Made by a program: the position numbers and the translations under genes. Positions 1 to 64,000 of a stretch of 64,000 nucleotides of DNA are shown here, one piece after another (positions within the stretch are counted from its first letter, which is position 1; the number at the start of each line of letters is the position of its first letter). Location: IMG/VR virus record IMGVR_UViG_3300049929_000026, positions 32,001 through 96,000 of that record; one strand, given 5' to 3'. The stretch is from a virus. The notes beneath the pieces were generated by a model that made no database searches, was not told the origin of the DNA, and worked only from the letters and a program-made list of their open reading frames with translations.

Positions 1-15
1 ACCGCACGCAGAGTT

Positions 16-828
16 TTATTCGGTGGGCGAGTGCGGAGGTGCGGGCTCAGGGTCGCACGCGCCGCCCTTTTCGATCGACCAGGGAGCGGTTGGCCAGAGA
101 ACGCGTGGCTTCGCCGTCGGCGCGTTCTGTTCGACCCACGTCACGTCGTCATGCGCGCCGTCGACCCGGTGACCCGTCCCGCGCTCGATGGCGGAATCGC
201 GCTCGGCGTCCATGCAGCGAGACCATTTCGCGTGTGCTCGAGTATATTTCTCGAGCAGCAGGATTCGGTCCTCGACCGTACCCGTCGTGCGCTTTTGGGT
301 CTCCTGCTTGTTCTCGGTCGTCGCGACTCGCGGGGCGAGCGTCTCGACACGATAGGCCAGGTAGGCCCCGCATGGCACCAGGATGGCGACCATTGCGCCG
401 CCCAGTTTGTACAGGAGAGCATTCCATTGGCCGCGCGTCGGCGTGTCAGGGGGCACGGTAGGCTCGACGACTGGCTTCTTTGCCGCTGCCAGCTCCAGGC
501 GCAGCCTGGCCGCCTCTGCCTCGGCCGCTCGAGCCTGCTGCCCCTTCGCTGCGAGCTCGGCTAGGATTGCCTCTGTTGAGATTTCCCCCGTGTCGAGCTT
601 CTCGCGCATCGGAGGAAACTCGCTCGGCGGCGCCGGCATCCCGACTGCTGTCTGAGTGCGCGGTACTGGGCGAGCCATCGGTAGGGGCTTCGGGTCGTGC
701 GGGATTTGCGGCGGCCGAGCTGTGGCGCGCTGGTCAAATGTCGGCGGCCGCGCGGTATGCGGATGAGTCGTAGCGTCGACCTCCGTCACACTTATTCGAC
801 CGCGCGGGCGTTGTTTTTCGTCGTTCAT
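16..828 (-). CDS. Membrane-anchored coiled-coil protein, possibly lysis-associated
   Basis: Pro-rich N-terminus, one TM segment (LGGAMVAILVPCGAYLAY), then coiled coil; downstream of endolysin; start moved to MNDEK. Confidence 0.55.
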   Translation of the reverse strand: MNDEKQRPRGRISVTEVDATTHPHTARPPTFDQRATARPPQIPHDPKPLPMARPVPRTQTAVGMPAPPSEFPPMREKLDTGEISTEAILAELAAKGQQARAAEAEAARLRLELAAAKKPVVEPTVPPDTPTRGQWNALLYKLGGAMVAILVPCGAYLAYRVETLAPRVATTENKQETQKRTTGTVEDRILLLEKYTRAHAKWSRCMDAERDSAIERGTGHRVDGAHDDVTWVEQNAPTAKPRVLWPTAPWSIEKGGACDPEPAPPHSPTE

Positions 829-874
829 GGCTTTGCGGCGCGCCGAGCGGTGATATGGTATCGAGGCAAACAAA

Positions 875-937
875 GTGAGCCCCGCGCTGTGTCTAGCAGC
901 CGAGGCTCATGGCCAAACCTGGTTGAGAGGTTCGACG
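875..937 (+). promoter_or_regulatory. Hairpin leader motif, copy 1
   Basis: GTGAGCCCCG...CGAGGCTCAT stem, then AACCT/AGGTT stem covering the GAGG RBS. Confidence 0.65.
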
Positions 938-1906
938 ATGAGCAACATACAGCCCTGCACCGATACAGCAACCGCTCTCAGCAAACCTTGCCGCAAATGT
1001 GGCGGCAGGGGGCCGTTCTCTTTTGAGAGGCGCGGAGATAGAATCATCCGACGCGCGCAATGCAAACAGTGCGTAAATAGCCGGAAAAGGGACAGCTATC
1101 ACACGCCGGAGGGTATTGCGTATGTGCGGGCTTACTGGGCAGCGCGTTCCACTAGGACTAATGCCCAGGCTGGGATCGATAAGATTATTGATATGACAGG
1201 GATGGTGATCGGCAGGCTGACTGTTCTAGGAAGGGCACCGGACCGCGTAGGGCGCCGACCTAAACAGTGGGCCTGCATATGTGCATGCGGAAACCGCGTC
1301 ACGGTGTGCGGAACAATGCTTCGTCGTAGGTCGCGTCCGCCGACGCGATCCTGTGGGTGTTTATCCATCGCCGATAGGACCGTCCCACCGGGGGAGCCTC
1401 CGCTCGGGTGTCGATTCATTCCGTTGACTCGCGGAAAACTAGCGATAGTTGACGAGGCTGACTACGCCGAGCTGATGATGTTCCGTTGGCATACGCGTGT
1501 GGCCAGAACGGCTCACCACACGCAATACTATGCGATGCGCTGCGTCCACCGTCGCGGCCAGACGTATCACATCGGTATGCACCAACACCTGTTACCTGTG
1601 CCTGCGGGCAAGGAAGTGGACCATAAAGATCGTGACGGATTGAACAACAGGCGCGGGAATCTGCGCCCGTGCTCACGGCAAGAGAACTCGTTCAACACTC
1701 GTCGCTATTCGCCGACTAAAACTAGCGTTCTTCATGGAGTAAGTCGCCGACGGGATGTGTTGAAAATAACCTGGGTTGCACGGCTAGCGAGGAGACATCT
1801 GGGCTCTTTTGGTACTCAGGAAGAAGCGGCTCGCGCCTATGACCATGCCGCTATCAATACGGCAGGCGAATTTGCGGCGCCCAACTTCAAGCGATATTTA
1901 CGATGA
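938..1906 (+). CDS. HNH homing endonuclease with AP2 domain
   Basis: VDHKDRDGLNNRRGNLR HNH motif; C-terminal HLGSFGTQEEAARAYD AP2 motif; N-terminal CxxC and WACICACG; ATG follows GAGG. Confidence 0.9.
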   Translation: MSNIQPCTDTATALSKPCRKCGGRGPFSFERRGDRIIRRAQCKQCVNSRKRDSYHTPEGIAYVRAYWAARSTRTNAQAGIDKIIDMTGMVIGRLTVLGRAPDRVGRRPKQWACICACGNRVTVCGTMLRRRSRPPTRSCGCLSIADRTVPPGEPPLGCRFIPLTRGKLAIVDEADYAELMMFRWHTRVARTAHHTQYYAMRCVHRRGQTYHIGMHQHLLPVPAGKEVDHKDRDGLNNRRGNLRPCSRQENSFNTRRYSPTKTSVLHGVSRRRDVLKITWVARLARRHLGSFGTQEEAARAYDHAAINTAGEFAAPNFKRYLR

Positions 1907-1911
1907 GCGTG

Positions 1912-2556
1912 CTACTCGGTTTTCGTCGCTCCATTTGTTCCCTCTAATTTCAAGCTTTCAAGTGCCGCTTCGAGCCGGTCCATGCGCGCGATCAGCTGGT
2001 CGAGCCCGGCCACCTGCGAACGCATTGCGGCCAGTTCTAGCTTGATGGTCTCGAACTGCTCATCGCCGTCTTCAAGGCGCTCTTCGACCTTGCCAATTCT
2101 CGGCGGTAGCTCGCGAACGATCGCCTCCAGATCTCCGACCTTGGCCGCGATCTTCTGCACCTCGTGATTGGTGAGCTCGAAGTTTTTCTTCGTCTCTTCC
2201 TTGGTGCGCTCCGTTCGCTTTTCAGCCTCGGAGTTGATTCGGTCGACGGCACTATCAAGCAGTACGTCGAACGCCTGCTGGTTCTCGAAGCTGCGCAACA
2301 CGAGCGCGATCGACATCTCTACGTAGCTGTCAGGATTCGGAGGCGGGAGCTTACGGATGGCCGTGACAAGCTCGGGCGGCAGCGGGCGTAGCTTCGGAAT
2401 CATAGCGGCAAGCTCAGCCGGCTCGCTCGGCTTTAGATTGTGCGGGGCTGTCGGCAGTTCACGATCGTCGGTTGTCATAATGAGGCGTGGATTCCTAGTT
2501 GGGCGATCGGGTCGGATCAGGAGCGCGCGGTCTGCCTTCAAACGCTCGGCGATCAT
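1912..2556 (-). CDS. Coiled-coil hypothetical protein
   Basis: Heptad-rich C-terminal half; start overlaps endolysin stop. Confidence 0.65.
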   Translation of the reverse strand: MIAERLKADRALLIRPDRPTRNPRLIMTTDDRELPTAPHNLKPSEPAELAAMIPKLRPLPPELVTAIRKLPPPNPDSYVEMSIALVLRSFENQQAFDVLLDSAVDRINSEAEKRTERTKEETKKNFELTNHEVQKIAAKVGDLEAIVRELPPRIGKVEERLEDGDEQFETIKLELAAMRSQVAGLDQLIARMDRLEAALESLKLEGTNGATKTE

Positions 2557-3347
2557 CAGGAGTATTCCGGCGCGTCGTGATCAGCGCGGAGGTCGAGGGA
2601 GGCGAGGGCGCCGTTCGTCAGGGCATCCAAACGCGCTTGCCAGGTGACTTCGTGCGGCTCCTCAGGAGGCTTGCCGCCTGGCACCACGGACGGGTATTCA
2701 CCGGGCACCTTGCTCGCAATGGGCAGCGGGTCGATGGCGCGGTCCTGGTCGATCACCATGGGGTTTACCGCGCCGCCGGGCCCGTCAGGAACGAATGGTC
2801 CAACGCGATGCTGCCAGATGGCCCAGGGCTTGTTGCCAGGCGTCGCTGGTGCCGATGTGCTGGTATAGTGGGCCACCCAAAGCGGCCGGTTGAGTACGAA
2901 GGCAGGCTTGCCGAGGCGGCCGAAGTCGCGCTGCGTGATGTAACAGAGCGCTTCGCCGAACGAATCAACGAGACCATTGAGCATCGCCCGGACGCCGTCC
3001 TGCCAGCTCGGATCGATCTTCGGCCCCTTGGCACCGTCGTCCTCGACATCGAGCGCGGGGCAGATGTCACCCGAACGCATGCCGACATCGTGGGCGGCCG
3101 CGCAGAACGCAGTGAGCTGGTCAGCGACAGGCTGGCTCGAGCGGAAGAAGTGGTAGAGGCCGACCTGCATGCCCGCGTCGCGTGCGCGGGCAATGTGCCC
3201 GATCGCGCTCGGGTCCTTCCACGTGCCGTATGTGGCGCGCACGATCACGAACTGGCACCCCTTGGCGAGAATGGGCCAGGCGATGCCACCGGGGGCTGAG
3301 GTTGACTGAAAGTGGCTGACATCGCAGCCGTACAGAAGCTCCGTCAT
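2556..3347 (-). CDS. GH25 lysozyme (endolysin)
   Basis: GCDVSHFQ, IVRATYG, GLYHFF, ALDVE, LWVAHY and WAIWQH motifs typical of GH25 muramidases. Confidence 0.92.
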   Translation of the reverse strand: MTELLYGCDVSHFQSTSAPGGIAWPILAKGCQFVIVRATYGTWKDPSAIGHIARARDAGMQVGLYHFFRSSQPVADQLTAFCAAAHDVGMRSGDICPALDVEDDGAKGPKIDPSWQDGVRAMLNGLVDSFGEALCYITQRDFGRLGKPAFVLNRPLWVAHYTSTSAPATPGNKPWAIWQHRVGPFVPDGPGGAVNPMVIDQDRAIDPLPIASKVPGEYPSVVPGGKPPEEPHEVTWQARLDALTNGALASLDLRADHDAPEYS

Positions 3348-3366
3348 GTGCTATCCTCTCCTTGTC

Positions 3367-3470
3367 CATCGCACGTCCGAGAAATCGGAAGGGCCACTCG
3401 CCACCTCTACGGAGGGCGCGTTTAGCGGTCCAGTCGGGTTAGCTACGGCGCTCGGCGGACGCGAGTGATG
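3367..3470. ncRNA. Candidate multi-stem structured RNA
   Basis: Nested stems CATCGC/GTGATG and CGTCC/GGACG; hairpins CCGA-GAAA-TCGG and CCTC-TACG-GAGG; intergenic. Confidence 0.4.
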
Positions 3471-3476
3471 TTGCCT

Positions 3477-3516
3477 GGCCCCGGTCGTCGAAAGATTGCC
3501 GGGGCTGTCTTTTATT
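3477..3516 (+). terminator. Intrinsic terminator-like hairpin
   Basis: GGCCCCGGT...GAAA...GCCGGGGCT followed by TCTTTTATTT. Confidence 0.55.
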
Positions 3517-3703
3517 TGCGCGTCGATTTCGGCTTCTCTGCCGGCTTGACCAGAAACGGATTCGAGTTGCGCGGCATACGAGCTAAGCCTGCTGAGGCGC
3601 CCTCATCCCAGGCCGACGCGAGCAAATGCAGAGCGTTCTCGCGGAACTCAGCTGGCAGACGCTGCACGGCGGCGCGAACTTCGGAGGCGGTGAGCGGTTT
3701 CAC
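3512..3703 (-). CDS. Small hypothetical protein
   Basis: 63 aa; GTGA overlap with upstream ORF. Confidence 0.6.
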   Translation of the reverse strand: MKPLTASEVRAAVQRLPAEFRENALHLLASAWDEGASAGLARMPRNSNPFLVKPAEKPKSTRK

Positions 3704-3822
3704 CCGACGATCTCCCGCACAACCCGCCTACCCACGCGCATCGCGACATACCCAGCAAGCCAGAGTCCCCCGATTGCAGGTCCGACGGTGTGCACGAATA
3801 GGCCGAGTACGGTTTGCTTCAT
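3700..3822 (-). CDS. Small membrane protein (40 aa)
   Basis: MKQTVLGLFVHTVGPAIGGLWLAGYVAM; start/stop overlaps on both sides. Confidence 0.55.
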   Translation of the reverse strand: MKQTVLGLFVHTVGPAIGGLWLAGYVAMRVGRRVVREIVG

Positions 3823-4052
3823 GGGTTGCTCATTTCGTACAGCCAATCCTCCGCGACCTCTTCGGCGCGAATCTCGGCGGCAGTCGGCCAATCCCAGACG
3901 TCTTCATCAGTCGGCTCGCTTTTCACTCCTCGGCGCGCGGCTCGGCGTCTCTGCCGTTTATTTGTGGCTAGAGGGCCGAGAATCAAACACCCGGCGCCAG
4001 GCACGGGGCACGCTGGAGCCACGGGGTAATGCGATCGGAATAAGTCGGCCAT
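3819..4052 (-). CDS. Hypothetical protein
   Basis: 77 aa from MADLFR; stop overlaps the next start. Confidence 0.5.
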   Translation of the reverse strand: MADLFRSHYPVAPACPVPGAGCLILGPLATNKRQRRRAARRGVKSEPTDEDVWDWPTAAEIRAEEVAEDWLYEMSNP

Positions 4053-4062
4053 GGCAAGACTC

Positions 4063-4242
4063 TCAGGGCTGTTGGAAAGGCTTCTTCGGTAGCTTCGCGC
4101 CGCGCGCGGCCAGGCGGAGCAGCATTCGTCGATAGCCAAGAGAACAGGCGCGCCAATCCTTGACGAGCTGCGCCGCCTGTACCGCAAGGTCGTTGGACTC
4201 GGTTGGCCGCTCGTCGGGCGGGAATTGGCTTGGGGTCTTCAC
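4063..4242 (-). CDS. Hypothetical protein (59 aa, not in ORF track)
   Basis: GTGA overlap with sigma-factor stop; MKTPSQFPPDERPTESNDLAVQAAQLVKDW... Confidence 0.5.
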   Translation of the reverse strand: MKTPSQFPPDERPTESNDLAVQAAQLVKDWRACSLGYRRMLLRLAARGAKLPKKPFQQP

Positions 4243-4883
4243 GGCTTTTTAGCCTTCGCCTTGATGGCTCGCCAGTCGCGGGCCGCAAGCGTCCGAGCGG
4301 GGACCAGCCCAAGCGAGCACTGGAGCTTGCCGACAATACGCGCATAAATTTGGCTGATGCGCGCCTCCGACACGCCGAGGTCGCGGGCAACCTCCACAGT
4401 CGCGCGGCGCATCAAGCGAGCGAGTACGTCTCGCTCCCGCCGACGAAGCTTCGCGATGGCAGGCGCTACCAGCGCGAGCCGCTCTTTCATGAAGAGCTCT
4501 TGTTCCGAGGTCGGCTCGACTGAAAATTGCGCGAGCAGTTGCTGTTCCGTAGAATCCCCATGCCCGACGCCTTTGGTTGCGTCGATGCTCAAAAGTACAA
4601 CTTGCCCGAGGTTCTTCCGGGCCCGACGGGGCAGCGGGTCATGGGCGCGGATCTCGTCGAGGATTGCTCCCTTTATTCTGACCGAAGCAAACGCTTCGAA
4701 TTGCTCGGGCGGGAGCTTCGGCTGACTGAGCGCCGCTTGCCATAGACCGACGAGAGCGGCCGCCGACACTTCTTCGGGTAGGGTATTTCCGTGGAAGCGT
4801 CGGCGGTATTTGCGGGCGATACGTTCAGCGAGCGGGCGATGCCGGCCGAATGCCGCGAGAGCCGCGGCGTTGTGATTTTGCAA
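4239..4883 (-). CDS. Sigma-70 family RNA polymerase sigma factor, FliA/WhiG-like
   Basis: Region 2 LVGLWQAA...FEAFASVRIKGAILDEIR..DPLPR; region 4 EVARDLGVSEARISQI. Confidence 0.88.
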   Translation of the reverse strand: MQNHNAAALAAFGRHRPLAERIARKYRRRFHGNTLPEEVSAAALVGLWQAALSQPKLPPEQFEAFASVRIKGAILDEIRAHDPLPRRARKNLGQVVLLSIDATKGVGHGDSTEQQLLAQFSVEPTSEQELFMKERLALVAPAIAKLRRRERDVLARLMRRATVEVARDLGVSEARISQIYARIVGKLQCSLGLVPARTLAARDWRAIKAKAKKP

Positions 4884-4895
4884 TGTAGTTCCGAT

Positions 4896-4970
4896 TCACC
4901 TGCGCACGAGCTCCACGAACATCGCGATCACAACAAACGAGAGGCAGAACCAGGCGATCCCAACGGTCAT
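4896..4970 (-). CDS. 24-aa single-TM peptide
   Basis: MTVGIAWFCLSFVVIAMFVELVRR; ATGA overlap with upstream stop. Confidence 0.45.
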   Translation of the reverse strand: MTVGIAWFCLSFVVIAMFVELVRR

Positions 4971-5161
4971 GGTAGGCGGAGATGACCGCGCGTGACGGGC
5001 ATCACACCGGTGATCACGCCGAATGCGTCGAGCACCACCAGAACAGCCAAGATGATTCCGACTACGCGAATCAGCTGCATGATCCGCGCGTCCATCGGGA
5101 TTAGGCCAACGAGGTAAATTACGACGCCGATCAGAATCAGCGTGAGCAGTAAGGAAATCAT
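4967..5161 (-). CDS. Two-TM small membrane protein (Thivi_2564-like)
   Basis: MISLLLTLILIGVVIYLVGLIPMDARIMQLIRVVGIILAVLVVL. Confidence 0.7.
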   Translation of the reverse strand: MISLLLTLILIGVVIYLVGLIPMDARIMQLIRVVGIILAVLVVLDAFGVITGVMPVTRGHLRLP

Positions 5162-5192
5162 GCGGATTAGTCGCCTATCTTGTGCTAGAAAT

Positions 5193-5248
5193 TGAGTGCG
5201 CCCGGCGTGTTGAAGCACCCGGGCGCGTGACCCACGAGGAGTTAGCTC
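5193..5248 (+). promoter_or_regulatory. Hairpin leader motif, copy 2
   Basis: TGCTAGAAAT followed by GCGCCCGG-CGTGTTGAAGCAC-CCGGGCGC. Confidence 0.6.
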
Positions 5249-5953
5249 ATGGATACCAAACAGATCGCACAGATGTGCCGTCGCTGCAAAGGCCCGATGA
5301 TGCGCGGGAGCCGCAAGATGATTTGCGCAGCGCGGTGCGGAACCAGAACCCGGCATGGCGCATCATGCCGTGGAAGCAAAACACCCGAGAGCCGAACCTG
5401 GTCCAACATGAAATCCAGGTGTTACAACTCAAATCTTGAGTCATATGCTAATTACGGAGCGAGGGGCATTACTGTATGCGACAGATGGTTGTGCTCGTTC
5501 GAAAACTTCCTTGCCGACATGGGGGTTCGCCCGAGCGATAAGCACACTATCGAGCGAATTGATAACGACAAAGGCTATGCGCCGGACAACTGCGTTTGGG
5601 CAACGAGAACGGTGCAGGGTCGCAATCGTTCAGACAATCGGCGTGTTGTCTTTCGCGGAGAAGAGATGACTGTAGCTGACCTAGTGGAGCGCACTGGAGT
5701 GCCACGGCGCACGCTCTATAATCGACTGGACGCCGGGTGGTCGATAGACCGCGCCGCCGCTGAGCCATCGCGCGGAGGTTTGATTAACTTAAAGCCTCAT
5801 ACAGGAGCCAAACTGGATGAGGGGAAGGTGAAAGCAATCCGCATTCGAGCCATGAATGGTGAGACACAGGCCGCCCTTGCGAGAGAATACGGCGTTTCTA
5901 CAGCAGTCATTAATAAGACGATTCTGCGCAAGTCCTGGAGGCGCGTGCCTTAA
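5249..5953 (+). CDS. HNH-type homing endonuclease with C-terminal HTH
   Basis: WSNMKSRC..YGARGITVCDRW..FLADMG..TIERIDNDKGYAPDNCVWAT; HTH QAALAREYGVS. Confidence 0.88.
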   Translation: MDTKQIAQMCRRCKGPMMRGSRKMICAARCGTRTRHGASCRGSKTPESRTWSNMKSRCYNSNLESYANYGARGITVCDRWLCSFENFLADMGVRPSDKHTIERIDNDKGYAPDNCVWATRTVQGRNRSDNRRVVFRGEEMTVADLVERTGVPRRTLYNRLDAGWSIDRAAAEPSRGGLINLKPHTGAKLDEGKVKAIRIRAMNGETQAALAREYGVSTAVINKTILRKSWRRVP

Positions 5954-5954
5954 G

Positions 5955-6323
5955 CTAATAACATGAGATAAATCCGCAATGCTGCATCGCTTGCTTGCTT
6001 GTCGCGCCTACCATGCATGCCAGCGGCACGATGGTGAGCTGAGAGTCGAGCGTTCGCTGGACGATGTGCTCGCAGGTCTCGACCGGTTGAGCCTCCGAGC
6101 AACCGAGATTGTGGGCCTTCTCGCAGGCATCGAGCACGCTGCGATCGAAGTCTGGCTGCGGGCCCGCGTCCGCCACCGGAGCAGCGCCGCCCATCGCTAC
6201 GGGTGGCGGACCCGCGTCGGGGACGGTGACGGTTGGGACGGGAAGCGGAGTTGGCGCAGGCGCCGGAATGCACGAATTGCAGGCGACGAGCGCGAGGGCG
6301 GCGAATAGGTAGAGGTGTTTCAA
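5955..6323 (-). CDS. Cys-rich lipoprotein
   Basis: Signal peptide with lipobox LVAC, Pro-rich linker, Cys-rich C-terminus. Confidence 0.7.
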   Translation of the reverse strand: MKHLYLFAALALVACNSCIPAPAPTPLPVPTVTVPDAGPPPVAMGGAAPVADAGPQPDFDRSVLDACEKAHNLGCSEAQPVETCEHIVQRTLDSQLTIVPLACMVGATSKQAMQHCGFISCY

Positions 6324-7117
6324 GCGGCCAACTTTCGAACGCTCATGGCGTATTTATCCGAGCACTGGTTGACGAAATTGGCCGTGACCCAACAACGACC
6401 CCCGTCGCCCCATTGCGTAGTGCCCCATGAATTCTGCACGCGAAATTGCAGCGCGCCGTTCACGTGACGATAGCCGACCAGGAATAGGTAATGGCCTCCA
6501 CCGTTCGGATCGGTCTCGTCGGGCATGTCGTATGGCGCCGACTGCGGGCCAAGTTCTTCGAACGCTGTATCGACGAAGCTCGCGACAGTGACGGCGTATC
6601 CAGCCGCGAGCGCCTGAGCGGCCTCGGTCGCCGAGCTGATTTCGTACTGCCCAATAATGACAGCCGTCGAATCCTGCTCGAGCTCCGCGAGCTTCGGCTC
6701 GTCAGTGACGTTGCTCGGGTCGCAGTCGCTGTTGTAGCCCTCAGGCGACGGCGCGCGCATGGGGCGAATACCCCATTCGGTGAGGCCGCGCATCGCCTGG
6801 TTTGGCATCGAGCCAGCGTCCACGAGTGGCACGCTCGGATCCGGTCGGTCGATGCACAGTGCCAGCTGGTAGATGCTGTGCGGGCTCGGGGTGAAGCCGA
6901 GCGGCGCGCCGGCGCGCGCGAACGAAGTAGCGACCGCGCAGGCCGTGGCATGGCCAACGCAAGAGCTGGTCTGGTTTTGATCAAGCGGACCGGGAGCGAA
7001 TGGCGTCAGGTCAATCGAATCCGGGAGCGTCGCTGCTGCGCCGATCGCGTGCCGGAAACTCGTGACGCGATGCCCTGCCGGATCTGGGATATGGCCCTTG
7101 GAGAAGCGCCCGCTCAT
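6320..7117 (-). CDS. Papain-like (C1A) cysteine peptidase
   Basis: DQNQTSSCVGHA (Gln, Cys), GGGHYLFLVGY (His), QNSWG (Asn). Confidence 0.92.
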   Translation of the reverse strand: MSGRFSKGHIPDPAGHRVTSFRHAIGAAATLPDSIDLTPFAPGPLDQNQTSSCVGHATACAVATSFARAGAPLGFTPSPHSIYQLALCIDRPDPSVPLVDAGSMPNQAMRGLTEWGIRPMRAPSPEGYNSDCDPSNVTDEPKLAELEQDSTAVIIGQYEISSATEAAQALAAGYAVTVASFVDTAFEELGPQSAPYDMPDETDPNGGGHYLFLVGYRHVNGALQFRVQNSWGTTQWGDGGRCWVTANFVNQCSDKYAMSVRKLAA

Positions 7118-7842
7118 TGACTCACCGGGTGTTTAGCCAAGAACGCCTTTCCGCGAGCGTGCGCCGCCATCTCCTCGGGGCTCGCGCCGACTTTCTTGCC
7201 GATCGAATTCACGAATGCTTCCACGGCGCAGAGTACGAGGTCTTTGCCCTTGACTAGCGCCAGCTGCTCAAGCGCGCTCTCGTAGTTGCTGCCCGCGGAA
7301 AGGATGTCGGCGACATCAGCGACTAACGAGGCCGGCGAAGGCGCGCAATGGGAAACGTTGGGCCAGAACGAGCCCTTGAACCAGGCGCAGCCAGTCAGCG
7401 ACAACACCAGGCACATCACCAGCATCCCACCCATGGGGCCCATGCCGCCGAAGGTCGGGGGTTTGGATGCGGGCGGAAACTTGCTCGGTGGCTTCGCGGT
7501 GCCGTCGTTCATTGCAGCCGTGACAGCCACGTCGCCAGCGCTCGGAGTTCCGGTTACAGGCTTGCCGACTTGCATCGGAGCCGCGGATCGGTTCGACGGG
7601 AGGCCGGGTAGCAGCATCGCGGCGCAGACCATGAATTGCACCGATAGATCGCCCCAGCTCTTCACGCCGGTGAGGCCTTGCGCGAACGTGGCGAGCGCGG
7701 GCACGAGCGCAGGCAGGAAGGCCTGATAGAACGCCGGCAAGCGGCTCCAGAACGGGCGCGAGGCCACGAACAGGCGCGATGCCAGCGCGATAAACGCACT
7801 GAGAAACGCGACGACTTGGATGATATTGAGTGCGTGTTGCAT
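7114..7842 (-). CDS. Multi-TM membrane protein, holin candidate
   Basis: About three N-terminal TM segments plus an internal hydrophobic segment ending LSLTGC. Confidence 0.55.
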   Translation of the reverse strand: MQHALNIIQVVAFLSAFIALASRLFVASRPFWSRLPAFYQAFLPALVPALATFAQGLTGVKSWGDLSVQFMVCAAMLLPGLPSNRSAAPMQVGKPVTGTPSAGDVAVTAAMNDGTAKPPSKFPPASKPPTFGGMGPMGGMLVMCLVLSLTGCAWFKGSFWPNVSHCAPSPASLVADVADILSAGSNYESALEQLALVKGKDLVLCAVEAFVNSIGKKVGASPEEMAAHARGKAFLAKHPVSQ

Positions 7843-7987
7843 GATTGTTCCCTCGTGTTGTTGCAATGAGTCAGACTTTTGAGGTGGCGCGTTTAGCGAC
7901 TAAGGGGAGGGGGCACCCGCCACCAAACGCGCCATCGCAAAAGCCTGACGATTCGCTCGTGCCTTGACTGGGTCACGTGCTAGAAAT

Positions 7988-8049
7988 GAGTGCGCCCCGC
8001 GTGTTGAAGCACCGGGGCGCGTGGTCAAACCTGGATTGGAGATCTGACA
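7988..8049 (+). promoter_or_regulatory. Hairpin leader motif, copy 3
   Basis: TGCTAGAAAT then GCGCCCCG-CGTGTTGAAGCAC-CGGGGCGC-GTGGTCAAACCTG. Confidence 0.65.
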
Positions 8050-8700
8050 ATGAAAAACGTATCACGTTTAATTTCTGCTGGCCTCACGGGGCGCACATTC
8101 GGAGAATGGACCGTTGGTGCCCGCGCGCCGTCTGTCGGCCATAAGGCAGAGTTTTGGTGCCGCTGCTCATGCGGAACCGAGCGATCCGTCTCAGGATGTC
8201 GGCTGCTGCGTGGCCGCACTAAATCTTGTGGATGCAAAGCGAATAGCCGGAACAATCGACCGACGGTCCCCGTTGCCGCGCGCTTTTGGGCGAAGATCGA
8301 GAAGGGGTATCCGGGCCAATGTTGGGGCTGGACTGGAGCGCTAAATAGCTCCGGGTATGGGACCCTGAGAGGGAGCGGAAGAACTGAGTTTCGGGCTCAC
8401 CGGTTTAGCTACGAGCTCCACCATGGGCCAATCCCGGCCGGCCTATTGGTGATGCATAGCTGCGACAATCGGGCCTGCGTAAACCCTGCGCACCTATCCG
8501 TTGGCACGGTGGCAGACAACAATTCTGACCGGGATGCCAAGGACCGCTGCGCGGTGAAACTAAACGCGAGCCACGTGCGGGAGGTGCGTTTGATGGCGTC
8601 ATCTGGCAATAGAGTAGCGGAAATCGCCGATACTTTCGGTGTTACGCCAACGGCCATCTACCACGTGCTCAAAGGAAAGTCGCGTCGCCTGATAGCGTAG
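8050..8700 (+). CDS. HNH homing endonuclease
   Basis: CWGWTG..GYG..AHRFSY..VMHSCDNRACVNPAHL; C-terminal HTH. Confidence 0.92.
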   Translation: MKNVSRLISAGLTGRTFGEWTVGARAPSVGHKAEFWCRCSCGTERSVSGCRLLRGRTKSCGCKANSRNNRPTVPVAARFWAKIEKGYPGQCWGWTGALNSSGYGTLRGSGRTEFRAHRFSYELHHGPIPAGLLVMHSCDNRACVNPAHLSVGTVADNNSDRDAKDRCAVKLNASHVREVRLMASSGNRVAEIADTFGVTPTAIYHVLKGKSRRLIA

Positions 8701-8748
8701 GACCGTCCAGCGAGCGCGCTTCTTCGGGGTCTTGGTTTCGTGCTAAAT

Positions 8749-8813
8749 AGTTCGCGCGGCGTCGCTACTAACGACCCGCGCGCGGCCAAACCCACTTGAG
8801 AGGCCTGACGAGA
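8749..8813 (+). promoter_or_regulatory. Hairpin leader motif, copy 4
   Basis: CGCGCGG-CGTCG..CGAC-CCGCGCG then GGCCAAACC..TTGAGAGG. Confidence 0.55.
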
Positions 8814-9062
8814 ATGAACCCCAAACGCCACCTAGGGCGCTTCCGCGCTAGCGGTCGGAAAAGTCGATCCGAAGCCAGCTACGCACAATATGCGCGCGTT
8901 TCCCTTGCAAGGGGCTCCGACGGATCCCAAGATCTACTGACCGCCAACTGGTTATCCGTCTCGCCAACAATCATCAGCGCCGGCTGGGTAGACGGCGACG
9001 GGATTGCGCACTTCGAGCCATACCAAGTTGGCGGGACAGGCCCTCTGGGCGTCAAAGCGTGA
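8814..9062 (+). CDS. Hypothetical protein or gene remnant
   Basis: 82-aa ORF directly after the leader motif and RBS. Confidence 0.35.
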   Translation: MNPKRHLGRFRASGRKSRSEASYAQYARVSLARGSDGSQDLLTANWLSVSPTIISAGWVDGDGIAHFEPYQVGGTGPLGVKA

Positions 9063-9071
9063 GCGCGCTAA

Positions 9072-9398
9072 TCAGCGCTGCGTGACATCCAGCCGATATG
9101 TGATGTCGTCGCCCGCCCCGAGCTGGGTGGAGAATCGGCAGCGAACGTAGGTCGGGCCCGGCACCCCCTTGCCTTGGGCGCGAAACGTTAGCCCGTAGAG
9201 CGTGCCCGAGATTAGCCCCAGCGATTGCTGGCTGATTGTCACGAGCGACAAGGCAGCCGCCTGCGTTGACGTGCTCTCAACCTCAAGCGCAGTTGCTGAT
9301 GTCACCGAGTCACCGGCCGCTACTTGGATCCGAAACGTGTACGGCTTGCCAGTGGGCTCGTCAGCGTCGAGTGATTCGGAGAATTTAGAATATCCCAT
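9072..9398 (-). CDS. Small virion/tail-associated protein
   Basis: MGYSKF start overlaps upstream stop; beta-rich; last gene of the fibre cluster. Confidence 0.55.
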   Translation of the reverse strand: MGYSKFSESLDADEPTGKPYTFRIQVAAGDSVTSATALEVESTSTQAAALSLVTISQQSLGLISGTLYGLTFRAQGKGVPGPTYVRCRFSTQLGAGDDITYRLDVTQR

Positions 9399-11545
9399 CA
9401 GCCAACCTTGATGATTTGGGTGTTGCGGCCGATGCCGGTGCCGTCGATGATCGCGGTGCAGCGAGGGAGCGGCGCCGACGAAAACGGAAACCCGGGCCGC
9501 GCCACGAGGACCGCGCCGCACGCAAGCCCCGCACCCAGCGAACCAATCCCGGTCAAGCCGCCGAAGCACGAAGCGCTACCGCCCAGGCCCGCGCTCGGGC
9601 TGCCCGCGACGACGTTTCCGCTACAGCTGCCGCCGCACGCGAGCGCGACCAGCAGGTTACCTGTACCCGTGACACCAGCCGTGACGACAGCGCCGCCAGA
9701 GAGCACAGCGCCGACGGCGCCGAGCCCGATGAGCGTTCCGGCTAGGGCCGCGCCTCCGGTGAGGTTCGCTGTCGAGCTGCCCGACGGCGTGAGGTTGCCA
9801 GTCGTGCTCGCGCCGCCGCTCAGGCTGGCCGCCAGCGCGCCTTTACCTGTGATCGTGCCTGAACACGTGGCGCCAGCCGTGAGAGAGGTGGTGAGCGTGC
9901 CGAGGGCCGCAGCGGTCCCCGAAAGCGTAGCGCTCGCCGAAAGCGTAGCGCCGAGAGTCCCGAGTCCAGTCAGGCCTCCCGTTAGCGAAGCTCCCGCCGC
10001 GCAGGACGCGCCCAGCACCCCGATCCCCGCCAACGTGCCCGACAGCGATGCCCCCGCCGTGAGGCTCGCTGTGGAACTCCCGGACGGCACTAGGTTGCCG
10101 GTGAGGGATGCGCTCGTCGAGAGCGTCGCTCCCAAGCTACCGAGTCCCGTTGCCGTGCCCGTGAGTGTTGCGCCGCCTGTGCACGAAGCGCCGAGAGCTC
10201 CCGCGCCGGTGATGGTCGCCGATACCGACGCGCTACCGATACAGTTCGCGCTGAGCGCGAGGGTGGCAGCAATCGAGGCGCCACCGGTCAGGGTCGCGGC
10301 GAGCGCGCCTTTCCCAGCTAGCGTGCCCGTAGCAGCCGCTCCCGCAGCCAACGAGGCGCTGAGCGTACCTAGGCCCGTGTCCGTGCCGCTAAGGGTAGCT
10401 CCGCCAGCAAGCGAAGCCCCGAGCGCTCCGAGACCCGTGGTCGTAGCAGTGACGGTAGCTCCGCCGGCGCATGTCGCGGCAAGTGCGCCTAGGCCGGTGA
10501 TGGTCGCCGAGAGGGACGCGCTACATGCAAGCGTAGCGCTAAGGGGGCCCATAGCAGCGTTGGCGAACGAACCAACCGAACTCGGCGGCCAGAACGGCGG
10601 GAGATTACGACTCCAGACCCCTGGCACCGTGACGGGGGTTGTCGATGGCCCGAGGCTGGCCGCGGCCGGCTGCGTAAGCGTCCCGGAAACCGTCGCGCCA
10701 CCGCCGAGTGAGGCGCCAAGCGCTCCGGTGCCGACGAGTGTACCAGTAACAGATGCCCCGGCATTGAGTGTCGCGGCGCTAGCCTGGAGGCTCGCCGCGT
10801 TGGCGAACGAACCAACCGAACTCGGCGGCCAGAACGGCGGCACGGTGCGATTGAAGACACCGGGACGCGCGGGAAGGATTAGTTGCGCTCGCGATGTTGC
10901 TGCCGGAAAACCCGGATCGTCCGCTACGTCAGTCGGTGTGCCCGTGAGCGTGAAATTATTCCCGGCGCCAGAGGCATCCGTCGCGACCGACGCCGTCGCA
11001 GTGCAAGCGCTGTAAAACCACGCATTCGCCGACGTTACGAGCGCGCGTGCGGCCGCTTCGCCCTGGATTTCCGCAACAGATTTAGCCGCATTCCAGTAGA
11101 CGATCTTGCCAATGCGCATCGTCCCGGTCGAACTGGGATGGTCTAGATCCCATTGCCCAATACCAATCGTCGTCGGCGAAAAAGTCGCTATGCCTTGCTG
11201 TAGTGGCCCGTTCCACGTGCTGCCGCTCGCGAGCTTCCAATAAACGTCAGTGGTCGAACCGTTGGGTCTCCAACAAACATCAATCCACGTGCCCGCGGAG
11301 CTCGCGGCGTTGACAGCGTCATTGAAGCTGCCCGTGTATAACCGTAGGTCTCCTCCGCCGCCTTCGTTAAAATAGAGCAGCCACGGGTCGGTGGCATCGC
11401 CGACCGTCGTGGCTACGCCGTAGGTTCCGGCATTGGCCGTATTTTTGATCCGAATAAAGCCGGAGAACGCCGTGAACGCAGTCGTCCACGAGCGCGACAT
11501 ATTCGGCGAACCGCCGGAGCATGCAAATTCGACTGATCCGGCCAT
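9398..11545 (-). CDS. Putative virion protein: LamG-like N-terminus plus Gly/Ala/Thr/Ser repeats
   Basis: Beta-rich N-terminus ending DASGAGNNFTL; many repeats of G.GALxAxxxGGAxxxGT. Confidence 0.65.
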   Translation of the reverse strand: MAGSVEFACSGGSPNMSRSWTTAFTAFSGFIRIKNTANAGTYGVATTVGDATDPWLLYFNEGGGGDLRLYTGSFNDAVNAASSAGTWIDVCWRPNGSTTDVYWKLASGSTWNGPLQQGIATFSPTTIGIGQWDLDHPSSTGTMRIGKIVYWNAAKSVAEIQGEAAARALVTSANAWFYSACTATASVATDASGAGNNFTLTGTPTDVADDPGFPAATSRAQLILPARPGVFNRTVPPFWPPSSVGSFANAASLQASAATLNAGASVTGTLVGTGALGASLGGGATVSGTLTQPAAASLGPSTTPVTVPGVWSRNLPPFWPPSSVGSFANAAMGPLSATLACSASLSATITGLGALAATCAGGATVTATTTGLGALGASLAGGATLSGTDTGLGTLSASLAAGAAATGTLAGKGALAATLTGGASIAATLALSANCIGSASVSATITGAGALGASCTGGATLTGTATGLGSLGATLSTSASLTGNLVPSGSSTASLTAGASLSGTLAGIGVLGASCAAGASLTGGLTGLGTLGATLSASATLSGTAAALGTLTTSLTAGATCSGTITGKGALAASLSGGASTTGNLTPSGSSTANLTGGAALAGTLIGLGAVGAVLSGGAVVTAGVTGTGNLLVALACGGSCSGNVVAGSPSAGLGGSASCFGGLTGIGSLGAGLACGAVLVARPGFPFSSAPLPRCTAIIDGTGIGRNTQIIKVG
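10557..10840. repeat. Perfect 44-bp direct repeat (10557-10600 and 10797-10840)
   Basis: GCGTTGGCGAACGAACCAACCGAACTCGGCGGCCAGAACGGCGG twice, 240 bp apart; encodes PPFWPPSSVGSFANA. Confidence 0.9.
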
Positions 11546-12154
11546 TTACATCGTGTCCAGAAACGCGCTCACGATTTCTGCAATGCGCTCATAACCGGGA
11601 TTTTTGAAGTGGATGGTATCGAAATAGACAGCTGGGTCGAAGCCGACAAATAACGGATCGTTTCCCACATCTACAAATCCACTGGCCCAAGCGTGATCAT
11701 TGGCGAGCAGAGAATTGAACGAGATTCGAATCGATTCAGTGCTTGGCGCGTTGTTAGCCGGAGTGCTGTTTAGCACGAGCAGTTCCCAGCCCGGAAACGT
11801 CGCGGCGTTGGTTGCGTAGTCCTTATAGTGCTGCAGGCCGACCGCGTCCGTAACGGTCGGCTGGTTCTTCTGCATGTCGTTGATAAACTCCCACATCACG
11901 ACGATATTGCGCTTCGTCCCGCTCTTGAGCGGATTGACGACCGTCGAGAATTCAGCGGTCAGCGCCGGAGTCTCAATGCCGCTCGTTCCCGCGTTGGTGA
12001 TCGTGTCACTTGGACGTAGCGTCGCGAGCGCCGCCGGGTATGGTATCGAAGCCGACGCGCCCGCGGTTAGAGAGTTGCCATGGCAGACGATGTTCTTCGG
12101 GCGAAGATCACGCGCATTGCTGGCCGCCCCGTGCATCGCGCCTCGTATCGGCAT
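11546..12154 (-). CDS. SGNH/GDSL-family hydrolase
   Basis: Blocks HGNSLTAG, NAGTSG, EFINDM, DTIHF; start at MPIRG after GGAG. Confidence 0.85.
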   Translation of the reverse strand: MPIRGAMHGAASNARDLRPKNIVCHGNSLTAGASASIPYPAALATLRPSDTITNAGTSGIETPALTAEFSTVVNPLKSGTKRNIVVMWEFINDMQKNQPTVTDAVGLQHYKDYATNAATFPGWELLVLNSTPANNAPSTESIRISFNSLLANDHAWASGFVDVGNDPLFVGFDPAVYFDTIHFKNPGYERIAEIVSAFLDTM

Positions 12155-12168
12155 TGCCGCGTCTCCCT

Positions 12169-12726
12169 TTACGGGGCGCCCAGATTGATCGGGATAAACT
12201 GGTGGACCTGGATGCTGTTGGCGTTGCTCGTGCCCCAGGTCGCAAAGAAATCGAGCTTCTGGGCCGCGGTCTCGTCGAAGCCCGTGCCAACAGCAGGAGC
12301 ACTCGCGGGCATCAGCAGCGTCTTTGCTTCGCCGGCAACCGTCGTGGCCCCTGCAGCCTCCGACGTAAACAAGCCCTGGTGCATAAAGTTCGCTGCCGTG
12401 CCGCCGCCGGTGGCGCGCAACGTGAGCAACCATTCCATGTACCAAGACACGTTGGTTTTCGCGGTTGAGCTCAGCGTCATGGCGCCGCTGGTCGCGACTA
12501 CGACAGAGCCGAGACGCAGGTCCAAGGTGAGAGTGCCCGGAGTCGTTACTGTGGTAATGCGCCCGGCAGCACGCACGAGCAAAGAGTTGCCAGGCTGCCC
12601 AAACCACTCTGTAGGGAACGTCCACAGCGCACCCAGCGGGAGCAGGCTAGTGGGGGTCGTACTTGCCGTGAGAGCAGTCCCATCTACCTTCGAGGCGATA
12701 GCGACTGCACAGTATCCTGATTGCAT
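12169..12726 (-). CDS. Hypothetical virion protein
   Basis: Beta-rich 185 aa in the tail gene cluster; AAGGA RBS. Confidence 0.6.
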   Translation of the reverse strand: MQSGYCAVAIASKVDGTALTASTTPTSLLPLGALWTFPTEWFGQPGNSLLVRAAGRITTVTTPGTLTLDLRLGSVVVATSGAMTLSSTAKTNVSWYMEWLLTLRATGGGTAANFMHQGLFTSEAAGATTVAGEAKTLLMPASAPAVGTGFDETAAQKLDFFATWGTSNANSIQVHQFIPINLGAP

Positions 12727-12747
12727 TCTGGTCCTTCTTTCTCTGGA

Positions 12748-13146
12748 TCACGTTGCCGTGAATTGAATTTGAAACTTCGGCGCATGGTCCTCGGGCGCGC
12801 CGTTCGGCAGTACGCCCAAGCTCTCGACGGTCAGCCCTTCCCAAACGGGCATGAGGCGGCGGCGCATCTCTTCAAATGAAGGCTGCTCGGGGAATTCGAA
12901 CTCTTGGACGTGCTCGATGATCGCGCCGTCCTTGAGTGCTTGAACTTCGAAATCGAAGGGACTAGGTACCTCGGTGCTGCCTGCGCAACGCTTGTAGGGG
13001 CGCGGCGCAGGCAGCCAAAATGCGATCCGCAACGTCACCGGGTGACCCGCAACACCAGCCGCGCCAGTAGCGGTCCATGCGAGCGCCGCGATCGGACCTT
13101 CGGAGCTGCCGACGAGAATGATCTTGCGAAGTTCGAGCGGGTTCAT
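12748..13146 (-). CDS. Hypothetical protein
   Basis: ORF from MNPLELR in operon order. Confidence 0.55.
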   Translation of the reverse strand: MNPLELRKIILVGSSEGPIAALAWTATGAAGVAGHPVTLRIAFWLPAPRPYKRCAGSTEVPSPFDFEVQALKDGAIIEHVQEFEFPEQPSFEEMRRRLMPVWEGLTVESLGVLPNGAPEDHAPKFQIQFTAT

Positions 13147-13153
13147 GGTTCGC

Positions 13154-13582
13154 TCAGGCGATGGTGCAGGACAAACCTGACGCTGCGAACTGGGGCGTAA
13201 TCCCGCTCGAAACCGATAGCGATGACGTGGTCGCGCCAGCAACCCACAGCGAGCCAGTGCCCGAAGTGAGCGTGCCCAGGCCCACGTTGGTGACGGTGCT
13301 AGAGCTGCCCGTGCAAGCCGGGAACGAGATGGTCGCGACGTTGGTCACGACGCCAGCCGTGCTCGACCAGCCACCGCTCGTGCGAGCGACTCCGACGCGC
13401 GTGTAGCTCGTGTAAGCTGCCTCGCTCGTGGTCTGATTGCCAGCGGAAGGGTCAGCCGTATGCAGGCTCACGAACACGTTCGTGATCGGAGAGGTCGCGG
13501 CGTTATCGGCCACGTTGGCGATTGCGGTCGCCTGGAACAAGAGGATGGCGAGCGTATTGCGGAACGTAGTTGCGAAAGCCAT
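13154..13582 (-). CDS. Small phage tail/fibre-associated protein
   Basis: VSLHTADP..EAAYTSYTRVGV..ISFP..GITPQFA pattern common in small phage tail proteins. Confidence 0.7.
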   Translation of the reverse strand: MAFATTFRNTLAILLFQATAIANVADNAATSPITNVFVSLHTADPSAGNQTTSEAAYTSYTRVGVARTSGGWSSTAGVVTNVATISFPACTGSSSTVTNVGLGTLTSGTGSLWVAGATTSSLSVSSGITPQFAASGLSCTIA

Positions 13583-13585
13583 GGT

Positions 13586-14029
13586 TCAGACCGTCTTTCC
13601 TGCGGCTTGTGCCGCTTCTGCTGCTGTGGAGATGGGCAGCAAAAGCGCTGCGCCGATGACGCCGTGCGAGACGGCGTGGAGAGTGATTGGTGCGTCTTTG
13701 CCGGCTTCGAATGCGGCAGAGAACGCAGCGGCGATCGCGTCGAAGTCGGCGCTATCGCTCAGCGCGAGATGCTCGCAGGCCAGTACATGACCGGGCTGCG
13801 CCTCGCCCTTCGCGCCAGCGATAAAACACTCATGCAGCGATTTGATCAGAAACGCGCGCGCGTCCTCGACTGCAATGTCGTTGCCGAGCATCGACGGATC
13901 GTCGCCGCTCCAGCCGAGTTTCGAGGCCAGCTCCACGCCAGCAGCAAAGAAGTCTTCTTGCTTTCCCGCGCTCTGCACGTGGCCGTGAGGGCTCGCCCCC
14001 GGTGGTTTCTTTTTCAGTACAACGGGCAT
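13586..14029 (-). CDS. Hypothetical protein
   Basis: 147 aa; AGAAGGA RBS. Confidence 0.6.
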   Translation of the reverse strand: MPVVLKKKPPGASPHGHVQSAGKQEDFFAAGVELASKLGWSGDDPSMLGNDIAVEDARAFLIKSLHECFIAGAKGEAQPGHVLACEHLALSDSADFDAIAAAFSAAFEAGKDAPITLHAVSHGVIGAALLLPISTAAEAAQAAGKTV

Positions 14030-14180
14030 ACGTGTCCTTCTGCGGAGCGAAGTCCGCGGTTATCTGTGGCGGCCGAGCAGAGCTCGGCCTCTGCAGACCG
14101 AAGTCCGCGGTTGTCTTTCGCAGCGCGTTGGCTGCGGTCGGTCTTGTGATATTGCTCGCTGCTCAGCGAGGCGAGTAGCG
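14030..14180 (-). promoter_or_regulatory. Structured leader with tandem hairpins
   Basis: CGAAGTCCGCGGTTRTCT twice on +; on -, AGAY..ACCGC plus stem-loop three times, two with TTCG loops. Confidence 0.5.
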
Positions 14181-14422
14181 ACTACTGTTCTTCTTTAGCG
14201 ACTTGCCGAGCCTGCAGAATTGGCCGCATCAGCCGCGACAGCTGCGTAGCGAGACCGGGGAGGTCTTTCCCTTGCAGCGTCGCGATGGGCTTGAACACTG
14301 CCCACGTGACGTCGTCGAACGTCACTGCGGCGCCCTCAGCTGCCCCATCGAGCGTGGCGGAGATGAGCGGGGGGGGGGGCGGGAAACCTGGCCGCGCGAA
14401 ATGGGCCCCCAATTCGCGCGGC

Positions 14423-14521
14423 TTGACACTCGGCCCCGCCTCCCCGTAGCTTTACAAGTGCACCCCGCGTCAGCGCTAACTGACCGAGGTGCGTGGCCAA
14501 ACCTGTTTGAGAGGTTCGACG
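14423..14521 (+). promoter_or_regulatory. Sigma70-type promoter plus hairpin leader motif, copy 5
   Basis: TTGACA-N18-TAGCTT, then GCACCCCG..CGAGGTGC stem and TGGCCAAACCTGTTTGAGAGGTTCGACG. Confidence 0.7.
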
Positions 14522-14818
14522 ATGAACAATAATCAGGAGTGCAGGGAAACGTCTATTGAGAATACGGCGCTGCGTCGCGGTTGCAGCTGGCTCGCGGTGG
14601 TCGTTCTATTCGGCTGCTCTGCCGCGCCTCCGCCATCGCCGCTCTGTCCTACGGCACAGGCGCCCGCGATGCCCATCGCGAAGGCGATCGTCGCCGACTC
14701 GTGGCCTAGGTCCAGTGCGCCCGCATGGGAAGACCCGTGGACCGTCGTCCGCACGCCGCAGAGCGACACCTATTCGGTTCCGCCGCGCAAACCAATCAAA
14801 CACAGTTCGCTCTACTGA
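14522..14818 (+). CDS. Putative small lipoprotein (moron)
   Basis: WLAVVVLFGC lipobox, Pro-rich; own promoter and RBS. Confidence 0.55.
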   Translation: MNNNQECRETSIENTALRRGCSWLAVVVLFGCSAAPPPSPLCPTAQAPAMPIAKAIVADSWPRSSAPAWEDPWTVVRTPQSDTYSVPPRKPIKHSSLY

Positions 14819-14938
14819 GGGAATAGACGATGTCCAATTTACACGAACCGCCGAAGTTGATCCGCTCCGCCTTCAATGCGCTTTGGCGATTGCTGAAGCC
14901 GAGTACGTTGTGGAAGTACCCAGCGCCTGAGTCCTCCT

Positions 14939-17900
14939 CTAAACCAGCGTGCCCGACCGGACCTGATGCCAAGTCGTAGCAGCCTGATTCACGACAAGTT
15001 CCACCCAGGTCTTAGATGACGCGGGCAGCACAAGGGTCCCGCCGTCAACGCCGGTGAACGTCCAGGTGAACGCGACGCTGTTCGGGTTCTCGAGTCGCAG
15101 GCCGTCGCCCGCCATGGCGTTCGTGAGCGCGATTGTGATCGCTCGGTTCGCGGTCGCCGCCGCAAGCTTTCGCACGCTGCCTTGGCTGATGTCGATCGTC
15201 GCGTCCGCGTTGGCCAGCGCGATCGGCTCTGCTCCCCAATTGGGAACGGCGCGCAGCCCAGGGTCAACGCCGAGCACGAGCTGCCAGAGACACGACCCGT
15301 CCGTCGCAAACTCGCCCGGCTGTGTGACGCCGACCGGGCCGCCGCTCGCAGCGCTTGTGCCGCTTGGCAACACCATCATCCAATATTGGCCGTTTGCCGT
15401 GACCAGCGCGCCGCGCGCGTAAACATGGCTCCCGGTCCAGGCGCTGAACGCACCAGAGCCACCGATGACGCCTTGCTGTGCCGCGACGATCGCAAGTCGC
15501 CGCGCGTCGTTACCCACCCAAGGCATGTAGTCCCCGGGCTGAAAAAGGCCGGCACTCGGAATTGCGGAGACCGCCTTGAGCACTGACTCAAGGCCAACGC
15601 CGCCGAAAGATGCGCCAGTCAATATCCCGTTTGAGAACAACCGCGTTGCACCTCGGATCCCGAAGTGCTGCGCGTACTCTAAATCAACCGAGCCGCTGAG
15701 CACGCGAGTAGCAACGCGACCCATAGTCTGGATGCCGGGACTCGCCTGGCTGCGCTGCTCCTCGAGCACGGTGCCTGTGGCGACCGTGCCGCCGTCGATG
15801 TACCCGCCCCAAGTATCACTCTTTACACCGTTAGTGCTTGTGTATGCGGCAGTTGGCTGCGCGTAGCATTGCCACGTGACCGTGTTGTCTGTGTTGGTTT
15901 TTCCTGGGACGGTGGTCCACTTTGGCTCAGTCCCTCCGGACGTTCCGGCCGACGCCTGATACGCCATGCCGTTCGGCACGGTCGGACAAACCAGCGCGCC
16001 TGCAGCGTAAACGGTCGACGCTGCCCAGATCGCCACCGTGATATGTGCGTCAACATCCCGCACGTAGCCCGGCGAATCGTAGGGCGTCGAGAGCCCGAAG
16101 TTGTAGCGTTTGGCGTTCGATCCCGCACGCAGCAGGCCGCCAAGGTTGCCGCCGACAATGTATCCCGGAGCATTCCAGTCCGTGTCACTCGGCGCAGTGC
16201 CGCCGCCTTCCATGTAACACTCGCGCAAAACAGAGCTGCTCTGCACTGAGTTTGATTTTTGATTTTGATAGCGCTTATACCCGGCGCAGTCCATGTGTTC
16301 GAGGGCTACGCCGTAGAACGAGTTGTCCTGCACGAGGCAGCCGCCCGCTCCGGGGAATCCGCCTTCGCTCTGGCAGTTACTCAGCTTGCAGAGGTTCGCG
16401 TCCGCGCCGACGAAAACGAAGTCGTGCCCGAAGTTCAGGCTAGTTTCCCAGTGGCTCCCTTTCGACGAATCACAGTTGCCGCCCGTGTTGGTCGAATTTC
16501 CGTCGAAGTACACACCGCTGCCGCGGAAGCCCTTGGCTTGGCAATGCTCGGACGTGCCTTGCTGCGTGATCACGATGCCCGCGCCATCGACGAAGTCTTG
16601 ATCGGCGCAAGTCCAGGTGTTGCCGTTGTCCGCGGTCGTGCCGCCATTCGCGCGGCCCCACGTTGCAGGCTCCGTCGCGCCCGTGGTGCCGCCGCTCCAC
16701 CTGTACACCTTACCCGTGATCTTCGCGGCACTCGGAACAACCCAGGTACCCGCCGGATATGCCGCATTTGCGGTCCAGACTCCAGCAAGCAGCACGTTGT
16801 ACCGCAGCCGCAGGTCGTTCACCGTGTAGTGTCGGTTCGCTGGGATCGTTGATCCGTTCGACTGGAACGATACGCCTTCGAGATGGTAATTGGCGCTCGC
16901 TGGGCCGGCGATGCCAGCGGTCCACGTGATTGCGCCGTCGGTGGTCGTGTGCCCCGAAACTGTGTCCCATGCGGGATCGCCACCGGTTCCTGTCGCGCCC
17001 CACGCTGCGCCGCCTGAGATGGCGGTGGCCTTGAAAGAAACGCTTGCGGCGCTGCGCACCGACTCGAGCACCACATCACCCACGCGGTAGAGCGTACCGG
17101 GTTGGCGGATCTGCCCCTGGATGTACGAACTGACCGTGAAGCCGCACCCATCACGGAACAGCAACTGACTGCTCGCCCCAGCGGCCGCGCGGTTCGATCC
17201 CACCAAATGCGAGCGATTGCGCATGTGCAGATCGCCTGTCACATAATAGACACCGGTGGCAAGGAGCAGCTGACCGCTGTTGACGCCAAGCGCGAGTTCT
17301 GCGTTTTCGAACGGGAGCTTGTTGCAAATCTCGAACTGCGCAGCAGTCACAGCGTTGACGAGCGCCGGTGAAACCGTGGCGGCCAAACCATTGAGTGCCG
17401 TGATCTGCGTTCGGATACCGTTCTTCGCAGCTGACGCTGGGGCCGTCGCAGGCAACCCTGGTGGGGGAGTCGCTGCCGTCGCAGTGACGAGTTTGAACGA
17501 CATGGGGAATCGCAGATAGCTAGTGGTCTCGAAGACCTCTGGGTTCGCATTGAACCCGCCCGCGTAGTTGTATGCACCAGAACCGTCAAGCTGCACGTAG
17601 ACTAGGTATTTGTACGCGCCAGGCACGGCAGCGGCCCACACCTCGACGCACGTGTCGAAGCGATTGGACGCGGTATTGTTGATCCCGATCGCGGCATTCG
17701 CGTTCGTGATCGTCGTCGCTGAGCTTGCGGCGGTGTACCCGTAAGACCCGGTGAGGGCCACGATTTTGACGCTCACCGTACGGGACCCGGTGACACCCTG
17801 CGCGGCGACAGTCGGAGCAGCTGGCGTGGTCATCCCGTGATCTGCGCCGCCGCCAAGTACAAGAGCCCAGTTTCCGACCACAAAAAGAGACCGCGCTGCG

Positions 17901-18676
17901 AGCGTGAGAGCCGCGCCAGAACCTGTTGCTGTGGTCGAGAAGTAACCGTTCGGGTTGCCGTTATACTCGCGGATATCCACGCGATCATGGTCGACAGTGT
18001 TGCGTCCGTTTGACGGGTCTTGGAGAATCGTCGCGCCCTTGTGCTGCGTGAGCGACTGCGCCGGCAGCGTAGTTCCGAGCGCGTCTTGAAGCAGCGAAGG
18101 CGTCGCCAGCTTGTTCCACGTTTTGGCTCCCGCGAGCGTAACGCCCACGCTCTGGAACCACACAGAGCCGGCGCCAAGCGTGCCGCCGAGCACTGCTTGA
18201 CCGGTCTGCCCCAACGCCGCAGCCACCATCACGTCAGAATTGTAGTAGCTCGGCCGCGTCCACGCTCCGGCGTTCGGCGTCCAGTATCCGTTCTGCGATG
18301 CCGTCGTCTGCGCGGTGCACAGCACATCACCCGTAACCGTATTGCTCGCCACACCATCTACCGTGACGATGCCGGTTAGAACAATGTTCGAGGTGGCGAC
18401 GAGGGCGGGGGCAGGGATGGCGCCGCCGCCAAGGCCGGAAGACACCGACCAGTCACTGTTTGTCAGGCCAGCACCCAGCACGTAAAACGTGCCATCATTG
18501 GCGCGCACGAGCATCCCTTGCTTGCGGGAGCTGACGGGGATGCCGTCGCGCTCGGTCGTATCGACGACCGCGGCGTATCCACCGAGAATAGCCGCAGCTC
18601 GAGCGACTGGCGAAGCATCATTCGGCACGCCCATCGGCGCGATGAGTAGAAAATCTCCGGGCTGCGTGATTGACAT
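14939..18676 (-). CDS. Tail fibre/tailspike with repeated carbohydrate-binding-like modules
   Basis: 1245 aa; four W..Y..G..V..G.T.D...TW modules; beta-helix-like central region. Confidence 0.8.
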   Translation of the reverse strand: MSITQPGDFLLIAPMGVPNDASPVARAAAILGGYAAVVDTTERDGIPVSSRKQGMLVRANDGTFYVLGAGLTNSDWSVSSGLGGGAIPAPALVATSNIVLTGIVTVDGVASNTVTGDVLCTAQTTASQNGYWTPNAGAWTRPSYYNSDVMVAAALGQTGQAVLGGTLGAGSVWFQSVGVTLAGAKTWNKLATPSLLQDALGTTLPAQSLTQHKGATILQDPSNGRNTVDHDRVDIREYNGNPNGYFSTTATGSGAALTLAARSLFVVGNWALVLGGGADHGMTTPAAPTVAAQGVTGSRTVSVKIVALTGSYGYTAASSATTITNANAAIGINNTASNRFDTCVEVWAAAVPGAYKYLVYVQLDGSGAYNYAGGFNANPEVFETTSYLRFPMSFKLVTATAATPPPGLPATAPASAAKNGIRTQITALNGLAATVSPALVNAVTAAQFEICNKLPFENAELALGVNSGQLLLATGVYYVTGDLHMRNRSHLVGSNRAAAGASSQLLFRDGCGFTVSSYIQGQIRQPGTLYRVGDVVLESVRSAASVSFKATAISGGAAWGATGTGGDPAWDTVSGHTTTDGAITWTAGIAGPASANYHLEGVSFQSNGSTIPANRHYTVNDLRLRYNVLLAGVWTANAAYPAGTWVVPSAAKITGKVYRWSGGTTGATEPATWGRANGGTTADNGNTWTCADQDFVDGAGIVITQQGTSEHCQAKGFRGSGVYFDGNSTNTGGNCDSSKGSHWETSLNFGHDFVFVGADANLCKLSNCQSEGGFPGAGGCLVQDNSFYGVALEHMDCAGYKRYQNQKSNSVQSSSVLRECYMEGGGTAPSDTDWNAPGYIVGGNLGGLLRAGSNAKRYNFGLSTPYDSPGYVRDVDAHITVAIWAASTVYAAGALVCPTVPNGMAYQASAGTSGGTEPKWTTVPGKTNTDNTVTWQCYAQPTAAYTSTNGVKSDTWGGYIDGGTVATGTVLEEQRSQASPGIQTMGRVATRVLSGSVDLEYAQHFGIRGATRLFSNGILTGASFGGVGLESVLKAVSAIPSAGLFQPGDYMPWVGNDARRLAIVAAQQGVIGGSGAFSAWTGSHVYARGALVTANGQYWMMVLPSGTSAASGGPVGVTQPGEFATDGSCLWQLVLGVDPGLRAVPNWGAEPIALANADATIDISQGSVRKLAAATANRAITIALTNAMAGDGLRLENPNSVAFTWTFTGVDGGTLVLPASSKTWVELVVNQAATTWHQVRSGTLV

Positions 18677-19044
18677 TAGGAAACCGTGACGGTGGTGCTA
18701 CCGAGCCCGGCACTCACCGACTCGTACAACTGGTAGTTCTCAGTGAAGCCGAGCGCATTCGTTACCGAGATCGCGTTGGAACGTAGAATGAATCCTCCAG
18801 CGAACCCACCGTACGTGAAGGTGGCAGCGCCGTACCGCGTCGGGCATGCGAAGTAGATCTTCTCTCCGGCAGCTGCGTTGACCGTGAACGTGATGCCGAG
18901 CGTGCGGCCGAAGGCATAGAACGCGAGAGCTTCAACGAAAGTTTCTGTGTTCGCTGGTGAAGCGCTATTTCCGTAATAGCTGTTCTGTCCCGCTAGCACG
19001 TTAGACCGGGCAGCTGCCAACATGGGCCATGCTCCGCCTGGCAT
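18676..19044 (-). CDS. Small tail-associated protein
   Basis: IYFACP..Y..YES pattern; abuts both neighbours. Confidence 0.55.
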   Translation of the reverse strand: MPGGAWPMLAAARSNVLAGQNSYYGNSASPANTETFVEALAFYAFGRTLGITFTVNAAAGEKIYFACPTRYGAATFTYGGFAGGFILRSNAISVTNALGFTENYQLYESVSAGLGSTTVTVS

Positions 19045-20670
19045 TCAAACCACCAACACCGCGTTGCAGACCTGGAAATTACTACCATCCCATTGAAACG
19101 AGTAGGTACGCTTGCAGCCTGGCGAGGCTGGCTTGGTGATCATATCTCCCGGCGAACCACCACCATTATGCATCGTATACGTGAACGCGCTTACGTCGAA
19201 GACCTCGACGAACACCACGTCGAACGGCCGCAATCCCGATCCAGCAACCATTGTCAGCACGGCGTTCGCTGTCTGCGTCGCCGCGGGCAGCGTGAACTTC
19301 ATCCCGGTGATGCCAGGGGCGATCGTTTGGTTCCCACCGGTGAGCAGCGATGGGCCAGGGATGACGTTGAAGGCGTCTACGCCGTTCGTGCCATTGGTTC
19401 CGTTCGTGCCGTTGGTGCCAGTCGCGATCTCGAAGTCGAGCGCGGTCGTATTGACGACGATCGCCCCCTCGGTCTTTAGCAGCGCGAGAGCTCCACCATT
19501 GGCTGTGCCCGCGACGATTGCTACGAACATCCCGGAGAAGAGGATATTTCCGGTGCGCGTCAGAACGAATGGCGTCGCGCCGCTGCCGATCGCAGTGACA
19601 ACGTACAAGCCATTGTTTGCACCAGTGGCCTCGTTTTTTACGAGGGTGATGTCGCTGAGCACTGCCGCGGTGCCATCCACGGTCAGTGCGCCATTGGCCG
19701 ATGCCGTGAGCACGCTGCCGGAACGAGTGTTCGTTGGCAGCGGCGCCGCGGTCGCGAGACGAGCCACCGGCGCCGAGCCAGCCATGGCGTCTGCGTAGCC
19801 CTTGGTGCAAGCGTCTGCGGCCGCGGTGGGCGTGGCCAGGTTCGTGAGCTTGTGACTGCCCATCGACTGATCACCCGTGAATGGGTTCGTGCCAGCCGGG
19901 ATGATCTGAGCGTCAACGTAGCCCTTCGTTGCCGCATCCGAGCTCACGGTCGGAACCGAGACGCTAGTGAGCTTGTGGGACCCCATCGATTGGTCCGCCG
20001 TGAAGGGTACCGTGCCGTTGGCTAGAACAGCGCCGCCCGGCGCCGCCACGATCGCGTCGACATAGGCCTTCGTTACGGCATCCGTGCTCGCCGTTGGCGT
20101 CGCTAGACTCGTGATCTTGTTACCGCCCGCCGACAAATTGCCGGTGAGCGCACGCGAGCCATCCGTGCGCAGATACTGCGGATGATCATCGGCGCTGAGT
20201 CCAGTCAGATTCGCGTGAACGGTTACTCCGCCACTGCCGGAGCCGGTCAGCGCCTTATTGAGTGGGACGGTCCAACCAAAGTTAGCATCGCGCTCGAGCT
20301 CTTCGCCCACAGCAAAAGGCACGATGCCCACCGAATTGGCAACGCCGACGAGCGCGGTCTTGGTCAGCGACGGATCGACCTGGCCAGCGGAATCCCGCCC
20401 GCCATTGATCACGCAGTTGATGATCATAGACACGCCGCGACCCGTGCCGGGATCCGCGACCATCGTAGCCGTAGCCGTGGCGCCCAATGGAGATCCGCCG
20501 AGCGTGATTGCTGGCGCGACGGTCGTCGGCGCATCGGTGCCCGCGAACGACCACGCGATCGTGTTCACGCCCGAGGTGCTGGTGAGCGCGAAAGTGAGCG
20601 CCGCGCCATAGGCCACCGCCTTCTCAGGCGGAGAGGCTGAGCCATTGATCGTAAAGTTGAGTGAAGGCAT
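19045..20670 (-). CDS. Tail fibre protein
   Basis: Repeated GSHKLT.L..PT...DAATKGYVD units; LVKNE....NNGLY motif; GTN triplets. Confidence 0.8.
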   Translation of the reverse strand: MPSLNFTINGSASPPEKAVAYGAALTFALTSTSGVNTIAWSFAGTDAPTTVAPAITLGGSPLGATATATMVADPGTGRGVSMIINCVINGGRDSAGQVDPSLTKTALVGVANSVGIVPFAVGEELERDANFGWTVPLNKALTGSGSGGVTVHANLTGLSADDHPQYLRTDGSRALTGNLSAGGNKITSLATPTASTDAVTKAYVDAIVAAPGGAVLANGTVPFTADQSMGSHKLTSVSVPTVSSDAATKGYVDAQIIPAGTNPFTGDQSMGSHKLTNLATPTAAADACTKGYADAMAGSAPVARLATAAPLPTNTRSGSVLTASANGALTVDGTAAVLSDITLVKNEATGANNGLYVVTAIGSGATPFVLTRTGNILFSGMFVAIVAGTANGGALALLKTEGAIVVNTTALDFEIATGTNGTNGTNGTNGVDAFNVIPGPSLLTGGNQTIAPGITGMKFTLPAATQTANAVLTMVAGSGLRPFDVVFVEVFDVSAFTYTMHNGGGSPGDMITKPASPGCKRTYSFQWDGSNFQVCNAVLVV

Positions 20671-21774
20671 TTAAACTTCTTCGAATCCGGCGCCGTGCAC
20701 AAGCAGCGTCTTGGCTGAGTTATCGGTCACGGGCGCGGGCGGGCTGATGGCCGCGAGCTGCGCGAGGAAGAGCGCATGAACAGTCAGGAGCGTCGGCACC
20801 GGGTTGAGTGCATGCACGGTGTCAGGCGCCAGATGCGCGCTAGAGATGCGGTGTGATTCGAAGCAGCGCTGCGCGTCGGCTAAGCCGCGAACGTGCTCGG
20901 AGATCGTCCCGGTGCTGGCGAAGAGAGGTAGACTCGCCCAGTCGACAACCTCGGTGCCACTGATTTGATGCCACCCGCTTGAGCCGGTACCGGTCGGCAT
21001 TGTCGCTGAATCGTTTCGGACATGCGCGCTTAGCGCTTTCAGAATTTGCGCGATCGATTGCCTTAGCGCGTCTGGTGTGGACGGGCTCCGATACGCCGAT
21101 GAGATCCGATTGGACCCATCATCGGCCGTGTCGTGAAACGAAGCGTCGGCAATGTGCGCGTTAAAATCGATGATAATGTCCGTAACCAATGCTCCGAGAT
21201 CGCCGAGTGCGATAGCAGCGGTCGATCCCGTTAATCCCGCTATAGCCGTCAGCAGCGCAGAGTTTTCTGCAGCCGTCGTTGCCTTGTCCGTCTTTGGCTT
21301 CTGGACCGCGGGAGTTGCCAGGCCCTGAACAGCAAGCGATGTTGACTGGATCACCGTGTTGGCGACGTAGATAACGAGTTCGGCGACGTCAGAGCCGGCG
21401 CCGAGCGTGGCCTTGAGCTTGCTCGCGACATAGAAGGTGAGCGGCGTTTCACCGAGCGACGTTTCGGCCGGTGCTGAGTTGGGCGCATTTTGATATCCGC
21501 CGCCATAGGGCGCCGCGCCCTTGATGAACTCAGCCGCCGCGAACTGGTAGGCACCAGAGGCATCGAACGTATATTCGACAGATCGCGCCGAGTCGGTATC
21601 GAAAGCATGGATTCGCGAAGCGTTGTTTTCGTCGAGTTTCCCACGCAGCTTCGAGCCTGCCGGCGCCGCAGTGCACCAGACGCGCACGAAGTTGCCAGCG
21701 CTCGCAGTGAACGTAAGACGCACGGGTTTATTCGCGACCGCGACAGCGATCGACGATGCGAGAGAGACGGTCAT
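20671..21774 (-). CDS. Hypothetical virion protein
   Basis: ORF from MTVSLAS in the tail operon. Confidence 0.6.
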   Translation of the reverse strand: MTVSLASSIAVAVANKPVRLTFTASAGNFVRVWCTAAPAGSKLRGKLDENNASRIHAFDTDSARSVEYTFDASGAYQFAAAEFIKGAAPYGGGYQNAPNSAPAETSLGETPLTFYVASKLKATLGAGSDVAELVIYVANTVIQSTSLAVQGLATPAVQKPKTDKATTAAENSALLTAIAGLTGSTAAIALGDLGALVTDIIIDFNAHIADASFHDTADDGSNRISSAYRSPSTPDALRQSIAQILKALSAHVRNDSATMPTGTGSSGWHQISGTEVVDWASLPLFASTGTISEHVRGLADAQRCFESHRISSAHLAPDTVHALNPVPTLLTVHALFLAQLAAISPPAPVTDNSAKTLLVHGAGFEEV

Positions 21775-21778
21775 TAGC

Positions 21779-22624
21779 CTAAGCGCGAATAATGAGCGAC
21801 TGCGCCCATTTCCCGCTGATGCGGAGGAACAACATGGCCACGATGCTAACGCCAGACGTAGTCCCGCCGATCCCATAGGGGCCGACGCTGGCGCCACTAA
21901 TACCGTAGGGGCTCGCGGGGCTCGGCAATGTCACCTGCATGATGTTCGGTCCGTAATTGATGAACCACATCGCGCGGGTTTCGAAGGCGGTCAGGCCCGT
22001 GTCATCAATGGTGTAATTCCGAGGCGCGGTGTTCGCGTTGCCGATCACGTAGTCGTACAGCGTGGCCCGATAAGGATGGCTGCCGGCCGTGTCGTTGCCG
22101 ATAGCGACTCGCGTTGAAAAGCCGCCACCGGCACTCGCAGATCCTGTCGCGGCAAATGGCCCGAGTACCGAGACGCCGTAACTGCCACCAACCTGGAGCC
22201 CGGCGTTTGCCGCAAGGAAACCGCCGACGGTCGCGGCGCCGATTAGAGTTAGCGCGCCGCCGACACCAAGAGCGCCGCCGATGCTGGCGGCATTGACGAT
22301 ATTGACGCTGTTCGCGTTGACGGTGTCTCCCTGAATCACGAAACTTGCGACCAATGAGGTCACTGAAGCCGTTCCAGCAGCGGATACATTGCCAGTGAAG
22401 GCAGCGGCTCCTCCGCTTGCGGAGCTCGTGAGCGTCAATCCGTTCAGCCCGATTGTCTTGCCTGCAGCGGTCTGCACGCCGAGATTATCACTCAGTGTAT
22501 AGCTGCCACCGTCGCGCCCGTTCATGGCGAACGGGAAGTCCGTGTTGAGTTGATTCATCTGAGCGCTGGTGAGAATTTCACCGAATGCCCAGCCGCCGGC
22601 CCGGAGCGGGCTGAAAGCCGCCAT
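21779..22624 (-). CDS. Tail-fibre-like protein
   Basis: W.FGEILTSAQMNQL N-terminus; Gly-rich repeats. Confidence 0.6.
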   Translation of the reverse strand: MAAFSPLRAGGWAFGEILTSAQMNQLNTDFPFAMNGRDGGSYTLSDNLGVQTAAGKTIGLNGLTLTSSASGGAAAFTGNVSAAGTASVTSLVASFVIQGDTVNANSVNIVNAASIGGALGVGGALTLIGAATVGGFLAANAGLQVGGSYGVSVLGPFAATGSASAGGGFSTRVAIGNDTAGSHPYRATLYDYVIGNANTAPRNYTIDDTGLTAFETRAMWFINYGPNIMQVTLPSPASPYGISGASVGPYGIGGTTSGVSIVAMLFLRISGKWAQSLIIRA

Positions 22625-22905
22625 TAGTAAGACCCTCGGACTAACGCGCGGTCGTCACTCGACCGCAGCACAGGCTTTGCGCGGCCGTCGGCGAAACGCT
22701 GAATCTTGAGCACCCCCGCCTCCTCGATGGCAAGGCGCTCGCTCAGCAAATATTCGACGCCTTGATCCACGTAGTCCTCGGGGAGATTCTGATCGAACGA
22801 CGAACGGAGAAACTGATCAATGGCTGCGCGCGGCAAGTCCTGCCTCGACAATGCCAGCACGTTGAACACGCTAAGCCCCTTGGTGCTGGAATAGACTTCG
22901 CTCAT
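22624..22905 (-). CDS. Hypothetical protein
   Basis: 93 aa; coupled to the downstream gene. Confidence 0.5.
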   Translation of the reverse strand: MSEVYSSTKGLSVFNVLALSRQDLPRAAIDQFLRSSFDQNLPEDYVDQGVEYLLSERLAIEEAGVLKIQRFADGRAKPVLRSSDDRALVRGSY

Positions 22906-22918
22906 GGTGGTTCCGAAT

Positions 22919-24094
22919 TCAGAGCGCATCGAAATCTAGCTGTGAAATGTCGAGCAAGAAGCGGCCCGCGCTGGTGGCCCAATTGAACGTCATCTTGGCG
23001 GGCAGCATGCGATCGAGTTGCTGGAACATGGCGACATTGGCCTGGTAGAGAAACTCGCTGAGCTGCGTGGGCGGCGGCTTCACGAGCAACACCGTCAGGT
23101 GCGCGCGTTCGCTCGACCAACAGCCACCCCCTAGATCCATCGCTGCCGGGCCTGGGTTGATTCCAGGCCAGAATGTGAGACTCGGAGGGCGCTCCAGATC
23201 GGAACCGATCTGGAGCGCGATGGCTGTGTAACGAGCGCCGAGTAGCTCAGCGAGCGCCGCGTCGACGTTCGCCTGTGTGGGCCCGAGCGCGCCCTTGTAC
23301 TTGGCGGCGCAGCGTTGGCGAATCTGCCAGCGCTGATCTGACTCTCGGTACGGCACAGCGAGCGCTTGCACCCACAGTCCGAGGCAGTCGTCAGCCGTGG
23401 AAGGGATGGCGTTGCAGCGGGCCCGCTCGGCCGCCCGCGTCTTGCCCGCCTCGAAACGGGCCAGTGTGAGCTTCTTCGCGTGAACAATGCCGCTCTGCTG
23501 GCTCGAGAAACCTGAGCCCAGCATCGCTGTATATTCCTGATACCAGAGCCAAGCGTAAGGCTCGGTCTCGGTGCTGCAGTCGACCTTGTCGGTGGCGCCG
23601 TCGTAGTCGCCAATCCGAGCCTCGGGCAGCCACTCACCGAACACGCGCAGGGAGACGGTCTCGTTCGATAGTGCCCAGGAGCTGCCGTTCCACTTGCGCG
23701 TTTCGATCTGTATGACGGTGGCGCTGATCTGAGTGAACGAGGCGACGACGGGATTGGCGTTCCAATGCCCGGAGGCGTTCGCCGTTCGAATCACCCAGGG
23801 GAATGCGACGGCGAGACCATTGCGAAATAGCTCCGAGGCGTATGTCGCGTTCCAGGTGAGTTTCACCAGGCCAGTGGAGACAACCTGCACGGCTGGGGCG
23901 AAGACGCCGCCTGAGCCGTTTCGTCCGTGGTAGCTAGTGACGGCGCCGCCAGTGACCGTCAGGCTAGCGAGCGGCGCCGTGCGCGACACCGCCGTCATAT
24001 CGGCTGCAACTCGAGCGTGCTGACTTGCTGTCCAACCGAGCTGCGCGCTGCTACCCAGACGCAGGGGCAGCAAACCGCCGAAGCCGCCAAACAC
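22919..24094 (-). CDS. Baseplate wedge-associated protein (Mu gp48/DUF2313-like C-terminus)
   Basis: P.TA.DCL..W...L, RQRCAAK and LDRMLPA motifs; downstream of baseplate J. Confidence 0.6.
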   Translation of the reverse strand: MFGGFGGLLPLRLGSSAQLGWTASQHARVAADMTAVSRTAPLASLTVTGGAVTSYHGRNGSGGVFAPAVQVVSTGLVKLTWNATYASELFRNGLAVAFPWVIRTANASGHWNANPVVASFTQISATVIQIETRKWNGSSWALSNETVSLRVFGEWLPEARIGDYDGATDKVDCSTETEPYAWLWYQEYTAMLGSGFSSQQSGIVHAKKLTLARFEAGKTRAAERARCNAIPSTADDCLGLWVQALAVPYRESDQRWQIRQRCAAKYKGALGPTQANVDAALAELLGARYTAIALQIGSDLERPPSLTFWPGINPGPAAMDLGGGCWSSERAHLTVLLVKPPPTQLSEFLYQANVAMFQQLDRMLPAKMTFNWATSAGRFLLDISQLDFDAL

Positions 24095-24646
24095 TCAGGT
24101 ACCGCTGCCGATTGAAAGGGTGAAGCGGGCGCCGCTAATCGCCACATTGGAGAGGCTAAGGGCTCGCACGCGCACGGCCGTAGCGCTCAAAAGCTCCGGG
24201 ACGGCGACCCCGCCACCAGCTCCGACTAAATTCGCTATCGGCTCCTTTGCGATGAACGCCCCCCCCACGCCATACTCATCGTTGTATGAGCTTGCAAAAG
24301 TGATCGTCACGTCCCCGTTCCCATTGCGCGAAGCAGCAGGGAAACCCGCCGGCGGGGCTGAGCCCACATAGCTGATTACCGTAGCGCCAGTCATGAGTCG
24401 GCAGTTCTCGACGGTTGGCGTGTTGGATCCGCCGTCGACGCAGAGAATCTGCATCGTAGCGAACTCCGCCGTGCGCACGACGGCAGCGGTGTCCGCAACG
24501 AGCCGCGAGAATCCTTCCGCACCCACGTCGGTGCGCGGGTTGACTACGCCTTGAGATTGATAATTGGCCTTATCTACAGCGCCGCCATATTGGATAAAAT
24601 CGGCGGTGCGGGTCCATGCCGGAAGCCCGGTAGGGGTTGTCATCAA
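24095..24646 (-). CDS. Hypothetical baseplate/tail protein
   Basis: Coupled to baseplate J. Confidence 0.55.
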   Translation of the reverse strand: MMTTPTGLPAWTRTADFIQYGGAVDKANYQSQGVVNPRTDVGAEGFSRLVADTAAVVRTAEFATMQILCVDGGSNTPTVENCRLMTGATVISYVGSAPPAGFPAASRNGNGDVTITFASSYNDEYGVGGAFIAKEPIANLVGAGGGVAVPELLSATAVRVRALSLSNVAISGARFTLSIGSGT

Positions 24647-26154
24647 AGCACCTGAATTCCGAAGTGGCGAGGTACGAGGACTCTAGGATTGGCGGCTACA
24701 GTCGATGGCACGGTGGGCGAAGGGCTCGGCACATAGCCGAGCGCGCCATTCGTGATCTCCCCGTGTTGCGCCAGAAAATCGGTCAGGAACTTGTTCGTGA
24801 TGCTCAGATCAGCCCCGTCCCCCACGAACGGATGTCGCGCGGAACGCGGTAGACGCTGGGCATCCGACGTGTTCTCGCCGGCGCCGAGCGCCTCCATCAG
24901 GTCCAGGAATGTGCTGCCATATTTCTCGGCGTTCGCTGCCGCTGGGGAAATGAAGTCTCCACTCGCTACCGCGTTACCGAGCGCATCAACGAACGGGCTA
25001 TCAATGGTCAGCGCCCAAGACCCCGAGGAGCCGGAGACGCCCGTGATGAGCGCAGTGCGCATCTTCATATCATGCGGCGACCACCACATGATATGTGCCT
25101 GTCCGATGAGTGGCGATACTGACGTCGTGGCGCTCACCGTCACGTGTAGCGAATCGGCAGAGCTTGTTACCGTAACCGGTGAACCGGAACCACTTGGTGG
25201 CCACGGGTATTGATCCAGCCATCCAAGACCATCGCCGCCAGAAAGCGCAGACGACGGCAGTGCAAGCGCGAGCGTGATGTCGCAAGGTAACTCATCTACG
25301 GTGCCGACCACATGCTCATCACCGGTTGAGAGCTGAGAATGGATGGCATCACGAACCAGCTCAATGGCGCCAAGCTGAAACGCCCGATGGTAGTCGTTCC
25401 TCTTGCGATCGAATCCCTTCAGGATCGTTAGCTTGTCCGACGACGCGCCGCCCAGCGCTGGGTAGACGTATGGATCTTTGACGCTTGGCAGCGTGTTGAA
25501 GGCGATCTCACGAAGCTGCCCCCAGTTGCCGCCGCCGGGCGTGTTTTGAAAGCGATTCAGGACACGCGCGCGCTTCCGATTTTCTGTCTCCTCGTCGAAC
25601 CCGCCAGTGAGCGGACCGTTGATTGAAACTCGGGCCTGCGTCGCGACGTTGAACGGCGGATTGACCCACCGAACCGCCATGCCACTCTCGAGATTTGTCC
25701 CGCTACCCGTGTCGATAGCCACGACGTCGACGTCCTGCTCATCGAACACATTGATCTGCGTCCCACTGACTTTGCCGCGGAGACCGCTCGGATAAAGAAA
25801 CGTGAGCCCGTCCGAGAACGTTACCGAGCCGCCGCCACTCACCGTCACCGTCAACTTGCCAGCTGCTGGCGATGCCTGAACGACGGGCAATCCGAGGGCG
25901 ATTCGGTACTCTTCGAGGTCGTCACCCGTCGCATTGAGTGGCGTAATCGCCGGCCGAATGGTGGCGATGTTCGAGTACTGCAGCAGTCCCGCGTTGGCGA
26001 CGGCGGTGAAAAAGAACCAGTTGTCCGTACCGGGCGTAACAGCGGGCGCGATCACTGAGTACTTCACGGCCTCAAGGCGAAAGTCAGCCAGCAGATCGTC
26101 TCGGATCTCCTCGGCGCTACCTGGGATGAAAAGTTGTCCGGCTTGAAGTGTCAT
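24643..26154 (-). CDS. Baseplate J-like protein (Mu gp47)
   Basis: ATGDDLE, GSGTNL and LTGGFDEET..RARVL...PGGGN motifs. Confidence 0.88.
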   Translation of the reverse strand: MTLQAGQLFIPGSAEEIRDDLLADFRLEAVKYSVIAPAVTPGTDNWFFFTAVANAGLLQYSNIATIRPAITPLNATGDDLEEYRIALGLPVVQASPAAGKLTVTVSGGGSVTFSDGLTFLYPSGLRGKVSGTQINVFDEQDVDVVAIDTGSGTNLESGMAVRWVNPPFNVATQARVSINGPLTGGFDEETENRKRARVLNRFQNTPGGGNWGQLREIAFNTLPSVKDPYVYPALGGASSDKLTILKGFDRKRNDYHRAFQLGAIELVRDAIHSQLSTGDEHVVGTVDELPCDITLALALPSSALSGGDGLGWLDQYPWPPSGSGSPVTVTSSADSLHVTVSATTSVSPLIGQAHIMWWSPHDMKMRTALITGVSGSSGSWALTIDSPFVDALGNAVASGDFISPAAANAEKYGSTFLDLMEALGAGENTSDAQRLPRSARHPFVGDGADLSITNKFLTDFLAQHGEITNGALGYVPSPSPTVPSTVAANPRVLVPRHFGIQVL

Positions 26155-26591
26155 AATGTCGCGCTGTGGCTGTCGCCGGTGAGCAGATCAGTAAACGCAA
26201 CCCTGATGTCGCTGCGCCCTGGTCGTGATTCGATTGCGGTCACCGCGTCGACCCGCAGTTCCCCGCTCGTGACCAGGAAAGCCAGCGCGCTGTTGATCGC
26301 GAATCGGACGCGACGTTCGTAGTTGCCGTCGATCTTGTCGGGCAAGGTCAACCCTGCGGTTTGTTGCACGCTTGAGCTCCCCTTCAGCGTGCCGAGCGCG
26401 AGCTCTACCCGCTGACGGAGCGACGGCATCCGGAGGTATTCGCCGTCGGCAGCGACGGTGTAGTCTTTGGTGAGCGGGTCCAAAAATCGGGCCGCTTGAG
26501 GGGCAATCGTCGGGGGAGCGGTCGCCTGGTCTGGAGTGCCAATCCCGAAGGGAGTTCCGAGCCCGACGGGCGCTTGTCCAAGTCCAGACAT
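26151..26591 (-). CDS. Baseplate wedge protein (gp25/Mu gp46-like)
   Basis: QRVELALGT..GS..RFAINSALAFLV; precedes baseplate J. Confidence 0.7.
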   Translation of the reverse strand: MSGLGQAPVGLGTPFGIGTPDQATAPPTIAPQAARFLDPLTKDYTVAADGEYLRMPSLRQRVELALGTLKGSSSVQQTAGLTLPDKIDGNYERRVRFAINSALAFLVTSGELRVDAVTAIESRPGRSDIRVAFTDLLTGDSHSATL

Positions 26592-26657
26592 GAGGCTTTA
26601 TTCAGGTCGCGCTCCGCCAGGCTTGCGAGCCGGACATGGGCGACGTACATTTGATGG

Positions 26658-27524
26658 ATGAGGGCTTTTGTGATTTTGATTGCGGGTGTTGCGATGGCTG
26701 GCTGCGGAGGTAGCGCGCAGAGCGCGGCGGAGGCGCAGGCTGGGGCTCCGGTCGCGTCCGAGCCCGACAATGGGGGCGAGCTCACGACGGGAGGTGGCGC
26801 GTCAGGGGCCAGCGCTGCCGGCGAAACAGGCCTGACCCTTGGCGGGACGGCTGGGGCATCGGCGGACGCCGCGGGGAGTGGCGGCGCGCTGGACACCGAG
26901 GAATCAGGAAGCGCCCCCGCTGGGCACGGTGGCGGCGGAGCTGGTGCGCCTCAGGTTGGCGCCGCAGGCATGGCTGGCCAATCTGGTGCCACAGCTATCG
27001 CGGGTTCAGGCGGCGCTGCGCAGGGCGGGGGCGGCAGTGCAGGAATGGGTAGCGCTGGTACTGCAGGAAGCGCAGGGGCACCCGACCCAGGAGTCGGCAC
27101 CGTTGTAGTCACATGGACCGTCGGTGGCATCGCCGCCAACCCTGGAGATGGGCCAAGCGCAGCGGCCCACCCGGAACTCTGTGCCTGCTTCAACCAGTAC
27201 GGTGACAAAGGTTGTGGCGGCGCGTCCAGCCGCGTCGTCTTGAGTTATGGGTTGCCCGGTAAGCCACGCGACAGCGGGGCATTGACGGATTGTCAAGAGG
27301 TCAATCTGACCAAGCGATCGGTGCCCTCGGTCGAATTCAGTTTCATGATCCGCTTCGATCGCGCGTATGAGGTGCCCTCTGGGCCTTACGCCTATTCGCC
27401 GAACTATGCGATGGATCCAGCCGTCACGTTCACGACGACCATCCCAGCGAACCAAACGGTTCACGTGGCCGTGGACTTCCCGGTGACTGGTATCGATGGC
27501 GCGACGTATTCGATCGTTCCCTAG
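26658..27524 (+). CDS. Gly/Ala-rich lipoprotein (antisense moron)
   Basis: MRAFVILIAGVAMAGC lipobox, long GxAG linker, Cys-containing C-terminal domain. Confidence 0.8.
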   Translation: MRAFVILIAGVAMAGCGGSAQSAAEAQAGAPVASEPDNGGELTTGGGASGASAAGETGLTLGGTAGASADAAGSGGALDTEESGSAPAGHGGGGAGAPQVGAAGMAGQSGATAIAGSGGAAQGGGGSAGMGSAGTAGSAGAPDPGVGTVVVTWTVGGIAANPGDGPSAAAHPELCACFNQYGDKGCGGASSRVVLSYGLPGKPRDSGALTDCQEVNLTKRSVPSVEFSFMIRFDRAYEVPSGPYAYSPNYAMDPAVTFTTTIPANQTVHVAVDFPVTGIDGATYSIVP

Positions 27525-28157
27525 CTAGCCGCCCACGAACACGCCTGCTGCCGGCGCCGAAGCGCCCGGTGCCCCGATTACGGGAGCAGGCCCGAACTGC
27601 ACCGGACCGAGCGGTGTGCGGCCACCGAGAATGACCTGACCGGTCAGGATGCACATCCCATCCTTGACTTGGATCATGCCGCCGCCGTGCGCCATGTAGC
27701 ATCCGCTATCCTGGCTGATTTCGAAATGGCCACCGAAGCAGGAGATGGTGATCTTCTTGTTCTTCTCGTCGACCACGATGGCCATGCTGTCGCCGACGAT
27801 GATGGATGCGCTCTTGTCTTTGAGGAACACGCGCGAATCGAAATCGGGACCAGTCGAGTGCAGGCAGGTTTCCCCGGCGCCGAGCTCAGCGGTGACCGAA
27901 GCGGTGCGCGTGTCGCGACCAGTGATGACGACGCCACCGCTAGTGCCGGGGACGTTAACCTTGATTCCTTGCGCGTGCCCGTTGTCGTTGCTCGGGTATG
28001 GGAACGCTGTGACACCGAGAGCCCCCATCATCGGCGCGTCACCAATGTCGGGCGCGTCGTTCGGATCTTCGCCGACCCGCGTCGTCTTCGCCTGAACAAG
28101 CAGCACGTTTGTTTTCGGGTCGAGCCTTGCGCTCCCTATATCGATGAATTCCGTCAT
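27525..28157 (-). CDS. Baseplate spike protein (Mu gp45-like)
   Basis: LG....P, GRDTR and LGAGET.LHS motifs; follows the hub gene; start MTEFID. Confidence 0.7.
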   Translation of the reverse strand: MTEFIDIGSARLDPKTNVLLVQAKTTRVGEDPNDAPDIGDAPMMGALGVTAFPYPSNDNGHAQGIKVNVPGTSGGVVITGRDTRTASVTAELGAGETCLHSTGPDFDSRVFLKDKSASIIVGDSMAIVVDEKNKKITISCFGGHFEISQDSGCYMAHGGGMIQVKDGMCILTGQVILGGRTPLGPVQFGPAPVIGAPGASAPAAGVFVGG

Positions 28158-28321
28158 GGGACTTTCGGAGGCTCCGGCGTGCGGCCGCCACTGATGACGC
28201 TCTTTCCTTTTGCCACGTATAACCTGAGCTCGCCGAACGGCCCCACGGTTATTCGACAACCGAAGGCTTCGAGCACAGCCGTCTCGACTGAGACTGTCGA
28301 GATGTCATATTCGAGTTTCAT
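28154..28321 (-). CDS. 55-aa protein (not in ORF track)
   Basis: MKLEYDISTVSVETAVLEAFGCRITVGPFGELRLYVAKGKSVISGGRTPEPPKVP; ATGA overlaps at both ends. Confidence 0.6.
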   Translation of the reverse strand: MKLEYDISTVSVETAVLEAFGCRITVGPFGELRLYVAKGKSVISGGRTPEPPKVP

Positions 28322-28638
28322 GCGGCATCAAGTGGGCAGGCGAGAACGATTGTTGGCAGGCTTGGAAGCGAGGGTAGCGAGAGACTGAGCGACGGTAGAG
28401 CAATCGTCGGCAGCTCCAGTCTCAGCGAGAATCCGGGGAGCGAAACGACAGGGAATGGAATTCCGGGCAGCGACGGTAGAGAGAGGCTCAGGCTCGGCAG
28501 CGCGATTGTTGGCAGTTCGAGGCTGAGGCTGAACCCCGGGAGCTCGACGAACGGCAAGGGGATACCGGGCAGCGACGGGAGCGAAAGGCTGAGCGACGGG
28601 AGCGCTAGCCCAGGCAATTCGAAGCTGCAGTTGCTCAC
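28318..28638 (-). CDS. Leu/Pro/Ser repeat protein
   Basis: Three near-identical ELP.IALPSLSLSLPSLP units; ends CPLD. Confidence 0.65.
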   Translation of the reverse strand: MSNCSFELPGLALPSLSLSLPSLPGIPLPFVELPGFSLSLELPTIALPSLSLSLPSLPGIPFPVVSLPGFSLRLELPTIALPSLSLSLPSLPSLPTIVLACPLDAA

Positions 28639-28647
28639 TGGTGCGCA

Positions 28648-29874
28648 TCACAAGATGTACGAGTCGGGGCGAACGAAACGCATACTCGTCATCGGGCCCT
28701 GGCCATCGTTGTACTTGGTGTTCTCGTAAAGCCACATGCGCTCGTCGACCTGCTCAATGAAGTCGAATATGTCGACGATGCTGTCGATGCTCCAGATGGC
28801 GCCGGTGTTCGGATCGACGTGACCGCGCACCGTGCACTCGTACTCGAGCGTTTTCTTTAAGCGCTCGGCGACCATCTTGCTGACGCCGTACTCGAGCTGC
28901 TCTTGGTTCTTGGAATCCTTGTCCTGATAGAAGAGCGGTCGGTAAACGGGCTGACCGTAGCCGTAGATCGTGGAATCGCGCTTCTTCGGATCGAACCGCT
29001 TCTCACGCGTGACAATGATGTTGTCATCGGCCGTGATGATCCCCTGGATTTCAGGGATCTTTGCGATAGGGTTCACGGTCTGGCTGTCGAACGTCGAGAA
29101 TTCGTGTCGCGTGCCGGCTACTACAACATTGGGGTCGCCCCCGCGCCCGCGCGCAATCGTCACCGTAGGGACGCTTGACCAGTCGCGAGTCGCCGAACCC
29201 TTCAGGATATTGCCGGGCCGCGCCAGTCGACCCATGGGGTCCACCAAATCATGCGGAACGCAGCAGATGATGCCGTCTCGCAAATTCGCTGACTGCAACG
29301 AGTAGCCCATCCGATGGCAGATGGTCTCTGCGAATTCGAAGGTGCCCTGGTTCTCTTTCGGGCGCAGTTCGTCGGGGTGCGCCTTCTTGAATTCGCGTGC
29401 TGGCTTGCCCTTGGCTGCGCTGACGCGGCCGCTGAGGATGTTCCGTGTCAGGCCAAAGTCGGCATAGACCGTCTTGATCCCGAAGGGCTCGAAGATGGCG
29501 AGCAGCGCTTGCCCGAGATCCATCTCCTTTTTGATTTGCAGCGCCGGATCTACTGAGCCAGCGACCGAGTCGTATAGGTAGTCGTAGCCCGAGACCTCGA
29601 GCGCCGCGCCGCTCTCGCCCACGCCCTTGATCTTCTCGATCCGCCCGACAAGCTGCGTCTGCCCAGCTATCGAGATCCGAATCGGCTGCCAGGGACGAAA
29701 CTTAGTTCGCAGGCTCGACGGGTCTTCATCGTTGTAAACAGTAAACGACCAAGAGTCGGTCGGCGTCAGATACGATGTTTCGATCCGGTACTCTTGGATG
29801 TTGTCGGTGATGACCTCGCCGGTCGACTCAAGCGTTACCGTGAGCCGTTGCTCATCTGGGTCAACAACGGGCAT
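28648..29874 (-). CDS. Baseplate hub protein (Mu gpP/GPD-like)
   Basis: SYLTPTDSWSFT, QLVGRIE, LEVSGYD; C-terminal TVRGH..W. Confidence 0.8.
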   Translation of the reverse strand: MPVVDPDEQRLTVTLESTGEVITDNIQEYRIETSYLTPTDSWSFTVYNDEDPSSLRTKFRPWQPIRISIAGQTQLVGRIEKIKGVGESGAALEVSGYDYLYDSVAGSVDPALQIKKEMDLGQALLAIFEPFGIKTVYADFGLTRNILSGRVSAAKGKPAREFKKAHPDELRPKENQGTFEFAETICHRMGYSLQSANLRDGIICCVPHDLVDPMGRLARPGNILKGSATRDWSSVPTVTIARGRGGDPNVVVAGTRHEFSTFDSQTVNPIAKIPEIQGIITADDNIIVTREKRFDPKKRDSTIYGYGQPVYRPLFYQDKDSKNQEQLEYGVSKMVAERLKKTLEYECTVRGHVDPNTGAIWSIDSIVDIFDFIEQVDERMWLYENTKYNDGQGPMTSMRFVRPDSYIL

Positions 29875-30794
29875 CAGCGGCGCTTAGGTGGCGGCTGCGT
29901 GTCAGCGAATGAGCGCAGAATTGAGCCTGCCTTGACGAATGGCGCGCGCGCAAACTGCGGATTGAGGCGCGCGAATTGCTGGACCGACATACCGAGCAGT
30001 GCCGCAGTCGCCGAGAAGGATCGATTCACGACGCTGGTGGTCTTCTTAACCGGATGAATGCCGGTGATGTCCGTACGGTCCTCTAGATCGAGGACTGCGG
30101 TCTGCAGCCGGCGCGCTTGCTGGCGCGTCGGGGCGAGGTTCGGGTCTTTCAGGCGGTCGATCGTCGCAACACTCTTCTCGAGGCGGAACGAATAGTCGGC
30201 GAGAGCGCTCGTCACCTTCCCGCCTGCCACTTCGAGTTGGCCACCGATGCCGCTGATGAAGTCTAGCGGGCTAACCGTAGCTTTTGGCGGCGGCTCCTGC
30301 TTCCAGTCGATCTTCTTGATGTCCGCATCGAAACGACGCGCGTCATCGGCTGCACCCTGCAGCGTCTTGATCTGCGTCGTTAGGTCTTGCGCAAGCTCCG
30401 ACTCAAGCGGCGCGACGATCCACTCGCATTCGACGTCGATGCCGTCGCGCTTGTTGACGTCGAGATCCTCAGAGAGCGAGACGCATTTGACGTTGATGTC
30501 CCCATGGACTGGGTCCGAAAGAATGCCGCGCGTGCGGTCTAGGCAGGCGTTTAGAAATTCCGGGTAGACTTCGGTGAATAGGTGCCGATACGGCCCCTTC
30601 GAGATGTCCTCACGGAAAGGGATCGTATAGCGATAGGTCGGGTTCTCTGCACCGAGCGATTCGATCAGCTGCTGGTCACGAAATATGTACCGATGCTTCG
30701 CCTGCTCCTGCTGGAAGCCGTACTTGCGCGACGTGATCGGAAACTCGATGAAGCGCCAGCCGCAGCGCTGCATCCGCACAAGAACGTCGGTCAT
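29874..30794 (-). CDS. DNA-circularisation N-terminal domain protein (Mu gpN-like)
   Basis: WRFIEFP..HRY..IESLG..L.DPVHG motif; after tape measure; LysM-like end. Confidence 0.75.
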   Translation of the reverse strand: MTDVLVRMQRCGWRFIEFPITSRKYGFQQEQAKHRYIFRDQQLIESLGAENPTYRYTIPFREDISKGPYRHLFTEVYPEFLNACLDRTRGILSDPVHGDINVKCVSLSEDLDVNKRDGIDVECEWIVAPLESELAQDLTTQIKTLQGAADDARRFDADIKKIDWKQEPPPKATVSPLDFISGIGGQLEVAGGKVTSALADYSFRLEKSVATIDRLKDPNLAPTRQQARRLQTAVLDLEDRTDITGIHPVKKTTSVVNRSFSATAALLGMSVQQFARLNPQFARAPFVKAGSILRSFADTQPPPKRR

Positions 30795-30853
30795 TTTTCG
30801 TGGTTTCGCCGCGAGCGTTTGACGTGGTCAGCGTTCACGACGAGCCTCAGCCG

Positions 30854-30964
30854 ATGCGCAAACGTTGGTTTTGTACGGCAAAGAGAGTGGCGTTCTGGAT
30901 ATTACTGGTCTACGCCGCCGTCTTCGTGCCCTGGTTCGTCTACAAAGTTTGGATGATTGGATGA
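30854..30964 (+). CDS. 36-aa antisense membrane peptide (not in ORF track)
   Basis: MRKRWFCTAKRVAFWILLVYAAVFVPWFVYKVWMIG fills the intergenic gap. Confidence 0.5.
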   Translation: MRKRWFCTAKRVAFWILLVYAAVFVPWFVYKVWMIG

Positions 30965-30965
30965 C

Positions 30966-33134
30966 TCAGGATGGAGGACGCCCAACGATCGGCGTCGTTC
31001 GCGCCGGATCGCTTGTCCCCATACGGAACTTACCGCTCGCGTCAGCGATCTTGTCTGCGGCAAGGTTTAGCTTAGCGGCTGCTGCGTCGAGCAACGCCGA
31101 CGTCGCGTCAAGAGCCTTGGAGTTTTCTTCGCCGCGCTTATGGTCGACGGTATTGGTGACCGTCTGTTCGTTAAATGCCGTAGGCCCGGTTAACCCGAAG
31201 GTGAAGTCATTCAGCAACTCCCGCGGGGCGCTTACGCCTTTGAGAGGATCGTTGAACTGCTTCCCGCCGATGCGCCGTTCCTCTTGCTCCTTGACAGCCA
31301 CGAGCCTGGCTTTCGTCTCGGGAGAGAGCCTACCCGTATTGTCTAGCTCGGCTCGTGCGGTCTCGCGGATATCGGCTTCGTTCTTGTCCATCGCGTTCAG
31401 GCGTTTGTTCGCATCCATCTCTCTGGATGCCATGATCATTTCGAGAGCCATGACGGTCATCACCGCCGAACCAATGATCAGGCCACCTTGCATGCCTAGA
31501 CTTGTCGCCATGGCCTTCTTCACGCCTTCACCGATCGCGGCCTGCGCCAGGTCAGCAGTGATCTTGCCTGCGATGATGGCGCCAATCCCGGCATACGGGT
31601 TCTCTGAAAGGAACTGAACGAAAGCCACGAGTTGCGCCGTCATGTCGGCTACCGTCGGGACGAGCGCTGTGAACTGTGGAATCAACTTCGTCAGGACCGG
31701 CATCAAGTCGGTACCGATCGCCACGTTGAACGCTTTAGCAGCCTCTTTGATCTGCAGATCGGGATCGTCCAGCCGAAGCTTGGCGCGCTTGTCCAGTTCT
31801 GCATCGTCCATGCTGGCGCCAGTAAACTCACCTAAAGCCAGTCCTATCGCTGTACGCCCAGCGGCTTTCCCGGTGCCCTTCTTCGTTTTCTCCGCTTCGT
31901 TGAAGGCGTCCATGTATGCCGGAGAAACGCCCGAAAGCGCCTTCATCCCGCGCATACCGAACATGCCGCCAATCTTGGTCAGATCGCCGCCTGTCTTGTC
32001 CATGATGTCGGCAATGATGTCGGCCGGATCGCGGAGTTTGGTATTCGTCTTGTCGGTGAAAACGTCGAGGCCTGGTTTACCCTTCTTAGTGCGCCCATCC
32101 TTGATCAGATCGTCAGTGAATCGCATCACCGAAGTCGCCGCTTCTGCGGCGTCGGTCGCGCCGCCCTTTTTGACGGCCAACTGAGTGAGCGCGCCCATCA
32201 TCTTCAGCGAGCTGCCGCTGTCGCCGCCGAAGCGGCGGGAAGCAGCCGCGAGCTTCGGAAGCTCCGCCGCAAAGTCGCGCATTTCTACAGAACCGATGTT
32301 GCCCTGCACCGCCAGGGTCTCCATCACATCCTTCAGAATTTTTAGCCGTTCGATCGGGTCTTTGGTTCCCTGCGCGATCGAGTTGTAGGCGCTTCCGGCA
32401 GCATTGCCGACTTCTGTGATATCCGAGCTCGTAGCGAGGCTGACCTTGCCGATCATCTGCCAGGCGTCCACACCTGCTTTCAGGTCGCCACTCTTCTGAA
32501 CGAACTGGTCTAATGCGCTCAGCGCTTCTTCGCCGGTGAAGCCGGCAAGCCCTTGCGCCTGCGTGGCAAGCTGGCCCTTCATGTCCGGCCGTTGCCCCTG
32601 ATTGGCTACGCGGCTAGCATAGGCCTGTACCTGCATCTGGTCGTGCAGCGCCGAGCCGATCGCTAGACCGCCGGCGAGAGTCGCCGCGCCCATGCCGAAC
32701 CGCGCCATCCCGCCGATTGAACCCGACACCGTTCGTCCGGCTCCATTACCCACCGACTGAATGAGCTTCGAGCGTTCCTTCGCTTCCTTCTCCGCCGCCC
32801 TCAGCCGCTTGTTGGCCACGTCCTCATAGGCGCGGACTTCGATCTGCGCGAAGCGACGCACGTTGCGTTCTTTCTCCGCCCACACTCGCTTGTCCTCGCG
32901 GATTTGCGCTAGCGATGATGCCTTCGCTGCGCGCTCCGCGTCCTTCGTCGCTGAACTGACAGCACCGCCTGCACCGAGTGCGCGCGGGCGTCCTCCTCCG
33001 GCGCCTCCAGATCCCGTGCCCCGGATGGCCGAAGTCATCCGTTTGTTCGAGGAAAGAATCTCCTGCTCGACGCCACGGATCACCGCACGGATCTGCTGCT
33101 GGCCTACTGCGGTGATATCGTATCGAAGTTCCAC
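30966..33134 (-). CDS. Tape measure protein
   Basis: 722 aa, Ala/Gly-rich helical; GSVEMRDFAAELPKL; follows tube and chaperone. Confidence 0.85.
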   Translation of the reverse strand: MELRYDITAVGQQQIRAVIRGVEQEILSSNKRMTSAIRGTGSGGAGGGRPRALGAGGAVSSATKDAERAAKASSLAQIREDKRVWAEKERNVRRFAQIEVRAYEDVANKRLRAAEKEAKERSKLIQSVGNGAGRTVSGSIGGMARFGMGAATLAGGLAIGSALHDQMQVQAYASRVANQGQRPDMKGQLATQAQGLAGFTGEEALSALDQFVQKSGDLKAGVDAWQMIGKVSLATSSDITEVGNAAGSAYNSIAQGTKDPIERLKILKDVMETLAVQGNIGSVEMRDFAAELPKLAAASRRFGGDSGSSLKMMGALTQLAVKKGGATDAAEAATSVMRFTDDLIKDGRTKKGKPGLDVFTDKTNTKLRDPADIIADIMDKTGGDLTKIGGMFGMRGMKALSGVSPAYMDAFNEAEKTKKGTGKAAGRTAIGLALGEFTGASMDDAELDKRAKLRLDDPDLQIKEAAKAFNVAIGTDLMPVLTKLIPQFTALVPTVADMTAQLVAFVQFLSENPYAGIGAIIAGKITADLAQAAIGEGVKKAMATSLGMQGGLIIGSAVMTVMALEMIMASREMDANKRLNAMDKNEADIRETARAELDNTGRLSPETKARLVAVKEQEERRIGGKQFNDPLKGVSAPRELLNDFTFGLTGPTAFNEQTVTNTVDHKRGEENSKALDATSALLDAAAAKLNLAADKIADASGKFRMGTSDPARTTPIVGRPPS

Positions 33135-33140
33135 TGGGCT

Positions 33141-33953
33141 CTATTTCTTCGGTTTCGTTACCCTACTGACGCGCTGTCGTGCTTCGTCTCGCGTTAGGAT
33201 TGCGCCAGCCTCAATCGGCATAGCGTCATCTACCGAAGATGCGGAGGGCCGCGGAGAGGAGACGCCAATGAGCGAGGTAGAGCTCGGTTGGGCGGATGCC
33301 GAGATATCGGCCGAGATCAACAGCGGACGTCCCAGCTCTAAGCGGAGAGCTGCGTTTTGCTTCGCTAGATGAAAGATCTGCCCTGGCCAGTGAAGCGAGT
33401 CCAATCGCGACAGCCAAAAAGGGCCTCTGAGCTCATCACTCAGCCTCGCAGTCCAGGTGTCGGAGTCATGTTCGTCGAGCGTCTCGAGCGCGCCGTATTC
33501 GCTCTTGACGATCTGGTAGCAGTTCAACAGCACCGACATCTCAACTTCGTTGAAGGAGGCGCGGAGCTGTCGCGAATCAGTGAACAGCGGCGGGTAGTAC
33601 TCGGTACCGTCCGGCCGCGTGTGTTTGTCGATATGACAGAGCGCTAGCGTCAGAACCTCGACAGCTTGTGCCTCGCGGTAGATGTCGCCGTAGCCTTCGA
33701 GCTCGCCGCCATGCTTCGCATATGCCTGGGAGGCGCGGATCGCGTTGTGATTCTCCTCGATGCGCAGCACGCGCAGTCGGATCTTCGTGATCGTCCGTTC
33801 GCCGCTCGGTTGCACCTTCACGAAGTCGAAGACCTTCGTCGGCGCACCATCCAGCAGCGATCGGAGCAGCTCCGACGCTGGAATTTCCCTCATATCACCC
33901 TCAAAACGGCGAAAGCCTCCGCTCCCCACACGGGAGATCGGAGGCTTGGTCAA
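33141..33953 (-). CDS. Tail assembly chaperone (putative)
   Basis: Position between tail tube and tape measure. Confidence 0.55.
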   Translation of the reverse strand: MTKPPISRVGSGGFRRFEGDMREIPASELLRSLLDGAPTKVFDFVKVQPSGERTITKIRLRVLRIEENHNAIRASQAYAKHGGELEGYGDIYREAQAVEVLTLALCHIDKHTRPDGTEYYPPLFTDSRQLRASFNEVEMSVLLNCYQIVKSEYGALETLDEHDSDTWTARLSDELRGPFWLSRLDSLHWPGQIFHLAKQNAALRLELGRPLLISADISASAQPSSTSLIGVSSPRPSASSVDDAMPIEAGAILTRDEARQRVSRVTKPKK

Positions 33954-34025
33954 AATCAGTTCGCAACCCGGTCCGCCTCAAAACGCGGGCTGCTCACAGT
34001 CAGCGGAACTAGCCCGCCGCTTAGG

Positions 34026-34388
34026 TCATTTCGGTTTCGAGAATTCGCCGATCCAATCGAACTTGAACTCGGTGGACTGGTTCGTCGACTGACCGATGTC
34101 AGCGGTTTGAAACCAGCCGTTGCCGATGTACGACTTGACGCCGAATGGTACCTGCATCGAGTGGTAGGAGCCCTCTTGGCAGGCGGTGAAGAAGTCGAAC
34201 TCGGGGCCGCCAAGCGGGACGGCGCAGGTGCCAGTGATCTTGCACTGACCAGAACCTGGCGTCTTGCCCGCGAGGCCTTCGAGGGTGTCGACGACTTGGG
34301 CTTGCGAGTCTAACGCAACTTGGATCGATGACGGCTTCACTTGGAAGACGCCGTCGATCAAGAGCTTCAAACGGAGATGGTCGCTCAA
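34026..34388 (-). CDS. Tail tube protein
   Basis: 120-aa beta-rich protein directly after the sheath. Confidence 0.7.
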   Translation of the reverse strand: MSDHLRLKLLIDGVFQVKPSSIQVALDSQAQVVDTLEGLAGKTPGSGQCKITGTCAVPLGGPEFDFFTACQEGSYHSMQVPFGVKSYIGNGWFQTADIGQSTNQSTEFKFDWIGEFSKPK

Positions 34389-34470
34389 TTGCGGAATGGG
34401 CGTGCGCTTTCGTTATGCCGCCTTGGCGACAATGAATGGCTAGGACGCAGGTAGACGGCGAGCGGCGCGC

Positions 34471-36033
34471 TCAACCGGGTGTGGTTTCACTCAGCTGAAT
34501 TCCGGTCTGATGCCGGATGTCGATCGTCCTGCCGCTGGCAGTGACGACGAGTCGACTGATGTTGTTCGGATCGATCGAGCAGATGAGCGAGTTGAGCCAC
34601 GTTGGCGCGCCCTGGATCTCGCCGTTGTCCGCGGCCTCTTGGATCTGTGCAGCCGCAAATGGCTTGTAGAGCGACGGCGTCAGTGTGAATGGGGCCACCC
34701 GCTGATTGAAATTGATCGAGCCGTCCGGCATCAGCTGATCGGGCTGCAGCTTGAAACCGACGCCATACTGGACAGCGTCCCGAATCAGCCAGCGGTCGCC
34801 CACTGCGTCGAGGAAGCTGATCCGGTGCGTCTCGGTGGCGCGGAAGTCCGAGATCGTTCCGCCGGAGTCACGTGAGCGCGTAGTGACCGACATCACCATG
34901 AACGAGCCGTATTGGTCGGACGCGACCTCAATCACTCCGTCGGTGACAGCCTGATTGATTTGCGTCGATGTTGGCCAGTCCGCGTTGGAGAACGCCGCCG
35001 GGCACATCCAGTCCTTGCCGCGGTAATTGTCAGGAACGAAGTCGCCCGTCCCTGCTTCCTGGCTCTGATGGATCGCGATGGCGTTGCCGACTAGGTCGGC
35101 CATGTCCCATTCGCCGTTCGTCTGATGGACGATGTGTTGCCGCTCGAAGTTGACCGCGATGCTCAGCGCCGAGACAGCCGAGCCGGTCCCCGTATATGCC
35201 GTGAATGCGCGGCAGCGAAGCCCGGGGTTCGCCTGGCTCTTGGCGCTGACGTGTGTCGCGATGACAGCAAGTGCCGCCGCGGTCCACATCGTGAAACCGT
35301 TGTAGTAGTAGCGAGTATTCGTGAGCGTCGCGAGCGCGGCCGTCATGTTGACCAGCTCGGTCGTGGTGCCATCGACGCCAACCGTGCCGGTGCCCAACCC
35401 CAGTGCCGCACCAGACGAAGTGGAGATGACGTTCTTGCCAGCGTCCGCAATGGTGCGCACACGAATCACGCCTACTGTGCCGTCACCCTGAGATGCGCCC
35501 GCGATCTTAGCCGTGATGGTCACGACTCCAATAGAGCTCGTGGCGGTGACCGGAAGCCAGACCTTCGCGTTGATGCCCAGCACGATGTTTGCGGCGATCG
35601 TCGTCGCCGTGTCAGCGGTGTTGAAGCCCGTGGTGATGACTTCGCCCGCGACGTAGGTCGTAACCTGGCCGGTCGCTGTCGGGTTCGACCCGGAGGTGAA
35701 TGTGATCGTGATCGTGCCAGCCGCCGAGACTGGGCTGCCGCCAGAACTCGCCGCGTAGCAAATACCGATGAGCGTGCCAAGCGTGCTCGCCAGCAGGTGC
35801 CTGCGTAACGCGCGGTGCACCGGGGAACCAACGCCGAACAGCGTGATCGCGTCTGCTTCGCTCGTGATCGGGTACGCCTGATTGACGTTCGCGGTGCCCG
35901 CCGTCGTCTTGGGGCCCATGTACATCGCAGAGCGCGGCCCAGCTGGGGCATTGCTCGGCCCTTGGCCAAAGAGCAATTGCATGGCAGTGAAGGGCGCGCG
36001 GTAGCTGCTCGGATAGCCGACGAAATTGGTCAT
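34471..36033 (-). CDS. Tail sheath protein (Mu gpL-like)
   Basis: DAITLFGVGS, VTITAK, SVTTR and DPNNISRL motifs; 520 aa. Confidence 0.88.
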   Translation of the reverse strand: MTNFVGYPSSYRAPFTAMQLLFGQGPSNAPAGPRSAMYMGPKTTAGTANVNQAYPITSEADAITLFGVGSPVHRALRRHLLASTLGTLIGICYAASSGGSPVSAAGTITITFTSGSNPTATGQVTTYVAGEVITTGFNTADTATTIAANIVLGINAKVWLPVTATSSIGVVTITAKIAGASQGDGTVGVIRVRTIADAGKNVISTSSGAALGLGTGTVGVDGTTTELVNMTAALATLTNTRYYYNGFTMWTAAALAVIATHVSAKSQANPGLRCRAFTAYTGTGSAVSALSIAVNFERQHIVHQTNGEWDMADLVGNAIAIHQSQEAGTGDFVPDNYRGKDWMCPAAFSNADWPTSTQINQAVTDGVIEVASDQYGSFMVMSVTTRSRDSGGTISDFRATETHRISFLDAVGDRWLIRDAVQYGVGFKLQPDQLMPDGSINFNQRVAPFTLTPSLYKPFAAAQIQEAADNGEIQGAPTWLNSLICSIDPNNISRLVVTASGRTIDIRHQTGIQLSETTPG

Positions 36034-36038
36034 TCAGA

Positions 36039-36413
36039 TCACTCCGACTTGGTGGGCGACGGCTTCGTCTGCGTCGCGATTGCCGCGATGCTCGGCACGA
36101 ATTCCAGAGCTTGATCGTCGTATTTGACTGCAACGAACGCGCAGCCACACGCGGTCGCGGTCTCCGCGTTGGCTGGCCAGAGCCCGCCGCAACGCGCCTC
36201 ATGCATCATGTCGCGGCCCTCGGCGGTCTCCGAGTCGATCTCGAAGCCATCCTTCAGAGCGATGTTTTTGCCCATGACGCGAGTGGACTGAGCGAGCTTG
36301 TCGTCAGGTTCGAGCACGAACTGGCGGCCCACATAGTTGTGGATTTGCCCGGCCATCTTCGGTCCCGGGAAGTGCACGACGTGCCCGTCTCGGGCGTAGA
36401 ATTTCAATTTCAT
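36039..36413 (-). CDS. Hypothetical protein before sheath
   Basis: GAGGG RBS; position in tail module. Confidence 0.6.
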   Translation of the reverse strand: MKLKFYARDGHVVHFPGPKMAGQIHNYVGRQFVLEPDDKLAQSTRVMGKNIALKDGFEIDSETAEGRDMMHEARCGGLWPANAETATACGCAFVAVKYDDQALEFVPSIAAIATQTKPSPTKSE

Positions 36414-36494
36414 GAATGGTCCCTCGCGTGCGCCGCGCGCCGCTCGAAAGTCCGCATGCGCAAGAAGCGCTCCGACCTGCGGCGGCCGAATGAA

Positions 36495-36947
36495 TCAGAA
36501 GCGCTTGGCGAGGTCCGCCATGCCATGAGCCAGGACTTGGCCGAGTACGCGGCGCGCGGAGTCCGCTGCGTTGTATAGAAACTTGTAGGGGCGAGTGCCC
36601 GGGTGCCAGACACGGCGGCGGAAGACCATCACGCCAGAGCGGCCCATGAAGGCGAGGACGCCGCCGTTCTTGGCTACGATCTCATGCGCCTTCGATCCGG
36701 TATCGATTGCCTTGGCGTAGGGCATCGGATTGACGATGCGCAGGATGCGGCCACCGGCAGTCTTGACGAGCCGGTAGCTCGTCTTGTCCTGCAGCTTGCC
36801 GGTGCGCCGCTTGAACTCGGAATGCTGCTGTACGTAGACCTCAGCGTGTCTGCCTGCGAGGTTCGCAGCGTCGACCAGTAGCCGCTCATTGCCGGCCAGA
36901 AAGTGCTCGTGCCCGCGTCGGATCTCATCGAAGTTCGTGATGATCAT
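36495..36947 (-). CDS. Neck/tail component (HK97 gp10-like)
   Basis: RTGKLQ..YAKAIDTGSKAH..VWHPGTRPYKFL. Confidence 0.75.
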   Translation of the reverse strand: MIITNFDEIRRGHEHFLAGNERLLVDAANLAGRHAEVYVQQHSEFKRRTGKLQDKTSYRLVKTAGGRILRIVNPMPYAKAIDTGSKAHEIVAKNGGVLAFMGRSGVMVFRRRVWHPGTRPYKFLYNAADSARRVLGQVLAHGMADLAKRF

Positions 36948-36970
36948 CGGCGGCTTGGGGGGAGTAGGAT

Positions 36971-37705
36971 TTAGCCAGGCTGGAGCGGGACAGCGGTATC
37001 GATCGATAGGACTGGCCCGCCGTCGATGGTGGCTGCTTGTCCCGTGTACGGGACGCCTTCATCCGCAATCGAGTCGAGTTCCGTAGTCTGCAGCGTCATG
37101 GTCAGAGCGTGATACTTCGGGCCGCCTGCCGAGATCGCTGCGGCGCCTTGGATATAGCTCGTGATCCCAACGGTCGAGAAGCTGCAGAGACCGACGCCGG
37201 GGCCGAAAACTTGTTTGGCGGTGACGGTGTTCACCGGGCCCGCGGAAGTCGCAAAAGCCTTGTGCCCGCCAGCGCGAATGGTGCCGGCGATAACCTTGCC
37301 AGCGGCAGTGAGCGCATCGCAGAGCTTCAGTTGATCGCCAATCTCGAGCGGGCCGAGGACGTAGTCGATCGTCCACTTGCTCGTGATGCGGTTCTGCCAG
37401 AGTGTGAATTCGTCCTCGGTTTGTGGGTCCGTAGACCGAGAAACCGCGAGCATTGGGAACGTCGCGCCGCGTTGGCGCATCGTATCCAGGTCGTCGAGAG
37501 CGGGGAGCACGCTTGCCACCGGAACCGCCAGGTCGGTGCCTGCCGAGGCCACCGTCCAGGCCGGCGTCAGCTCGTAGGTTATTGCGGCGGAGAGCAGCGC
37601 CAATAGGATATCGCGTGCCGGGTCAAGCGCGGTGAGATCCCCGCTGACGCCGACGGGAATAGGGAACGAGAGCGCGCCCCATGTATTGTCGAGCGACGTA
37701 CTCAT
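36971..37705 (-). CDS. Putative tail terminator/neck protein
   Basis: Position in the neck module; FPMLAV motif. Confidence 0.5.
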   Translation of the reverse strand: MSTSLDNTWGALSFPIPVGVSGDLTALDPARDILLALLSAAITYELTPAWTVASAGTDLAVPVASVLPALDDLDTMRQRGATFPMLAVSRSTDPQTEDEFTLWQNRITSKWTIDYVLGPLEIGDQLKLCDALTAAGKVIAGTIRAGGHKAFATSAGPVNTVTAKQVFGPGVGLCSFSTVGITSYIQGAAAISAGGPKYHALTMTLQTTELDSIADEGVPYTGQAATIDGGPVLSIDTAVPLQPG

Positions 37706-38151
37706 GTGGCTTCAGCGACTGGAGAGATGACCAACGTCTCGTGCAGAGCGTGGTCAGCGTTCCAGGACTTGACCAGGAACAGCGCGCCCGGGTCGGGTAG
37801 GTCCGGACCGATGATCTTGATGTGCAGCGTCTGCCCGGTTGAGACTTCGGCTTTCGCCGCCGCCCATGGGTTTCCGCCGCCAGCGAATGGCGCCGTGATG
37901 GGTCCGATCTTCATCGAACCTTTACCGAGTCCGCTCAGGGCGAGCTCCTCGGTGTTCATCACGCGGATCTTCGGAGATTGCCCGTTGGCCTCGAGGATAG
38001 GGATCAGGTCCTGCGCGCGCGCGCCGCGTCCGGTGTTGTCACCGTTCCACGTGCCAATAACGATCCAAGCTTGATACGGGCGCAGACCCATCTGTCCTGG
38101 AATTGCTCTGGCTGCAAAACAGATGGCCTTGAAGCCGTCGGCGGCGCTCAT
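37702..38151 (-). CDS. Putative head-closure protein
   Basis: Position and size. Confidence 0.5.
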   Translation of the reverse strand: MSAADGFKAICFAARAIPGQMGLRPYQAWIVIGTWNGDNTGRGARAQDLIPILEANGQSPKIRVMNTEELALSGLGKGSMKIGPITAPFAGGGNPWAAAKAEVSTGQTLHIKIIGPDLPDPGALFLVKSWNADHALHETLVISPVAEAT

Positions 38152-38157
38152 GGCGAC

Positions 38158-38568
38158 CTATCCCATCCTGAGGCTGAAGCTGTTCGAGCGCGTTCCGCTA
38201 CCGAAGTAGTCAGATTGGATCATGTCGCCTTCGCGATCTCCAAGCGCTACCGCTAGCCGTTTGATGAGCATCCTGCCACGCTGGACGGCGCCTGGCGCGA
38301 TGTAGCCAGCGGACTCGGTCGCATTGTAAAACTGCACCTCATCGACCTGTTTGAGCATTCCGGTCGCCGCGGCTGAGCTACCGGCTGATGCCAATACGGA
38401 GTCAATCGTCGCCAACTCAGTGAGGATGCCTTCGACCTTTGCCTGCTCGCTCGGTGACACGCCGACCTTGTCCATCATGGACTCGAGCGGCGTGTTGTAC
38501 TGGTAGTACCCGAGTGCGTATCCGAGATAGCCCCGGATATCGTTCTTCTGTGCGTCGGTGAAGGCCAT
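38158..38568 (-). CDS. Putative head-tail adaptor
   Basis: MAFTDAQKNDIRGYLGY N-terminus; position. Confidence 0.55.
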   Translation of the reverse strand: MAFTDAQKNDIRGYLGYALGYYQYNTPLESMMDKVGVSPSEQAKVEGILTELATIDSVLASAGSSAAATGMLKQVDEVQFYNATESAGYIAPGAVQRGRMLIKRLAVALGDREGDMIQSDYFGSGTRSNSFSLRMG

Positions 38569-38578
38569 TCAGCCTCTC

Positions 38579-39175
38579 TCAGCTCGCGGGTTCTGCGCTC
38601 GCCTTGGGTTGGTCAGGCTTCGCTTTCGGCTGGTCTGGCTTCGCCTTGGGATCTTCCGCCTTGGGCTTCGGCTTCTCGTTTTTGGCGTTCTCGAGCAGCG
38701 CTTCTGCGAGCAAGGCATCCGAGCGGATGGCCCGCTCCTCGTGACCGGCCGCCTGCTTGCCGGCCTCTTCGAGCAACGCCTCGATAACTGCCTTTTCGGC
38801 AATCGCTCGAGTGAGTTGGTCTTTGAGGGCGGCTGCCGCCGCCATGCTCTCTCGAAGCTGAACGCGCACAGCGTCCAGCTCGAGGCGCACAGCGTCGAGC
38901 GTCAGCTTCGCGGCCTGCTCCGCTGCTTTGGCTTCGCTCGCCGCATTTCGCAACGCATGGAGCGGAGCGTCACGGTTGGCGTTCTGCTCGTCGGCAATCC
39001 GCACTTGCGCGCGGAGTTCCGGCAAGACAGCGACGCTATCGAGCGGCACGCCTCGGGACTTGATCGCCGCCACGAGCTCGTCCGGGACATCCACTGGACC
39101 CCACGGCTCGCACTCATAGCGGATCTCGCCCATCGACCAGGACAGGGCTTTCTTGCTCTGGTTGTAGAGGCGCAT
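38579..39175 (-). CDS. Coiled-coil hypothetical protein
   Basis: Heptads and PKAKPDQ repeats; coupled to upstream gene. Confidence 0.6.
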   Translation of the reverse strand: MRLYNQSKKALSWSMGEIRYECEPWGPVDVPDELVAAIKSRGVPLDSVAVLPELRAQVRIADEQNANRDAPLHALRNAASEAKAAEQAAKLTLDAVRLELDAVRVQLRESMAAAAALKDQLTRAIAEKAVIEALLEEAGKQAAGHEERAIRSDALLAEALLENAKNEKPKPKAEDPKAKPDQPKAKPDQPKASAEPAS

Positions 39176-39705
39176 CAGGCGTCCACGATTTGGATCATTG
39201 CCCCAGTGGGCGCACTGATGATGTGGGCGTTGACGGCCGTCTTCATGGCATTCGCGAGCGCGTTAGCCGTGGTCTGGTCCGTTGCATCGGCGGTCGCGAT
39301 TGTGTTCGTCCCGTCATTGGTCCAATGAACATTGGATGCCGTGTAATGGGTGTTCAGCTTCGCCTTCAGAGCGTTCAGAAGCGCTTCGCAGGTCGTGAGG
39401 TCGATGGCTTTCGCCGTCGCATCCTTAGCAGTTACCGCAGTCTTGTGGGCATAGCTGTCCTGCCAGTGGATGTTCAGGTAGGTTTGCAGCTGGTTCGCCA
39501 GAACCAACGACGTTGCCAGGTCGGTCGCGTTGGCCGCGGTAATTTGCAGGTTGGTCACGATCGGATTGCGGTAATCCGAGGAGTTCGTGGTCTGCGTGGT
39601 GTCGGAGTGAAAGAAAGAGGCGACAGCCGACTCTTGCTTGAGATTGTGCTGGGTAACGAACGCATTGAGGATCGCGTCCGTTTGCCGGCGTACTCGATAT
39701 GCCAT
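39175..39705 (-). CDS. Capsid-associated protein with internal repeats
   Basis: Three A.DL.T...L.N.L....N.H units; GAGG RBS; follows MCP. Confidence 0.6.
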   Translation of the reverse strand: MAYRVRRQTDAILNAFVTQHNLKQESAVASFFHSDTTQTTNSSDYRNPIVTNLQITAANATDLATSLVLANQLQTYLNIHWQDSYAHKTAVTAKDATAKAIDLTTCEALLNALKAKLNTHYTASNVHWTNDGTNTIATADATDQTTANALANAMKTAVNAHIISAPTGAMIQIVDA

Positions 39706-39732
39706 CTGTTTTTCCTCGGCTTAGCCTGAAGA

Positions 39733-40737
39733 TCAGGTCTGGATGTTGAGGCGCGCACCGCAGGCGTTGGGCTTGTCGACAACGAGTTGCACGCTGCAGA
39801 GCGACTCGCCTTTGCTCGACGGTCCGGTCTTCGCCAGAGGCTCGAAGCACATATCGAGCGGAACGGAGCCGTAGCCGTCGTCCGGCGAGGTGGCGTCCAA
39901 GATTTCTTGGGGCACACGCGCGTCCGGCAGCGTCTCGATGTGGACGTGGTTCGAGTTCAGGTAGTACAGCGAGTTGGCCGTCGCGTCCTTGGACTTGACG
40001 AACATGCAGCCGTCGATTTCGAGGCCTTCGAAGCCGGCGTCCAGCGTGATCTTGCCGCGCGCCGTGTTGACCACCGTCCAACGACGGTTCGGGTCGAACA
40101 AGTTGGCTATCGCGTTGAACACGTCCGTCGAGCAGATACCGAGATCCGGCTGCTCACCGCACTGGTTGTAGATCTTGCCCAAGTCGCTGCGGATGAGCGC
40201 GAAGCTCGGCGAAGTCAGCGTGCCGGGGTCAACGACCGTCGGCTTCCAGAACGTCTTCGACGTGCGCAAGAGACCGGCGTAGGTGTTGGTGTCCTGAGCC
40301 ACGGCTACATCGAGACCCGCGATCAGGGTGCCAGTGCCAGCGCCACTGAACATGTCCTTTTCGACCAGCGCAGCGAGAGCGGCAGCCGAGTTGACGATGT
40401 TGCGCGCCCAAAGAGCTTGGTTGCCCATCGGGGTGGACGTCGATCGTGCTGCGTCCATCGAGAGCTTGGAAACGTGGATCGGGGCGCGGTAGAGACCCCA
40501 CGACAGCGTGGCCGGGTCCTGAGCGTCCGAACCGAAGTTCGCGGTGTCTGCGCCTTCTGAATAGTTCTCCGCGACCTGGCCGCCGGACTCAGCAACCCAT
40601 GCCACGTTCTTGCCAGAACCGCGGATGATCGGCAGCAGCTTGAGCAGCACAACGCGACGGTTGATCTGTCGAACGATGTCACCCCGGTATTCCTGGGCGA
40701 GCGTGATGAGGGAAAGAATTTGCGGGGTATCAGACAT
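39733..40737 (-). CDS. Major capsid protein
   Basis: 334 aa after the scaffold; YSEGAD, FSGAGT..IAGL, LYYLN and C-terminal LVVDKPNA..L pattern of HK97-fold MCPs. Confidence 0.85.
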   Translation of the reverse strand: MSDTPQILSLITLAQEYRGDIVRQINRRVVLLKLLPIIRGSGKNVAWVAESGGQVAENYSEGADTANFGSDAQDPATLSWGLYRAPIHVSKLSMDAARSTSTPMGNQALWARNIVNSAAALAALVEKDMFSGAGTGTLIAGLDVAVAQDTNTYAGLLRTSKTFWKPTVVDPGTLTSPSFALIRSDLGKIYNQCGEQPDLGICSTDVFNAIANLFDPNRRWTVVNTARGKITLDAGFEGLEIDGCMFVKSKDATANSLYYLNSNHVHIETLPDARVPQEILDATSPDDGYGSVPLDMCFEPLAKTGPSSKGESLCSVQLVVDKPNACGARLNIQT

Positions 40738-40822
40738 GGTTCAACCTTTCGTTCCCGCGGCGCGCGGGTACGTTCTGTGTTCGGAGTTGGCGCCGCGGTC
40801 ACTTGACAACGCGCGGCAGTGA

Positions 40823-41638
40823 TTAGAGGCCGGGGTACTTGCTAGCGAGTGCAGCTGCGCGCTCGTTTGCGCGCCGAACTTTTTCATCGTCGGTGGTCGC
40901 CGGACCTTCGTAGGTCGGCAGGCCATCGCGTCCCGTCGTGATGTGTCGGCCTGGAGCCCCACCGCCACGTTTCGGGTCACCCACGGGGGCAGGAACGAAG
41001 ATCTTGCCCTGCTCGGTACCCAGCCAATGCTTGAGGCCGTCGGCGAGAGGGAGCTGCAGATCTTCCTCGGGCGCGCCCGGATAGGGAGCCTTGCGCACGG
41101 TCACGAGCAGGTTCCCCTGGTCGTCGAACGTGACTCGCTTGTCTGCGTAGAACAGGATCTTTGCGGCGCTATCGGCCGCGCCCTTGATCACTTGGCCATC
41201 CAGCGCGGATGTCAGTGTTCGGAAGGCTGCGTCATCCCGGGATTTCTGCTCGGCCCTTTCGCGGCCAGAACGCTCTTGCGCATGCTTCTGCTCGAGCTCG
41301 GCGTATTTGGCTTCGAGAGCAGACAGGCGGGGATCCGGCTTTGGCGGCGCCAATGGATCGTGATCCGGTTTCGGCGGAGGAGGCGGGGGCGCGAGCTTCG
41401 CGATCACAGGGCTCAGCGTCTCTTCCCAATTCATCGCCTTCAGCGCGTCAGCAATGCTCGGCTGACGCTTCGAATGGCTCGTGATCGCGGCATTGACGGT
41501 CTTGCCGATCGCGTCCATCTGCTCCGCAGAGAACGCGGTAGCCGGAGGAGTGGGCAGCGCGGCCGGCGGATTGCCTGGCGCGGGAGGATCGTCGTGCTCA
41601 GCGAATAGCTGTGACCGATTGCCGAATAGTAGTGCCAT
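40823..41638 (-). CDS. Capsid scaffolding protein
   Basis: Pro-rich segments plus coiled coil; directly upstream of MCP. Confidence 0.7.
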   Translation of the reverse strand: MALLFGNRSQLFAEHDDPPAPGNPPAALPTPPATAFSAEQMDAIGKTVNAAITSHSKRQPSIADALKAMNWEETLSPVIAKLAPPPPPPKPDHDPLAPPKPDPRLSALEAKYAELEQKHAQERSGRERAEQKSRDDAAFRTLTSALDGQVIKGAADSAAKILFYADKRVTFDDQGNLLVTVRKAPYPGAPEEDLQLPLADGLKHWLGTEQGKIFVPAPVGDPKRGGGAPGRHITTGRDGLPTYEGPATTDDEKVRRANERAAALASKYPGL

Positions 41639-41758
41639 GTGCGTACCTCAGCCCTGACGGGCTGTTCACCGATTAGCGAGTGGTGAACTCGTGCTGGCCG
41701 TTGTCGGGTGGCCGGTATCCCGTGCACGCCGGAATGGCGTGTGAGTTTTGGTTTGGCG

Positions 41759-41986
41759 TCAGTTCGCCGCGATATCGGCGATCAGCGTGGTGACGGCCGT
41801 CGCTGCAGTAGCGTTCGGCGTTCCGCCTGCGTCGACTGGCAAGATTGCCAGAACGAAATCGCGATTCGCAGTGCTCAGCGCACGGCGCGCTGCTTCAGCG
41901 AGGCGCTCGCAGGTCTTCGTGTCCGTAGCGGTCAGCAATGCCAGAACGGCGTTAAGCTGCGACTTCGATGTAGCGGTGAGCGCCAT
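41759..41986 (-). CDS. Small hypothetical protein
   Basis: 75 aa; AGGA RBS. Confidence 0.55.
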   Translation of the reverse strand: MALTATSKSQLNAVLALLTATDTKTCERLAEAARRALSTANRDFVLAILPVDAGGTPNATAATAVTTLIADIAAN

Positions 41987-42067
41987 TGACTTGTTTTCCT
42001 ACGGAAGTTTTTGGTGACGAATGCGCCGAAGGCGAGCTAGCCTTTGCTGATGAGAAAACCGAAAGAC

Positions 42068-42298
42068 ATGAGTGCCATCGATTGTCTCAATGAACGCCCA
42101 CTGCTGGCTTATGCGATAAGCGGCGCAGGCATTGTAACTGCCAGCGAAGTGCTCAGTCGCGAGTCAGCGCTTGACTGGATCAAGTGTGAGAGAGCGATTG
42201 AGCGCGAGTCAGCGCGCTGTAACTTCCGCAAGCCAAACAAGATGACATTGCTGGCGGTGGAATATCGCGTCGCGAGAGTTCACGTGCTCAAGGCGTGA
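42068..42298 (+). CDS. Possible antisense hypothetical protein
   Basis: Fills a lower-GC gap between two minus-strand genes. Confidence 0.35.
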   Translation: MSAIDCLNERPLLAYAISGAGIVTASEVLSRESALDWIKCERAIERESARCNFRKPNKMTLLAVEYRVARVHVLKA

Positions 42299-42299
42299 G

Positions 42300-42737
42300 T
42301 TACGCCGACTTCTCTCCGAAGCCAGTCACGTACAATTCGACTGCCGCACCGGCGCTTGTGCTTGAGCCGGCGACGTAAACCAATCGGAAGCCTTCGCCTG
42401 GATGCCCACCGAGGAACGTCGCGGCGGACAGTCCGACAGCGGGGGCGGCGTCCGTGCCTGCGTTCGCAGCGACGATCGTTGTCGAGTCCGCCATTGAGCA
42501 CTTGAGCGAATACCTCACTGCTGCGCCGCCTGCTGCGATCTGTACGAAGTGACACCAGTCGGCCCACACGTTCGCGGCGACCAAGCGTTGTAGGTAGATA
42601 TCGAGCACTCCACCCGTCGCGCCGACAAGCAGCGCGTCGATTCGCAAAGAGGTGAAGCGACCGAGCCCACGCAGTCCAGCACCGACAACGGTGCTGGCGG
42701 CGGCCGGGCTCGTATCTGTGACGTGGAAAACTTGCAT
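42300..42737 (-). CDS. Hypothetical virion protein
   Basis: Beta-rich; start MQVFH 4 nt after upstream stop. Confidence 0.6.
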   Translation of the reverse strand: MQVFHVTDTSPAAASTVVGAGLRGLGRFTSLRIDALLVGATGGVLDIYLQRLVAANVWADWCHFVQIAAGGAAVRYSLKCSMADSTTIVAANAGTDAAPAVGLSAATFLGGHPGEGFRLVYVAGSSTSAGAAVELYVTGFGEKSA

Positions 42738-42741
42738 GGGT

Positions 42742-43215
42742 TCAGCTATTCGCTTCCAAAATCTTCGCACCCCGACGCCGAAGCTCCGGAGCGATCTCAC
42801 GCCAGACGGTCACGCAGCCCTTAGCCATGGTGGCTTGCCCGGCAGTGCGCTCGACAACAGGCGTATCGAGATGAATGATCAGATCGGCAGGGACGCCGTT
42901 CGGGTTACGAAGCAACCACTTCCGCAGCGCTCGCCCCATCGCAACGTTCTCGCAGATCCAAGGCCCCGGAGCGTCGAGCCAAGAGGATGCTCGGAGGGAA
43001 CCCTCCGACCACTCGGTACCGACCAGCTCTTCGCCGTCGTGCACCTTGTAACCCTGGAGTTCAAGCTTGCCGGCTAGGGTTGTTTTGCCCGACCGCGGCG
43101 CTCCGGCTATCACGATTCGCTCGTGTCGCTGGTGGCGCAACAGGCTGGCCAGGCCGTTCAGTGCCAGTCTGTGGTGCAAATAGAGCTGCTGCAGCTGCTC
43201 GCTCGGCTGCGGCAT
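42742..43215 (-). CDS. P-loop NMP-kinase-like protein (start uncertain)
   Basis: RIVIAGAPRSGKTTLA Walker A, WICE, DLIIHLD; overlaps portal 3' end. Confidence 0.7.
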   Translation of the reverse strand: MPQPSEQLQQLYLHHRLALNGLASLLRHQRHERIVIAGAPRSGKTTLAGKLELQGYKVHDGEELVGTEWSEGSLRASSWLDAPGPWICENVAMGRALRKWLLRNPNGVPADLIIHLDTPVVERTAGQATMAKGCVTVWREIAPELRRRGAKILEANS

Positions 43216-44653
43216 CGACTGCGGGATCGGTGGTTCCAGCTTCAATCTCCGTCTGGACCTTTGCCTTCGTGGCTTGGTCCATGTCGGGCAAGAGGCCCTC
43301 GGCGAGCTTGTTGAACATCTGCACGCGGAAGGTCCGGCTGGGGATGCTCCCAAACGTCTGGACCTTCACCATGGTATCAACGAGACCGATCAGGTCGGCG
43401 GAGGCGAAGTCGTCCAAGCCCTCGACTGACCACTTGAACCTGTCGCCACGAAGGGCTTCGAGCATGTCGTAAACGCGCTCGATCGTCTCTTTGACGACCC
43501 GCGCATATGCAAGCAGGATCACGCGGGTGGACTGTGCGTCCTCGCTCTTGCTCTCAGCGGTGCGCCCAATGGCTGCAGCGTTGTTCTCGACGCCAAGTGC
43601 CATCTGGTGGGCAAGACGAAAAATCTCGTCCTTCTGTGACGCGATGTTTACGTCGAGCGCCGAAAAATGCGCGGATGGTGGCGCTTGCCAGCCTGCTTTT
43701 TCTTCAGTCCCTAGAACAATTCCGCGGCCAGCTCCGACGGTCTCTTTCACGAACTCCTCGGGCGAAGTTACGTTGTAGACCATCATCGCGTAGCACGATG
43801 TGGCTAGGCTCCAGCTCTGCGCGTTTGAGGCGCGGAAGTGCGAGAGCTGTGGCGTCTTCAATCGGCTTGCGGCCCAAAGCCCACGCGGGAGGTCGATGCA
43901 GACTAGCGGGACCCGGCCGAAACCGTGATCGCGCGTGCCAACGAGTGGAACGACCGTTTCAGGCGGTGGCGGGCGGTCTCGCTCATAGGTCAGGGCGTAG
44001 CTGTCGACACGGTCTGGTAGGTAGTGTTCCCACGTAACAGTGACTTGGTTTCGCTTTGCCGATAGGCCGGCGCGTCGCGCGTCGCAGCTATGAACAATTG
44101 CCCACGCAAGGCGGCCCTGGTCGTCCGACTCCCAGTCAAGGACTTGATTGAACGATAGCGGGCGAAGCCAGCACTCACCTAGTTTTAGGTTATCGAACTC
44201 TGCGCGATTGGCCGGTGGCGTTTGGCCTTCGAGCGGAACTGGTTGTTCGACCGACAGCCACGAAGTGCGGTGGACCATCGCATCGGTCAGGCGGTCCTTG
44301 AAGAAGGCGTCGAGATCAGTTCCGGCCCGATCGCAGTCCTCGCGAAATGCCGAGTAGAAGTCCCCAGGGTCCGGGTTGACTTCTTGCGTCTTGTCGTCCC
44401 GCGCGACGACATTCGGCTTGCTCGTGAATAGCAACGCCGCAAAGTAGTCGATGATCGCGCCGAGGTAGTTGCGGTAGAAGGCCGTACGCTTCCGGAGCTC
44501 GTAGCGAGGCCCCGTTTCTTGCTCCCACTGCGGCAAAAAACGGGTTACCCGCTGCTCAAACAGCTCATCGCCCTCATACAGCGCCTCCAGATCGCGCATC
44601 CGCTCGATATTGCACGAGGGGTGGCGTTGGTTAAGGTCTTGGATGGTGGGCAT
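43061..44653 (-). CDS. Portal protein
   Basis: 530 aa after TerL; ALYEG..FLP..Y..R...FYRNY and HGFGRVPLV motifs. Confidence 0.85.
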   Translation of the reverse strand: MPTIQDLNQRHPSCNIERMRDLEALYEGDELFEQRVTRFLPQWEQETGPRYELRKRTAFYRNYLGAIIDYFAALLFTSKPNVVARDDKTQEVNPDPGDFYSAFREDCDRAGTDLDAFFKDRLTDAMVHRTSWLSVEQPVPLEGQTPPANRAEFDNLKLGECWLRPLSFNQVLDWESDDQGRLAWAIVHSCDARRAGLSAKRNQVTVTWEHYLPDRVDSYALTYERDRPPPPETVVPLVGTRDHGFGRVPLVCIDLPRGLWAASRLKTPQLSHFRASNAQSWSLATSCYAMMVYNVTSPEEFVKETVGAGRGIVLGTEEKAGWQAPPSAHFSALDVNIASQKDEIFRLAHQMALGVENNAAAIGRTAESKSEDAQSTRVILLAYARVVKETIERVYDMLEALRGDRFKWSVEGLDDFASADLIGLVDTMVKVQTFGSIPSRTFRVQMFNKLAEGLLPDMDQATKAKVQTEIEAGTTDPAVDAAAERAAAAALFAPQTGTERPGQPVAPPATRANRDSRSAAVGQNNPSRQA

Positions 44654-44656
44654 CGA

Positions 44657-45985
44657 TCATTGCAGCATTGCGTAACTCGCCGTGCGGCCGAGCATGAGGG
44701 CACTCAGTGCCCACACGAGAGCGTCCATCCGGTCTGGGCTCTTTGAGGCGAGAGCTGGGTCCCAGCTCACCATCTGGTCTTCGAGTTTTGGGAAACATCC
44801 AATGTGGTGGACCTTCCCCTGCTCATAGAGTGCAGCGATCGGCTCTGCTCGAATGGCCTTACCGCGGCTAGCATGGACCTTGGAGACGGGAATGTTTGAC
44901 GCCGCGGTGCGTAGATTGGCTTCGACCAAATCACCACCGTTGTTGACCTCAGCCACCACACGGTCCGCCTTGTGTCTCTTGTAGATGGCGACTACCTGCT
45001 GCGCCCATTGGTTCGGGGTCGCCATGGAAAGCGACCCGTCTTCAATGACGTAGGCGTGCTTGTCGTGCCCAAGTCCAACGCAGATGATGCCGGTCTCGTC
45101 GCTATCTTCGTTTACGCTGACCGCTGGATCAACCGCGACTACGACGCGCCGGAACTCAGGAGCGTCCTTTGGCGCAACACGCAATTGCTCAATACGCCCG
45201 CGCTTCCAAAGCGCTCCCGGGGCGTCGTCTAAAACCTCTCCGTCAAGCTCCTGACGGCCTAGCCGGGTGCCCTCATACTTGCGCACGATCTGCGCAAGGA
45301 AGGTGGGAGCTAGGTTCGCCTGGTTGTCGCGCGTTCGACCGCGCGTCACCACAACGTCTGTGCCCTCACGCGAAAGCAACGAACGGATGATATCCGTCGG
45401 GCGAGGGGTAGTCGCGACGACTGCTCGGGGGCGGCGGCCCAGCCGTAGACCCAGCATTGCCTGGTCCCAAGCCTCTGGGTACCGCCAAGCCGCGAGTTCG
45501 TCCGCTACGAAAAAATCATGTTGTGGCCCACGGAACCGGTCGGGCTCATCCGCCGAGAACAGCGTCGCGCGGGCGCCAGTGCTGGGCCATGTCAGCCGGC
45601 GTTTGCTCGGCTCATAGACGGGCCGGTTCCAAGGCGGAGACTTGGCCAAGAAGCCACTCTCGCCTTCGATCAAGATGTCGCGGACGTCAGCCGACGTCGC
45701 ACCGGCGATCCCGATCCGGCCAGCCCGCTTGGCAGCGACCTCTTCCTGAACGCATTCGACGATCGATCGTGTCTTGCCGAATCCGCGACCAGCGAGGATC
45801 AGCCAGATGAACCAGTTGTCCCCGCCTGGGGTGAACTGTCCGGGCCGGCCCCAAAACCGCCACTCATGGACAAGGGCTTGGCTCTCAGCCTCCGTCAGGC
45901 TTTTGAGGATCCGATCCCGCTCCAGTTGCGGAAGCTGCGCCAGCGACGAGGCCAGCGAGACGTTCGAGAAGTTGGCTTCGGGCAT
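44657..45985 (-). CDS. terL: Terminase large subunit
   Basis: AGRGFGKT Walker A, FVADE Walker B, ATTP, VAVDPA nuclease, SPDRMDA. Confidence 0.96.
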   Translation of the reverse strand: MPEANFSNVSLASSLAQLPQLERDRILKSLTEAESQALVHEWRFWGRPGQFTPGGDNWFIWLILAGRGFGKTRSIVECVQEEVAAKRAGRIGIAGATSADVRDILIEGESGFLAKSPPWNRPVYEPSKRRLTWPSTGARATLFSADEPDRFRGPQHDFFVADELAAWRYPEAWDQAMLGLRLGRRPRAVVATTPRPTDIIRSLLSREGTDVVVTRGRTRDNQANLAPTFLAQIVRKYEGTRLGRQELDGEVLDDAPGALWKRGRIEQLRVAPKDAPEFRRVVVAVDPAVSVNEDSDETGIICVGLGHDKHAYVIEDGSLSMATPNQWAQQVVAIYKRHKADRVVAEVNNGGDLVEANLRTAASNIPVSKVHASRGKAIRAEPIAALYEQGKVHHIGCFPKLEDQMVSWDPALASKSPDRMDALVWALSALMLGRTASYAMLQ

Positions 45986-46421
45986 CGATCGGGATCGGAT
46001 CTCCGTCGGGTCCGCTCAGTTCCTGCTTGGTGGGCGCGTCGAAGCCGAGCGTCTTGGCGCGGCGCTGCTCGATCCGCACCAGACGGTCAACCGCGTCGAA
46101 ATCCCCCGTCACCACGGAAGGCCAAATCCCCTTCATGGCGGTATCCAGGCGTTCCAGGCTGATGGCCTTTTGCTGCTCAACGAACCCGTCAGCGGTGCTT
46201 CTTGTTCTAGCTAGAACGGCGTCTAGGTCGCGCTGAACGGTGGCCAATCCAACCTTCAGGTGCCCGGCTATCTCCCGGACGGTCCACCCCGCAACCCGGA
46301 GCTTGGTCGTCTGCTCCCGACGTTGCTCGATGGCCATCTCCGCGGCCTTCTGCTTCGTCGTTCGCTTCTTGCGGGGCTTTTTGGCTGGCTTCTTCGGCCT
46401 TGGGTCTTGTTCCGTGTCCAT
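45885..46421 (-). CDS. Terminase small subunit (HTH)
   Basis: LRVAGWTVREIAGHLKV HTH; RRAKTLGFDAP..ELSGPDGDPI; upstream of terL. Confidence 0.75.
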   Translation of the reverse strand: MDTEQDPRPKKPAKKPRKKRTTKQKAAEMAIEQRREQTTKLRVAGWTVREIAGHLKVGLATVQRDLDAVLARTRSTADGFVEQQKAISLERLDTAMKGIWPSVVTGDFDAVDRLVRIEQRRAKTLGFDAPTKQELSGPDGDPIPIDARSQLLERLAGLVAGAASATGAGSDPQKPDGG

Positions 46422-46550
46422 GGGTGTTCCACGTTTAGCGGCTAGCCCTGGACGATCGATACGGTTTATTGAGTCGCAGACGATGTCTGCGTCCAGTCAG
46501 CCGTGCTCATCCCGTGGCTTAAACGATGATGAAAGAATCAACGCCGCGCC

Positions 46551-46934
46551 TTAGTTTCTGAGCGCTTCGTTCACCGCTACCCGCACGCTGGCCCGCCTCG
46601 CGAGCTTCCGCAGCGCATCAAACTCAACCTGGCGAATCCGCTCCCGGCTGACGCCGCCGATTTCGCCGATCTGCTCGAGCGTCATCTCGACGCCTGGCTT
46701 CACTCGATAGGCCATGATGGCTTTCCAATCGATTCCGCCGGCTCGGGATGGTATGCAGCCCAATCCGAGGTGCGCGGTTGATCCGCAGCGGCGGCAGTAC
46801 ATCGGCGCTTTCTCGGGCGTTCGTGCCGGTATTGCCTGCAAGGACGGAGGCGATGCTGGGCGGCTTTTGCCCGCCTTCTGCTCGGCTGCTTGCCGAGAGC
46901 GCTCCCGCCTCAATTCCCTGCCTGACTTCTTCAC
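46551..46934 (-). CDS. Protein with zinc-knuckle-like motif and sigma70 region 4 HTH
   Basis: CRRCGSTAH; MTLEQIGEIGGVSRERIRQVEFDALRKL; GTG start overlapping upstream stop. Confidence 0.75.
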   Translation of the reverse strand: MKKSGRELRRERSRQAAEQKAGKSRPASPPSLQAIPARTPEKAPMYCRRCGSTAHLGLGCIPSRAGGIDWKAIMAYRVKPGVEMTLEQIGEIGGVSRERIRQVEFDALRKLARRASVRVAVNEALRN

Positions 46935-47530
46935 CGAGTCGCCCGGTCCTCGGCATCGTTCCGGCGCATCTGCCGGGCAATCCCGAATTCCCCAATCTTC
47001 GCCTTGAGCGTGGGCCATCCCATCGCTGGGGTGGGTTCTGGGCGGTGCTGGCCGGGGGTGTGTTGGTCGGCGTAGAGGGTTCGTTGGCGGCGCTGTTGCG
47101 GCTTCTGTGGGCTCATGCTCGTGGCTTGAGGGGTGAGGCAGGGTGGGTAGGGGTGGTCAGGTGACCGCTTGGCCTGGCGCTTGCTTATGCCGTCCCTCAT
47201 GAGGGAAACAACGAAGGCTCGACCGTTGGCTGATTTCTACACGCAGCACCTGGGGACTCCGACGGCTGGAGCAGGGACTGCGGAGCATCTGACCTACGTC
47301 CGCATGCGGCGCGTCCAGATGGCGTCAGGAGCTTGGGGCTGGGCTCAGCGCTCGGTGCCTGGACAGAACCGGCGAAGCGCTGGGGCTGGGGTGCGGCAGC
47401 TCCGATAGCTGGGGGCGCCCAGGTGATTGGGGCTTCCTGTCGCCGTACCGAGTTCCCGATGCGCATCCCCAGGAAGAGCGGGGCTCCGTGCGACCCGCTT
47501 TCTATAGACGTGCAGCAAAACCGTGGGCGA

Positions 47531-47935
47531 TCACGTCCCAGTTGCGTCTCGATCAAGCTCCGCCATCTGGGCTATGAATGTGGCGGTAAGCTTCTGTTTC
47601 TGTTCGAGAATCCGAATGCGTGAACCATGGTCATTCACTCGGCGGCGGAGGTCCTTGCATTCCAGGCCGATTTCGATCGTGTTCTTCTCCAGGTCGTCGA
47701 TCGCTTTGAGCGTCTCTTGTGGCAACAGATCCTCCAGTGCGCGCTTGCTCACGTAGAGGGCGCGCCCCACGCGCTTAGCGTAAGTGGTGGCGTTCCTGCG
47801 CTCAAGCGACCGTAGGAGGCGGTAGACGTACTTGCGGCGCGTCGCGCGCGTCATGCTGGCGAGCTTCGGGTGGCTGGGCTCGAGGATTTTGGCGAGCTCC
47901 ACGAGCAGGAACCATCGGTCGCGGCGGGGCCTCAC
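47531..47935 (-). CDS. Hypothetical basic/coiled-coil protein, paralog A
   Basis: MRPRRDRW...ERR...Y.KR.G...V; GTGA overlap with HNH stop. Confidence 0.65.
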   Translation of the reverse strand: MRPRRDRWFLLVELAKILEPSHPKLASMTRATRRKYVYRLLRSLERRNATTYAKRVGRALYVSKRALEDLLPQETLKAIDDLEKNTIEIGLECKDLRRRVNDHGSRIRILEQKQKLTATFIAQMAELDRDATGT

Positions 47936-48444
47936 GGGTCGAGTCCTGGCAACGGGATATCGCCGCGCGCTTCGAGCCATCGGCGGCGGATATCCACCTC
48001 ACTCAGATCGGGGCGCCGGGCCAGCCAACGCGGGAGCGTCAGGTCGGTCTTGTTGCTATTGCAGGGCTGGCAGGCCGGAGCGAGATTCCCCTCATCGTGT
48101 CGACCGCCGCGCACGAAGGCGACGATGTGGTCGAGCACGAGCAGATCGGCCCGTGTTCCACAATACAAGCAGGAGTAGCCGTGAAGGCGTTCAAGACGCC
48201 AGCGCAGTCCGACTGGGTGAGGCGAGCGACGGGCCGCGATTGCGCTAAGCGGCTGCCGCAGTGATTCCGTGATCGTCAGGTCCTCATCCGGCGCCTGGCC
48301 CCACCGGCCGAATGCACGTTCCTTGGCCAGCCGAAGCGCTCCCAAGCCACCACCATCCGCATCCAAGCTCGACTCGAAAATTAGACGCTTGAAAGCCTCC
48401 TCGAACCGCTCCCCGTCATAGGCGGTACCGCGTCGGCGCGTCAC
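47932..48444 (-). CDS. HNH endonuclease (Zn-binding HNHc)
   Basis: CLYCG..LDHIVAFVRGG....NLAPACQPCNSNK. Confidence 0.9.
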   Translation of the reverse strand: MTRRRGTAYDGERFEEAFKRLIFESSLDADGGGLGALRLAKERAFGRWGQAPDEDLTITESLRQPLSAIAARRSPHPVGLRWRLERLHGYSCLYCGTRADLLVLDHIVAFVRGGRHDEGNLAPACQPCNSNKTDLTLPRWLARRPDLSEVDIRRRWLEARGDIPLPGLDP

Positions 48445-48815
48445 GGCAGCAACTTCCGTTCGATTTCCGCGAGGCGTAGCGCCTGGCCACGGATGAGCGC
48501 TCCCTGCGCCTTTATCGTCGCTCTCAGCCTTTTTAGTTCCGCCTCCAGAAACTCCACCCCCGGATCGCGCTGCCCGTGTTCTTTGGCGCTAGCCAACAGC
48601 GGCAGGCAGACCCTTTTGACGAAGATGTCTCCACCGGCTCGCTTCGTGTATGCCGCCGAATCGCGACGCTCAGCGCTGCCAACGAGCCGGCGAACCGCTT
48701 CGCGTTGGCGTTTCCTGTCCTTGTCGGCGATCTTCGTCCAGAACGCCGGGTGGTGTTCAGGTAACGCACCGAGAACCTCCGGCATGGAGAGCCAGCGTTG
48801 GCGACGAGGTCTCAT
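48441..48815 (-). CDS. Hypothetical basic/coiled-coil protein, paralog B
   Basis: MRPRRQRW...ERR...YTKRAG; ATGA overlap. Confidence 0.65.
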   Translation of the reverse strand: MRPRRQRWLSMPEVLGALPEHHPAFWTKIADKDRKRQREAVRRLVGSAERRDSAAYTKRAGGDIFVKRVCLPLLASAKEHGQRDPGVEFLEAELKRLRATIKAQGALIRGQALRLAEIERKLLP

Positions 48816-49168
48816 CCTGGCCAGCTCGGTAGCAACGAGTCGACGCCATCGGGGCATTTGCATCTTCCCGGACGCTTATGGCACTCGGCGCAGAGATCTA
48901 ACTCCGCATGCTCGGCGAAAGCCTCGTCCCCCACCGCCATCCGTATCTGTTGCTCTATCAGAGCTCGACCGCGAGCCTTCACATCGATCGCGTCACGGAG
49001 CCTCTCGTTGATTACGGCTCGATTGGATTTCTGGCGTTTGGTCGGTTGAGTACTCGGGGCATCGGATGCAGCGAGTACTCGTTCGGCGGCGGCTGGGGTG
49101 AGCCACCGCCTTATTTGACCTCGTTCGGCGTCACTTAGGCGCGCCTTCCCGGTCTCCCCCCCCCTCAC
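48812..49168 (-). CDS. Hypothetical protein with Cys cluster
   Basis: CAECH....CKC; coupled overlaps. Confidence 0.6.
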   Translation of the reverse strand: MRGGETGKARLSDAERGQIRRWLTPAAAERVLAASDAPSTQPTKRQKSNRAVINERLRDAIDVKARGRALIEQQIRMAVGDEAFAEHAELDLCAECHKRPGRCKCPDGVDSLLPSWPG

Positions 49169-49623
49169 GACTCACTCACCGGAAAACAGATGTCGCGCTT
49201 CCAGAGCTCGAAAGCGTACAAGGCGTCCGACTTCTGCAGCCGCCCGGCCGAAGTCGCCTGCCAGTTCTGCCCGTCGTCGATCACGCAGGTCAGGCACAAG
49301 AGCTCGCCGCGCTTGGCCCGCTCGAGCAGGACTTCGAGGTGCTGGATGATGACCGCCGAGTACTCTGACCGGCTGGTGTCGATGGCGCGGAGGTTTGTGG
49401 GCGCTCGGCCGGACTCTCTGACCTCGACCGGCTGTCCCAGGACGTCCGTGGCGGCTAGGTCCGGCGGCTCGGTCTCGCGCGCTACCAGCTCGGTCGGCGT
49501 CTCACCGCAGATCACGCACGGAAACTCGAATCCCGGCACCTGCCCGATGCTTTTCTCCTCGCAGCCCGGCTTCCGGTGCTTCTCGCAGCGCCAGTTCCGG
49601 CGGACGAGCTTGATCTCGGTCAT
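49165..49623 (-). CDS. Hypothetical protein, possible Zn ribbon
   Basis: CEKH..C..CVICG; coupled overlaps. Confidence 0.6.
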   Translation of the reverse strand: MTEIKLVRRNWRCEKHRKPGCEEKSIGQVPGFEFPCVICGETPTELVARETEPPDLAATDVLGQPVEVRESGRAPTNLRAIDTSRSEYSAVIIQHLEVLLERAKRGELLCLTCVIDDGQNWQATSAGRLQKSDALYAFELWKRDICFPVSES

Positions 49624-50555
49624 TCCGCCGCCTGGGCCGCCGCCAGACCGCGTTCCATCGCCTCAGCGAAGGCAGCCTCGCTCATCCGCATCAGCACCCC
49701 GCCACGCCGCCCCTGGCCGCCCTGGCGCGGCTCAGTGGTCAACTGACAACGTGCGCGTCCGGTGCGGTCCTGAAAGCTCCTGAGGCCCGGCACGGCGCGC
49801 TTGGTCGCGAACCAGATGTCGTGCGCCTCGGCGTCCGCGGCGTGCGCTCGGTTCAGCGCCTCCCGAACTAGCTTCGCCCGGCGCGCCTGCTCGGACCGGT
49901 TGATCTTCCCCTTCCGGACTGGGGCGGGCTCGACGCAGGCGACGAACAGCTGGGCCGCGTCGTCGCAGAGTTCAAAGGCCAGCGCCGCGTAAACTCCGAG
50001 CCCCTCGTTGGTGTTCGTATTGCTACCCGTCCGAGTTGGGTCGTGTTGGCCCACGCGGCCGTCTGAGCCCTCAACATACCGATCCTTGGCTCCGAAGCCT
50101 TGGTCAGCCCGATACTGTGCTCTAGGGGCGCTGTAGCGCTTGCAGAGGGTGTTCTGGGTGGCGGCCGGCACAAGTCGCCAGGCTGCCATCAGGTGCCGAT
50201 GCAGCTCGATCTCGCCGATTCCGAGTACGCCTACGCCTAGCTGCATATCGGTAAAATGGTGCTTGTAGCTCCCTGCGCCGTCGAGATTGCCGGTCCCCCC
50301 AACCGAGCCGCGCTCAATTTGAGAGACCACGCCGGCCAGGGTGCCGCTTGCGCCCATCGCGGCGTCACCGCAAAGCAGAAACCACGCGAGTTGGTCGTCG
50401 TAAGACCCGTCTCGGGCTGGCCGAGGTCGGCGGTCTTTTGGAAGCTCGCGCGGCGACTCGACGGCCACGCGCGGCACGAGGGTCAATGTAGGCGCTAGGA
50501 CAACCGACTCACTGGTTACCGGGATCAACTCGGTAACCGCTTGCAATTCGGACAT
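49620..50555 (-). CDS. Hypothetical protein
   Basis: 311 aa; AAGGAG RBS lies inside a hairpin. Confidence 0.7.
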   Translation of the reverse strand: MSELQAVTELIPVTSESVVLAPTLTLVPRVAVESPRELPKDRRPRPARDGSYDDQLAWFLLCGDAAMGASGTLAGVVSQIERGSVGGTGNLDGAGSYKHHFTDMQLGVGVLGIGEIELHRHLMAAWRLVPAATQNTLCKRYSAPRAQYRADQGFGAKDRYVEGSDGRVGQHDPTRTGSNTNTNEGLGVYAALAFELCDDAAQLFVACVEPAPVRKGKINRSEQARRAKLVREALNRAHAADAEAHDIWFATKRAVPGLRSFQDRTGRARCQLTTEPRQGGQGRRGGVLMRMSEAAFAEAMERGLAAAQAAE

Positions 50556-50563
50556 ATTTGAGA

Positions 50564-50640
50564 CACTCCTTGGGGGGTCAGGGCGGTTCCAGGAGTGCTG
50601 AGACCCCGAGGCGAGCTGTGGCGGCTGGCTTCGGGGTTTT
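50564..50640. promoter_or_regulatory. Two hairpins: RBS-covering stem and terminator-like stem
   Basis: CACTCCT..AGGAGTG; ACCCCGAG..TTCGGGGT followed by TTTGTT. Confidence 0.45.
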
Positions 50641-50646
50641 GTTCGT

Positions 50647-50919
50647 TCAACTGCTAAGCAAACTCTCCTGCTCAGCGGCCCGCAGTTGTCTGAGCTGCGC
50701 TTCGATCCGCTGAGAATCCACGGTTGGGACGCCGTCGCGCGCCCAAATGCTCCAGATCCTCTCTGCTTGGCAGAGGCTCTCGCTGTCGCCGGTCGCAGCC
50801 ATTACGCAGCACCTATCGATGACCCAGAGCACGTCGTTCGGCTCTAACCCGCCTATGTCAGAATCAGTGCCAGCTTGCGACATTGTCTTCAGAAACATCC
50901 CGCGGATCCTTTCCGTCAT
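50647..50919 (-). CDS. Hypothetical protein
   Basis: 90 aa; starts 31 nt after the degenerate repeat. Confidence 0.45.
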   Translation of the reverse strand: MTERIRGMFLKTMSQAGTDSDIGGLEPNDVLWVIDRCCVMAATGDSESLCQAERIWSIWARDGVPTVDSQRIEAQLRQLRAAEQESLLSS

Positions 50920-50950
50920 CAGTACAGCGCCTAGTACAACGCCTTCCCGA

Positions 50951-50986
50951 CTCTCAACACCTGACTCTTTTTCTCTTCGTCAGCGG
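50951..50986 (-). CRISPR. Isolated degenerate CRISPR repeat
   Basis: 50951-50966 is identical to the last 16 nt of the repeat (AGTCAGGTGTTGAGAG); upstream AGAGAAAA partly conserved. Confidence 0.65.
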
Positions 50987-51057
50987 TGGTCACGTGACAA
51001 CACGTTACACTGCCTTGCGGCGGTTTGCCACTGTGAGGCGCTGGCGAGCGCCACAAA

Positions 51058-51633
51058 TCAAGCGGCTTTTGCTTTTCCAACCTGCTTCTGCAGCCGGGCG
51101 TTCTCCCGCTTCAGCGCCGTCACCTCCTTCGTGAGCGCCGCCACCTCGGTCTTTAGCCGGGCATTTTCCAGCTCTAAGCTGCCCTGCCGCTGGACGGCCC
51201 GGGTTGACGGAGCCAATGGGGCTTTCTTCTCGATCACGCCGTTGACGATACGTCGCACCTCCTTGGGGCTCGGCGCGCAGTGGTTTGCGTTGATGAACTG
51301 ATCGAGCGACGCCTCGACGAGCTGAACATTCGCCGTGTCAGCGGTGGCGCCTGGCGCCAGAAGGGCATGGCAAGACTCCACTCCAAGCGCCCGCACGCGA
51401 TCCACGCCGTAGATCTCGATCGCCTGGATCACGTTCCCATAACGGTTGAGCCCCATCGCGTTTGGGAACTCCCGCTGCAGGAAGTCACTGAACATCGGCG
51501 TCTCTGGCGTCTTCCAGATGCCCTGCGTCTCTACTGCTCGAAGCTCGAGGAAGAGATCAACTCCGCTCTCCAGCCAGTTAGCTAGGAGCGTACGGATTTT
51601 GGATACGGCTTGTTCATATGCTTGATTGCTCAT
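51058..51633 (-). CDS. Putative DNA-binding protein with C-terminal coiled coil, located between CRISPR repeats
   Basis: LELRAVETQGIWK....FSDFLQREF resembles DUF3102/partition-type helical domains; zipper LELENARLKTEVAALTKEVTALKRENARL; GGAG RBS. Confidence 0.7.
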   Translation of the reverse strand: MSNQAYEQAVSKIRTLLANWLESGVDLFLELRAVETQGIWKTPETPMFSDFLQREFPNAMGLNRYGNVIQAIEIYGVDRVRALGVESCHALLAPGATADTANVQLVEASLDQFINANHCAPSPKEVRRIVNGVIEKKAPLAPSTRAVQRQGSLELENARLKTEVAALTKEVTALKRENARLQKQVGKAKAA

Positions 51634-51643
51634 TTTAACTCCA

Positions 51644-51750
51644 CTCTCAACACCTGACTTTTCTCTGATCCGTTCCGAGAGCTGGATTCGCACAGCTGAG
51701 GACGGGTGCCCAACCTCTCAACACCTGACTTCTCTCTGATCCGTTCCGAG
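51644..51750 (-). CRISPR. Minimal CRISPR array: two 36-nt repeats, one 35-nt spacer
   Basis: CTCGGAACGGATCAGAGARAAGTCAGGTGTTGAGAG at 51715-51750 and 51644-51679 (1 mismatch); spacer GTTGGGCACCCGTCCTCAGCTGTGCGAATCCAGCT; 54 nt after the cas stop. Confidence 0.85.
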
Positions 51751-51804
51751 CGGTCATCAAGACCGCCAGCAAATTCGCGCTCTTGCCGTCCGCTTTGCGA
51801 GCGG

Positions 51805-53430
51805 TCACTCCGCGGCCCCTGCTTCTGGGGCCAGAGAATCCGAACCGCTCGCAGTCTTGACGCCCTTCTTCCCGAGTCCGCGCTTCTTCGCGCCGGCCTC
51901 CTGCATCTTCGCTAGCGCGTGTTTCTTGCCCACATCGAGTAGATGATTCGCGCATGCGATACCATCCACCGATGCCTTCAATTGGCATTGCTCGCAACGA
52001 AACCAGGCCGGCACTCGCACAACCCGTTTCCAGACCTCGCCGTCGATGCGTTTGAACTCAACGACGTTGTCGCGGTGCTCAACGTTCGCTTCCGATGTGT
52101 GCGAGCAAGCCGGACATCGCTGCGAGACGAAGCGCGCGTTCTTGTAGTGCGTCCGGATCCCCACCTTGGTGAGCGCCCGATCGATCGTCTGCTGGCTTTC
52201 GTAGTAAGGCCACTGATGGATCAGTCGCTTCAGCTCGCTGTGGGCCTGTCCCTCGGTCTGCTTCTCGAAGTTCTCCCGGATCCCGGTCATGTTCTCCATA
52301 AACACGTCGCTAACTCCATGAAGCGTGCACCAGCGAGCGAAGTCCGCCGCGCGCTGCCGGATCCGGTCCTTGACTCGCCGCGCTTCTCGATCGCCGATGG
52401 CAGTCAGCGGGAGTTCGCGACGCTTCACGCCGCGTCCGCGGGACCCGCTGCCATGGGCACGCATTCCCTTTGCGATGCGGCGTCTCTGCGCGGCATATTG
52501 CTCACGCATCGCGATGATGTCAGTCCCCGGATCTTCCCACGTTGTGCCGTCCTCGGACATCGCCAGCATGAACACGTTGATCCCGAAGTTGCAGGCTACC
52601 GCATTGCCTGCCTTGTAGCCTTCGGCTCGGTGCTGAGACCACGAGATGAGCGCGAACCATTTACGCTTTCGCTCGTCGAACTTGATCCCGACCTTTCCAA
52701 GCTTGATCGACGCCTTCTCTTCGAGTTCGAACAGAGCTCGGTCCCTAGCCGCGCGCGCTGCCTTCATTACCTTGTCAGTGGCGTCTTTCGGGAGCGGTTT
52801 CTTGGCGGATCGCTCGAGCTCCACCACGCCTGCTCGGTTGCCCGCTCCACCCACCAGTTGCCTCCAAAGAACCACGGCGTTGCCGCCGCAAGGTGCAACA
52901 ACGAGAGACGTTGCACCTTTGCCGGTGCCAAAGAAAGGGAAGGTGAGCCGGGCATCGTCAGGTGTCCCTGAGACTTCGCAGTTGCGTCCCTCCGAGAAGA
53001 AGGACTTGCCGGACCCTTCGAACGTCGGCACGCCCGCGCGACCAGCCAGCAGATCCTTGAGATGCTGCCCAGCGAAGCGCGAAAGTATGTGGTCCGAGGT
53101 TTCGCTACACAGAACGTCCCCGGGCGGGACGTGAGCCGCTGCGTAGTCTTTGCCTGACTTCTTCAGCATGTACGCGCATCGTCGCTCCATGCCGCGAGCC
53201 CAATGGAATCGCAGCCGCTTACGGACATCGTTCTGCCAGGTCGTGCTTGGTTTCTGCTTCTCCGATATCGCCTCGAGTTGGGAAATGGCGCCAGGGTATA
53301 CGTCACGTAGCGAGAGATTCAGCGCCATCGGCAGTGTCTCGCGAAGGGCTCGCATTCGCGCTCCGAGTTCGCTCCAGCTACCATTTGCTGGCTTGACGAT
53401 CTCAACCTTGAGCGTCCCTGCCAGCTTCAT
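51805..53430 (-). CDS. cas12f: Cas12f1/TnpB-like RNA-guided protein, RuvC-I Asp replaced by Asn
   Basis: ACNFG (N281), GSGSRGRGVKRRELPL, FMENMTGIR (E379), QWPYYESQQTI, SQRCPAC..FRCEQC, VDGIACAN (D489); GGAGG RBS. Confidence 0.85.
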   Translation of the reverse strand: MKLAGTLKVEIVKPANGSWSELGARMRALRETLPMALNLSLRDVYPGAISQLEAISEKQKPSTTWQNDVRKRLRFHWARGMERRCAYMLKKSGKDYAAAHVPPGDVLCSETSDHILSRFAGQHLKDLLAGRAGVPTFEGSGKSFFSEGRNCEVSGTPDDARLTFPFFGTGKGATSLVVAPCGGNAVVLWRQLVGGAGNRAGVVELERSAKKPLPKDATDKVMKAARAARDRALFELEEKASIKLGKVGIKFDERKRKWFALISWSQHRAEGYKAGNAVACNFGINVFMLAMSEDGTTWEDPGTDIIAMREQYAAQRRRIAKGMRAHGSGSRGRGVKRRELPLTAIGDREARRVKDRIRQRAADFARWCTLHGVSDVFMENMTGIRENFEKQTEGQAHSELKRLIHQWPYYESQQTIDRALTKVGIRTHYKNARFVSQRCPACSHTSEANVEHRDNVVEFKRIDGEVWKRVVRVPAWFRCEQCQLKASVDGIACANHLLDVGKKHALAKMQEAGAKKRGLGKKGVKTASGSDSLAPEAGAAE

Positions 53431-53443
53431 TGAAAATCCTCCA

Positions 53444-53595
53444 AGTGATTCAAGGCAACCATCGACCGGCTAGTCAGGTGTTGACCATGCGACAAGCGCG
53501 TGGTCCTGCGGCCGAAGCCACTCAGCGAGTACGAAGACTCGCTATCTCGACGGTAGATCGCCGGTATTACCGGTCGTTGGCTGCCTTCAATCACT
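53444..53595 (-). ncRNA. Putative tracrRNA
   Basis: 13-nt anti-repeat TCAACACCTGACT (53472-53484); 26-bp closing stem 53444-53469/53570-53595 with a G-U pair on the minus strand; internal hairpin AGCGAGT..ACTCGCT. Confidence 0.75.
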
Positions 53596-53934
53596 GTTCC
53601 AAAATAGAACCGACTCATGTAGACCTGCTCCTGTCCGTTTACGCGGACCATGCCCGCGGTCGTGTGATAGCGACGCGCGGGCAACTTCAATCGCACCCCC
53701 CGGGCTGGCTGTCAAGTGACCACCAAAGCCCGGCGCCTCTCGTTCCTGCTTGTCGCTACTGACGTGATTCCAGTGATTACGCGTCTTTGCGGCGTCCCGG
53801 TCGCTCTCCGGGCGCCCCGGAGTTGCCTGGGCGCAATGTTCGCTTTAGCCTAAACAACAGGTCCAAGCACGTCGGCGCAAGCCGAAGGACGCCTCCGCCA
53901 CGGGGTAACGCTGCCTAGCCCGGTAGGGCACGCA

Positions 53935-54513
53935 ATGTTCAACTTAGACAAATTCGCCAATGCGGTGCTGCTCGTGTTGAACGAGAGTCCGTCGCCGCCT
54001 GGGTTGACGGTGCTTCTGAAGGTGCTGTTTCGGTCGGACTTCGCACACTATCAGGAGCATTTGCGTTCGATCACCGGAGTGGAGTACGTGGCACTCGAGC
54101 GCGGACCTGTTCCCCACGACTACCGCTCGCTTCTTCAGAAGCTAGCAAGCCGGGGCGACGTTGTGGCCGAACGTGTCGACGTTGCCTCGGGCTACAAGCC
54201 CATGGAGTGCTACCGCGCGCTCCGCCGTCCGGATCTCGCGGCCTTCGATCCGAGCGAACTTGCGGTGCTACGCGCGGTCATTGCGGCGGACGCGGGCAAA
54301 ACGGGAAAGCAGCTGAGCGACGAGACACATGCCGAACTCCCTTGGCGGGCTGTCTGGCGCGACGGGGAAGGCGAATCCGCCCAGATCCCCTATGCCCTCT
54401 CTCGCTGGGAAGAGAACCGTTGCAATGCGGCGGACCTCACTCAAGCCGCAAACGAGCTGCAGCGAACCGATGTGCAGGCGGTGATTGCGCAACTTGTTCG
54501 ACCAACTGGCTAG
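53935..54513 (+). CDS. Panacea-domain (DUF4065/SocA-like) antitoxin
   Basis: LLKVLFRSDFAHY......ITG.EY.AL.RGPVP, LSDETH...PW and IPY motifs. Confidence 0.85.
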   Translation: MFNLDKFANAVLLVLNESPSPPGLTVLLKVLFRSDFAHYQEHLRSITGVEYVALERGPVPHDYRSLLQKLASRGDVVAERVDVASGYKPMECYRALRRPDLAAFDPSELAVLRAVIAADAGKTGKQLSDETHAELPWRAVWRDGEGESAQIPYALSRWEENRCNAADLTQAANELQRTDVQAVIAQLVRPTG

Positions 54514-54590
54514 CCAGCAGCCGTGCCGAGACACATGCCACTGGTGCGGCGCTCCGTGCCGTTCGAATCGGATGTTGCCGCGCTGCGAAT

Positions 54591-54884
54591 GCGATATGCG
54601 GCGACCCGGCGATTGCCGAGGCGCACCTGCCGCTGATTCACTTGGTGTTCTCGAATTTCAAGGCGTGGCTGCAAGGGACTCACCATTCTGTTTCTCCGAA
54701 GCATTTGCAGGCCTATGCCAACGAATACGTGTTCCGGTTCAATCGGCGGTTCTACCCGCTCAACGGGTTCCGATCGCTGTTGGGGCTCGGCGCGCTGCGC
54801 GAGGCGCCGACGTACGATGAGCTGTACTCGGATGCGTGCGTACATCCCGTCGCAGTTGGTCCGTGGGAGCTAACCGGATGAGCA
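54591..54884 (+). mobile_element. IS1595-family transposase 3' remnant
   Basis: LPLIHLVFSNFKAWLQGTHHSVSPKHLQAYANEYVFRFNRR..PTYDELY; no N-terminus; ends with IR-like AGCTAACCGGATGAGC. Confidence 0.85.
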
Positions 54885-55004
54885 TGGAAATAACATCGGT
54901 CTGCGGCTTGCCGTTGTCACCGGCAGAGTCAGCGCGGACTTCGAGCTCCACGGGGAGCAGCATGAGACGCTACAGGATACGCTGCCGAGAAAAGTGAGAA
55001 GGAA

Positions 55005-55238
55005 ATGCTAGCTTCAGGATTCCTATTAATCGTGTTCGGATTCTTCTGCCTGATCTTCATGACGATCGAAAAGGTCGGCAGGAACGCTAGACGTCGCCTG
55101 ATGCTTGCCGAGCACGAGCGGCGGAAGGCAATGCTCTATCTGGAACATGGCCGACAAGTCCGTGCCTTGTACGAGAGCCACCGAAAGCGCGCGCCGGAAA
55201 AGTTCCACGCTCCGCCATATGACGTGGAAGAATCATGA
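55005..55238 (+). CDS. Small membrane-anchored hypothetical protein
   Basis: N-terminal TM; AGAAGGA RBS. Confidence 0.5.
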   Translation: MLASGFLLIVFGFFCLIFMTIEKVGRNARRRLMLAEHERRKAMLYLEHGRQVRALYESHRKRAPEKFHAPPYDVEES

Positions 55239-55394
55239 GCCGCGCGCGACGTCAGCAGAAGCGCCGTGCCCGCGCTTGGCAGCTCGAGGTGAGGGACACC
55301 GTGTACGGGTGGCGCGCCGCGTGGTTGATGGGTGATCGAGAGCGCTTCAAGGTGCATTGCTACTCGCGGGTTGAAAGGCGGTTCGATCGAGTGG

Positions 55395-55964
55395 TCACGT
55401 GACCACCTTGATCCCGTTCGTCGCCGCTTGCGATCTGTCTATCGGCAGCCGCCCATGGCACGAGTTTTCTCCGGGCCTTGGGAAGTTCAACGCCGCAAAC
55501 TCGCCGAAATACTCGCGAGCCGCCGCGTCGTATGCCCGGGCAGCGTCCTCCTCATCCGTGAAGTACCCAAGGTGTTTTGGGACGTGTGTTTTCTGGTAGT
55601 ACTGGCCGCCAGAGATCATGGCTCGCCATTTCTTGCCGCGCTTGTACCAAGCAACACCTTTGAATCTAGACGTGCCAGTTGTACGAGCGCGCATATTGAA
55701 GTGATTTTTGGCAGTCGTCGTCGCTCGCAGATTTGTGCGGCGATTATTCAGCCCATCGCCGTCTCGGTGATCTACCTCCTCTGCGTCGGACAGGATCACT
55801 CGATGCATTAGCAACAGCTTCTGTTCACCGTTTTCGCAATGAAGCCTGCGGGCGTACCAAGTGTTCCGATGCTGCCAAGCGTGCCAAGTCTTTCCCGCAA
55901 AGAGGTGCGCGTCAGCCTCGTCTACGATCGCCTTCATTCCGTTGCTAAGAATGATCTCCGTCAT
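55395..55964 (-). CDS. HNH endonuclease with AP2 domain
   Basis: VDHRDGDGLNNRRTNLR; SRFKGV..HLGYFTDEEDAARAYD. Confidence 0.92.
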   Translation of the reverse strand: MTEIILSNGMKAIVDEADAHLFAGKTWHAWQHRNTWYARRLHCENGEQKLLLMHRVILSDAEEVDHRDGDGLNNRRTNLRATTTAKNHFNMRARTTGTSRFKGVAWYKRGKKWRAMISGGQYYQKTHVPKHLGYFTDEEDAARAYDAAAREYFGEFAALNFPRPGENSCHGRLPIDRSQAATNGIKVVT

Positions 55965-55973
55965 GAATTGTTA

Positions 55974-56002
55974 GTATACGACAGCGGTGGTCAACTGACC
56001 AC
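55974..56002 (-). promoter_or_regulatory. Promoter overlapping a palindrome copy
   Basis: TGGTCA-N17-TATACT about 10 nt before the HNH ATG. Confidence 0.5.
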
Positions 56003-58812
56003 TAAGCGGACCGACGAATCGACTTCTTGTCGAGGTATGCCTGCGCGATTTTCTTCATTCGGTCCAGGTCGACTTCTTGAGGCAGATCGTTGCCGACTTT
56101 CAGATCTCGTACGCCTTCAAGCTGCGCGCGCTTGATTCCCAAAATGTCGCTGATCACCGGATCGGATCCCTCGTCGGCGAGTAGGAAATAGGAGAACACG
56201 GGAAGCAGCTGGCCATCGCGGTGAATCCTGGTGTCGTTCTGCTCATGGATCCCAGGGCTATAGTCGAGCTCAGCGGACACGACGTTATTGCAGACGTGCT
56301 GAAGCCCGTCGAGCCCCTCACCGGAACGCAGGCTCATGATCAGGATCTTGGTTTCGCCTGCGATAAAGCGCCGCTTGGACTCCTCCTTCTCTTTGACCGA
56401 TTCGAGTCCCGTGTAGAAAGCGGGAGCGAAGTCCTTCAGCTTATCGCGCAGCACGTCATACACGGCGTGATGCCACGCGAAGCACACAACTGACTCGCCG
56501 CCCTCCACCAGCATCCTCAGGAACTCCGCCACATACGGCGCCTTCGCCAGCCCCGTAGATTGGCGCAACAGATTGTCGAGCTTGCCTGCGGCCTGCATGC
56601 GCGCACCCTTCGACATCTCACCCTTCGCGAGAATCGTGCGCGCCAAAGCCGTGGCTTGACCATCGACAGCATCGAGCACCTTTTGATCGAAATCGATGTA
56701 GTGCGGGATCCGCGTAAGCGCGGGCAACTGACGTCCGACGTCTTCCTTCGTGCGCCGAATCATCAATCCGGAATCGCGCAGGTACGAGCCCATCGCCTCA
56801 GGTGATTTGAGTTTCAGTTTGCCGGGCTTGTCGGCGTCTCCGGTGCAGTGCTCCTGCTTGAATTCGCTGAGCAGTCCGAGCGCGCCAGGGCGAATGAATT
56901 CCATCACGTTCCAGAGCTCGCCGCCGAGATTTAGAAATGGAGTTCCGGAGAGGCCGATTCGGAACTGAACCCGGCGGGATATTTTCATCGCGGCCTTGCC
57001 CTTATTGGTGTCCTCGCCATTTCTAAATTCGTGAACCTCGTCATAGACGACGCTCCCTAACTTCACGAGTTGTGCCTGTCCGGCGAGCTTTTCGTTTCCA
57101 GAGAGATAGTCGCCCCATCCTGGGATCTTCGAATAGCTCGTGATGATCACATCAGGCAGAACGCCGCCGCATTGTTTCGCGATGTCATATGGACGCGTTC
57201 CTCTCAAAATGTGCGTCGACATGCGCGGCAAGAACTTGCGAAGCTCCGCTTGCCACTGCGATGGCAGGGCAGTCTTCGTCACCACGAGCGCGGGGCGTGT
57301 TCGCGGGTCGGTCAAAGCACAGGCGGCAGAGATCGTGTTGTGCGTCGCGAGATACCCGTCTGTCAGATATAGATGACGTTTTGAGCTGACCCGGATACAT
57401 TGGACTGGTTTAATCCCCGCAGGTTCGACTGTTTTGATAGCGCGGGCCATCAACGGCATACGCCATCGCTCAGCCTTGCGTTTGAGAGCGAATGGGCAAA
57501 TCGGTATACGGATATGTACCGTATATGAGAGACGCCCCTGACGGCGCTCCCCAAGATGTTCGTAATTAGTGTGTCGGCTGTACAACGACGCGAACCCACC
57601 TAATGTACCAACAAGATCTTGTACGCCCTCCGCCAATGGCAAAGAGGTCGATGTGAACGTGACGGTACCGCTCGTTCCACATGTGCCATCCGTGTCCATC
57701 AGCCCCTTGAGTAGAGCCAAACGATCGCTCACTGCGGCGCACAGGTACTCATGCGGGATAGTCTTTTCCCACGAGCGCTTCCCAGCCAGCCCTAACGCGC
57801 GCAACGCTTCTATCAGCGCGTTTTTTTGTCCACCGCGATTCCCGCTGGTAATGTTGTAGTCGAAATTGGACCCGCAAACGGGATGTAGCCATAGCCCGGG
57901 CGGAAGCGCAGATATCACATGATCAAGAATTTCTTGATCAGCAGATGATATTGCAACTCCTGCCTGCTTTAGATGCCCATCTCCCAAGAGAACCCCGAGC
58001 AGATACGCTGGTATCGGCAATGGGGGCGCCGGGGCAAACGTGACCGGCTTGGATATTGGCAGGAAGTACTTCGAGTTGACCCTCCCTTTGCCCATGTCGG
58101 TATTCAAGGACTTGCGGATCTCTGAGAGCGGCAATGTCCTGCTCTTACCGGTATATCGGTCTTGCGCAGTGTGGACGGTCCATAGATGCTCATCGCAGCA
58201 TTCTGCGGATGCTCCGTCGGCTGTTGTAACACGAAACACGGGGCGATCTCCTTGTGGAAATATCGCTTCGACGAATGCCGTGCCGCCGTCCGGATCGCTG
58301 ATTTCATCGCCCACGGCGAGCTCGCCCATTTTCCTCCAACCATATGGAGTGAGAACCACTGCGTCTAATGGCTGAGCCTTGCCCAGGCCCATCTGGTCGC
58401 CGATGAGCACCCCACCTGTCCGCAGCGCGAGCTCCGCTGCCACCTTCTGGTAGTCGCGTGGCGGCAACGCGAGTTTGAATTCTTGCGGTTTACGCGCTGG
58501 GTCCCCGATAATTTGGTGGACCGCAAATTCCGCTTCGCGGTGTTCATTCGCGCGTCGCGCAAGCCGGATCTCGCTCTCCTTATCGACGTAGTCGAACGGG
58601 AACCGTGATTGAAACCACTCGATGTCCCGTGACACCTCAGGCGTGTCCATGATGCAGATGATCTCGCGCGTCTTTCCCGCTTGGTATCGCGGCTTCGACA
58701 TTCGCGGGAACACGCGACGCATGCGCAATAACACGTGTGGATCGCACTCAATGATCCAAGAACCATGGTGGTACTTTAGCGTCCCGTAGGTTTTGATCTC
58801 TTCTTTGCTCAC
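56002..58812 (-). CDS. SNF2-family helicase with intein
   Basis: GDQMGLGK/T split by the intein, VYDEVH, LSGTP, GEGLDGLQ, RIHRDGQ. Confidence 0.93.
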   Translation of the reverse strand: MSKEEIKTYGTLKYHHGSWIIECDPHVLLRMRRVFPRMSKPRYQAGKTREIICIMDTPEVSRDIEWFQSRFPFDYVDKESEIRLARRANEHREAEFAVHQIIGDPARKPQEFKLALPPRDYQKVAAELALRTGGVLIGDQMGLGKAQPLDAVVLTPYGWRKMGELAVGDEISDPDGGTAFVEAIFPQGDRPVFRVTTADGASAECCDEHLWTVHTAQDRYTGKSRTLPLSEIRKSLNTDMGKGRVNSKYFLPISKPVTFAPAPPLPIPAYLLGVLLGDGHLKQAGVAISSADQEILDHVISALPPGLWLHPVCGSNFDYNITSGNRGGQKNALIEALRALGLAGKRSWEKTIPHEYLCAAVSDRLALLKGLMDTDGTCGTSGTVTFTSTSLPLAEGVQDLVGTLGGFASLYSRHTNYEHLGERRQGRLSYTVHIRIPICPFALKRKAERWRMPLMARAIKTVEPAGIKPVQCIRVSSKRHLYLTDGYLATHNTISAACALTDPRTRPALVVTKTALPSQWQAELRKFLPRMSTHILRGTRPYDIAKQCGGVLPDVIITSYSKIPGWGDYLSGNEKLAGQAQLVKLGSVVYDEVHEFRNGEDTNKGKAAMKISRRVQFRIGLSGTPFLNLGGELWNVMEFIRPGALGLLSEFKQEHCTGDADKPGKLKLKSPEAMGSYLRDSGLMIRRTKEDVGRQLPALTRIPHYIDFDQKVLDAVDGQATALARTILAKGEMSKGARMQAAGKLDNLLRQSTGLAKAPYVAEFLRMLVEGGESVVCFAWHHAVYDVLRDKLKDFAPAFYTGLESVKEKEESKRRFIAGETKILIMSLRSGEGLDGLQHVCNNVVSAELDYSPGIHEQNDTRIHRDGQLLPVFSYFLLADEGSDPVISDILGIKRAQLEGVRDLKVGNDLPQEVDLDRMKKIAQAYLDKKSIRRSA
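57337..58377 (-). mobile_element. Class 3-type intein (347 aa) with LAGLIDADG endonuclease
   Basis: Starts Ala (AQPLD), ends THN/T; HLW, VQCIRV and THN give the W-C-T triad; LLGVLLGDG and LLKGLMDTDG. Confidence 0.9.
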
Positions 58813-59174
58813 ACGATACCCGGAAGGATGACGGCCGCCCGCAACGGCTTTCCGTTCAGCTCGAGCGGCACTCTGGCCAGCGTACTTTTGGTAGTAACGA
58901 GTACGAGCGCTGAGATCCGCTCGTGCTTGGCATAACGCTCAAGCTGCCGAATCACGGCGCCGACCCCGCCCGCTACCTTTACTTCAATGCCAACGGCGCC
59001 GACAAGGAAGTCGATGCGGTCCTTTGGCGAAAGCGTGACCTCCCGCAGGTGCTCGACCCCCTCGCGCTTCAGCAGAGCCTCGATCGCCGCCTGCACGCGA
59101 TACTCCTCACCGAGTCCGCGCAGCGACCGCTCGAACAGTAGGCAGAGTTCGTGAGCTGCCGGTGCCGCACTCAC
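58809..59174 (-). CDS. PD-(D/E)XK nuclease-like protein
   Basis: E..VQ..REV..DRIDFLV...GIEVK..QLERY. Confidence 0.75.
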   Translation of the reverse strand: MSAAPAAHELCLLFERSLRGLGEEYRVQAAIEALLKREGVEHLREVTLSPKDRIDFLVGAVGIEVKVAGGVGAVIRQLERYAKHERISALVLVTTKSTLARVPLELNGKPLRAAVILPGIV

Positions 59175-59386
59175 TTCGCGTTCCCATTTCCATCACACGC
59201 CGGGCACTTGGCACAATGGGCGTGGTTCACCGCCAATATTTCCGCGTCGAGTGCCGCATAGGCCTCGCTCAGTTCTTTCACCGCCGCGAAGACGCGATGA
59301 CGCGCCTGCATCAGCCGCCAATCGCGGCCGTGAATCTGCTCCTGGAGCTCGTCGCTAAACTTAATCGGTGGGCCGAAACGCTCCAT
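59171..59386 (-). CDS. Small hypothetical protein
   Basis: 71 aa; CAKCPAC; coupled. Confidence 0.55.
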   Translation of the reverse strand: MERFGPPIKFSDELQEQIHGRDWRLMQARHRVFAAVKELSEAYAALDAEILAVNHAHCAKCPACDGNGNAK

Positions 59387-59611
59387 CTAGATCCCTTTCT
59401 CAAAAGTTCGCTTCACCATCCGCCAGCGCCGCATCCTCAGAATCTCCACTCCGCCCAGCGTGGCCCGCGCGGCCGTATGCAGGCCCAACAGCTCGGCCAG
59501 GTGGTGCTGGACGTCGTCCTCCGGGGTCTCGGGTTTCAGGCGGCCATGACGTGCCCAGGGTGGGTTGCCGCCTCCGAGTGGCCTGGGGCCCGGCACTTCA
59601 ACGATCCACAT
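59387..59611 (-). CDS. Small hypothetical protein
   Basis: GGAGG RBS; abuts next gene. Confidence 0.45.
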   Translation of the reverse strand: MWIVEVPGPRPLGGGNPPWARHGRLKPETPEDDVQHHLAELLGLHTAARATLGGVEILRMRRWRMVKRTFEKGI

Positions 59612-59767
59612 TGATGTTCCTCCGCTTCGCTTCCTCGATCACCTCAAGCGCAGCGGCCTCGTATTCGTCGCGTCGACGCTGAGGGAGAGAGCGCCACAGG
59701 TCGTAGCTCGGCTCGCGTTCAATCTCACCGGCGCGGAGCTGTCGGAACAAGTGCTCACCGAGAGTCA

Positions 59768-60148
59768 TCAATCTGTGAACTCCCAGGCAATTTCGTCCTC
59801 GCGCCGCGCCGTGCGCCGCCGTTCTTCCCGCGCTTTGTCGGCCGCGTCTTCAGCCACCCTGAAGGCCAGCCAACTCGCGTGTTCCTCCGTCTTCTCGGCT
59901 TCGTACGGGGCGCGGATCTCAGCTTCAAGATCGGCGAATGCTTGCGCCAGTCTAACACCTGATTCGGCGGAGAGCACGTTGGTCCATTCGCCAGTCGCGA
60001 CCCAGAGCCTGACGTGCTGCGGCGTGTGAATATCATCCCAATCCAACCCGAACGAGAGGTGCTTCCAGGCGCGAGCCCGGTGCCGTTGTTCAACTGAAGT
60101 GGTCAATTGACCGCCTATTTCTCCACCCGACACTGTGGGCAGTCGCAC
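59768..60148 (-). CDS. Hypothetical protein (start uncertain)
   Basis: ORF in early-gene run. Confidence 0.5.
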   Translation of the reverse strand: MRLPTVSGGEIGGQLTTSVEQRHRARAWKHLSFGLDWDDIHTPQHVRLWVATGEWTNVLSAESGVRLAQAFADLEAEIRAPYEAEKTEEHASWLAFRVAEDAADKAREERRRTARREDEIAWEFTD

Positions 60149-60372
60149 ACAGTGTCAATCTCGACCGCTGCGGATGCCGCGCGAAGGCCGATTTGATAAC
60201 CGCTCTGGAAGGCAACGCGCTCGGGCTCTCGGCCAGCGGCGTCTCGCTCGCGCAATGCACGGCGAAGTTCCGAGCACATCTCACGCGCGGCAAGCAGCCT
60301 TCGGCGATAACCTGCAGCGCCGAGAGCGCACGCCGTGCCGTAGAGGACGAAGAACCAATCAGCCGCGGTCAA
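60115..60372 (-). CDS. Small membrane-anchored protein
   Basis: N-terminal TM; CDCPQC. Confidence 0.55.
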   Translation of the reverse strand: MTAADWFFVLYGTACALGAAGYRRRLLAAREMCSELRRALRERDAAGREPERVAFQSGYQIGLRAASAAVEIDTVCDCPQCRVEK

Positions 60373-60650
60373 AACGCCACCGGTACCACTAGTGTCCGCT
60401 TTAGCGGCAAATACTGGATGTGCTCGTCGTTGCTCAGTCCCGTAAAAGTCGCAGCCAAAAGGACAGGACCGTCGATATATATCTTACTGACGCAGTCGGC
60501 CCACTGAGTTGGCGGAGCGAGGTTCACGATCCTGATGTTCAGAAAACTGAGTGACGCGCCTGGGCCAAGGAACGAGTACGCCACGCTGGTCACTGCCATC
60601 GCAGGGACGAACAGCGCTCCAAGCCTGAGAAAGTCGCGGCGGGTAGTCAT
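60369..60650 (-). CDS. Small protein with twin-arginine-like signal
   Basis: MTTRRDFLRLGALFVPAMAVTSVAYS; ATGA overlap. Confidence 0.6.
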   Translation of the reverse strand: MTTRRDFLRLGALFVPAMAVTSVAYSFLGPGASLSFLNIRIVNLAPPTQWADCVSKIYIDGPVLLAATFTGLSNDEHIQYLPLKRTLVVPVAF

Positions 60651-61048
60651 TCGTTTTTCCAGTCCAGTTTGGTCCATCGCCAAGTGCCATCCGGCAGCAG
60701 CACGCCCTCTGCCCTTGCGCCTGACGCCGTGACGAACTTCCCGGTCGTGACCGGTACGCCTGGTAGCACGTGGAGCTTCGGTCCGAGTGGCGATCCGTGC
60801 TTCACCCAGTCGGCATGCGCGGCTTCATAGTCGGCTCGCAATGCTCGCATCTCTTCGGCGGAGCGGTCGATGTAGTCGCCATTCTCGTCGCAGTACCAAT
60901 CCTCCGGAGGCATCGGCTCTCGTTCGTAGAACTCGCAGAGGGTGTTGCCGCTGTCGGTGTCGATCTCAAACTTCGGCAGGAATGCTTCGCCCGTTTCGGG
61001 GTGAGGCTGCTTCGGTAGGTGCCGATCAATCATGGACTGGATGCTCAT
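60647..61048 (-). CDS. Hypothetical protein
   Basis: 133 aa; coupled overlaps. Confidence 0.6.
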   Translation of the reverse strand: MSIQSMIDRHLPKQPHPETGEAFLPKFEIDTDSGNTLCEFYEREPMPPEDWYCDENGDYIDRSAEEMRALRADYEAAHADWVKHGSPLGPKLHVLPGVPVTTGKFVTASGARAEGVLLPDGTWRWTKLDWKNE

Positions 61049-61368
61049 TTTGTCGCCTCGACAGGTATCGATTTCGCCATCCGCATCGCCCTAACAGCCG
61101 CATCGGCGTGGCCGGCTGCCCACTGCCGAAGCGGCTCCTCATCCCATACGAACGTTGCCTGCGTCAGCAATAGGTAGGCGTTGGCGAACGCTGCCGCCCA
61201 AACAGCTCGCTCGGTCTCACCATCTCGTAGGTCCGGTGTCCCGCGGCGCTCCGCATCTCGAATGGCATCAGCGAGCGCAGCCGTCATCTCGTTTTTGTTG
61301 AACCCGTCCCATGCCCGCATGAGACATGTCGCGCGCTCGTACCATGTTGGCGAGTTGGGATTGCTCAT
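61045..61368 (-). CDS. Hypothetical protein
   Basis: Start MSNPN by ATGA overlap. Confidence 0.6.
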   Translation of the reverse strand: MSNPNSPTWYERATCLMRAWDGFNKNEMTAALADAIRDAERRGTPDLRDGETERAVWAAAFANAYLLLTQATFVWDEEPLRQWAAGHADAAVRAMRMAKSIPVEATK

Positions 61369-61589
61369 TCGTTGATCTTCCCGATCCGCACGCCATATTT
61401 GCTCCAGTCGAGCTTCACGAGTCTCCGCACGCCATCGTGGTTTTCCACGACCGTATAGCCAGGAGGCGGAGTGAGCTCGAACTTGCCGGCTACTAGTTTC
61501 GCCGTCCAGCCAGCTACACCTGACGCCTGGTCGTATTGTGCCGCGACCTGCGCCTCCGTGATTACGCCAAACTCCGGGCGCATCGTCAT
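61365..61589 (-). CDS. Hypothetical protein
   Basis: Coupled; GVAGW..PPPG motif. Confidence 0.6.
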   Translation of the reverse strand: MTMRPEFGVITEAQVAAQYDQASGVAGWTAKLVAGKFELTPPPGYTVVENHDGVRRLVKLDWSKYGVRIGKINE

Positions 61590-61828
61590 TCGGTCCCCGC
61601 ATCTGGTTCGCGATCGTACTTGCTCGGCCCGGGATCGGCGATTGGAACGGCTACTCCCGCGCGATCAAAACCGACCGCGTGACGAACTTCGGCGAGCCGC
61701 TCTTCAACGCTCACCTGCCACTCTTCGAATGCCTGAAGTGCGTCATCCACCTCGACCCTATAGAAGTCCATTTGGTTGGCTTTCGCTCGTTCGCTAGCCA
61801 GCCGGTGGGCTCGTTCGCTGATTTTCAC
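61586..61828 (-). CDS. Hypothetical protein
   Basis: Coupled overlaps. Confidence 0.6.
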   Translation of the reverse strand: MKISERAHRLASERAKANQMDFYRVEVDDALQAFEEWQVSVEERLAEVRHAVGFDRAGVAVPIADPGPSKYDREPDAGTE

Positions 61829-62745
61829 GGCTCATCCTCTCCACTGCACTCCCAGGGGTGCGCCCTCGCCAGCTCTCGACTCGAAGCTGTGCTTCTCGGC
61901 CTCTCCCTCGCGTCAGCGCGGAGCATGCGGGCGCGGGCTTCGGCTTGTCCGCGCTGATTGTCGGTAAGGCGTCGAACATCGTCCTCGCTCAGCCCGTATT
62001 CACGGTGCGCACAGTAGGCGCAGCAGTCGAGCGGGCCAGGAGCCGTTGGGCTTGAGCAATCTCGGCAGGTCGGCGAATCAAGCCGCGCTTCCTTCAAAAG
62101 GCCACCGACAACACCGGCTAGCGTCGACCCTTCGCCCCACGCCTTGTCCGCGTCAGCCTGCGTGTGGATTGGTGTGATGTCAGCCCCTTCCTGGATCGGC
62201 ACGGTGCTCCAGTCGATATCGGAAGCGAACGTGACCTGCACATAACCGGCACGGTCGCTCCACCACTCACCCAGATACACTGGGCGCCCATCAATCGTTC
62301 TTGACAGCACGGCCTGGTGATTCAATGCACAATAGCCAGCTGCCATGACTCCCGCCGGCAGCGTCTCCGGCAACACCGCAGGCTGGGATCCATAGAACTT
62401 AGGGCTACGCGCAACGGTCGGAGCGGCGTTCGACTTGATCACCGCTGCGACGTTGCATGCAATCGCTCCCGGAGAATCGCCCGCGCAGATTGCGACTCGA
62501 ATTTTTGATCCCGATGGTGTAAGCGGCGTGTCAATCCAGCCGAATCGGTTTCCTCGGTGTTGTGCCTCATGATGACCATCGTGCCCTGTGCTACGGCAAC
62601 AGCGCTCGCCATCTAGCGTGCTCCGGCAGCCAGCAATGGCCTCGCCATCGCCGATGCGCAGCTCTTTGTTGACGTCGGACGTATCCATTGCCTCGATACG
62701 GCGCCCGCCAACGTAGAGCTCGAAGTTTCTTGGGTTGATGCTCAT
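61825..62745 (-). CDS. Hypothetical protein with Cys/His clusters
   Basis: C..GHDGHH and CRDC..CAYC; AGGAG RBS. Confidence 0.65.
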   Translation of the reverse strand: MSINPRNFELYVGGRRIEAMDTSDVNKELRIGDGEAIAGCRSTLDGERCCRSTGHDGHHEAQHRGNRFGWIDTPLTPSGSKIRVAICAGDSPGAIACNVAAVIKSNAAPTVARSPKFYGSQPAVLPETLPAGVMAAGYCALNHQAVLSRTIDGRPVYLGEWWSDRAGYVQVTFASDIDWSTVPIQEGADITPIHTQADADKAWGEGSTLAGVVGGLLKEARLDSPTCRDCSSPTAPGPLDCCAYCAHREYGLSEDDVRRLTDNQRGQAEARARMLRADARERPRSTASSRELARAHPWECSGEDEP

Positions 62746-63116
62746 CGAAGACTCCTAGGTATGCGCACGCCGTACGCCGAGTAAATGATCTTCATCGTGT
62801 CAGTTATGCTACGACATGCAGGCCTGTCCGCGAGGCCCGCACACCGCACAAGATGCCGCCGTAATTCTTTACGCCAGCGAGCTCCGCCCTTCTTCTGCCG
62901 GCGTGTATGGCGCGACAGCTGGTCTAACAGCTTTTGCATTGCCCCCATGTCTTCTGCGGTGAATTGAACGGGGACCGTGAAGGTGATTGGCTTCGCCGAA
63001 AGAATCCCGTACTTCCCGAGCGGCTTTAGGCCTTCAGTTCCGATTTGGAAATTCGCGGCCGGAATGCGCTCGCCGTTGAAGTAGAGCGCCATGTCGCCCG
63101 GTTGATAGATGCTCAT
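62742..63116 (-). CDS. Hypothetical protein
   Basis: Start MSIYQ by ATGA overlap. Confidence 0.6.
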   Translation of the reverse strand: MSIYQPGDMALYFNGERIPAANFQIGTEGLKPLGKYGILSAKPITFTVPVQFTAEDMGAMQKLLDQLSRHTRRQKKGGARWRKELRRHLVRCAGLADRPACRSITDTMKIIYSAYGVRIPRSLR

Positions 63117-63520
63117 CGTCGGGTCTCGTTGACTTGGATGCCTATCTGATGTCGCAGCTTTAGCCATCCGGCTGGCGGCCTAAGTACCCAATCAGCGCCG
63201 TCGATCTCCACGTCCCAACCGGGCGGCGGCATGATGCGCATCTGGTTTTGGACCAACTGCACCGCCCATCCTGCGACACCGGTCCGGCGAACAAGGAAAG
63301 CCTCAACCAGTGACGGGTAAGCGAAGCCCGCTGGGGGCGCTGCGGCGCCAGGCTTGGGATTTTCGCAGACGCGCGGGTGATTGCGTTCAAAGTCCCCGAA
63401 GATGCTCGCCATGCTTGTGCGGATCAATTCTTCGCGCTCGGCGCGCTCTGCGATTTCTCCGTCGGCTAAGCCGCCGCTTTTCCCGCATGCCGCATCGAGC
63501 AAGTCACCTATGGTCTTCAT
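63113..63520 (-). CDS. Hypothetical protein
   Basis: Coupled; GVAGW..PPPG motif. Confidence 0.6.
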   Translation of the reverse strand: MKTIGDLLDAACGKSGGLADGEIAERAEREELIRTSMASIFGDFERNHPRVCENPKPGAAAPPAGFAYPSLVEAFLVRRTGVAGWAVQLVQNQMRIMPPPGWDVEIDGADWVLRPPAGWLKLRHQIGIQVNETRR

Positions 63521-63750
63521 GCGCACGTCTCCAGCACGATTCGGATCGTTCCAGGCGGGACGTCCGTCGCACGTCGGGTTACGATCTCATGCGCGACGCA
63601 GATTGGAAGGCCGTCATGCACAGCGGTTTCGATCATGTAGGCGACGTGTGCAGCGGAACCGCCGGTGTCGTAGTAGGGACTGCGCTGAATTGGACGAGCC
63701 GTCCGCCAGAGTGTGAAGCGGTGCCATTGCTTTCGCAGCCAGCGAATCAC
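63517..63750 (-). CDS. Hypothetical protein
   Basis: GGAGG RBS; coupled. Confidence 0.55.
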   Translation of the reverse strand: MIRWLRKQWHRFTLWRTARPIQRSPYYDTGGSAAHVAYMIETAVHDGLPICVAHEIVTRRATDVPPGTIRIVLETCA

Positions 63751-64000
63751 GTGGCCTCCGAGGCGGTGAGTTGCGCAGCCGCCAAGCGCTGGCGCCGGCT
63801 GCTGTCTCCGCCGTTGTCAGGCCGCGCCGCAGCGACCTGCCTGAGCATACTGCCTCGCTCCTCGTCACTGGCGGCCTTCACAAGCCGGCAGTGCGTGGCT
63901 TTCGCTGTCGTCTCTGGCCATCCTGCGGGCAGGACGTCGTTCCCCCGCTGGTCGCAAGCCAGCATCTCTCCCGATGGTGCATGTAGGATGTGATCACCTG

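Follow-up and report, generated by a model that had tools for sequence, protein, structure and literature searches.

How might a phage use a Cas12f-like protein in which the first RuvC aspartate has been replaced? This question is raised by a locus in the 64,000-nt stretch of viral DNA analysed here (the window), which an initial annotation had read as a phage-encoded, probably nuclease-dead Cas12f-like system with a tracrRNA, a mini-array and an accessory gene. Our analysis makes it probable that the locus belongs to a small, Cas12f1-related family and that this phage-borne type V module performs RNA-guided DNA binding without cutting, probably against rival elements. We infer both the silencing and the kind of target.

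A type V module in a large soil phage

The source record, a 137.6-kb virus contig, carries sheath, baseplate, portal, major head, tail and terminase genes, and the module is therefore phage-borne, as initially proposed. The carrier is a large soil phage, the sequence of which recurred at 100% identity among contigs of a second soil study. Every part listed in the initial annotation was present at its position when the sequence was re-examined. Coordinates are given on the plus strand of the window, and every part of the module is read on the minus strand. In that direction, a scaffold RNA is followed by the cas12f-like gene (541 aa; 51805–53430), which was assigned from its ORF and profile matches, a repeat-spacer-repeat array, a partner gene (191 aa; 51058–51633) and a half repeat. 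Both ORFs are intact. According to profile searches, the whole virus record contains no Cas1, Cas2 or Y1 TnpA, which extends to the entire contig the absence of cas1, cas2 and TnpA reported for the window.

The module is bracketed by two copies of a 16-bp palindrome, GTGGTCA-NN-TGACCAC, one at the upstream edge (53708–53723; GGTGGTCACTTGACA on the minus strand) and one at the downstream edge (50986–51001). The upstream copy had been listed, as a TTGACA palindrome, among the parts of the CRISPR system. We rejected this assignment: allowing up to 2 mismatches, the motif occurs 26 times across the phage record, versus 0.7 copies expected from first-order Markov simulations, and is thus a phage-wide motif that merely brackets the module. 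A consensus sigma-70 scan found no promoter at 53708–53723. For the phage, the palindrome probably serves as an operator or a promoter-type element.

Repeats, spacer and anti-repeat

Repeats 1 (51715–51750) and 2 (51644–51679), each of 36 nt, are identical at 35 of 36 positions and flank a single 35-nt spacer (51680–51714). The end of repeat 2 is separated from the ATG of the partner gene by 10 nt, and the repeat covers the region of the ribosome-binding site of that gene. The anti-repeat (53472–53484), separated by 41 nt from the downstream ATG of cas12, is the exact complement of positions 21–33 of the repeat, all 13 of 13 nt pairing as first described. The corresponding 13-mer, AGTCAGGTGTTGA, has four copies at up to 1 mismatch in the 64-kb window: three are on the minus strand inside repeats, and the fourth, on the plus strand, is the anti-repeat. 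The chance expectation is 0.06 copies, and four copies were reached in none of 100 shuffles. The 15-nt core of the repeat is confined to the module locus and occurs nowhere else in the phage record.

A third copy, initially described as a degenerate repeat, spans 50951–50986. Over these 36 nt it is indeed just 67% alike, but the 16–17 nt of the 3′ end of the repeat are exact, and it is therefore a half repeat (50951–50966). Its sequence, AGTCAGGTGTTGAGAG, is the portion of the repeat that is complementary to the anti-repeat. The half repeat stands behind a copy of the palindrome, and the ATG of a 90-aa ORF (50647–50919) follows 31 nt downstream. It is probably a minimised second array, like those located downstream of the partner gene in relatives. 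The arrays of the window phage amount to one repeat-spacer-repeat unit plus one half repeat; a single-spacer array is compatible with a system in decay. No target of the only spacer was found in the phage record, in IMG/VR by exact matching or among GenBank phages.

A covarying scaffold RNA

The scaffold RNA, a tracrRNA-like structured RNA of approximately 130 nt (53455–53583), lies upstream of cas12 on the same strand and was characterized using a covariance model and RNAalifold. It is predicted to contain three helices; one of these is a 7-bp hairpin (AGCGAGK...MCTCGCT) that is invariant, and another is a long-range closing stem. The RNA had no match in Rfam. The covariance model, built from five sequences including that of the window, gave the window sequence 90.8 bits. 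In the RNAalifold analysis, 21 pairs were identified, of which 11 showed compensatory changes. Overall, 90.3% of the alignment cells pair, versus 75.9% in shuffles, and the observed values of pairing and compensation were reached by none of 500 shuffles. Slid controls yielded 0–3 compensatory pairs.

The anti-repeat covaries with its own repeat in five loci, the window and related loci L008, L013, L016 and L009: the anti-repeats TCAACACCTGACT, AAACACCTGACC, GAACACCTGACG, CAACACCATTCC and CAATTCCATTCC each fit the repeat of their own locus. The initial annotation had named homologues without repeats and anti-repeat as an observation that would refute it; because homologous loci carry both, the anti-repeat covarying, the tracrRNA assignment passed this test. 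Together, these sequence comparisons support the prediction that the separate scaffold RNA is the tracrRNA of the window locus.

Related loci and a possible regulatory role

The same module was found in nine distinct related loci. Clustered at 50% identity, the family amounts to approximately 32 clusters in a set of 1.84 billion representatives. The arrays of L003, L013 and L008 contain 12, 11 and 6 repeats, respectively, with 36-nt repeats and 34–39-nt spacers. Arrays or half-repeat units lie behind the partner gene in L016, L009, L003, L001 and L019, and runs of half repeats occur in L013 and L016. In the sub-branch of L018/L019 and L002, repeated units join the scaffold hairpin to the repeat end, a chimeric appearance that is limited to this sub-branch. 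Among 43 flanking ORFs of eight related loci, no Cas1, Cas2 or Y1 transposase was detected, and the named neighbours in these loci are phage-like (Mom, DnaB, integrase and DUF3310). Spacer 1 of L008 matched one protospacer at 32 of 36 nt (E = 2.3e-6), with all 4 mismatches at the PAM-proximal end. This protospacer lies on a different contig of the same MAG, within a 931-aa ORF bearing a phage tail-adaptor (Gp77) domain, and might belong to the same phage as the array.

The half repeats bring up the alternative that the module is a regulator and not a weapon, a reading that we consider possible but unlikely. Guides would send the dead effector to promoters of its own phage or of the host, as in TldR or array-linked dCas12f. 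The mRNAs of the 90-aa gene and of the partner would each carry a crRNA handle at the 5′ end, provided by the half repeat or the last repeat, and the complex would control these messages too. One spacer and one half repeat do resemble regulatory mini-arrays, and the location of repeat 2 over the ribosome-binding site region of the partner, that of the half repeat between a phage-wide palindrome copy and a gene, and the half-repeat runs in L013 and L016 are all consistent with such control. In addition, guides of array-linked dCas12f matching efflux promoters are described in the relevant passages of Hoffmann et al. 2026 (PMC13472631). By contrast, three candidate guides gave no match in the phage record beyond one of 17/20, which 16 of 400 shuffled 20-mers equalled. 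The distance from the last handle to the partner start is not conserved, being 10, 44, 46 and 68 nt in four loci, and the long, diverse arrays in relatives also argue against regulation.

The partner protein

The start codon of the partner ORF is an ATG, and GGAG lies 7 nt before it; read from an upstream GTG, the ORF is listed as 211 aa. Residues 1–135 are predicted to form a helical domain and residues 142–190 a leucine-zipper-like coiled coil, with an AF2 pLDDT of 88 for the full protein and 87 for the N-domain alone. The modelled N-domain weakly matched the HTH DNA-binding domains of ParB, KorB, Spo0J and SopB (Z of 5.6–6.9); all Z scores were below 8, and the Rubisco factor Raf1 scored equally. 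The ESM Atlas provided an HTH_ParB lead (TM 0.50), and Foldseek returned no match at E ≤ 0.001. Searches of Pfam, NCBIfam, PADLOC and PHROG found no family for the partner beyond coiled-coil noise, and neither a Pfam HTH match nor a sigma domain was found in it.

According to tblastn, a partner homologue lies directly downstream of cas12 in 10 of 10 loci with downstream DNA, corresponding to 9 distinct elements. What had been termed an accessory gene is thus a conserved partner, present in all 9 distinct relatives for which downstream DNA is available. Its rarity is about that of cas12 (14 versus 27 homologues). Judging from the models, it is probably a dimeric DNA-binding co-factor that combines a ParB/KorB-like helical domain with a leucine zipper.

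The Cas12f-like protein and its RuvC site

Searched against the PDB, a profile of 26 family proteins matched AsCas12f best (E = 9.1e-30), followed by other Cas12f1 chains (2e-25 to 1e-21), Un1Cas12f (1.7e-15), a TnpB (1.7e-14) and dCas12f (9n9c; 4.1e-11). The best PADLOC models for the 541-aa protein were Cas12u3 (1.2e-21, residues 6–454) and Cas12f (1.5e-20), and its scores with Pfam PF07282 (24.2) and NCBIfam guided_TnpB (77) were below the curated cut-offs of 26.3 and 100, respectively. With PADLOC values of ∼1e-21 and AsCas12f and other Cas12f1 proteins as nearest solved relatives, the designation Cas12f-like is upheld. The motifs on which it was first based are all present and align to those of AsCas12f: the Gly/Arg-rich bridge, FMENMTGIRE (MExxTxIR), WPYYESQQTI (WxYYxxQQxI) and SQRCPAC (SQRC).

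The RuvC triad of the protein is N281-E379-D489. At RuvC-I, CNFG of the query aligns to IDLG of AsCas12f, in a column where the D-to-A mutant entries 7wju and 8dzj have Ala. The triads in 50 family sequences are NED (39), HED (3), HPD (2), RED (1), others (4) and partial (1). Of 49 sequences, none has Asp at RuvC-I, where N, H, R, V or I occur instead, while the RuvC-II Glu (Glu379) is kept in 44/50 and the RuvC-III Asp (Asp489) in 49/50. The zinc finger is intact, with both CxxC pairs kept (C439, C442, C479 and C482), and its CxxC...CxxC pattern is invariant in the family. In the next tier of relatives, the triad is DED in just 1 of 48, the RuvC-I Asp is absent from 47 of 48, and H, N or R are also found at this position. 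The qualifier "probably nuclease-dead" thus has its basis in Asn281 and in the family-wide replacement of the Asp; on sequence grounds, cleavage would be lost.

Conservation of the RuvC-II Glu and RuvC-III Asp is not expected from full relaxation of a dead site. The RuvC pocket may keep a role in RNA processing, in metal or strand binding, or in residual cleavage.

It is quite unlikely that the effector is still a nuclease that cuts rival DNA like an ordinary Cas12f, with Asn281 tolerated or another residue compensating. Such activity would fit the conservation of Glu379 and Asp489, the intact zinc finger and the arrays in relatives, which resemble those of an immune system. Moreover, many TnpB groups with replaced catalytic residues are argued to be active in the pertinent passages of Altae-Tran et al. 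2023 (PMC10691335). Nevertheless, the RuvC-I residue is never Asp, and its replacements are so varied that a chemically equivalent substitute is not suggested; the near absence of DED from the next tier points the same way. In addition, Cas12m2 restored to DED did not regain cleavage, as stated in PMC10442227, which indicates that triad changes go with deeper loss.

Relationship to known systems

The closest sequence relative is Cas12f1 (AsCas12f; PDB 8j12, 7wju, 8dzj, 9i8y and 9nzq; profile E = 9e-30). The family shares with Cas12f1 its miniature size, a zinc-finger TNB domain and a 36-nt repeat whose 3′ part is base-paired to the anti-repeat of a tracrRNA, with the guide at the 3′ end. Unlike Cas12f1 (D-E-D), the family has the RuvC-I Asp replaced throughout, by Asn in the window protein, and has a conserved partner gene, phage carriage and no adaptation genes. 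Also unlike Cas12f1, the window protein has an N-terminal half larger by ∼100 residues and a 12-residue insertion after RuvC-II.

The initial annotation did not recognise the architecture. That statement should be qualified in view of V-U24, a catalogued and unstudied group whose description in Altae-Tran et al. (2023, PNAS, PMC10691335) fits, the comparison being one of descriptions. Like the family, V-U24 is noncanonical at the active site of RuvC-I and belongs to a CRISPR-associated TnpB/Cas12 branch; the passage that describes it makes no mention of a tracrRNA, phage context or partner fold. V-U24 may be a neighbouring clade, since the next-tier relatives also have H, N or R at RuvC-I. In the literature searched, the family was described nowhere beyond one sentence on this group of matching description.

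Type V-M Cas12m resembles the family in combining a non-canonical RuvC triad in a CRISPR effector with mobile-element carriage and a lack of adaptation genes, according to the excerpts of PMC10442227 and PMC11656645 used here. The former reports that Cas12m2, with its non-canonical triad, silences by binding without cutting and that some Cas12m clades carry NED triads. No chain named Cas12m was present among the 28 PDB sequences matched by the family profile at E ≤ 1 or among the PDB matches of two next-tier proteins. The Cas12m2 structure paper (PMC10442227) contains no instance of the word tracrRNA, and, unlike for the window family, no conserved partner protein is described for Cas12m in those excerpts.

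dCas12f-sigmaE (Hoffmann et al., Nature 2026, PMC13472631; PDB 9n9c) likewise pairs a nuclease-dead Cas12f derivative with a conserved protein partner. According to that paper, it evolved via half repeats and tracr fusion, which may be compared with the units of the L018/L019, L002 sub-branch. The same source describes it as C-terminally truncated, with single chimeric guides, no tracrRNA and an rpoE operon, in Bacteroidota. By contrast, the window protein keeps its C-terminus, zinc finger and RuvC-III (Asp in 49/50 family sequences), the window locus has a dual guide with separate scaffold RNA and repeats, and the partner gene does not encode a sigma factor; the profile E to 9n9c is only 4e-11. 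The sole Sigma70_r2 match in the record (window 4239–4883) is 47 kb from the module, and no sigma gene was found among the 43 flanking ORFs of eight relatives.

To our knowledge, TldR has neither an array nor a tracrRNA. Published summaries present it as a phage-borne, nuclease-dead, RNA-guided DNA binder, as proposed here, and as TnpB-derived with a single omega-type guide RNA, whereas in the window family CRISPR arrays are accompanied by a separate tracrRNA. A TnpB of IS200/IS605 was also considered and rejected: the record contains no Y1 transposase, the repeat core occurs at one locus, and CRISPR arrays replace the 3′ omega RNA.

Proposed mechanism

In the reading that we favour, RNA-guided binding without cutting, the tracrRNA transcribed from just upstream of cas12 would use the 13-nt anti-repeat to base-pair with the 3′ portion of every repeat, and the resulting dual guide of tracrRNA and crRNA would load the 541-aa protein. 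Given a RuvC-I residue that is Asn, and never Asp in the family, the complex most likely binds PAM-flanked dsDNA matching the spacer and does not cut it. Once bound, it would block transcription or replication at the site, as shown for Cas12m, the likely targets being rival phages or other mobile elements. The partner, in a role that we infer, would work with the effector or control the locus. New spacers, if any, would have to be acquired through host enzymes, since the module lacks adaptation genes.

A fuller version is a two-protein silencer, which we put forward tentatively and hold to be improbable. Here, the tracrRNA/crRNA-guided dead Cas12f would bind its site and recruit, or hand over to, the ParB/KorB-like dimeric partner, which would occupy or bridge neighbouring DNA and shut down a rival phage or host locus. 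In addition, half repeats behind promoter-type motifs of the phage would allow ordinary transcripts of the phage to attach to the tracrRNA–Cas12f complex, coupling guide supply or message control to the transcription programme of the phage.

Very little probability attaches to the possibility that the locus is inactive in the window phage, being what is left of a formerly larger system in decay. The single spacer and the shrinkage of the third repeat to 16–17 nt would agree with decay; against it, both ORFs are intact, one of 36 positions differs between the two repeats, the anti-repeat matches in full (13/13), every scaffold helix is retained, and 100%-identical phage sequence was present in the second soil study. 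Least credible is an anti-CRISPR decoy, in which the dead effector and tracrRNA would soak up host type V-F crRNAs. The relevant passage of PMC11656645 proposes such an action for a Cas9 that is encoded by a phage, has its RuvC domain inactivated and comes with its own tracrRNA. Against a decoy stand the arrays, with up to 12 repeats, that relatives retain, and anti-repeats that follow the repeats of their own loci.

Each of the natural RNA-guided binders that do not cut, Cas12k, Cas12m, TldR and dCas12f-sigmaE, showed a new use of guides. The family for which we propose RNA-guided binding is compact (∼540 aa plus a ∼130-nt scaffold), is strictly linked to an unstudied partner and adjoins a larger Cas12f-like group that also lacks the RuvC-I Asp (47/48). 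A partner that proved to be a recruited DNA-binding effector would make the module a new compact tool and a new, naturally occurring mechanism for programmable silencing. Should cleavage be retained, the enzyme would have a working RuvC site without the first aspartate. Either outcome bears on phage–phage conflict.

Organization of the module and its phage setting

The module occupies the minus strand. A 13-nt anti-repeat (53472–53484) is followed by the 541-aa cas12f-like ORF (51805–53430), two 36-nt direct repeats (repeat 1, 51715–51750; repeat 2, 51644–51679; 35 of 36 nt identical) separated by a 35-nt spacer, the 191-aa partner ORF (51058–51633), whose ATG is preceded at 7 nt by GGAG, and a third, half repeat (50951–50966) that retains the last 16–17 nt of the repeat. 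The anti-repeat is the exact complement of repeat positions 21–33. The 64-kb window contains four copies of this 13-mer, one of them in the opposite orientation to the other three, as compared with 0.06 copies expected by chance, and the 15-nt repeat core has no copy elsewhere in the 137.6-kb phage record. The repeats, spacer, anti-repeat, two ORFs and degenerate third repeat described in the initial annotation were thus all confirmed.

The proposal that the module is phage-borne was likewise upheld. The window represents bases 32001–96000 of a 137,618-bp IMG/VR virus record with an estimated completeness of 86%, in which PHROG matches identified a tail sheath, baseplate, tape measure, major head protein, portal, large terminase and helicase, encoded almost entirely on the minus strand. 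The absence of cas1, cas2 and tnpA, originally noted for the window, extends to the whole record, which encodes no Cas1, Cas2 or Y1 transposase. A reading of the locus as a TnpB transposon was rejected because the Y1 transposase is absent from the record. A consensus scan revealed no sigma-70 promoter, terminator-like sites were no more frequent than chance, and no tRNAs were found. The region was present in two soil-metagenome DNA runs and in no RNA run; the DNA runs contained the same sequence with zero variants, the array being uncovered in the second.

Several other features of the phage were observed. A 16-bp palindrome, GTGGTCA-NN-TGACCAC, occurs in 26 copies (≤2 mismatches) in the 137.6-kb phage versus 0.7 in Markov simulations. 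Copies in the window include those at 40795, 47153, 49735, 50986, 53708, 55391, 55987 and 60099; the record has 18 more. The copies inspected are intergenic, and the CRISPR module is flanked by copies on both sides. The palindrome probably serves either to bind a dimeric phage regulator or as an element associated with promoters. The immediate upstream neighbour of the module, on the opposite strand, is a SocA/Panacea-domain antitoxin-like gene (53935–54513, plus strand; Pfam 50.9 bits, E = 3.5e-13), 490 nt downstream of which lies an ORF of 77 aa (55005–55238) whose N-terminal part includes a hydrophobic stretch. Helicase profiles matched only residues 490–906 of the product of a 936-aa helicase gene (56002–58812, minus strand). 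Because its residues ∼120–490 matched those regions of terminase and primase families that bear inteins or homing endonucleases, the sequence suggests that an intein is inserted in this gene. Two free-standing HNH endonuclease genes (47932–48444 and 55395–55964) are located nearby.

The Cas12f-like protein

Family-level models recognized the 541-aa protein below their cut-offs: Pfam Cas12f1-like_TNB at 24.2 bits (cut-off 26.3), Pfam OrfB_IS605 at 22.9 bits (cut-off 30.5) and NCBIfam guided_TnpB at 77 (cut-off 100). PADLOC models for Cas12u3 (1e-21, residues 6–454) and Cas12f (1e-20) matched it, and a single-sequence search of solved structures returned the Cas12f1 enzyme AsCas12f at 1e-9. A profile of 26 family members, searched against the same structures, matched AsCas12f at 9e-30, other Cas12f1 enzymes at 2e-25 to 1e-21, Un1Cas12f at 2e-15, a TnpB at 2e-14 and the sigma-associated dCas12f (9n9c) at 4e-11; none of the chains it matched at E ≤ 1 was named Cas12m. 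The profile and PADLOC matches bear out the original description of the protein as Cas12f-like.

Alignment to the AsCas12f motifs defined the RuvC triad as N281-E379-D489. More specifically, CNFG of the 541-aa protein aligned with IDLG of AsCas12f, in a column that is alanine in the D-to-A mutant entries, while FMENMTG aligned with QMEDLTN and SVDGIACAN with NADYNAARN. Both CxxC pairs are invariant. A word-indexed search yielded 26 full-length relatives sharing 34–76% identity, and when 1.84 billion representatives were searched exhaustively with a profile, 32 full-length family clusters emerged (E ≤ 1e-84). Among 50 family sequences, the RuvC-I residue was N in 40, H in 5, V in 2, R in 1, I in 1 and missing in 1; it was never D. 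The RuvC-II glutamate was present in 44 of the 50 and the RuvC-III aspartate in 49. GenBank phages contained a single Cas12 relative, distant at 25.6% identity.

A C-terminal Ala-Ala-Glu was also observed in 14 of the 50 family proteins, including the ten closest (window 51805–51822), and the partner proteins of four of nine loci end in AAE, KAA or PAA. These ends may represent a shared C-terminal motif or chance.

Related loci and arrays

Scans of viral, genome and metagenome collections identified 12 family loci. Three pairs (L001/L017, L015/L016 and L018/L019) each represent one element seen twice, leaving nine distinct relatives. Their repeats are 36 nt and their spacers 34–39 nt, with 12 repeats in L003, 11 in L013, 6 in L008 and several blocks in L016 and L009. 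The array lies before or after the partner gene. A partner homolog (31–57% identity) immediately follows cas12 on its 3′ side in all ten loci that reach that far, corresponding to nine of nine distinct elements; the layout is conserved across homologous loci. The partner is the only neighbour of the window's module that is common to the relatives. No Cas1, Cas2 or Cas4 was found among 43 flanking ORFs of eight related loci, whose few named neighbours were Mom, DnaB, integrase, DUF3310, NAD synthase, kinase and exonuclease.

Some relatives also contain runs of half repeats (L013:3600–3760, L016:4723–4840 and L008:2830–2845), comprising only the 15–19 nt that pair with the anti-repeat and separated by short intervals of ∼18–31 nt; the L013 run lies between the tracrRNA and cas12. 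On the 84.6-kb viral contig that carries L003 (G001), additional small repeat-spacer units at 27960–28064 and 19942–20371 are located 4–12 kb from the main array, and one of them duplicates a main-array spacer.

The scaffold RNA and its anti-repeat

In five loci, the region upstream of cas12 contains 12–13 nt that are the exact complement of one and the same segment of the locus's own repeat. This segment varies between loci, from GTCAGGTGTT to GAATGGTGTT to GAATGGAATT, and the anti-repeat changes in step, which supports the tracrRNA claimed in the initial annotation. An ungapped search detected no anti-repeat in L001, L003, L014 or L019. Around the anti-repeat, a scaffold of ∼130 nt with three helices is conserved. 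Compensatory changes occurred in 11 of its 21 predicted pairs, and 90.3% of scaffold cells could pair versus 75.9% in shuffles; the observed values were reached by 0 of 500 shuffles. When the partner columns were slid as a control, 0–3 compensatory pairs were left. When the five loci were used to build a covariance model, the window scored 90.8 bits, by construction since the window is a training locus. Beyond the five training loci and a duplicate contig, the model found no new full-length scaffold; elsewhere it gave partial, hairpin-only matches, repeated within L018/L019 and L002. No Rfam family matched the scaffold RNA.

The repeated matches correspond to ∼60-nt units in one family branch (L019:3726–3941 and 6029–6850, equivalent to L018; L002:3671–3712). 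Each unit consists of a tracrRNA-type hairpin (GGCGAGG...CCTCGCC) joined to the 3′ end of the repeat, CGTCAACGGGTGCAAG. Judged by sequence, the units resemble natural single-guide RNAs set out as an array, and they parallel the route proposed for dCas12f-sigmaE to obtain its guides.

The partner protein

Apart from coiled-coil noise, the partner had no match among the Pfam, NCBIfam, PADLOC or PHROG families, and its sequence profile returned only such noise from the PDB. Only 14 homologs were found in 5.8 billion clusters and none in GenBank phages. Longer proteins included no fused forms, which is weak evidence. Confident AlphaFold2 models, of the full-length protein (pLDDT of 88) and of residues 1–140 (pLDDT of 87), show a domain of nine helices, after which comes a single long helix (residues 142–190). 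The best structural matches to the N-domain were ParB-family DNA-binding domains, namely Caulobacter ParB (6s6h; Z = 6.9, RMSD of 4.6 over 115 aligned residues), KorB (1r71; Z = 6.0, RMSD of 3.2 over 109), Spo0J (1vz0; Z = 6.0–6.2) and SopB (Z = 5.6), equalled by the Rubisco factor Raf1 (Z = 6.8), all of these values being in the range deemed uninformative for helical proteins. Foldseek returned nothing at E ≤ 0.001 for either partner model. In the ESM Atlas, an HTH_ParB-containing cluster matched with a TM-score of 0.50 and DUF3102/Plasmid_parti_N clusters with 0.91–0.92. The models suggest, with low confidence, that the partner is probably a dimeric DNA-binding protein.

Spacer targets

The window's spacer had no second site within the window, no exact match in IMG/VR and no match in GenBank phages. 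Its best site in the phage record (17/20) was rejected as chance because 16 of 400 shuffled 20-mers equalled it. The L013 array did not match GenBank phages. When the relatives' spacers were compared with this phage and all fetched loci, only self or duplicate-contig matches were found, with the exception of L008. The first L008 spacer matched 32 of 36 nt (E = 2.3e-6) on a different contig of the same 10.4-Mb MAG that holds the L008 array (G002:C137:5549–5584, equivalent to L029:1501–1536). The protospacer lies in an ORF of 931 aa whose product has a phage tail-adaptor domain, and all four mismatches fall at its PAM-proximal end. This target could be a rival phage or else a copy that has diverged. 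An L009 spacer had a weak 21/22 match on a different contig of the MAG it comes from. As a single case, the L008 sequence match points to phage genes as the spacer targets.

Relationship to known systems and predicted function

Overall, the module is a CRISPR system derived from Cas12f1 and carried by a phage, whose effector is substituted at RuvC-I and is accompanied by a tracrRNA and a conserved partner. This system is not V-F1 in the strict sense, nor is it a sigma-linked dCas12f, a TldR or a TnpB. No sigma gene was found near cas12 in any relative examined. The phage does have a gene for a small sigma-70-family protein (214 aa; regions 2 and 4) at window 4239–4883 (minus strand), at a distance of 47 kb from cas12. 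Two other effectors, Cas12r of Thermus Lalka phages and a myxophage's 'Cas12m', were set aside as different, each having an intact Asp and no tracrRNA.

Part of the report of Altae-Tran et al. (PMC10691335) describes large Cas12f branches with altered sites. V-U24, named by these authors alone in the literature searched, has a published one-line description that the module fits, the comparison being with that description only. A portion of Hoffmann et al. 2026 (PMC13472631) concerns dCas12f-sigmaE and mentions in passing a separate array-linked dCas12f cluster. Omura et al. 2023 (PMC10442227) document silencing by Cas12m2 that involves no cutting, and NED is among the Cas12m triads they list. 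In the literature searched, no study addressed the function of a phage dCas12f that has an HTH partner.

We think it most likely, with moderate confidence, that the module acts as an RNA-guided DNA binder. Because the effector retains the Glu and Asp, it might instead serve as a nuclease or in RNA processing.

Below the family clusters, scores dropped sharply to ∼205 bits, at which level proteins matched in their C-terminal half only. This next tier (P0052–P0099, n = 48), also nearest to AsCas12f, carries HED, NED or RED triads and one DED: the RuvC-I aspartate is missing in 47 of the 48 (motifs AVHRG or AINRG), and the Glu and Asp are kept. These proteins make up a far larger group of Cas12f relatives whose site is non-canonical.

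What the first reader, a model, noticed from the sequence alone, without database searches (positions are those of the whole stretch)
50987..51643. A protein-coding gene occupies the spacer position between repeats 2 and 3
Seen: the RBS (GGAG) begins 1 nt after repeat 2, the ATG is 10 nt after the repeat, and the next repeat-like sequence comes about 657 nt later. The product has a helical DUF3102/partition-like motif and a leucine-zipper tail. Inference: crRNA processing would cut directly in front of this mRNA, coupling expression of a possible effector partner to guide maturation. Repeat 2 plus the gene's 5' end could also form a self-derived guide.
Basis: partly seen in the sequence, partly recalled or inferred. 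Interest (0 to 1): 0.75.

Follow-up and report, generated by a model that had tools for sequence, protein, structure and literature searches.

The report
Accessory gene embedded in phage CRISPR array
The long "spacer" is a real gene for a DNA-binding-type protein that always travels with a cutting-disabled miniature Cas12f-like protein in soil phages, so it is probably a dedicated partner or regulator of an RNA-guided DNA binder.

Summary
Observation confirmed. On the minus strand, repeat 2 ends at 51644. One base later comes GGAG, the ATG is at 51633, and the 191-aa ORF plus a 71-nt tail fill the 657 nt up to a degenerate third repeat whose last 16 nt are exact.

The gene is real. It has 57 library homologues and a model with pLDDT 94. 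Its N-domain weakly resembles the ParB/KorB DNA-binding domain, and the C-terminus is a leucine zipper. DUF3102 membership is not supported.

A homologue lies directly downstream, on the same strand, of a Cas12f-like gene in 9 of 9 other loci. Seven were found with the effector and two with the partner. None of these effectors has the RuvC-I aspartate (N or H instead).

In 6 loci the two genes abut or overlap (-4 to +23 nt). Only the window and L009 have an array between them. L010 has arrays on both sides. "Gene in the spacer slot" is therefore one lineage-specific arrangement of a conserved effector-partner operon.

The partner association is supported. Processing-coupled expression is untested and not conserved. 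The complex prediction gave no verdict.

This is a new variant of nuclease-dead type V systems. Other first-reader notes of this scan cover the same genome only; none concerns other DNA.

The parts
53470..53487 (-). Anti-repeat of a putative tracrRNA, about 40 nt upstream of the effector start. Its core of 13 nt is complementary to the 3' end of the repeat.
   Evidence: An equivalent 12-nt anti-repeat lies about 40 nt upstream of the effector gene in L009. Expression was not tested.
51805..53430 (-). Cas12f/TnpB-like effector of 541 aa with RuvC-I Asn281 in place of Asp. Glu379, Asp489 and the four zinc-finger cysteines are retained.
   Evidence: PDB profile search: AsCas12f E 9e-30, with its 'GIDLG' aligned to 'vNFGv'. 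PADLOC: Cas12u3 1.2e-21 and Cas12f 1.5e-20. NCBIfam guided_TnpB and the Pfam matches fall below their cut-offs. Asp is absent at RuvC-I in 26 of 26 family members and in 8 of 8 locus-encoded proteins. An independent run has the identical codon region.
51751..51804 (-). Leader between the effector stop codon and repeat 1. It begins with a short hairpin-like motif that L009 shares.
   Evidence: Read by eye. No promoter-like site was found.
51715..51750 (-). Repeat 1 (36 nt)
   Evidence: No self-structure (z +0.69). Its 3' end is related to the L009 repeat.
51680..51714 (-). Spacer 1 (35 nt), the only ordinary spacer
   Evidence: No other match longer than 13 nt in the 137.6-kb record or in the fetched loci.
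51644..51679 (-). Repeat 2 (36 nt, 35 of 36 identical to repeat 1)
51058..51643 (-). Partner gene. RBS GGAG at 51642..51639, ATG at 51633, stop at 51058, 191 aa. ParB/KorB-DBD-like helical N-domain (1-138) plus a leucine zipper (142-190).
   Evidence: Synteny.
50987..51057 (-). 71-nt tail of the 'spacer' after the stop codon: a GC hairpin without a U-run, then one copy of the phage-wide 16-bp palindrome (50986-51001) abutting repeat 3.
   Evidence: The terminator and promoter scan found nothing here.
50951..50986 (-). Repeat 3. The 5' half is degenerate, and the 3' 16 nt (50966..50951) are exact, which is the part that the anti-repeat can pair with.
50647..50919 (-). Next ORF (90 aa). Its ATG is 31 nt after repeat 3. 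It is not part of the conserved module.
   Evidence: No homologue in any related locus. No family match.

Best explanation
The 657-nt 'spacer' holds the conserved accessory gene of a phage-borne type V-F-like CRISPR module. The effector of this module has lost the first RuvC catalytic aspartate.

Shown here:
- The gene is real.
- Its family is found only next to such effectors, immediately downstream and on the same strand.
- In most loci it is translationally coupled to the effector, with the start codon overlapping or lying within 23 nt of the effector's stop codon.
- The arrays run in the same direction as the genes and sit at variable places: upstream, downstream, on both sides, or between the two genes.

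The window and its relative L009 are the 'between' case. In the window, one decayed repeat is also left downstream of the gene. The gene therefore did not enter an array as cargo. An array lies between two operon partners.

Inferred mechanism:
- tracrRNA, effector, mini-array, partner and probably repeat 3 are read from the minus strand.
- The tracrRNA pairs with the last ~13 nt of each repeat.
- The effector binds DNA specified by the guide without cutting it, in the way Cas12m, TldR and dCas12f silence or regulate.
- The partner is a zipper-dimerised protein with a ParB/KorB-type DNA-binding fold. It either acts with the effector at bound sites to reinforce or extend silencing (my preferred reading, about 45%), or it is the module's dedicated transcriptional regulator (about 35%).
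- Because repeat 2 ends 1 nt before the RBS, a partner mRNA matured like a crRNA would keep the handle as its 5' end. Effector-tracrRNA binding would then cover the RBS and AUG. This could give feedback on partner translation in this lineage only.
For: Anatomy.

Effector family and RuvC-I loss. At RuvC-I the 26 family members carry N (21), H (3), R (1) and V (1), and none carries D. The identical codon region appears in a second soil run from another study.

Real arrays with 36-nt repeats and about 72-nt spacing in relatives: 12 repeats in L006, 6 in L009, 9-10 in L004 and about 20 in L010.

Anti-repeat upstream of the effector in the window and in L009.

Partner next to effector:
- 7 of the 10 loci found with the effector profile. 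The 3 without are cyanobacterial TnpB-like hits at 22-24% identity.
- 2 of 2 loci found with the partner profile.

Gaps between effector stop and partner match start:
- -4 to +23 nt in 6 loci.
- 171 nt in the window and 543 nt in L009, both filled by arrays.
- Roughly +211 nt in L007 and -128 nt in L008, the two distant loci, where the estimates are rough.

Other arrangements: arrays on both sides in L010, and a degenerate repeat supplying the effector's RBS in L005.

Copy number: one partner copy per viral record.

Co-divergence of the two proteins over 28 locus pairs: Pearson 0.75, Spearman 0.45.

Rarity elsewhere.

Fold. ParB 6s6h Z 7.1 (rmsd 3.7, 113 aligned), Spo0J 1vz0 6.4, KorB 8qa8 6.4 and 1r71 6.1, SopB 3mkw 5.3.

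Domain fusion: P0059 is ParB_N + HTH_ParB + a partner-like domain.
Against: No RNA data exist for the locus. Co-transcription, the tracrRNA and processing are therefore all unverified.

Fold similarity at Z about 7 is in the range that the tool calls common for helical domains. Raf1 chains score as well (Z 7.0 and 6.6), and Foldseek gave nothing at E<=0.001.

The N-domain matches no sequence family, so DNA binding is inferred, not shown.

The effector keeps 2 of 3 RuvC residues. Some altered triads retain activity according to PMC10691335 (passages read), so 'dead' is a prediction.

The co-divergence figure is driven by two close pairs, and the pairs are not independent.

The window's array has only one ordinary spacer, with no target found.
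Confidence: 0.7

Rival explanations
1. First reader's model. crRNA maturation at repeat 2 releases or creates the partner mRNA, so that partner expression is mechanistically coupled to guide maturation. Repeat 2 plus the gene's 5' end may also be used as a self-derived guide.
For: The repeat ends 1 nt before the RBS and 10 nt before the ATG. In L009, repeat-end copies lie 43-60 nt before the partner's ATG. In L005 a degenerate repeat carries the effector's RBS. Repeat 3 lies 31 nt before the next ATG. All parts are co-directional.
Against: The arrangement is not conserved. In 6 of 10 loci there is no repeat between effector and partner. No RNA data are available. The anti-repeat pairs with the 3' end of the repeat, so a crRNA-like cut would leave the handle on the mRNA and would more likely hinder translation than enable it (inference). 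The 36 nt after repeat 2 have no second target in the record.
Confidence: 0.25
2. The partner is only an autoregulator of the module, comparable to the HTH proteins of rpoE-dcas12f loci or to Aca proteins. It would bind an operator in the locus and have no role at guide-specified targets.
For: The fold is of a DNA-binding type and the zipper suggests a dimer. In dCas12f-sigmaE loci the associated HTH binds inverted repeats upstream of its own gene and is dispensable for targeting (PMC13472631, passages read). A 16-bp palindrome flanks the locus at 50986 and 53708.
Against: That palindrome is phage-wide, with at least 23 copies. In the related loci one full copy was found in L005 and one partial copy in L009, and none in the other 7. 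The partner family is exclusive to this effector clade and co-diverges with it, unlike the loosely linked HTH of the sigmaE systems (R2 0.19 in that paper). Overlapping stop and start codons suggest stoichiometric co-production.
Confidence: 0.35
3. The three 'repeats' are not crRNA repeats but a 5'-UTR or regulatory motif placed in front of genes. On this view there is no functional CRISPR array here.
For: There is only one ordinary spacer. Two of the three copies directly precede start codons. The repeats have no intrinsic structure.
Against: Relatives carry regular arrays of 6-20 repeats whose 3' ends are related to this repeat, next to homologous effectors. An anti-repeat lies upstream of the effector in two loci. 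Repeat 1 precedes a 35-nt spacer, not a gene.
Confidence: 0.07
4. This is an unrelated phage gene that was inserted by chance into a decaying array.
For: The third repeat is degenerate and the array is minimal.
Against: Synteny holds in 9 of 9 other loci, including ones at 28-30% effector identity. The partner was not found on its own in any collection searched.
Confidence: 0.03

Closest known systems
Type V-F CRISPR-Cas (Cas12f/Cas14, including the former V-U3), with tracrRNA
   Same: The effector is most similar to AsCas12f by profile (E 9e-30) and to the PADLOC Cas12u3 and Cas12f models. Repeats are 36 nt and the array is adjacent. There is an anti-repeat for a tracrRNA.
   Different: RuvC-I Asp is replaced across the whole clade. 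No Cas1 is present in the record. The system is phage-encoded and has a dedicated accessory gene that I did not find described for V-F.
dCas12f-sigmaE RNA-guided transcription systems (PMC13472631; PDB 9n9c lists a 'Nuclease-deactivated Cas12f')
   Same: Both are nuclease-impaired Cas12f relatives genetically tied to a protein from the transcription/DNA-binding world. The logic is the same: an RNA-guided binder plus an output protein. 9n9c is hit by the family profile at E 4e-11.
   Different: Those proteins are C-terminally truncated, mostly lack CRISPR arrays, use a single gRNA, pair with an ECF sigma factor and occur in Bacteroidota chromosomes (abstract and passages read). Here the protein is full length with E and D kept, arrays are present, the partner is not a sigma factor (no Sigma70 Pfam hit), and the carriers are phages.
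Cas12m (type V-M) and Cas12c: silencing by binding without cleavage
   Same: These have altered or unused RuvC sites yet still interfere by blocking transcription. Cas12m clades with an 'NED' triad are mentioned in PMC10442227 (passages read), and NED is this family's commonest triad.
   Different: Cas12m uses no tracrRNA and has a REC2 insertion (same paper). No Cas12m chain appeared in the PDB profile search at E<=1. No accessory protein is described there.
TldR (TnpB-like nuclease-dead repressors) of prophages
   Same: Phage-borne, nuclease-dead TnpB relatives that act as RNA-guided repressors (abstracts seen in the listing).
   Different: TldRs use a fixed omega-RNA-type guide next to the regulated gene, not arrays. 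No ParB-like partner is mentioned in the abstracts I saw, and I did not read the full texts.
ParB/KorB/SopB DNA-binding domains
   Same: These are the best whole-domain structural matches of the partner's N-domain (Z 7.1 to 5.3). A homologous domain follows ParB_N + HTH_ParB in P0059. KorB is a transcriptional repressor according to the entry title.
   Different: The partner has no ParB_N CTPase domain and no HTH_ParB Pfam match. Dimerisation would be through a leucine zipper instead. No ParA neighbour was looked for.
CreTA / CreR-type degenerate mini-CRISPRs that regulate a neighbouring gene (recalled from memory, no call)
   Same: A solitary or degenerate repeat followed by a pseudo-spacer sits beside a gene, as repeat 3 and repeat 2 do here.
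   Different: Those pseudo-spacers partially match a promoter that Cas then represses. Here the sequences after repeats 2 and 3 match only their own locus.

Membership tests
Type V-F CRISPR-Cas (Cas12f) | Small TnpB-derived effector with a RuvC domain and a zinc-finger (TNB) domain, closest to Cas12f | tested here: met
   PDB profile search: AsCas12f 9e-30, other Cas12f chains 2e-25 to 1e-21. PADLOC: Cas12u3 1.2e-21 and Cas12f 1.5e-20. Pfam Cas12f1-like_TNB scores 24.2 bits, just under the 26.3 cut-off.
Type V-F CRISPR-Cas (Cas12f) | Adjacent CRISPR array | tested here: met
   The window has two full repeats plus one degenerate repeat. Relatives have 3 to about 20 repeats with about 72-nt spacing.
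Type V-F CRISPR-Cas (Cas12f) | tracrRNA with an anti-repeat | tested here: inconclusive
   There is a 13-nt anti-repeat about 40 nt upstream of the effector in the window and a 12-nt one in L009. No RNA evidence exists, and no covariation model was built here.
Type V-F CRISPR-Cas (Cas12f) | Intact D-E-D RuvC triad (active nuclease) | tested here: not met
   Asn281 aligns with the Asp of AsCas12f 'GIDLG'. Asp is found in 0 of 26 family members and 0 of 8 locus proteins.
Type V-F CRISPR-Cas (Cas12f) | Adaptation genes in the locus (present in many but not all V-F loci; recalled from memory) | tested here: not met
   There is no Cas1 (PF01867) match in the 137.6-kb record, which is 86% complete. 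Cas2 and Cas4 were not searched.
dCas12f-sigmaE systems | Adjacent ECF sigma factor with a C-terminal extension | tested here: not met
   The partner has no sigma-factor Pfam match. Its fold resembles ParB/KorB DNA-binding domains.
dCas12f-sigmaE systems | C-terminal truncation that removes part of the RuvC site, and loss of the CRISPR array | tested here: not met
   Glu379, Asp489 and both CxxC pairs are retained. Arrays are present.
Cas12m (type V-M) | Sequence or structure relationship to Cas12m effectors | tested here: inconclusive
   No Cas12m chain is among the 28 PDB sequences at E<=1. No effector structure was predicted or fold-searched here.
DUF3102 (PF11300), for the partner | Match to the Pfam model at or above its cut-off | tested here: not met
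   There is no hit at E<=0.1 for the protein and 0 of 8 N-domains hit at E<=10. G006, which encodes a partner homologue, has no PF11300 match. hhalign against 4 DUF3102 ORFs gave probability 0.4-0.7%. The Atlas feature search lists DUF3102-bearing clusters only at 0.91-0.92, which is lead level.
ParB/KorB family, for the partner | ParB_N (CTPase) and HTH_ParB domains by sequence | tested here: not met
   No such Pfam matches were found.
ParB/KorB family, for the partner | Fold of the DNA-binding domain | tested here: inconclusive
   VIA scores are Z 7.1 (6s6h), 6.4 (1vz0), 6.4 (8qa8), 6.1 (1r71) and 5.3 (3mkw), covering 99-113 of 138 residues. Raf1 scores 7.0 and 6.6, and all values are under the tool's caution line of 8. 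Foldseek found nothing at E<=0.001.
CreTA/CreR-like regulatory mini-CRISPR | Pseudo-spacer partially complementary to a promoter elsewhere | tested here: inconclusive
   The best non-self matches of the 36 nt after repeats 2 and 3 are 10-12 nt, which is chance level. The seed length and TAM of this system are unknown.

The most novel reading that the evidence does not exclude
A second, independent 'dead Cas12f plus output protein' system, carried by soil phages. The guide-loaded, non-cutting effector would recruit a zipper-dimerised ParB/KorB-like DNA binder to guide-specified DNA. There it would nucleate silencing, bridging or tethering of a competitor element or a host locus. In this lineage the crRNA handle sits in the partner's 5' UTR, which would let the effector-tracrRNA complex set the partner's translation and so balance the two components.
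Probability: 0.3. Interest if true: 0.85.

Novelty: new variant of a known kind. Interest (0 to 1): 0.62.

Why it matters
Nuclease-dead relatives of Cas12 and TnpB have recently been shown to be natural RNA-guided transcription factors (TldR, dCas12f-sigmaE, Cas12m). In each case the associated protein, or its absence, defines the output.

This study describes a clade of compact effectors of about 500-620 aa. They are CRISPR-array-bearing and mostly phage-borne, they all lack the RuvC-I aspartate, and they are always followed by one small protein family of no named family. That protein has a DNA-binding-type fold and a leucine zipper.

If the two proteins act together, this would be a new natural way to couple RNA-guided DNA recognition to a DNA-organising or repressing protein. 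It would also be a compact two-part tool. If the partner is only a regulator, the clade is still an uncharacterised phage CRISPR-interference system.

The gene-between-repeats layout offers a simple experimental handle on how array transcripts and mRNAs are separated.

Tried and rejected
Single-protein scans of viral contigs found no close relatives of either protein.

Partner-profile scans gave little. Alignment A2 was too diverse to search with. A3 found 2 metagenome loci and 0 viral loci. A5 found none, and A6 only found the L004 contig again.

The exact 16-mer occurs once in each of 17 viral contigs. 0 of the 17 encode either protein, so these are chance matches.

Complex prediction of effector plus partner gave no verdict, with scores of 0.00 and 0.00 against a mark of 0.32. 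This is no evidence either way.

No RNA holder is listed for the locus. Run X2 does not cover 51496-51943, so the array itself was not re-observed there.

Spacer 1 and the 36 nt after repeats 2 and 3 have no target in the 137.6-kb record or in the fetched loci. Arrays of related loci do not target each other or G000. No TAM could therefore be inferred. The L006 array matched only further repeat units in its own record.

The promoter and terminator scan of 50500-54000 found 0 promoter-like sites and nothing near the gene. Rfam had no family hit in the window.

I considered the phage-wide palindrome as the partner's operator and rejected it. It has at least 23 copies genome-wide. In the related loci one full copy was found in L005 and one partial copy in L009, and none in the other 7.

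DUF3102 was rejected.

Neighbouring window genes are not conserved in the related loci, except for a terminase-small-like hit in L005.

Literature searches and passages read in PMC13472631, PMC10442227, PMC10691335 and 10.64898/2026.09.14.751636 gave no description of this partner. Supplements are closed and were not requested. The SI of PMC10691335 may list this clade among its V-U* groups with altered catalytic sites.
Full report
WHAT IS THERE. The window is bases 32001-96000 of a 137.6-kb IMG/VR virus record that is estimated to be 86% complete. The feature reads on the minus strand in this order:
- A 541-aa Cas12f/TnpB-like gene, 53430..51805.
- A 54-nt leader.
- Repeat 1, 51750..51715.
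- A 35-nt spacer.
- Repeat 2, 51679..51644, which matches repeat 1 at 35 of 36 positions.
- One T, then GGAG, five bases, and the ATG at 51633.
- A 191-aa ORF ending at 51058.
- 71 nt of non-coding sequence.
- A third repeat, 50986..50951. Its 5' half has decayed but its last 16 nt are exact.
- 31 nt further on, the ATG of a 90-aa ORF.

The 16-nt repeat end occurs three times here and nowhere else in the whole record with up to 2 mismatches. In the window, allowing up to 3 mismatches, there were 4 matches against 0.31 expected. The fourth match is on the opposite strand at 53472-53487. Read on the minus strand, it is an anti-repeat about 40 nt upstream of the effector's start codon.

THE EFFECTOR. 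The protein has 26 relatives at E<=1e-81 in the 90%-clustered database, plus one weaker relative. The family profile is closest to solved Cas12f structures: AsCas12f at E 9e-30 and other Cas12f chains down to 1e-21. A chain named 'Nuclease-deactivated Cas12f' scores 4e-11. PADLOC models Cas12u3 and Cas12f score 1e-21 and 1e-20.

In the HMMER alignment the catalytic Asp of AsCas12f 'GIDLG' faces Asn281. Across the 26-member alignment that column holds N (21), H (3), R (1) and V (1), and never D. By my reading of the alignment, Glu is kept in 23 of 26. The RuvC-III Asp is at least 90% conserved, and four zinc-finger cysteines are invariant.

Eight effectors translated directly from loci give the same picture: N or H in 8 of 8, Glu in 7 of 8 and Asp in 8 of 8. 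A soil metagenome run from a different study contains a contig piece identical over 52498-52783, which includes the Asn codon. The substitution is therefore not an assembly error of one sample. No Cas1 is present in the record.

The family is thus a Cas12f-like clade that is predicted not to cut DNA. 'Predicted' matters here. According to passages of PMC10691335, some altered RuvC sites stay active. According to PMC10442227, Cas12m clades with an N-E-D triad exist but were not characterised there.

IT IS A CRISPR SYSTEM. Loci encoding relatives carry regular arrays with 36-nt repeats and about 72-nt spacing, on the same strand as the gene:
- L006: 12 repeats.
- L009: 6 repeats.
- L004: 9-10 repeats.
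- L010: about 9 repeats upstream and about 12 downstream.
- L005: 3 repeats directly upstream.

The L009 repeat ends in nearly the same sequence as the window's repeat. L009 also has a 12-nt anti-repeat about 40 nt upstream of its effector. The window's repeats have no structure of their own (z +0.69 and +0.36), which fits a tracrRNA-dependent system.

THE GENE IN THE 'SPACER'. The 191-aa product has 57 homologues at E<=1e-3 in the exhaustive representative library. The best is 1.7e-42 at 46% identity, and most are 190-220 aa long. Their N-termini align with the ATG at 51633.

AlphaFold2 with the family alignment gives mean pLDDT 94.4, a helical domain at 1-138 and a single long helix at 142-190. 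The helix draws only coiled-coil or bZIP-type matches.

The N-domain matches no Pfam, NCBIfam, PADLOC or PHROG family. When it was modelled alone (pLDDT 92.4) and aligned to 48,161 PDB representatives, five of the nine best rows were DNA-binding domains of the ParB family:
- ParB 6s6h: Z 7.1, rmsd 3.7, 113 residues aligned.
- Spo0J 1vz0: Z 6.4.
- KorB 8qa8: Z 6.4.
- KorB 1r71: Z 6.1.
- SopB 3mkw: Z 5.3.

Three other rows are Rubisco factor Raf1 (Z 7.0, 6.6, 5.6). These scores are below the level the tool regards as safe for helical domains, and Foldseek found nothing significant.

Independent hints point the same way. One library homologue, P0059, is a ParB_N + HTH_ParB protein whose residues 215-339 are 32% identical to the partner's N-domain (pairwise E 1e-22). 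The ESM Atlas lists a ParB_N/HTH_ParB cluster as its first structural neighbour (TM 0.50) and DUF3102-bearing clusters among its feature neighbours at 0.91-0.92, which is lead level only.

Direct tests of DUF3102 membership failed. I therefore call the protein a ParB/KorB-DBD-like domain with a leucine zipper. DNA binding is inferred.

THE ASSOCIATION. This is the main result. In every related locus that I could read, a homologue of the 191-aa protein lies immediately downstream of the effector gene on the same strand.
- Seven such loci came from effector-profile scans: L004-L008 from viral contigs and L009-L010 from MAG contigs. The other three loci those scans returned, L011-L013, are cyanobacterial TnpB-like hits at 22-24% identity and have no partner. 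I did not check their RuvC sites.
- Two loci came from a partner-profile scan of metagenomes. Both begin with the 3' part of an effector gene.

The five viral records and the window's own record each have exactly one partner match, the one next to the effector.

The partner profile found a full-length match in only 1 of 401 genomes sampled from the phylum of G006, and that was G006 itself. The other 13 genomes with weak hits cover only profile positions from 85 onwards, mostly the coiled coil. The N-domain profile found only G007 itself among 401 genomes of its phylum. GenBank phages and PLSDB plasmids have no match.

Pairwise identities of the two proteins across 8 loci correlate, with Pearson 0.75 and Spearman 0.45 over 28 pairs. 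The pairs are not independent and the figure is driven by two close pairs.

WHY THE GENE SITS BETWEEN REPEATS. The distance from the effector's stop codon to the partner is -4 to +23 nt in L004, L005, L006, L010, L014 and L015, with overlapping stop and start codons in two of them. It is 171 nt in the window and 543 nt in L009, and in both that gap is filled by the array. In the two distant loci, L007 and L008, the rough estimates are about +211 and -128 nt.

Array position varies among loci:
- Downstream of both genes in L004 and L006.
- Upstream in L005, where a third, degenerate repeat ends in the GGAGG that serves the effector's start codon.
- On both sides in L010, so that both genes lie between repeats, with decayed repeat ends running up to the effector's start.
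- Between the genes in L009, where broken repeat ends lie 43-60 nt before the partner's ATG, and in the window.

The L006 phage also has a satellite repeat-spacer-repeat unit 12.5 kb away and solitary repeats on the other strand.

The simplest reading is that effector and partner form an operon and that arrays and solitary repeat units move around and into it. The window shows one such state, with repeat 3 either a leftover or a stand-alone unit. The juxtaposition of a repeat end with an RBS recurs (window, L005, L010), but it is not a conserved property of the partner gene.

HOW IT PROBABLY WORKS (inference). The effector, loaded with tracrRNA and crRNA, would bind matching DNA without cutting it and so block transcription or replication of a target. 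This is what was shown for Cas12m and for TnpB-derived repressors, according to abstracts and passages read in PMC10442227 and the listing.

The partner is exclusive to this clade and translationally coupled to the effector. It is most likely either a co-factor that acts at or near effector-bound DNA (about 45%) or the module's dedicated regulator (about 35%). The precedent of dCas12f-sigmaE (PMC13472631) shows that a dead Cas12f can deliver a partner protein to DNA. The same paper shows that a linked HTH can be a mere autoregulator.

In the window, any crRNA-type maturation at repeat 2 would separate the effector and crRNA part of the transcript from the partner mRNA. Because the anti-repeat pairs with the repeat's last 13 nt, the handle would stay on the mRNA with the RBS 1 nt after it. 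Effector binding would then be expected to mask the RBS and AUG. It remains untested.

The sequences after repeats 2 and 3 match nothing else in the phage. If they are used as guides, they can only address their own locus. Whether that is allowed depends on an unknown TAM.

COMPARISON AND NOVELTY. By sequence the effector belongs with Cas12f/V-U3, but it fails the catalytic-triad criterion. It is not the sigmaE type: it is not truncated, it has arrays, and its partner is not a sigma factor. I could not show it to be Cas12m.

I found no description of the partner family or of this pairing in five full-text searches. The words 'ParB' and 'coiled' do not occur in the main text of the 2023 TnpB/Cas12 survey (PMC10691335), and 'coiled' does not occur in the dCas12f paper. 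A 2026 preprint on myxophages reports a different phage effector, Cas12m of 610 aa with an intact D-E-D triad. Supplementary tables were closed and might list the clade.

I rate this a new variant of a known kind: a nuclease-impaired type V system with a new dedicated accessory gene. The gene-in-array layout is a lineage-specific curiosity that offers a useful experimental handle.

EARLIER NOTES OF THIS SCAN. Several first-reader notes and one follow-up on the same genome describe the dead Cas12f-like module, the anti-repeat, the Asn281 substitution, the stand-alone half repeat and the palindrome. I re-derived each of these points from my own calls. No note concerns other DNA.

Noticed in passing
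window 40795, 47153, 49735, 50986, 53708, 55391, 55987, 60099 and elsewhere in G000: A 16-bp palindrome of the form GTGGTCA-NN-TGACCAC occurs at least 23 times across the 137.6-kb phage record. It is often in intergenic regions or at gene ends. One copy abuts repeat 3 and one lies in the tracrRNA/promoter region. It is probably the operator of a phage-wide regulator or a transcription signal. In the related loci I found one full copy in L005 and one partial copy in L009, and none in the other 7.
   Followed up: partly
C-terminus of the effector (window 51805-51830) and alignment A1: About half of the 26 effector homologues end in the same short tail...AAE. A few partner homologues (P0030, P0031, P0053) end the same way. 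It may be a docking or degradation tag, but its role is unexplained.
   Followed up: no
window 51790-51804 (-) and L009 2346-2360: Both loci have the same short hairpin-like motif directly after the effector's stop codon, at the start of the array leader. This was read by eye.
   Followed up: no
L050 1452-1565 (G002:C1 about 27950-28064) and L006 12696-12737(-), 13072-13115(-): The phage of L006 carries a satellite repeat-spacer-repeat unit 12.5 kb from its main array, followed by a terminator-like hairpin. It also has two solitary repeats on the opposite strand. Dispersed guide units therefore seem to be a habit of these phages.
   Followed up: partly
L005 5949-5990 and L010 5240-5270: Degenerate terminal repeats run into the effector's ribosome-binding site. 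In L005 this is ...GGAGGTG followed by TTG, and in L010 it is GAAGGAATG... followed by ATG. Repeat ends double as translation signals in more than one locus.
   Followed up: partly
P0059 (420 aa, library protein): The architecture is ParB_N + HTH_ParB + a domain homologous to the partner's N-domain. P0070 (467 aa) carries the partner domain at its N-terminus, followed by about 320 residues with no Pfam match.
   Followed up: partly
window 53935-54513 (+): A SocA/Panacea-domain (antitoxin-type) gene is transcribed divergently from the tracrRNA/effector region (Pfam E 3.5e-13).
   Followed up: no
window 47531-47980 (-) and 48441-48863 (-): Two small ORFs flanking an HNH-like ORF look like paralogues of each other by eye in the translations. 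I ran no comparison.
   Followed up: no
GenBank KX853510.1 (Virus Rctr197k) 119944-121173: This is the only GenBank phage record with a match to the effector. The match is distant: 25.6% identity, E 1e-13, annotated as a transposase-like protein.
   Followed up: no

Follow-up and report, generated by a model that had tools for sequence, protein, structure and literature searches.

A Cas12f-like effector of a soil phage with an inherited asparagine at the first RuvC catalytic position

The Effector Gene and Its Active Site

The locus described here lies within a window of 64,000 nucleotides, the whole stretch of DNA that was analyzed, which corresponds to bases 32001–96000 of a 137,618-base virus record with an estimated completeness of 86%. 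The effector gene comes from a soil phage and is present as a single copy in the whole 137.6-kb record. It occupies 51805..53430 on the minus strand and, according to its open reading frame (ORF) and translation, encodes a Cas12f-like protein of 541 aa plus a stop codon, with an Asn-Glu-Asp (N-E-D) RuvC triad and a C4 zinc finger. When the PDB was searched with phmmer, AsCas12f (8j12, E 1.1e-9) was the first match, and in the HMMER alignment to that chain the RuvC-I motif AVACNFGIN (residues 277–285; 52576..52602, minus strand) is paired with GIDLGV, so that Asn281 lies under its Asp; the same column is Ala in the deposited 7wju and 8dzj sequences. The codon for Asn281, the residue that occupies the place of the first catalytic Asp, is AAC at 52588..52590 of the minus strand (GTT on the plus strand). 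Glu379 of RuvC-II (GAG, 52294..52296, minus strand) lies under the E of QMEDLT in the same alignment, and Asp489 of RuvC-III was read from its codon (GAT, 51964..51966, minus strand). The zinc-finger (TNB) segment, with C439, C442, C479, and C482, spans 51985..52116 of the minus strand.

These results agree with an initial annotation of the DNA, made from the letters and their translation, which had held that the RuvC-I catalytic Asp is replaced by Asn281 in an intact ORF that keeps E379, D489, and the four zinc cysteines; the AAC codon and its alignment with the AsCas12f Asp bear out the former, and the codons, together with the alignment of E379, the latter. An AlphaFold model of the effector, built on 27 homologues (mean pLDDT 84.9), places N281 at the close of strand 276–281, E379 at the close of strand 373–379, and D489 at the start of helix 488–499. 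Strand end, strand end, and helix start are the usual sites of the RuvC triad in the RNase H fold.

The Mini-Array, Its Spacer, and a Candidate tracrRNA

A mini CRISPR array (51644..51750, minus strand) begins 54 nt past the stop codon of the effector gene and consists of a 36-nt repeat (51715–51750), a 35-nt spacer (51680–51714), and a second 36-nt repeat (51644–51679). The 3′ end of the repeat resembles that of the array repeat at L010, one of the related loci considered below. A lone degenerate repeat is located farther on at 50951..50986 of the minus strand, with its 16 3′-terminal bases exact (50951–50966). Upstream of the effector gene, 13 plus-strand bases at 53472..53484 equal part of the minus-strand repeat (13/16 match); a minus-strand transcript covering them would hold the complement of that part of the repeat, making this a candidate tracrRNA anti-repeat.

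Searches with the spacer failed to identify a target. The 35-nt spacer has no site other than its own in the 64-kb window, and the record contains a single further match to its first 20 bases, 17/20 at C1:118725-118744, beyond which the next 15 bases fail (2/15 agree). These 20 bases have no exact match in the viral collection, and among 596 billion genome bases there was a single exact one, in a Tepidiformaceae MAG, which does not extend and compares with about one expected by chance. When 152 spacers of related arrays were compared by BLAST with all the loci and the record, only self matches and short ones appeared. None of these results assigns a target to the spacer.

The Partner Gene

Directly after the two repeats of the mini-array is a gene for a protein of 191 aa plus a stop codon (51058..51633, minus strand), which we refer to as the partner. 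AlphaFold (mean pLDDT 89.1) models it entirely as helices, which form an N-terminal domain and a long C-terminal coiled coil. Among 15 loci of the effector family, tblastn matches to the partner occur just downstream of the effector gene and on the same strand in 11; L012, L014, and L019 have at most 402 bases of contig downstream, and L013 is the only real miss. Moreover, blastp clustering assigned to the same family the ORFs that follow the effector or its array at four outer loci, L022, L023, L026, and L027.

The nature of the partner is suggested only faintly by its likenesses. Foldseek found no match to its fold in the PDB at E ≤ 0.001, and a wide VIA structure search returned mostly coiled-coil rows. 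Among the VIA rows that cover the N-terminal domain, the best belonged to ParB (Z 7.0, rmsd 10.7, 130 aligned) and to KorB (Z 6.0, rmsd 3.9, 110 aligned), with scores that lie below the level trusted for helical proteins. Pfam, run on nine partner homologues, gave coiled-coil noise and nothing for the N-terminal domain, and PHROGs yielded a single weak match, to a family of unknown function. The Atlas leads were ParB_N/HTH_ParB and DUF3102. Thus, a helix-turn-helix (HTH) character of the partner is a weak suggestion that depends on the ParB and KorB rows and on an Atlas match at a TM of 0.50. Finally, a prediction of the effector–partner complex scored 0.00 against a mark of 0.32, was run without controls, and counts neither way.

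A Genuine and Inherited State

The initial annotation had cautioned that the Asn codon might reflect a recent mutation or a base-call error, and two kinds of evidence dispose of that caveat. Assembled contigs from sequencing runs provide the first. A contig from run X2, which belongs to another sample and another study than run X1 and is likewise from soil, contributes 286 bases over 52498–52783, covers codon 281, and has zero differing letters. Run X1 may represent the source sample itself, and its contigs likewise have no differing letter over 52498–52783; run X3 has no contig on this stretch. The second kind of evidence comes from relatives of the protein. Homologues 76% and 71% identical to the effector lack Asp at RuvC-I, the outcome that the annotation's proposed alignment of close homologues was to settle, and a word-indexed search recovered 27 proteins (including the query), down to 28% identity; in their alignment the RuvC-I column is never Asp, and 17 columns are invariant down to 23% identity. 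The annotation's central reading, a natural Asn in place of the RuvC-I Asp of a Cas12f/TnpB-type effector, therefore stands, with no Asp in the second run or in the close homologues.

This picture was extended by searching 1.84 billion representatives exhaustively with HMMER, which returned 498 matches at E ≤ 0.001. The lineage was delimited as 50 proteins at E ≤ 1e-17, 49 of them at E ≤ 1e-55, followed by a gap in E-value from 1e-49 to 1e-26 and by more than 100 outer relatives. The aligned rows comprise, among the matches listed, those of at least 300 aa, namely the 50 family members (P0001–P0050) and 112 outer relatives, with seven shorter fragments left out. At RuvC-I, the family has N in 41 members, H in five, V in two, R in one, and I in one, with no Asp; the outer relatives have N in 48, H in 40, R in 13, Q in three, T in three, V in two, D in two, and I in one. 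The first Asp is thereby absent from 160 of 162 relatives. The RuvC-II Glu is found in 43/50 family members and 86/112 outer relatives, and the RuvC-III Asp in 49/50 and 107/112, respectively. Taken as triads, the family is made up of NED (39), HED (3), HPD (2), and one each of RED, NDD, NLD, VVD, VVE, and IQD, with no DED, and the outer rows include 40 NED, 34 HED, and two DED. All four zinc cysteines are present in 50/50 family rows and 111/112 outer rows. The diverged context of RuvC-III, also pointed out in the annotation, proved to be a property of the whole family: an Asn six residues past the Asp is present in 47 of the 50 members, and an Asn two residues past it, as in the canonical NADxN, in one.

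The RuvC-I residue is also inherited along the tree. In a FastTree tree of 153 rows of at least 400 aa, computed with the RuvC-I column removed, it clusters with 26 changes, as opposed to 60.9 with shuffled labels; the tree is a quick one with many weak forks and speaks to inheritance only. By sequence comparison, then, Asn281 is a true, old, selected, and inherited RuvC-I state of a Cas12f-like, CRISPR-associated lineage.

Related loci on other contigs point the same way. Scans turned up 24 of them, four from virus contigs and 20 from metagenome contigs, and these include the near copies L015/L016, L018/L019, L024/L025, and L027/L028. RuvC-I in their effector ORFs is N in 10, H in 12, R in one, and D in none, and one fragment lacks the region, so that none of the 23 readable loci has Asp. 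Arrays of 3–14 repeats share a locus with the effector gene in 18 of the 24, most of them within ~1.5 kb, and L007 is a 19th locus with an array, of three repeats, detected by another tool. The arrays of L027 and L028 have four spacers in common at one end and differ by three at the other, a difference that resembles spacer turnover. Several members of the lineage sit on virus records. Cas1 was not found in the present record or in the four related virus records, in searches whose controls worked. Among GenBank phages, Virus Rctr197k supplied the sole match, a "transposase-like protein" with 25.6% identity and an H-E-D triad, which is adjoined by an annotated CRISPR region; the ORF past that array shows no detectable kinship to the 191-aa partner.

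A sequencing error, or a recent mutation that inactivated an otherwise active Cas12f, is in consequence hardly credible as the origin of Asn281. The AAC codon is indeed a single change away from GAC, but an independent run is identical across the codon, and Asp is missing from the 76% and 71% homologues, from all 50 family members, and from all 23 readable loci. It is also highly improbable that the gene is a decaying relic without function. A two-repeat array and the absence of adaptation genes would suit such a relic, but they stand against an intact ORF, the 17 columns that are invariant in 27 homologues, zinc cysteines retained by every family member, and a conserved partner. The near-exclusive N, H, or R at RuvC-I, together with a strongly kept Asp489 and a mostly kept Glu379, fits a binding site. 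More specifically, the RuvC-I column is nearly always a polar ligand (N/H/R/Q/T in 153 of 162 rows) and Asp489 persists in 156 of 162, a pattern that fits a binding site in use rather than one in decay.

Relationship to Known Systems

Both sequence and predicted structure place the effector near Cas12f. A search of the PDB with the family profile ranked AsCas12f first (E 3e-33), followed by SpCas12f1, OsCas12f, and UnCas12f, and returned no Cas12m chain at E 1 or better. Foldseek likewise gave AsCas12f as the best match (E 3e-20), ahead of other Cas12f entries, with the natural dCas12f 9n9c at 1.2e-11 and Cas12m2 (8hhl) at 6.6e-9, rank 25. The protein scored 77.1 bits with the NCBIfam model guided_TnpB, for which the cut-off is 100, and 24.2 bits with the Pfam model Cas12f1-like_TNB, just below the cut-off of 26.3. 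Because of the profile and Foldseek rankings and the sub-threshold guided_TnpB score, the effector is, as judged from sequence and model, a Cas12f-like (type V-F-like) lineage that departs from the D-E-D triad of active nucleases and is not Cas12m by descent. An IS200/IS605 TnpB was considered and set aside: there is no Y1 transposase in the present record, the gene is single copy, the layout is repeat-spacer-repeat, and guided_TnpB falls below its cut-off. Type V-M Cas12m was rejected as well, given the lack of any Cas12m chain at E 1 in the profile search and the E-value of 6.6e-9 for Cas12m2 8hhl versus 3e-20 for Cas12f.

The nearest characterized relatives, AsCas12f and other type V-F Cas12f1 proteins (8j12, 7wju, 8dzj, 9i8y, 9nzq), are like the effector in fold, in the C4 zinc finger, in the adjoining CRISPR array, and possibly in a tracrRNA anti-repeat. 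The effector is, however, about 120 residues longer than the 422–432-residue AsCas12f chains, and it differs from them by its RuvC-I Asn, by the diverged NADxN context of RuvC-III, and by the conserved 191-aa partner; it is not expected to cut. Cas12m (type V-M, formerly V-U1; MmCas12m2 and GoCas12m) shares with it a compact type V form and a non-canonical triad, but is a separate family that uses crRNA alone. Cas12m binds DNA and silences it uncut, and it is the best available model for the action of the present effector. N-E-D is listed among the triads of Cas12m clades (PMC10442227).

Another point of comparison is dCas12f-sigmaE (PDB 9n9c), which, as described in PMC12259090 (Hoffmann et al.), is also Cas12f-derived, has lost cutting, and works with a partner protein. 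That clade is reported there to be truncated and mostly array-less, whereas the present effector keeps the RuvC-III D489, the zinc finger, and an array. No sigma-factor family was matched by Pfam among the eight neighboring ORFs scanned, and with D489 and the zinc finger present, membership in dCas12f-sigmaE was rejected. Cas12k (type V-K) and TldR are further naturally inactive TnpB/Cas12 relatives that serve RNA-guided binding. Cas12k ranks 36 or lower by fold in Foldseek, and no Tn7-type genes were found among the eight neighboring ORFs scanned; a TniQ search was silent, and its control was equally silent everywhere. TldRs are not known to have CRISPR arrays.

The closest description in the literature comes from the TnpB/Cas12 census of Altae-Tran et al. 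2023 (PMC10691335), in which large Cas12f branches with altered catalytic sites are reported. One of the groups described there, V-U24, is CRISPR-associated, has a non-canonical RuvC-I, and possesses an HTH-domain partner of unknown function. As described, this group fits the present family: CRISPR association and a non-canonical RuvC-I are found in both, and the HTH nature of the partner is matched here by weak likenesses only. In the CRISPR literature searched, the name "V-U24" occurs solely in PMC10691335, and the library searched contains no characterization of V-U24, of the altered Cas12f branches, or of the present family beyond a passing mention in the census.

Proposed Function: Binding without Cutting

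Replacement of Asp by Asn at the first acidic residue of RuvC/RNase H enzymes abolishes cutting and leaves substrate binding intact. Because the lack of the first Asp is inherited by the whole family, the effector probably binds DNA rather than cutting it, as an RNA-guided binder that would act by analogy with Cas12m. In the mechanism that we propose, a guide from the mini-array would be loaded onto the effector, probably along with a tracrRNA whose template lies upstream of the effector gene. The loaded effector would find matching DNA, form an R-loop, and stay bound without making a double-strand break. Like Cas12m, it would thereby keep the target from being transcribed or replicated. Asn281, Glu379, and Asp489 would be kept because they bind a metal ion and retain the displaced strand, much like His317 and Asp579 in Cas12m2, and the 191-aa partner would act together with the effector.

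Cas12m offers instructive precedents for such a mechanism. Omura et al. (PMC10442227) describe Cas12m2, which has an H-D-D triad, as a protein that binds DNA but leaves it uncut: one Mg ion instead of two is coordinated by His317 and Asp579, which also hold the displaced strand. Cas12m orthologues with D-E-D, H-D-D, and N-D-D triads were reported to bind DNA and leave it uncut, and they still interfere with plasmids and phages (PMC11013384, Bigelyte et al.). D-E-D forms of Cas12m thus fail to cut as well, and Cas12m2 back-mutated to D-E-D regains no cutting (PMC10442227, PMC11013384), which means that the triad alone does not decide activity. In the census, moreover, conserved alterations of the RuvC site are often taken to signify altered rather than lost activity (PMC10691335). 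There is some room for residual or altered catalysis in the present effector, since Glu379 and Asp489 are kept and the side chain of Asn can bind metal; judging from these residues, a weak, nicking, single-strand, or RNA-directed activity may persist.

A rival reading is that N-E-D constitutes an altered but working catalytic center, which nicks, cuts ssDNA or RNA, processes its own pre-crRNA, or uses another metal, and we regard it as rather unlikely. The Glu is present in 39 of the 41 family members with Asn at RuvC-I and Asp489 in 49 of 50, and in the three members with V or I at RuvC-I the RuvC-II Glu is lost too, which suggests that Asn and Glu are maintained jointly. The census treats conserved alterations as a sign of probable retained activity (PMC10691335), and the RuvC site of other Cas12 types is stated to be where they process pre-crRNA (PMC10442227). 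Set against this are the absence of the Asp in 160 of 162 relatives, the loss of the canonical NADxN context of RuvC-III, and the precedent of H-D-D and N-D-D Cas12m, which leave DNA uncut (PMC10442227, PMC11013384). Furthermore, N, H, and R differ in chemistry, so that ligand or phosphate binding accounts for the column better than any one catalytic mechanism. It is also conceivable, if doubtful, that the effector and its 191-aa partner form a phage RNA-guided regulator of host or phage genes, comparable to TldR or dCas12f-sigmaE. The present phage has a single spacer and a lone half repeat adjoining a start codon, the conserved partner bears a weak likeness to ParB/KorB DNA-binding domains, and natural dCas12f proteins work with a partner in transcription (PMC12259090). 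Yet the arrays of relatives reach 14 repeats and the spacers of L027/L028 turn over, which is immunity-like rather than suggestive of fixed regulation, and no self-target is found in the record, where the one partial match runs for 17/20 bases and then fails. Binding without cutting, along the lines of Cas12m, is accordingly the reading that we prefer.

Significance for Phage Biology

The kind of protein described here is already known from Cas12m and dCas12f, and it is the lineage and its partner that are uncharacterized in the literature searched. We tentatively suggest, as a possibility well short of an even chance, that the N/H-E-D effector and the 191-aa partner, possibly ParB/KorB-like, together make up a two-protein, RNA-guided DNA-binding machine distinct from both Cas12m and dCas12f-sigmaE, with which phages would silence or otherwise act on the DNA of competitors or hosts while leaving it uncut. 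In such a machine, the partner would add a second activity, such as spreading, bridging, or recruitment.

Each of the natural non-cutting effectors Cas12k, Cas12m, dCas12f-sigmaE, and TldR has brought to light a new use of RNA guidance, and with it compact tools for gene control and base editing. The present lineage keeps its arrays, two of the three catalytic residues, and a partner protein. If it does bind without cutting, it would represent an independent, Cas12f-derived parallel to Cas12m, and it would provide a way of asking what phages do with such systems.

Genes and palindromes around the effector locus

Directly upstream of the gene for the Cas12f-like effector, and in divergent orientation to it, lies a gene at 53935–54510 on the plus strand, whose 192-aa product carries a SocA/Panacea antitoxin-like domain (E 3.5e-13). 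Two further genes nearby are found on the minus strand. One of these, at 55398–55964, encodes an HNH endonuclease that also carries an AP2 domain, a combination that is typical of phage homing endonucleases. The other, at 56005–58812, encodes a 936-aa SNF2-type helicase. Its SNF2 domain match (residues 134–712) encloses a LAGLIDADG domain (residues 364–416), which looks like an intein or a homing-endonuclease insertion. The 16-bp palindromic sequence GTGGTCA-NN-TGACCAC occurs in four copies around the effector locus (49735, 50986, 55391, and 55987), one of which abuts the lone half repeat, a degenerate CRISPR repeat.

Repeats and spacers

The repeats of the window's array and of the arrays in five related loci (L010, L018–L020, and L026) differ in their 5′ parts but have similar, purine-rich 3′ ends that follow the pattern GGTGTTG(A/G)(A/G)AG, and this 3′ part is also what the window's lone half repeat retains. 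Outside the window, the start of the single spacer in the mini-array matches the virus record at 17 of 20 positions (G000:C1:118725–118744), where a 111-aa ORF has its 3′ end; as the remainder of the spacer has no match at this site, the similarity is probably due to chance.

Arrays in two near-identical outer loci with an H-E-D triad, L027 (6114–6664) and L028 (5708–6321), hold four common spacers at one end and three differing spacers at the other, a pattern that suggests ongoing spacer gain or loss. Despite this apparent turnover, the virus records tested yielded no cas1.

A named relative

Locus L031 (2998–4893 of GenBank KX853510.1) belongs to Virus Rctr197k, a 197-kb phage originating from an enrichment culture. 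Its "transposase-like protein" is 467 aa in length with an H-E-D triad, and the gene is adjoined by an annotated CRISPR region. Virus Rctr197k provides a named public record of the effector's wider lineage.
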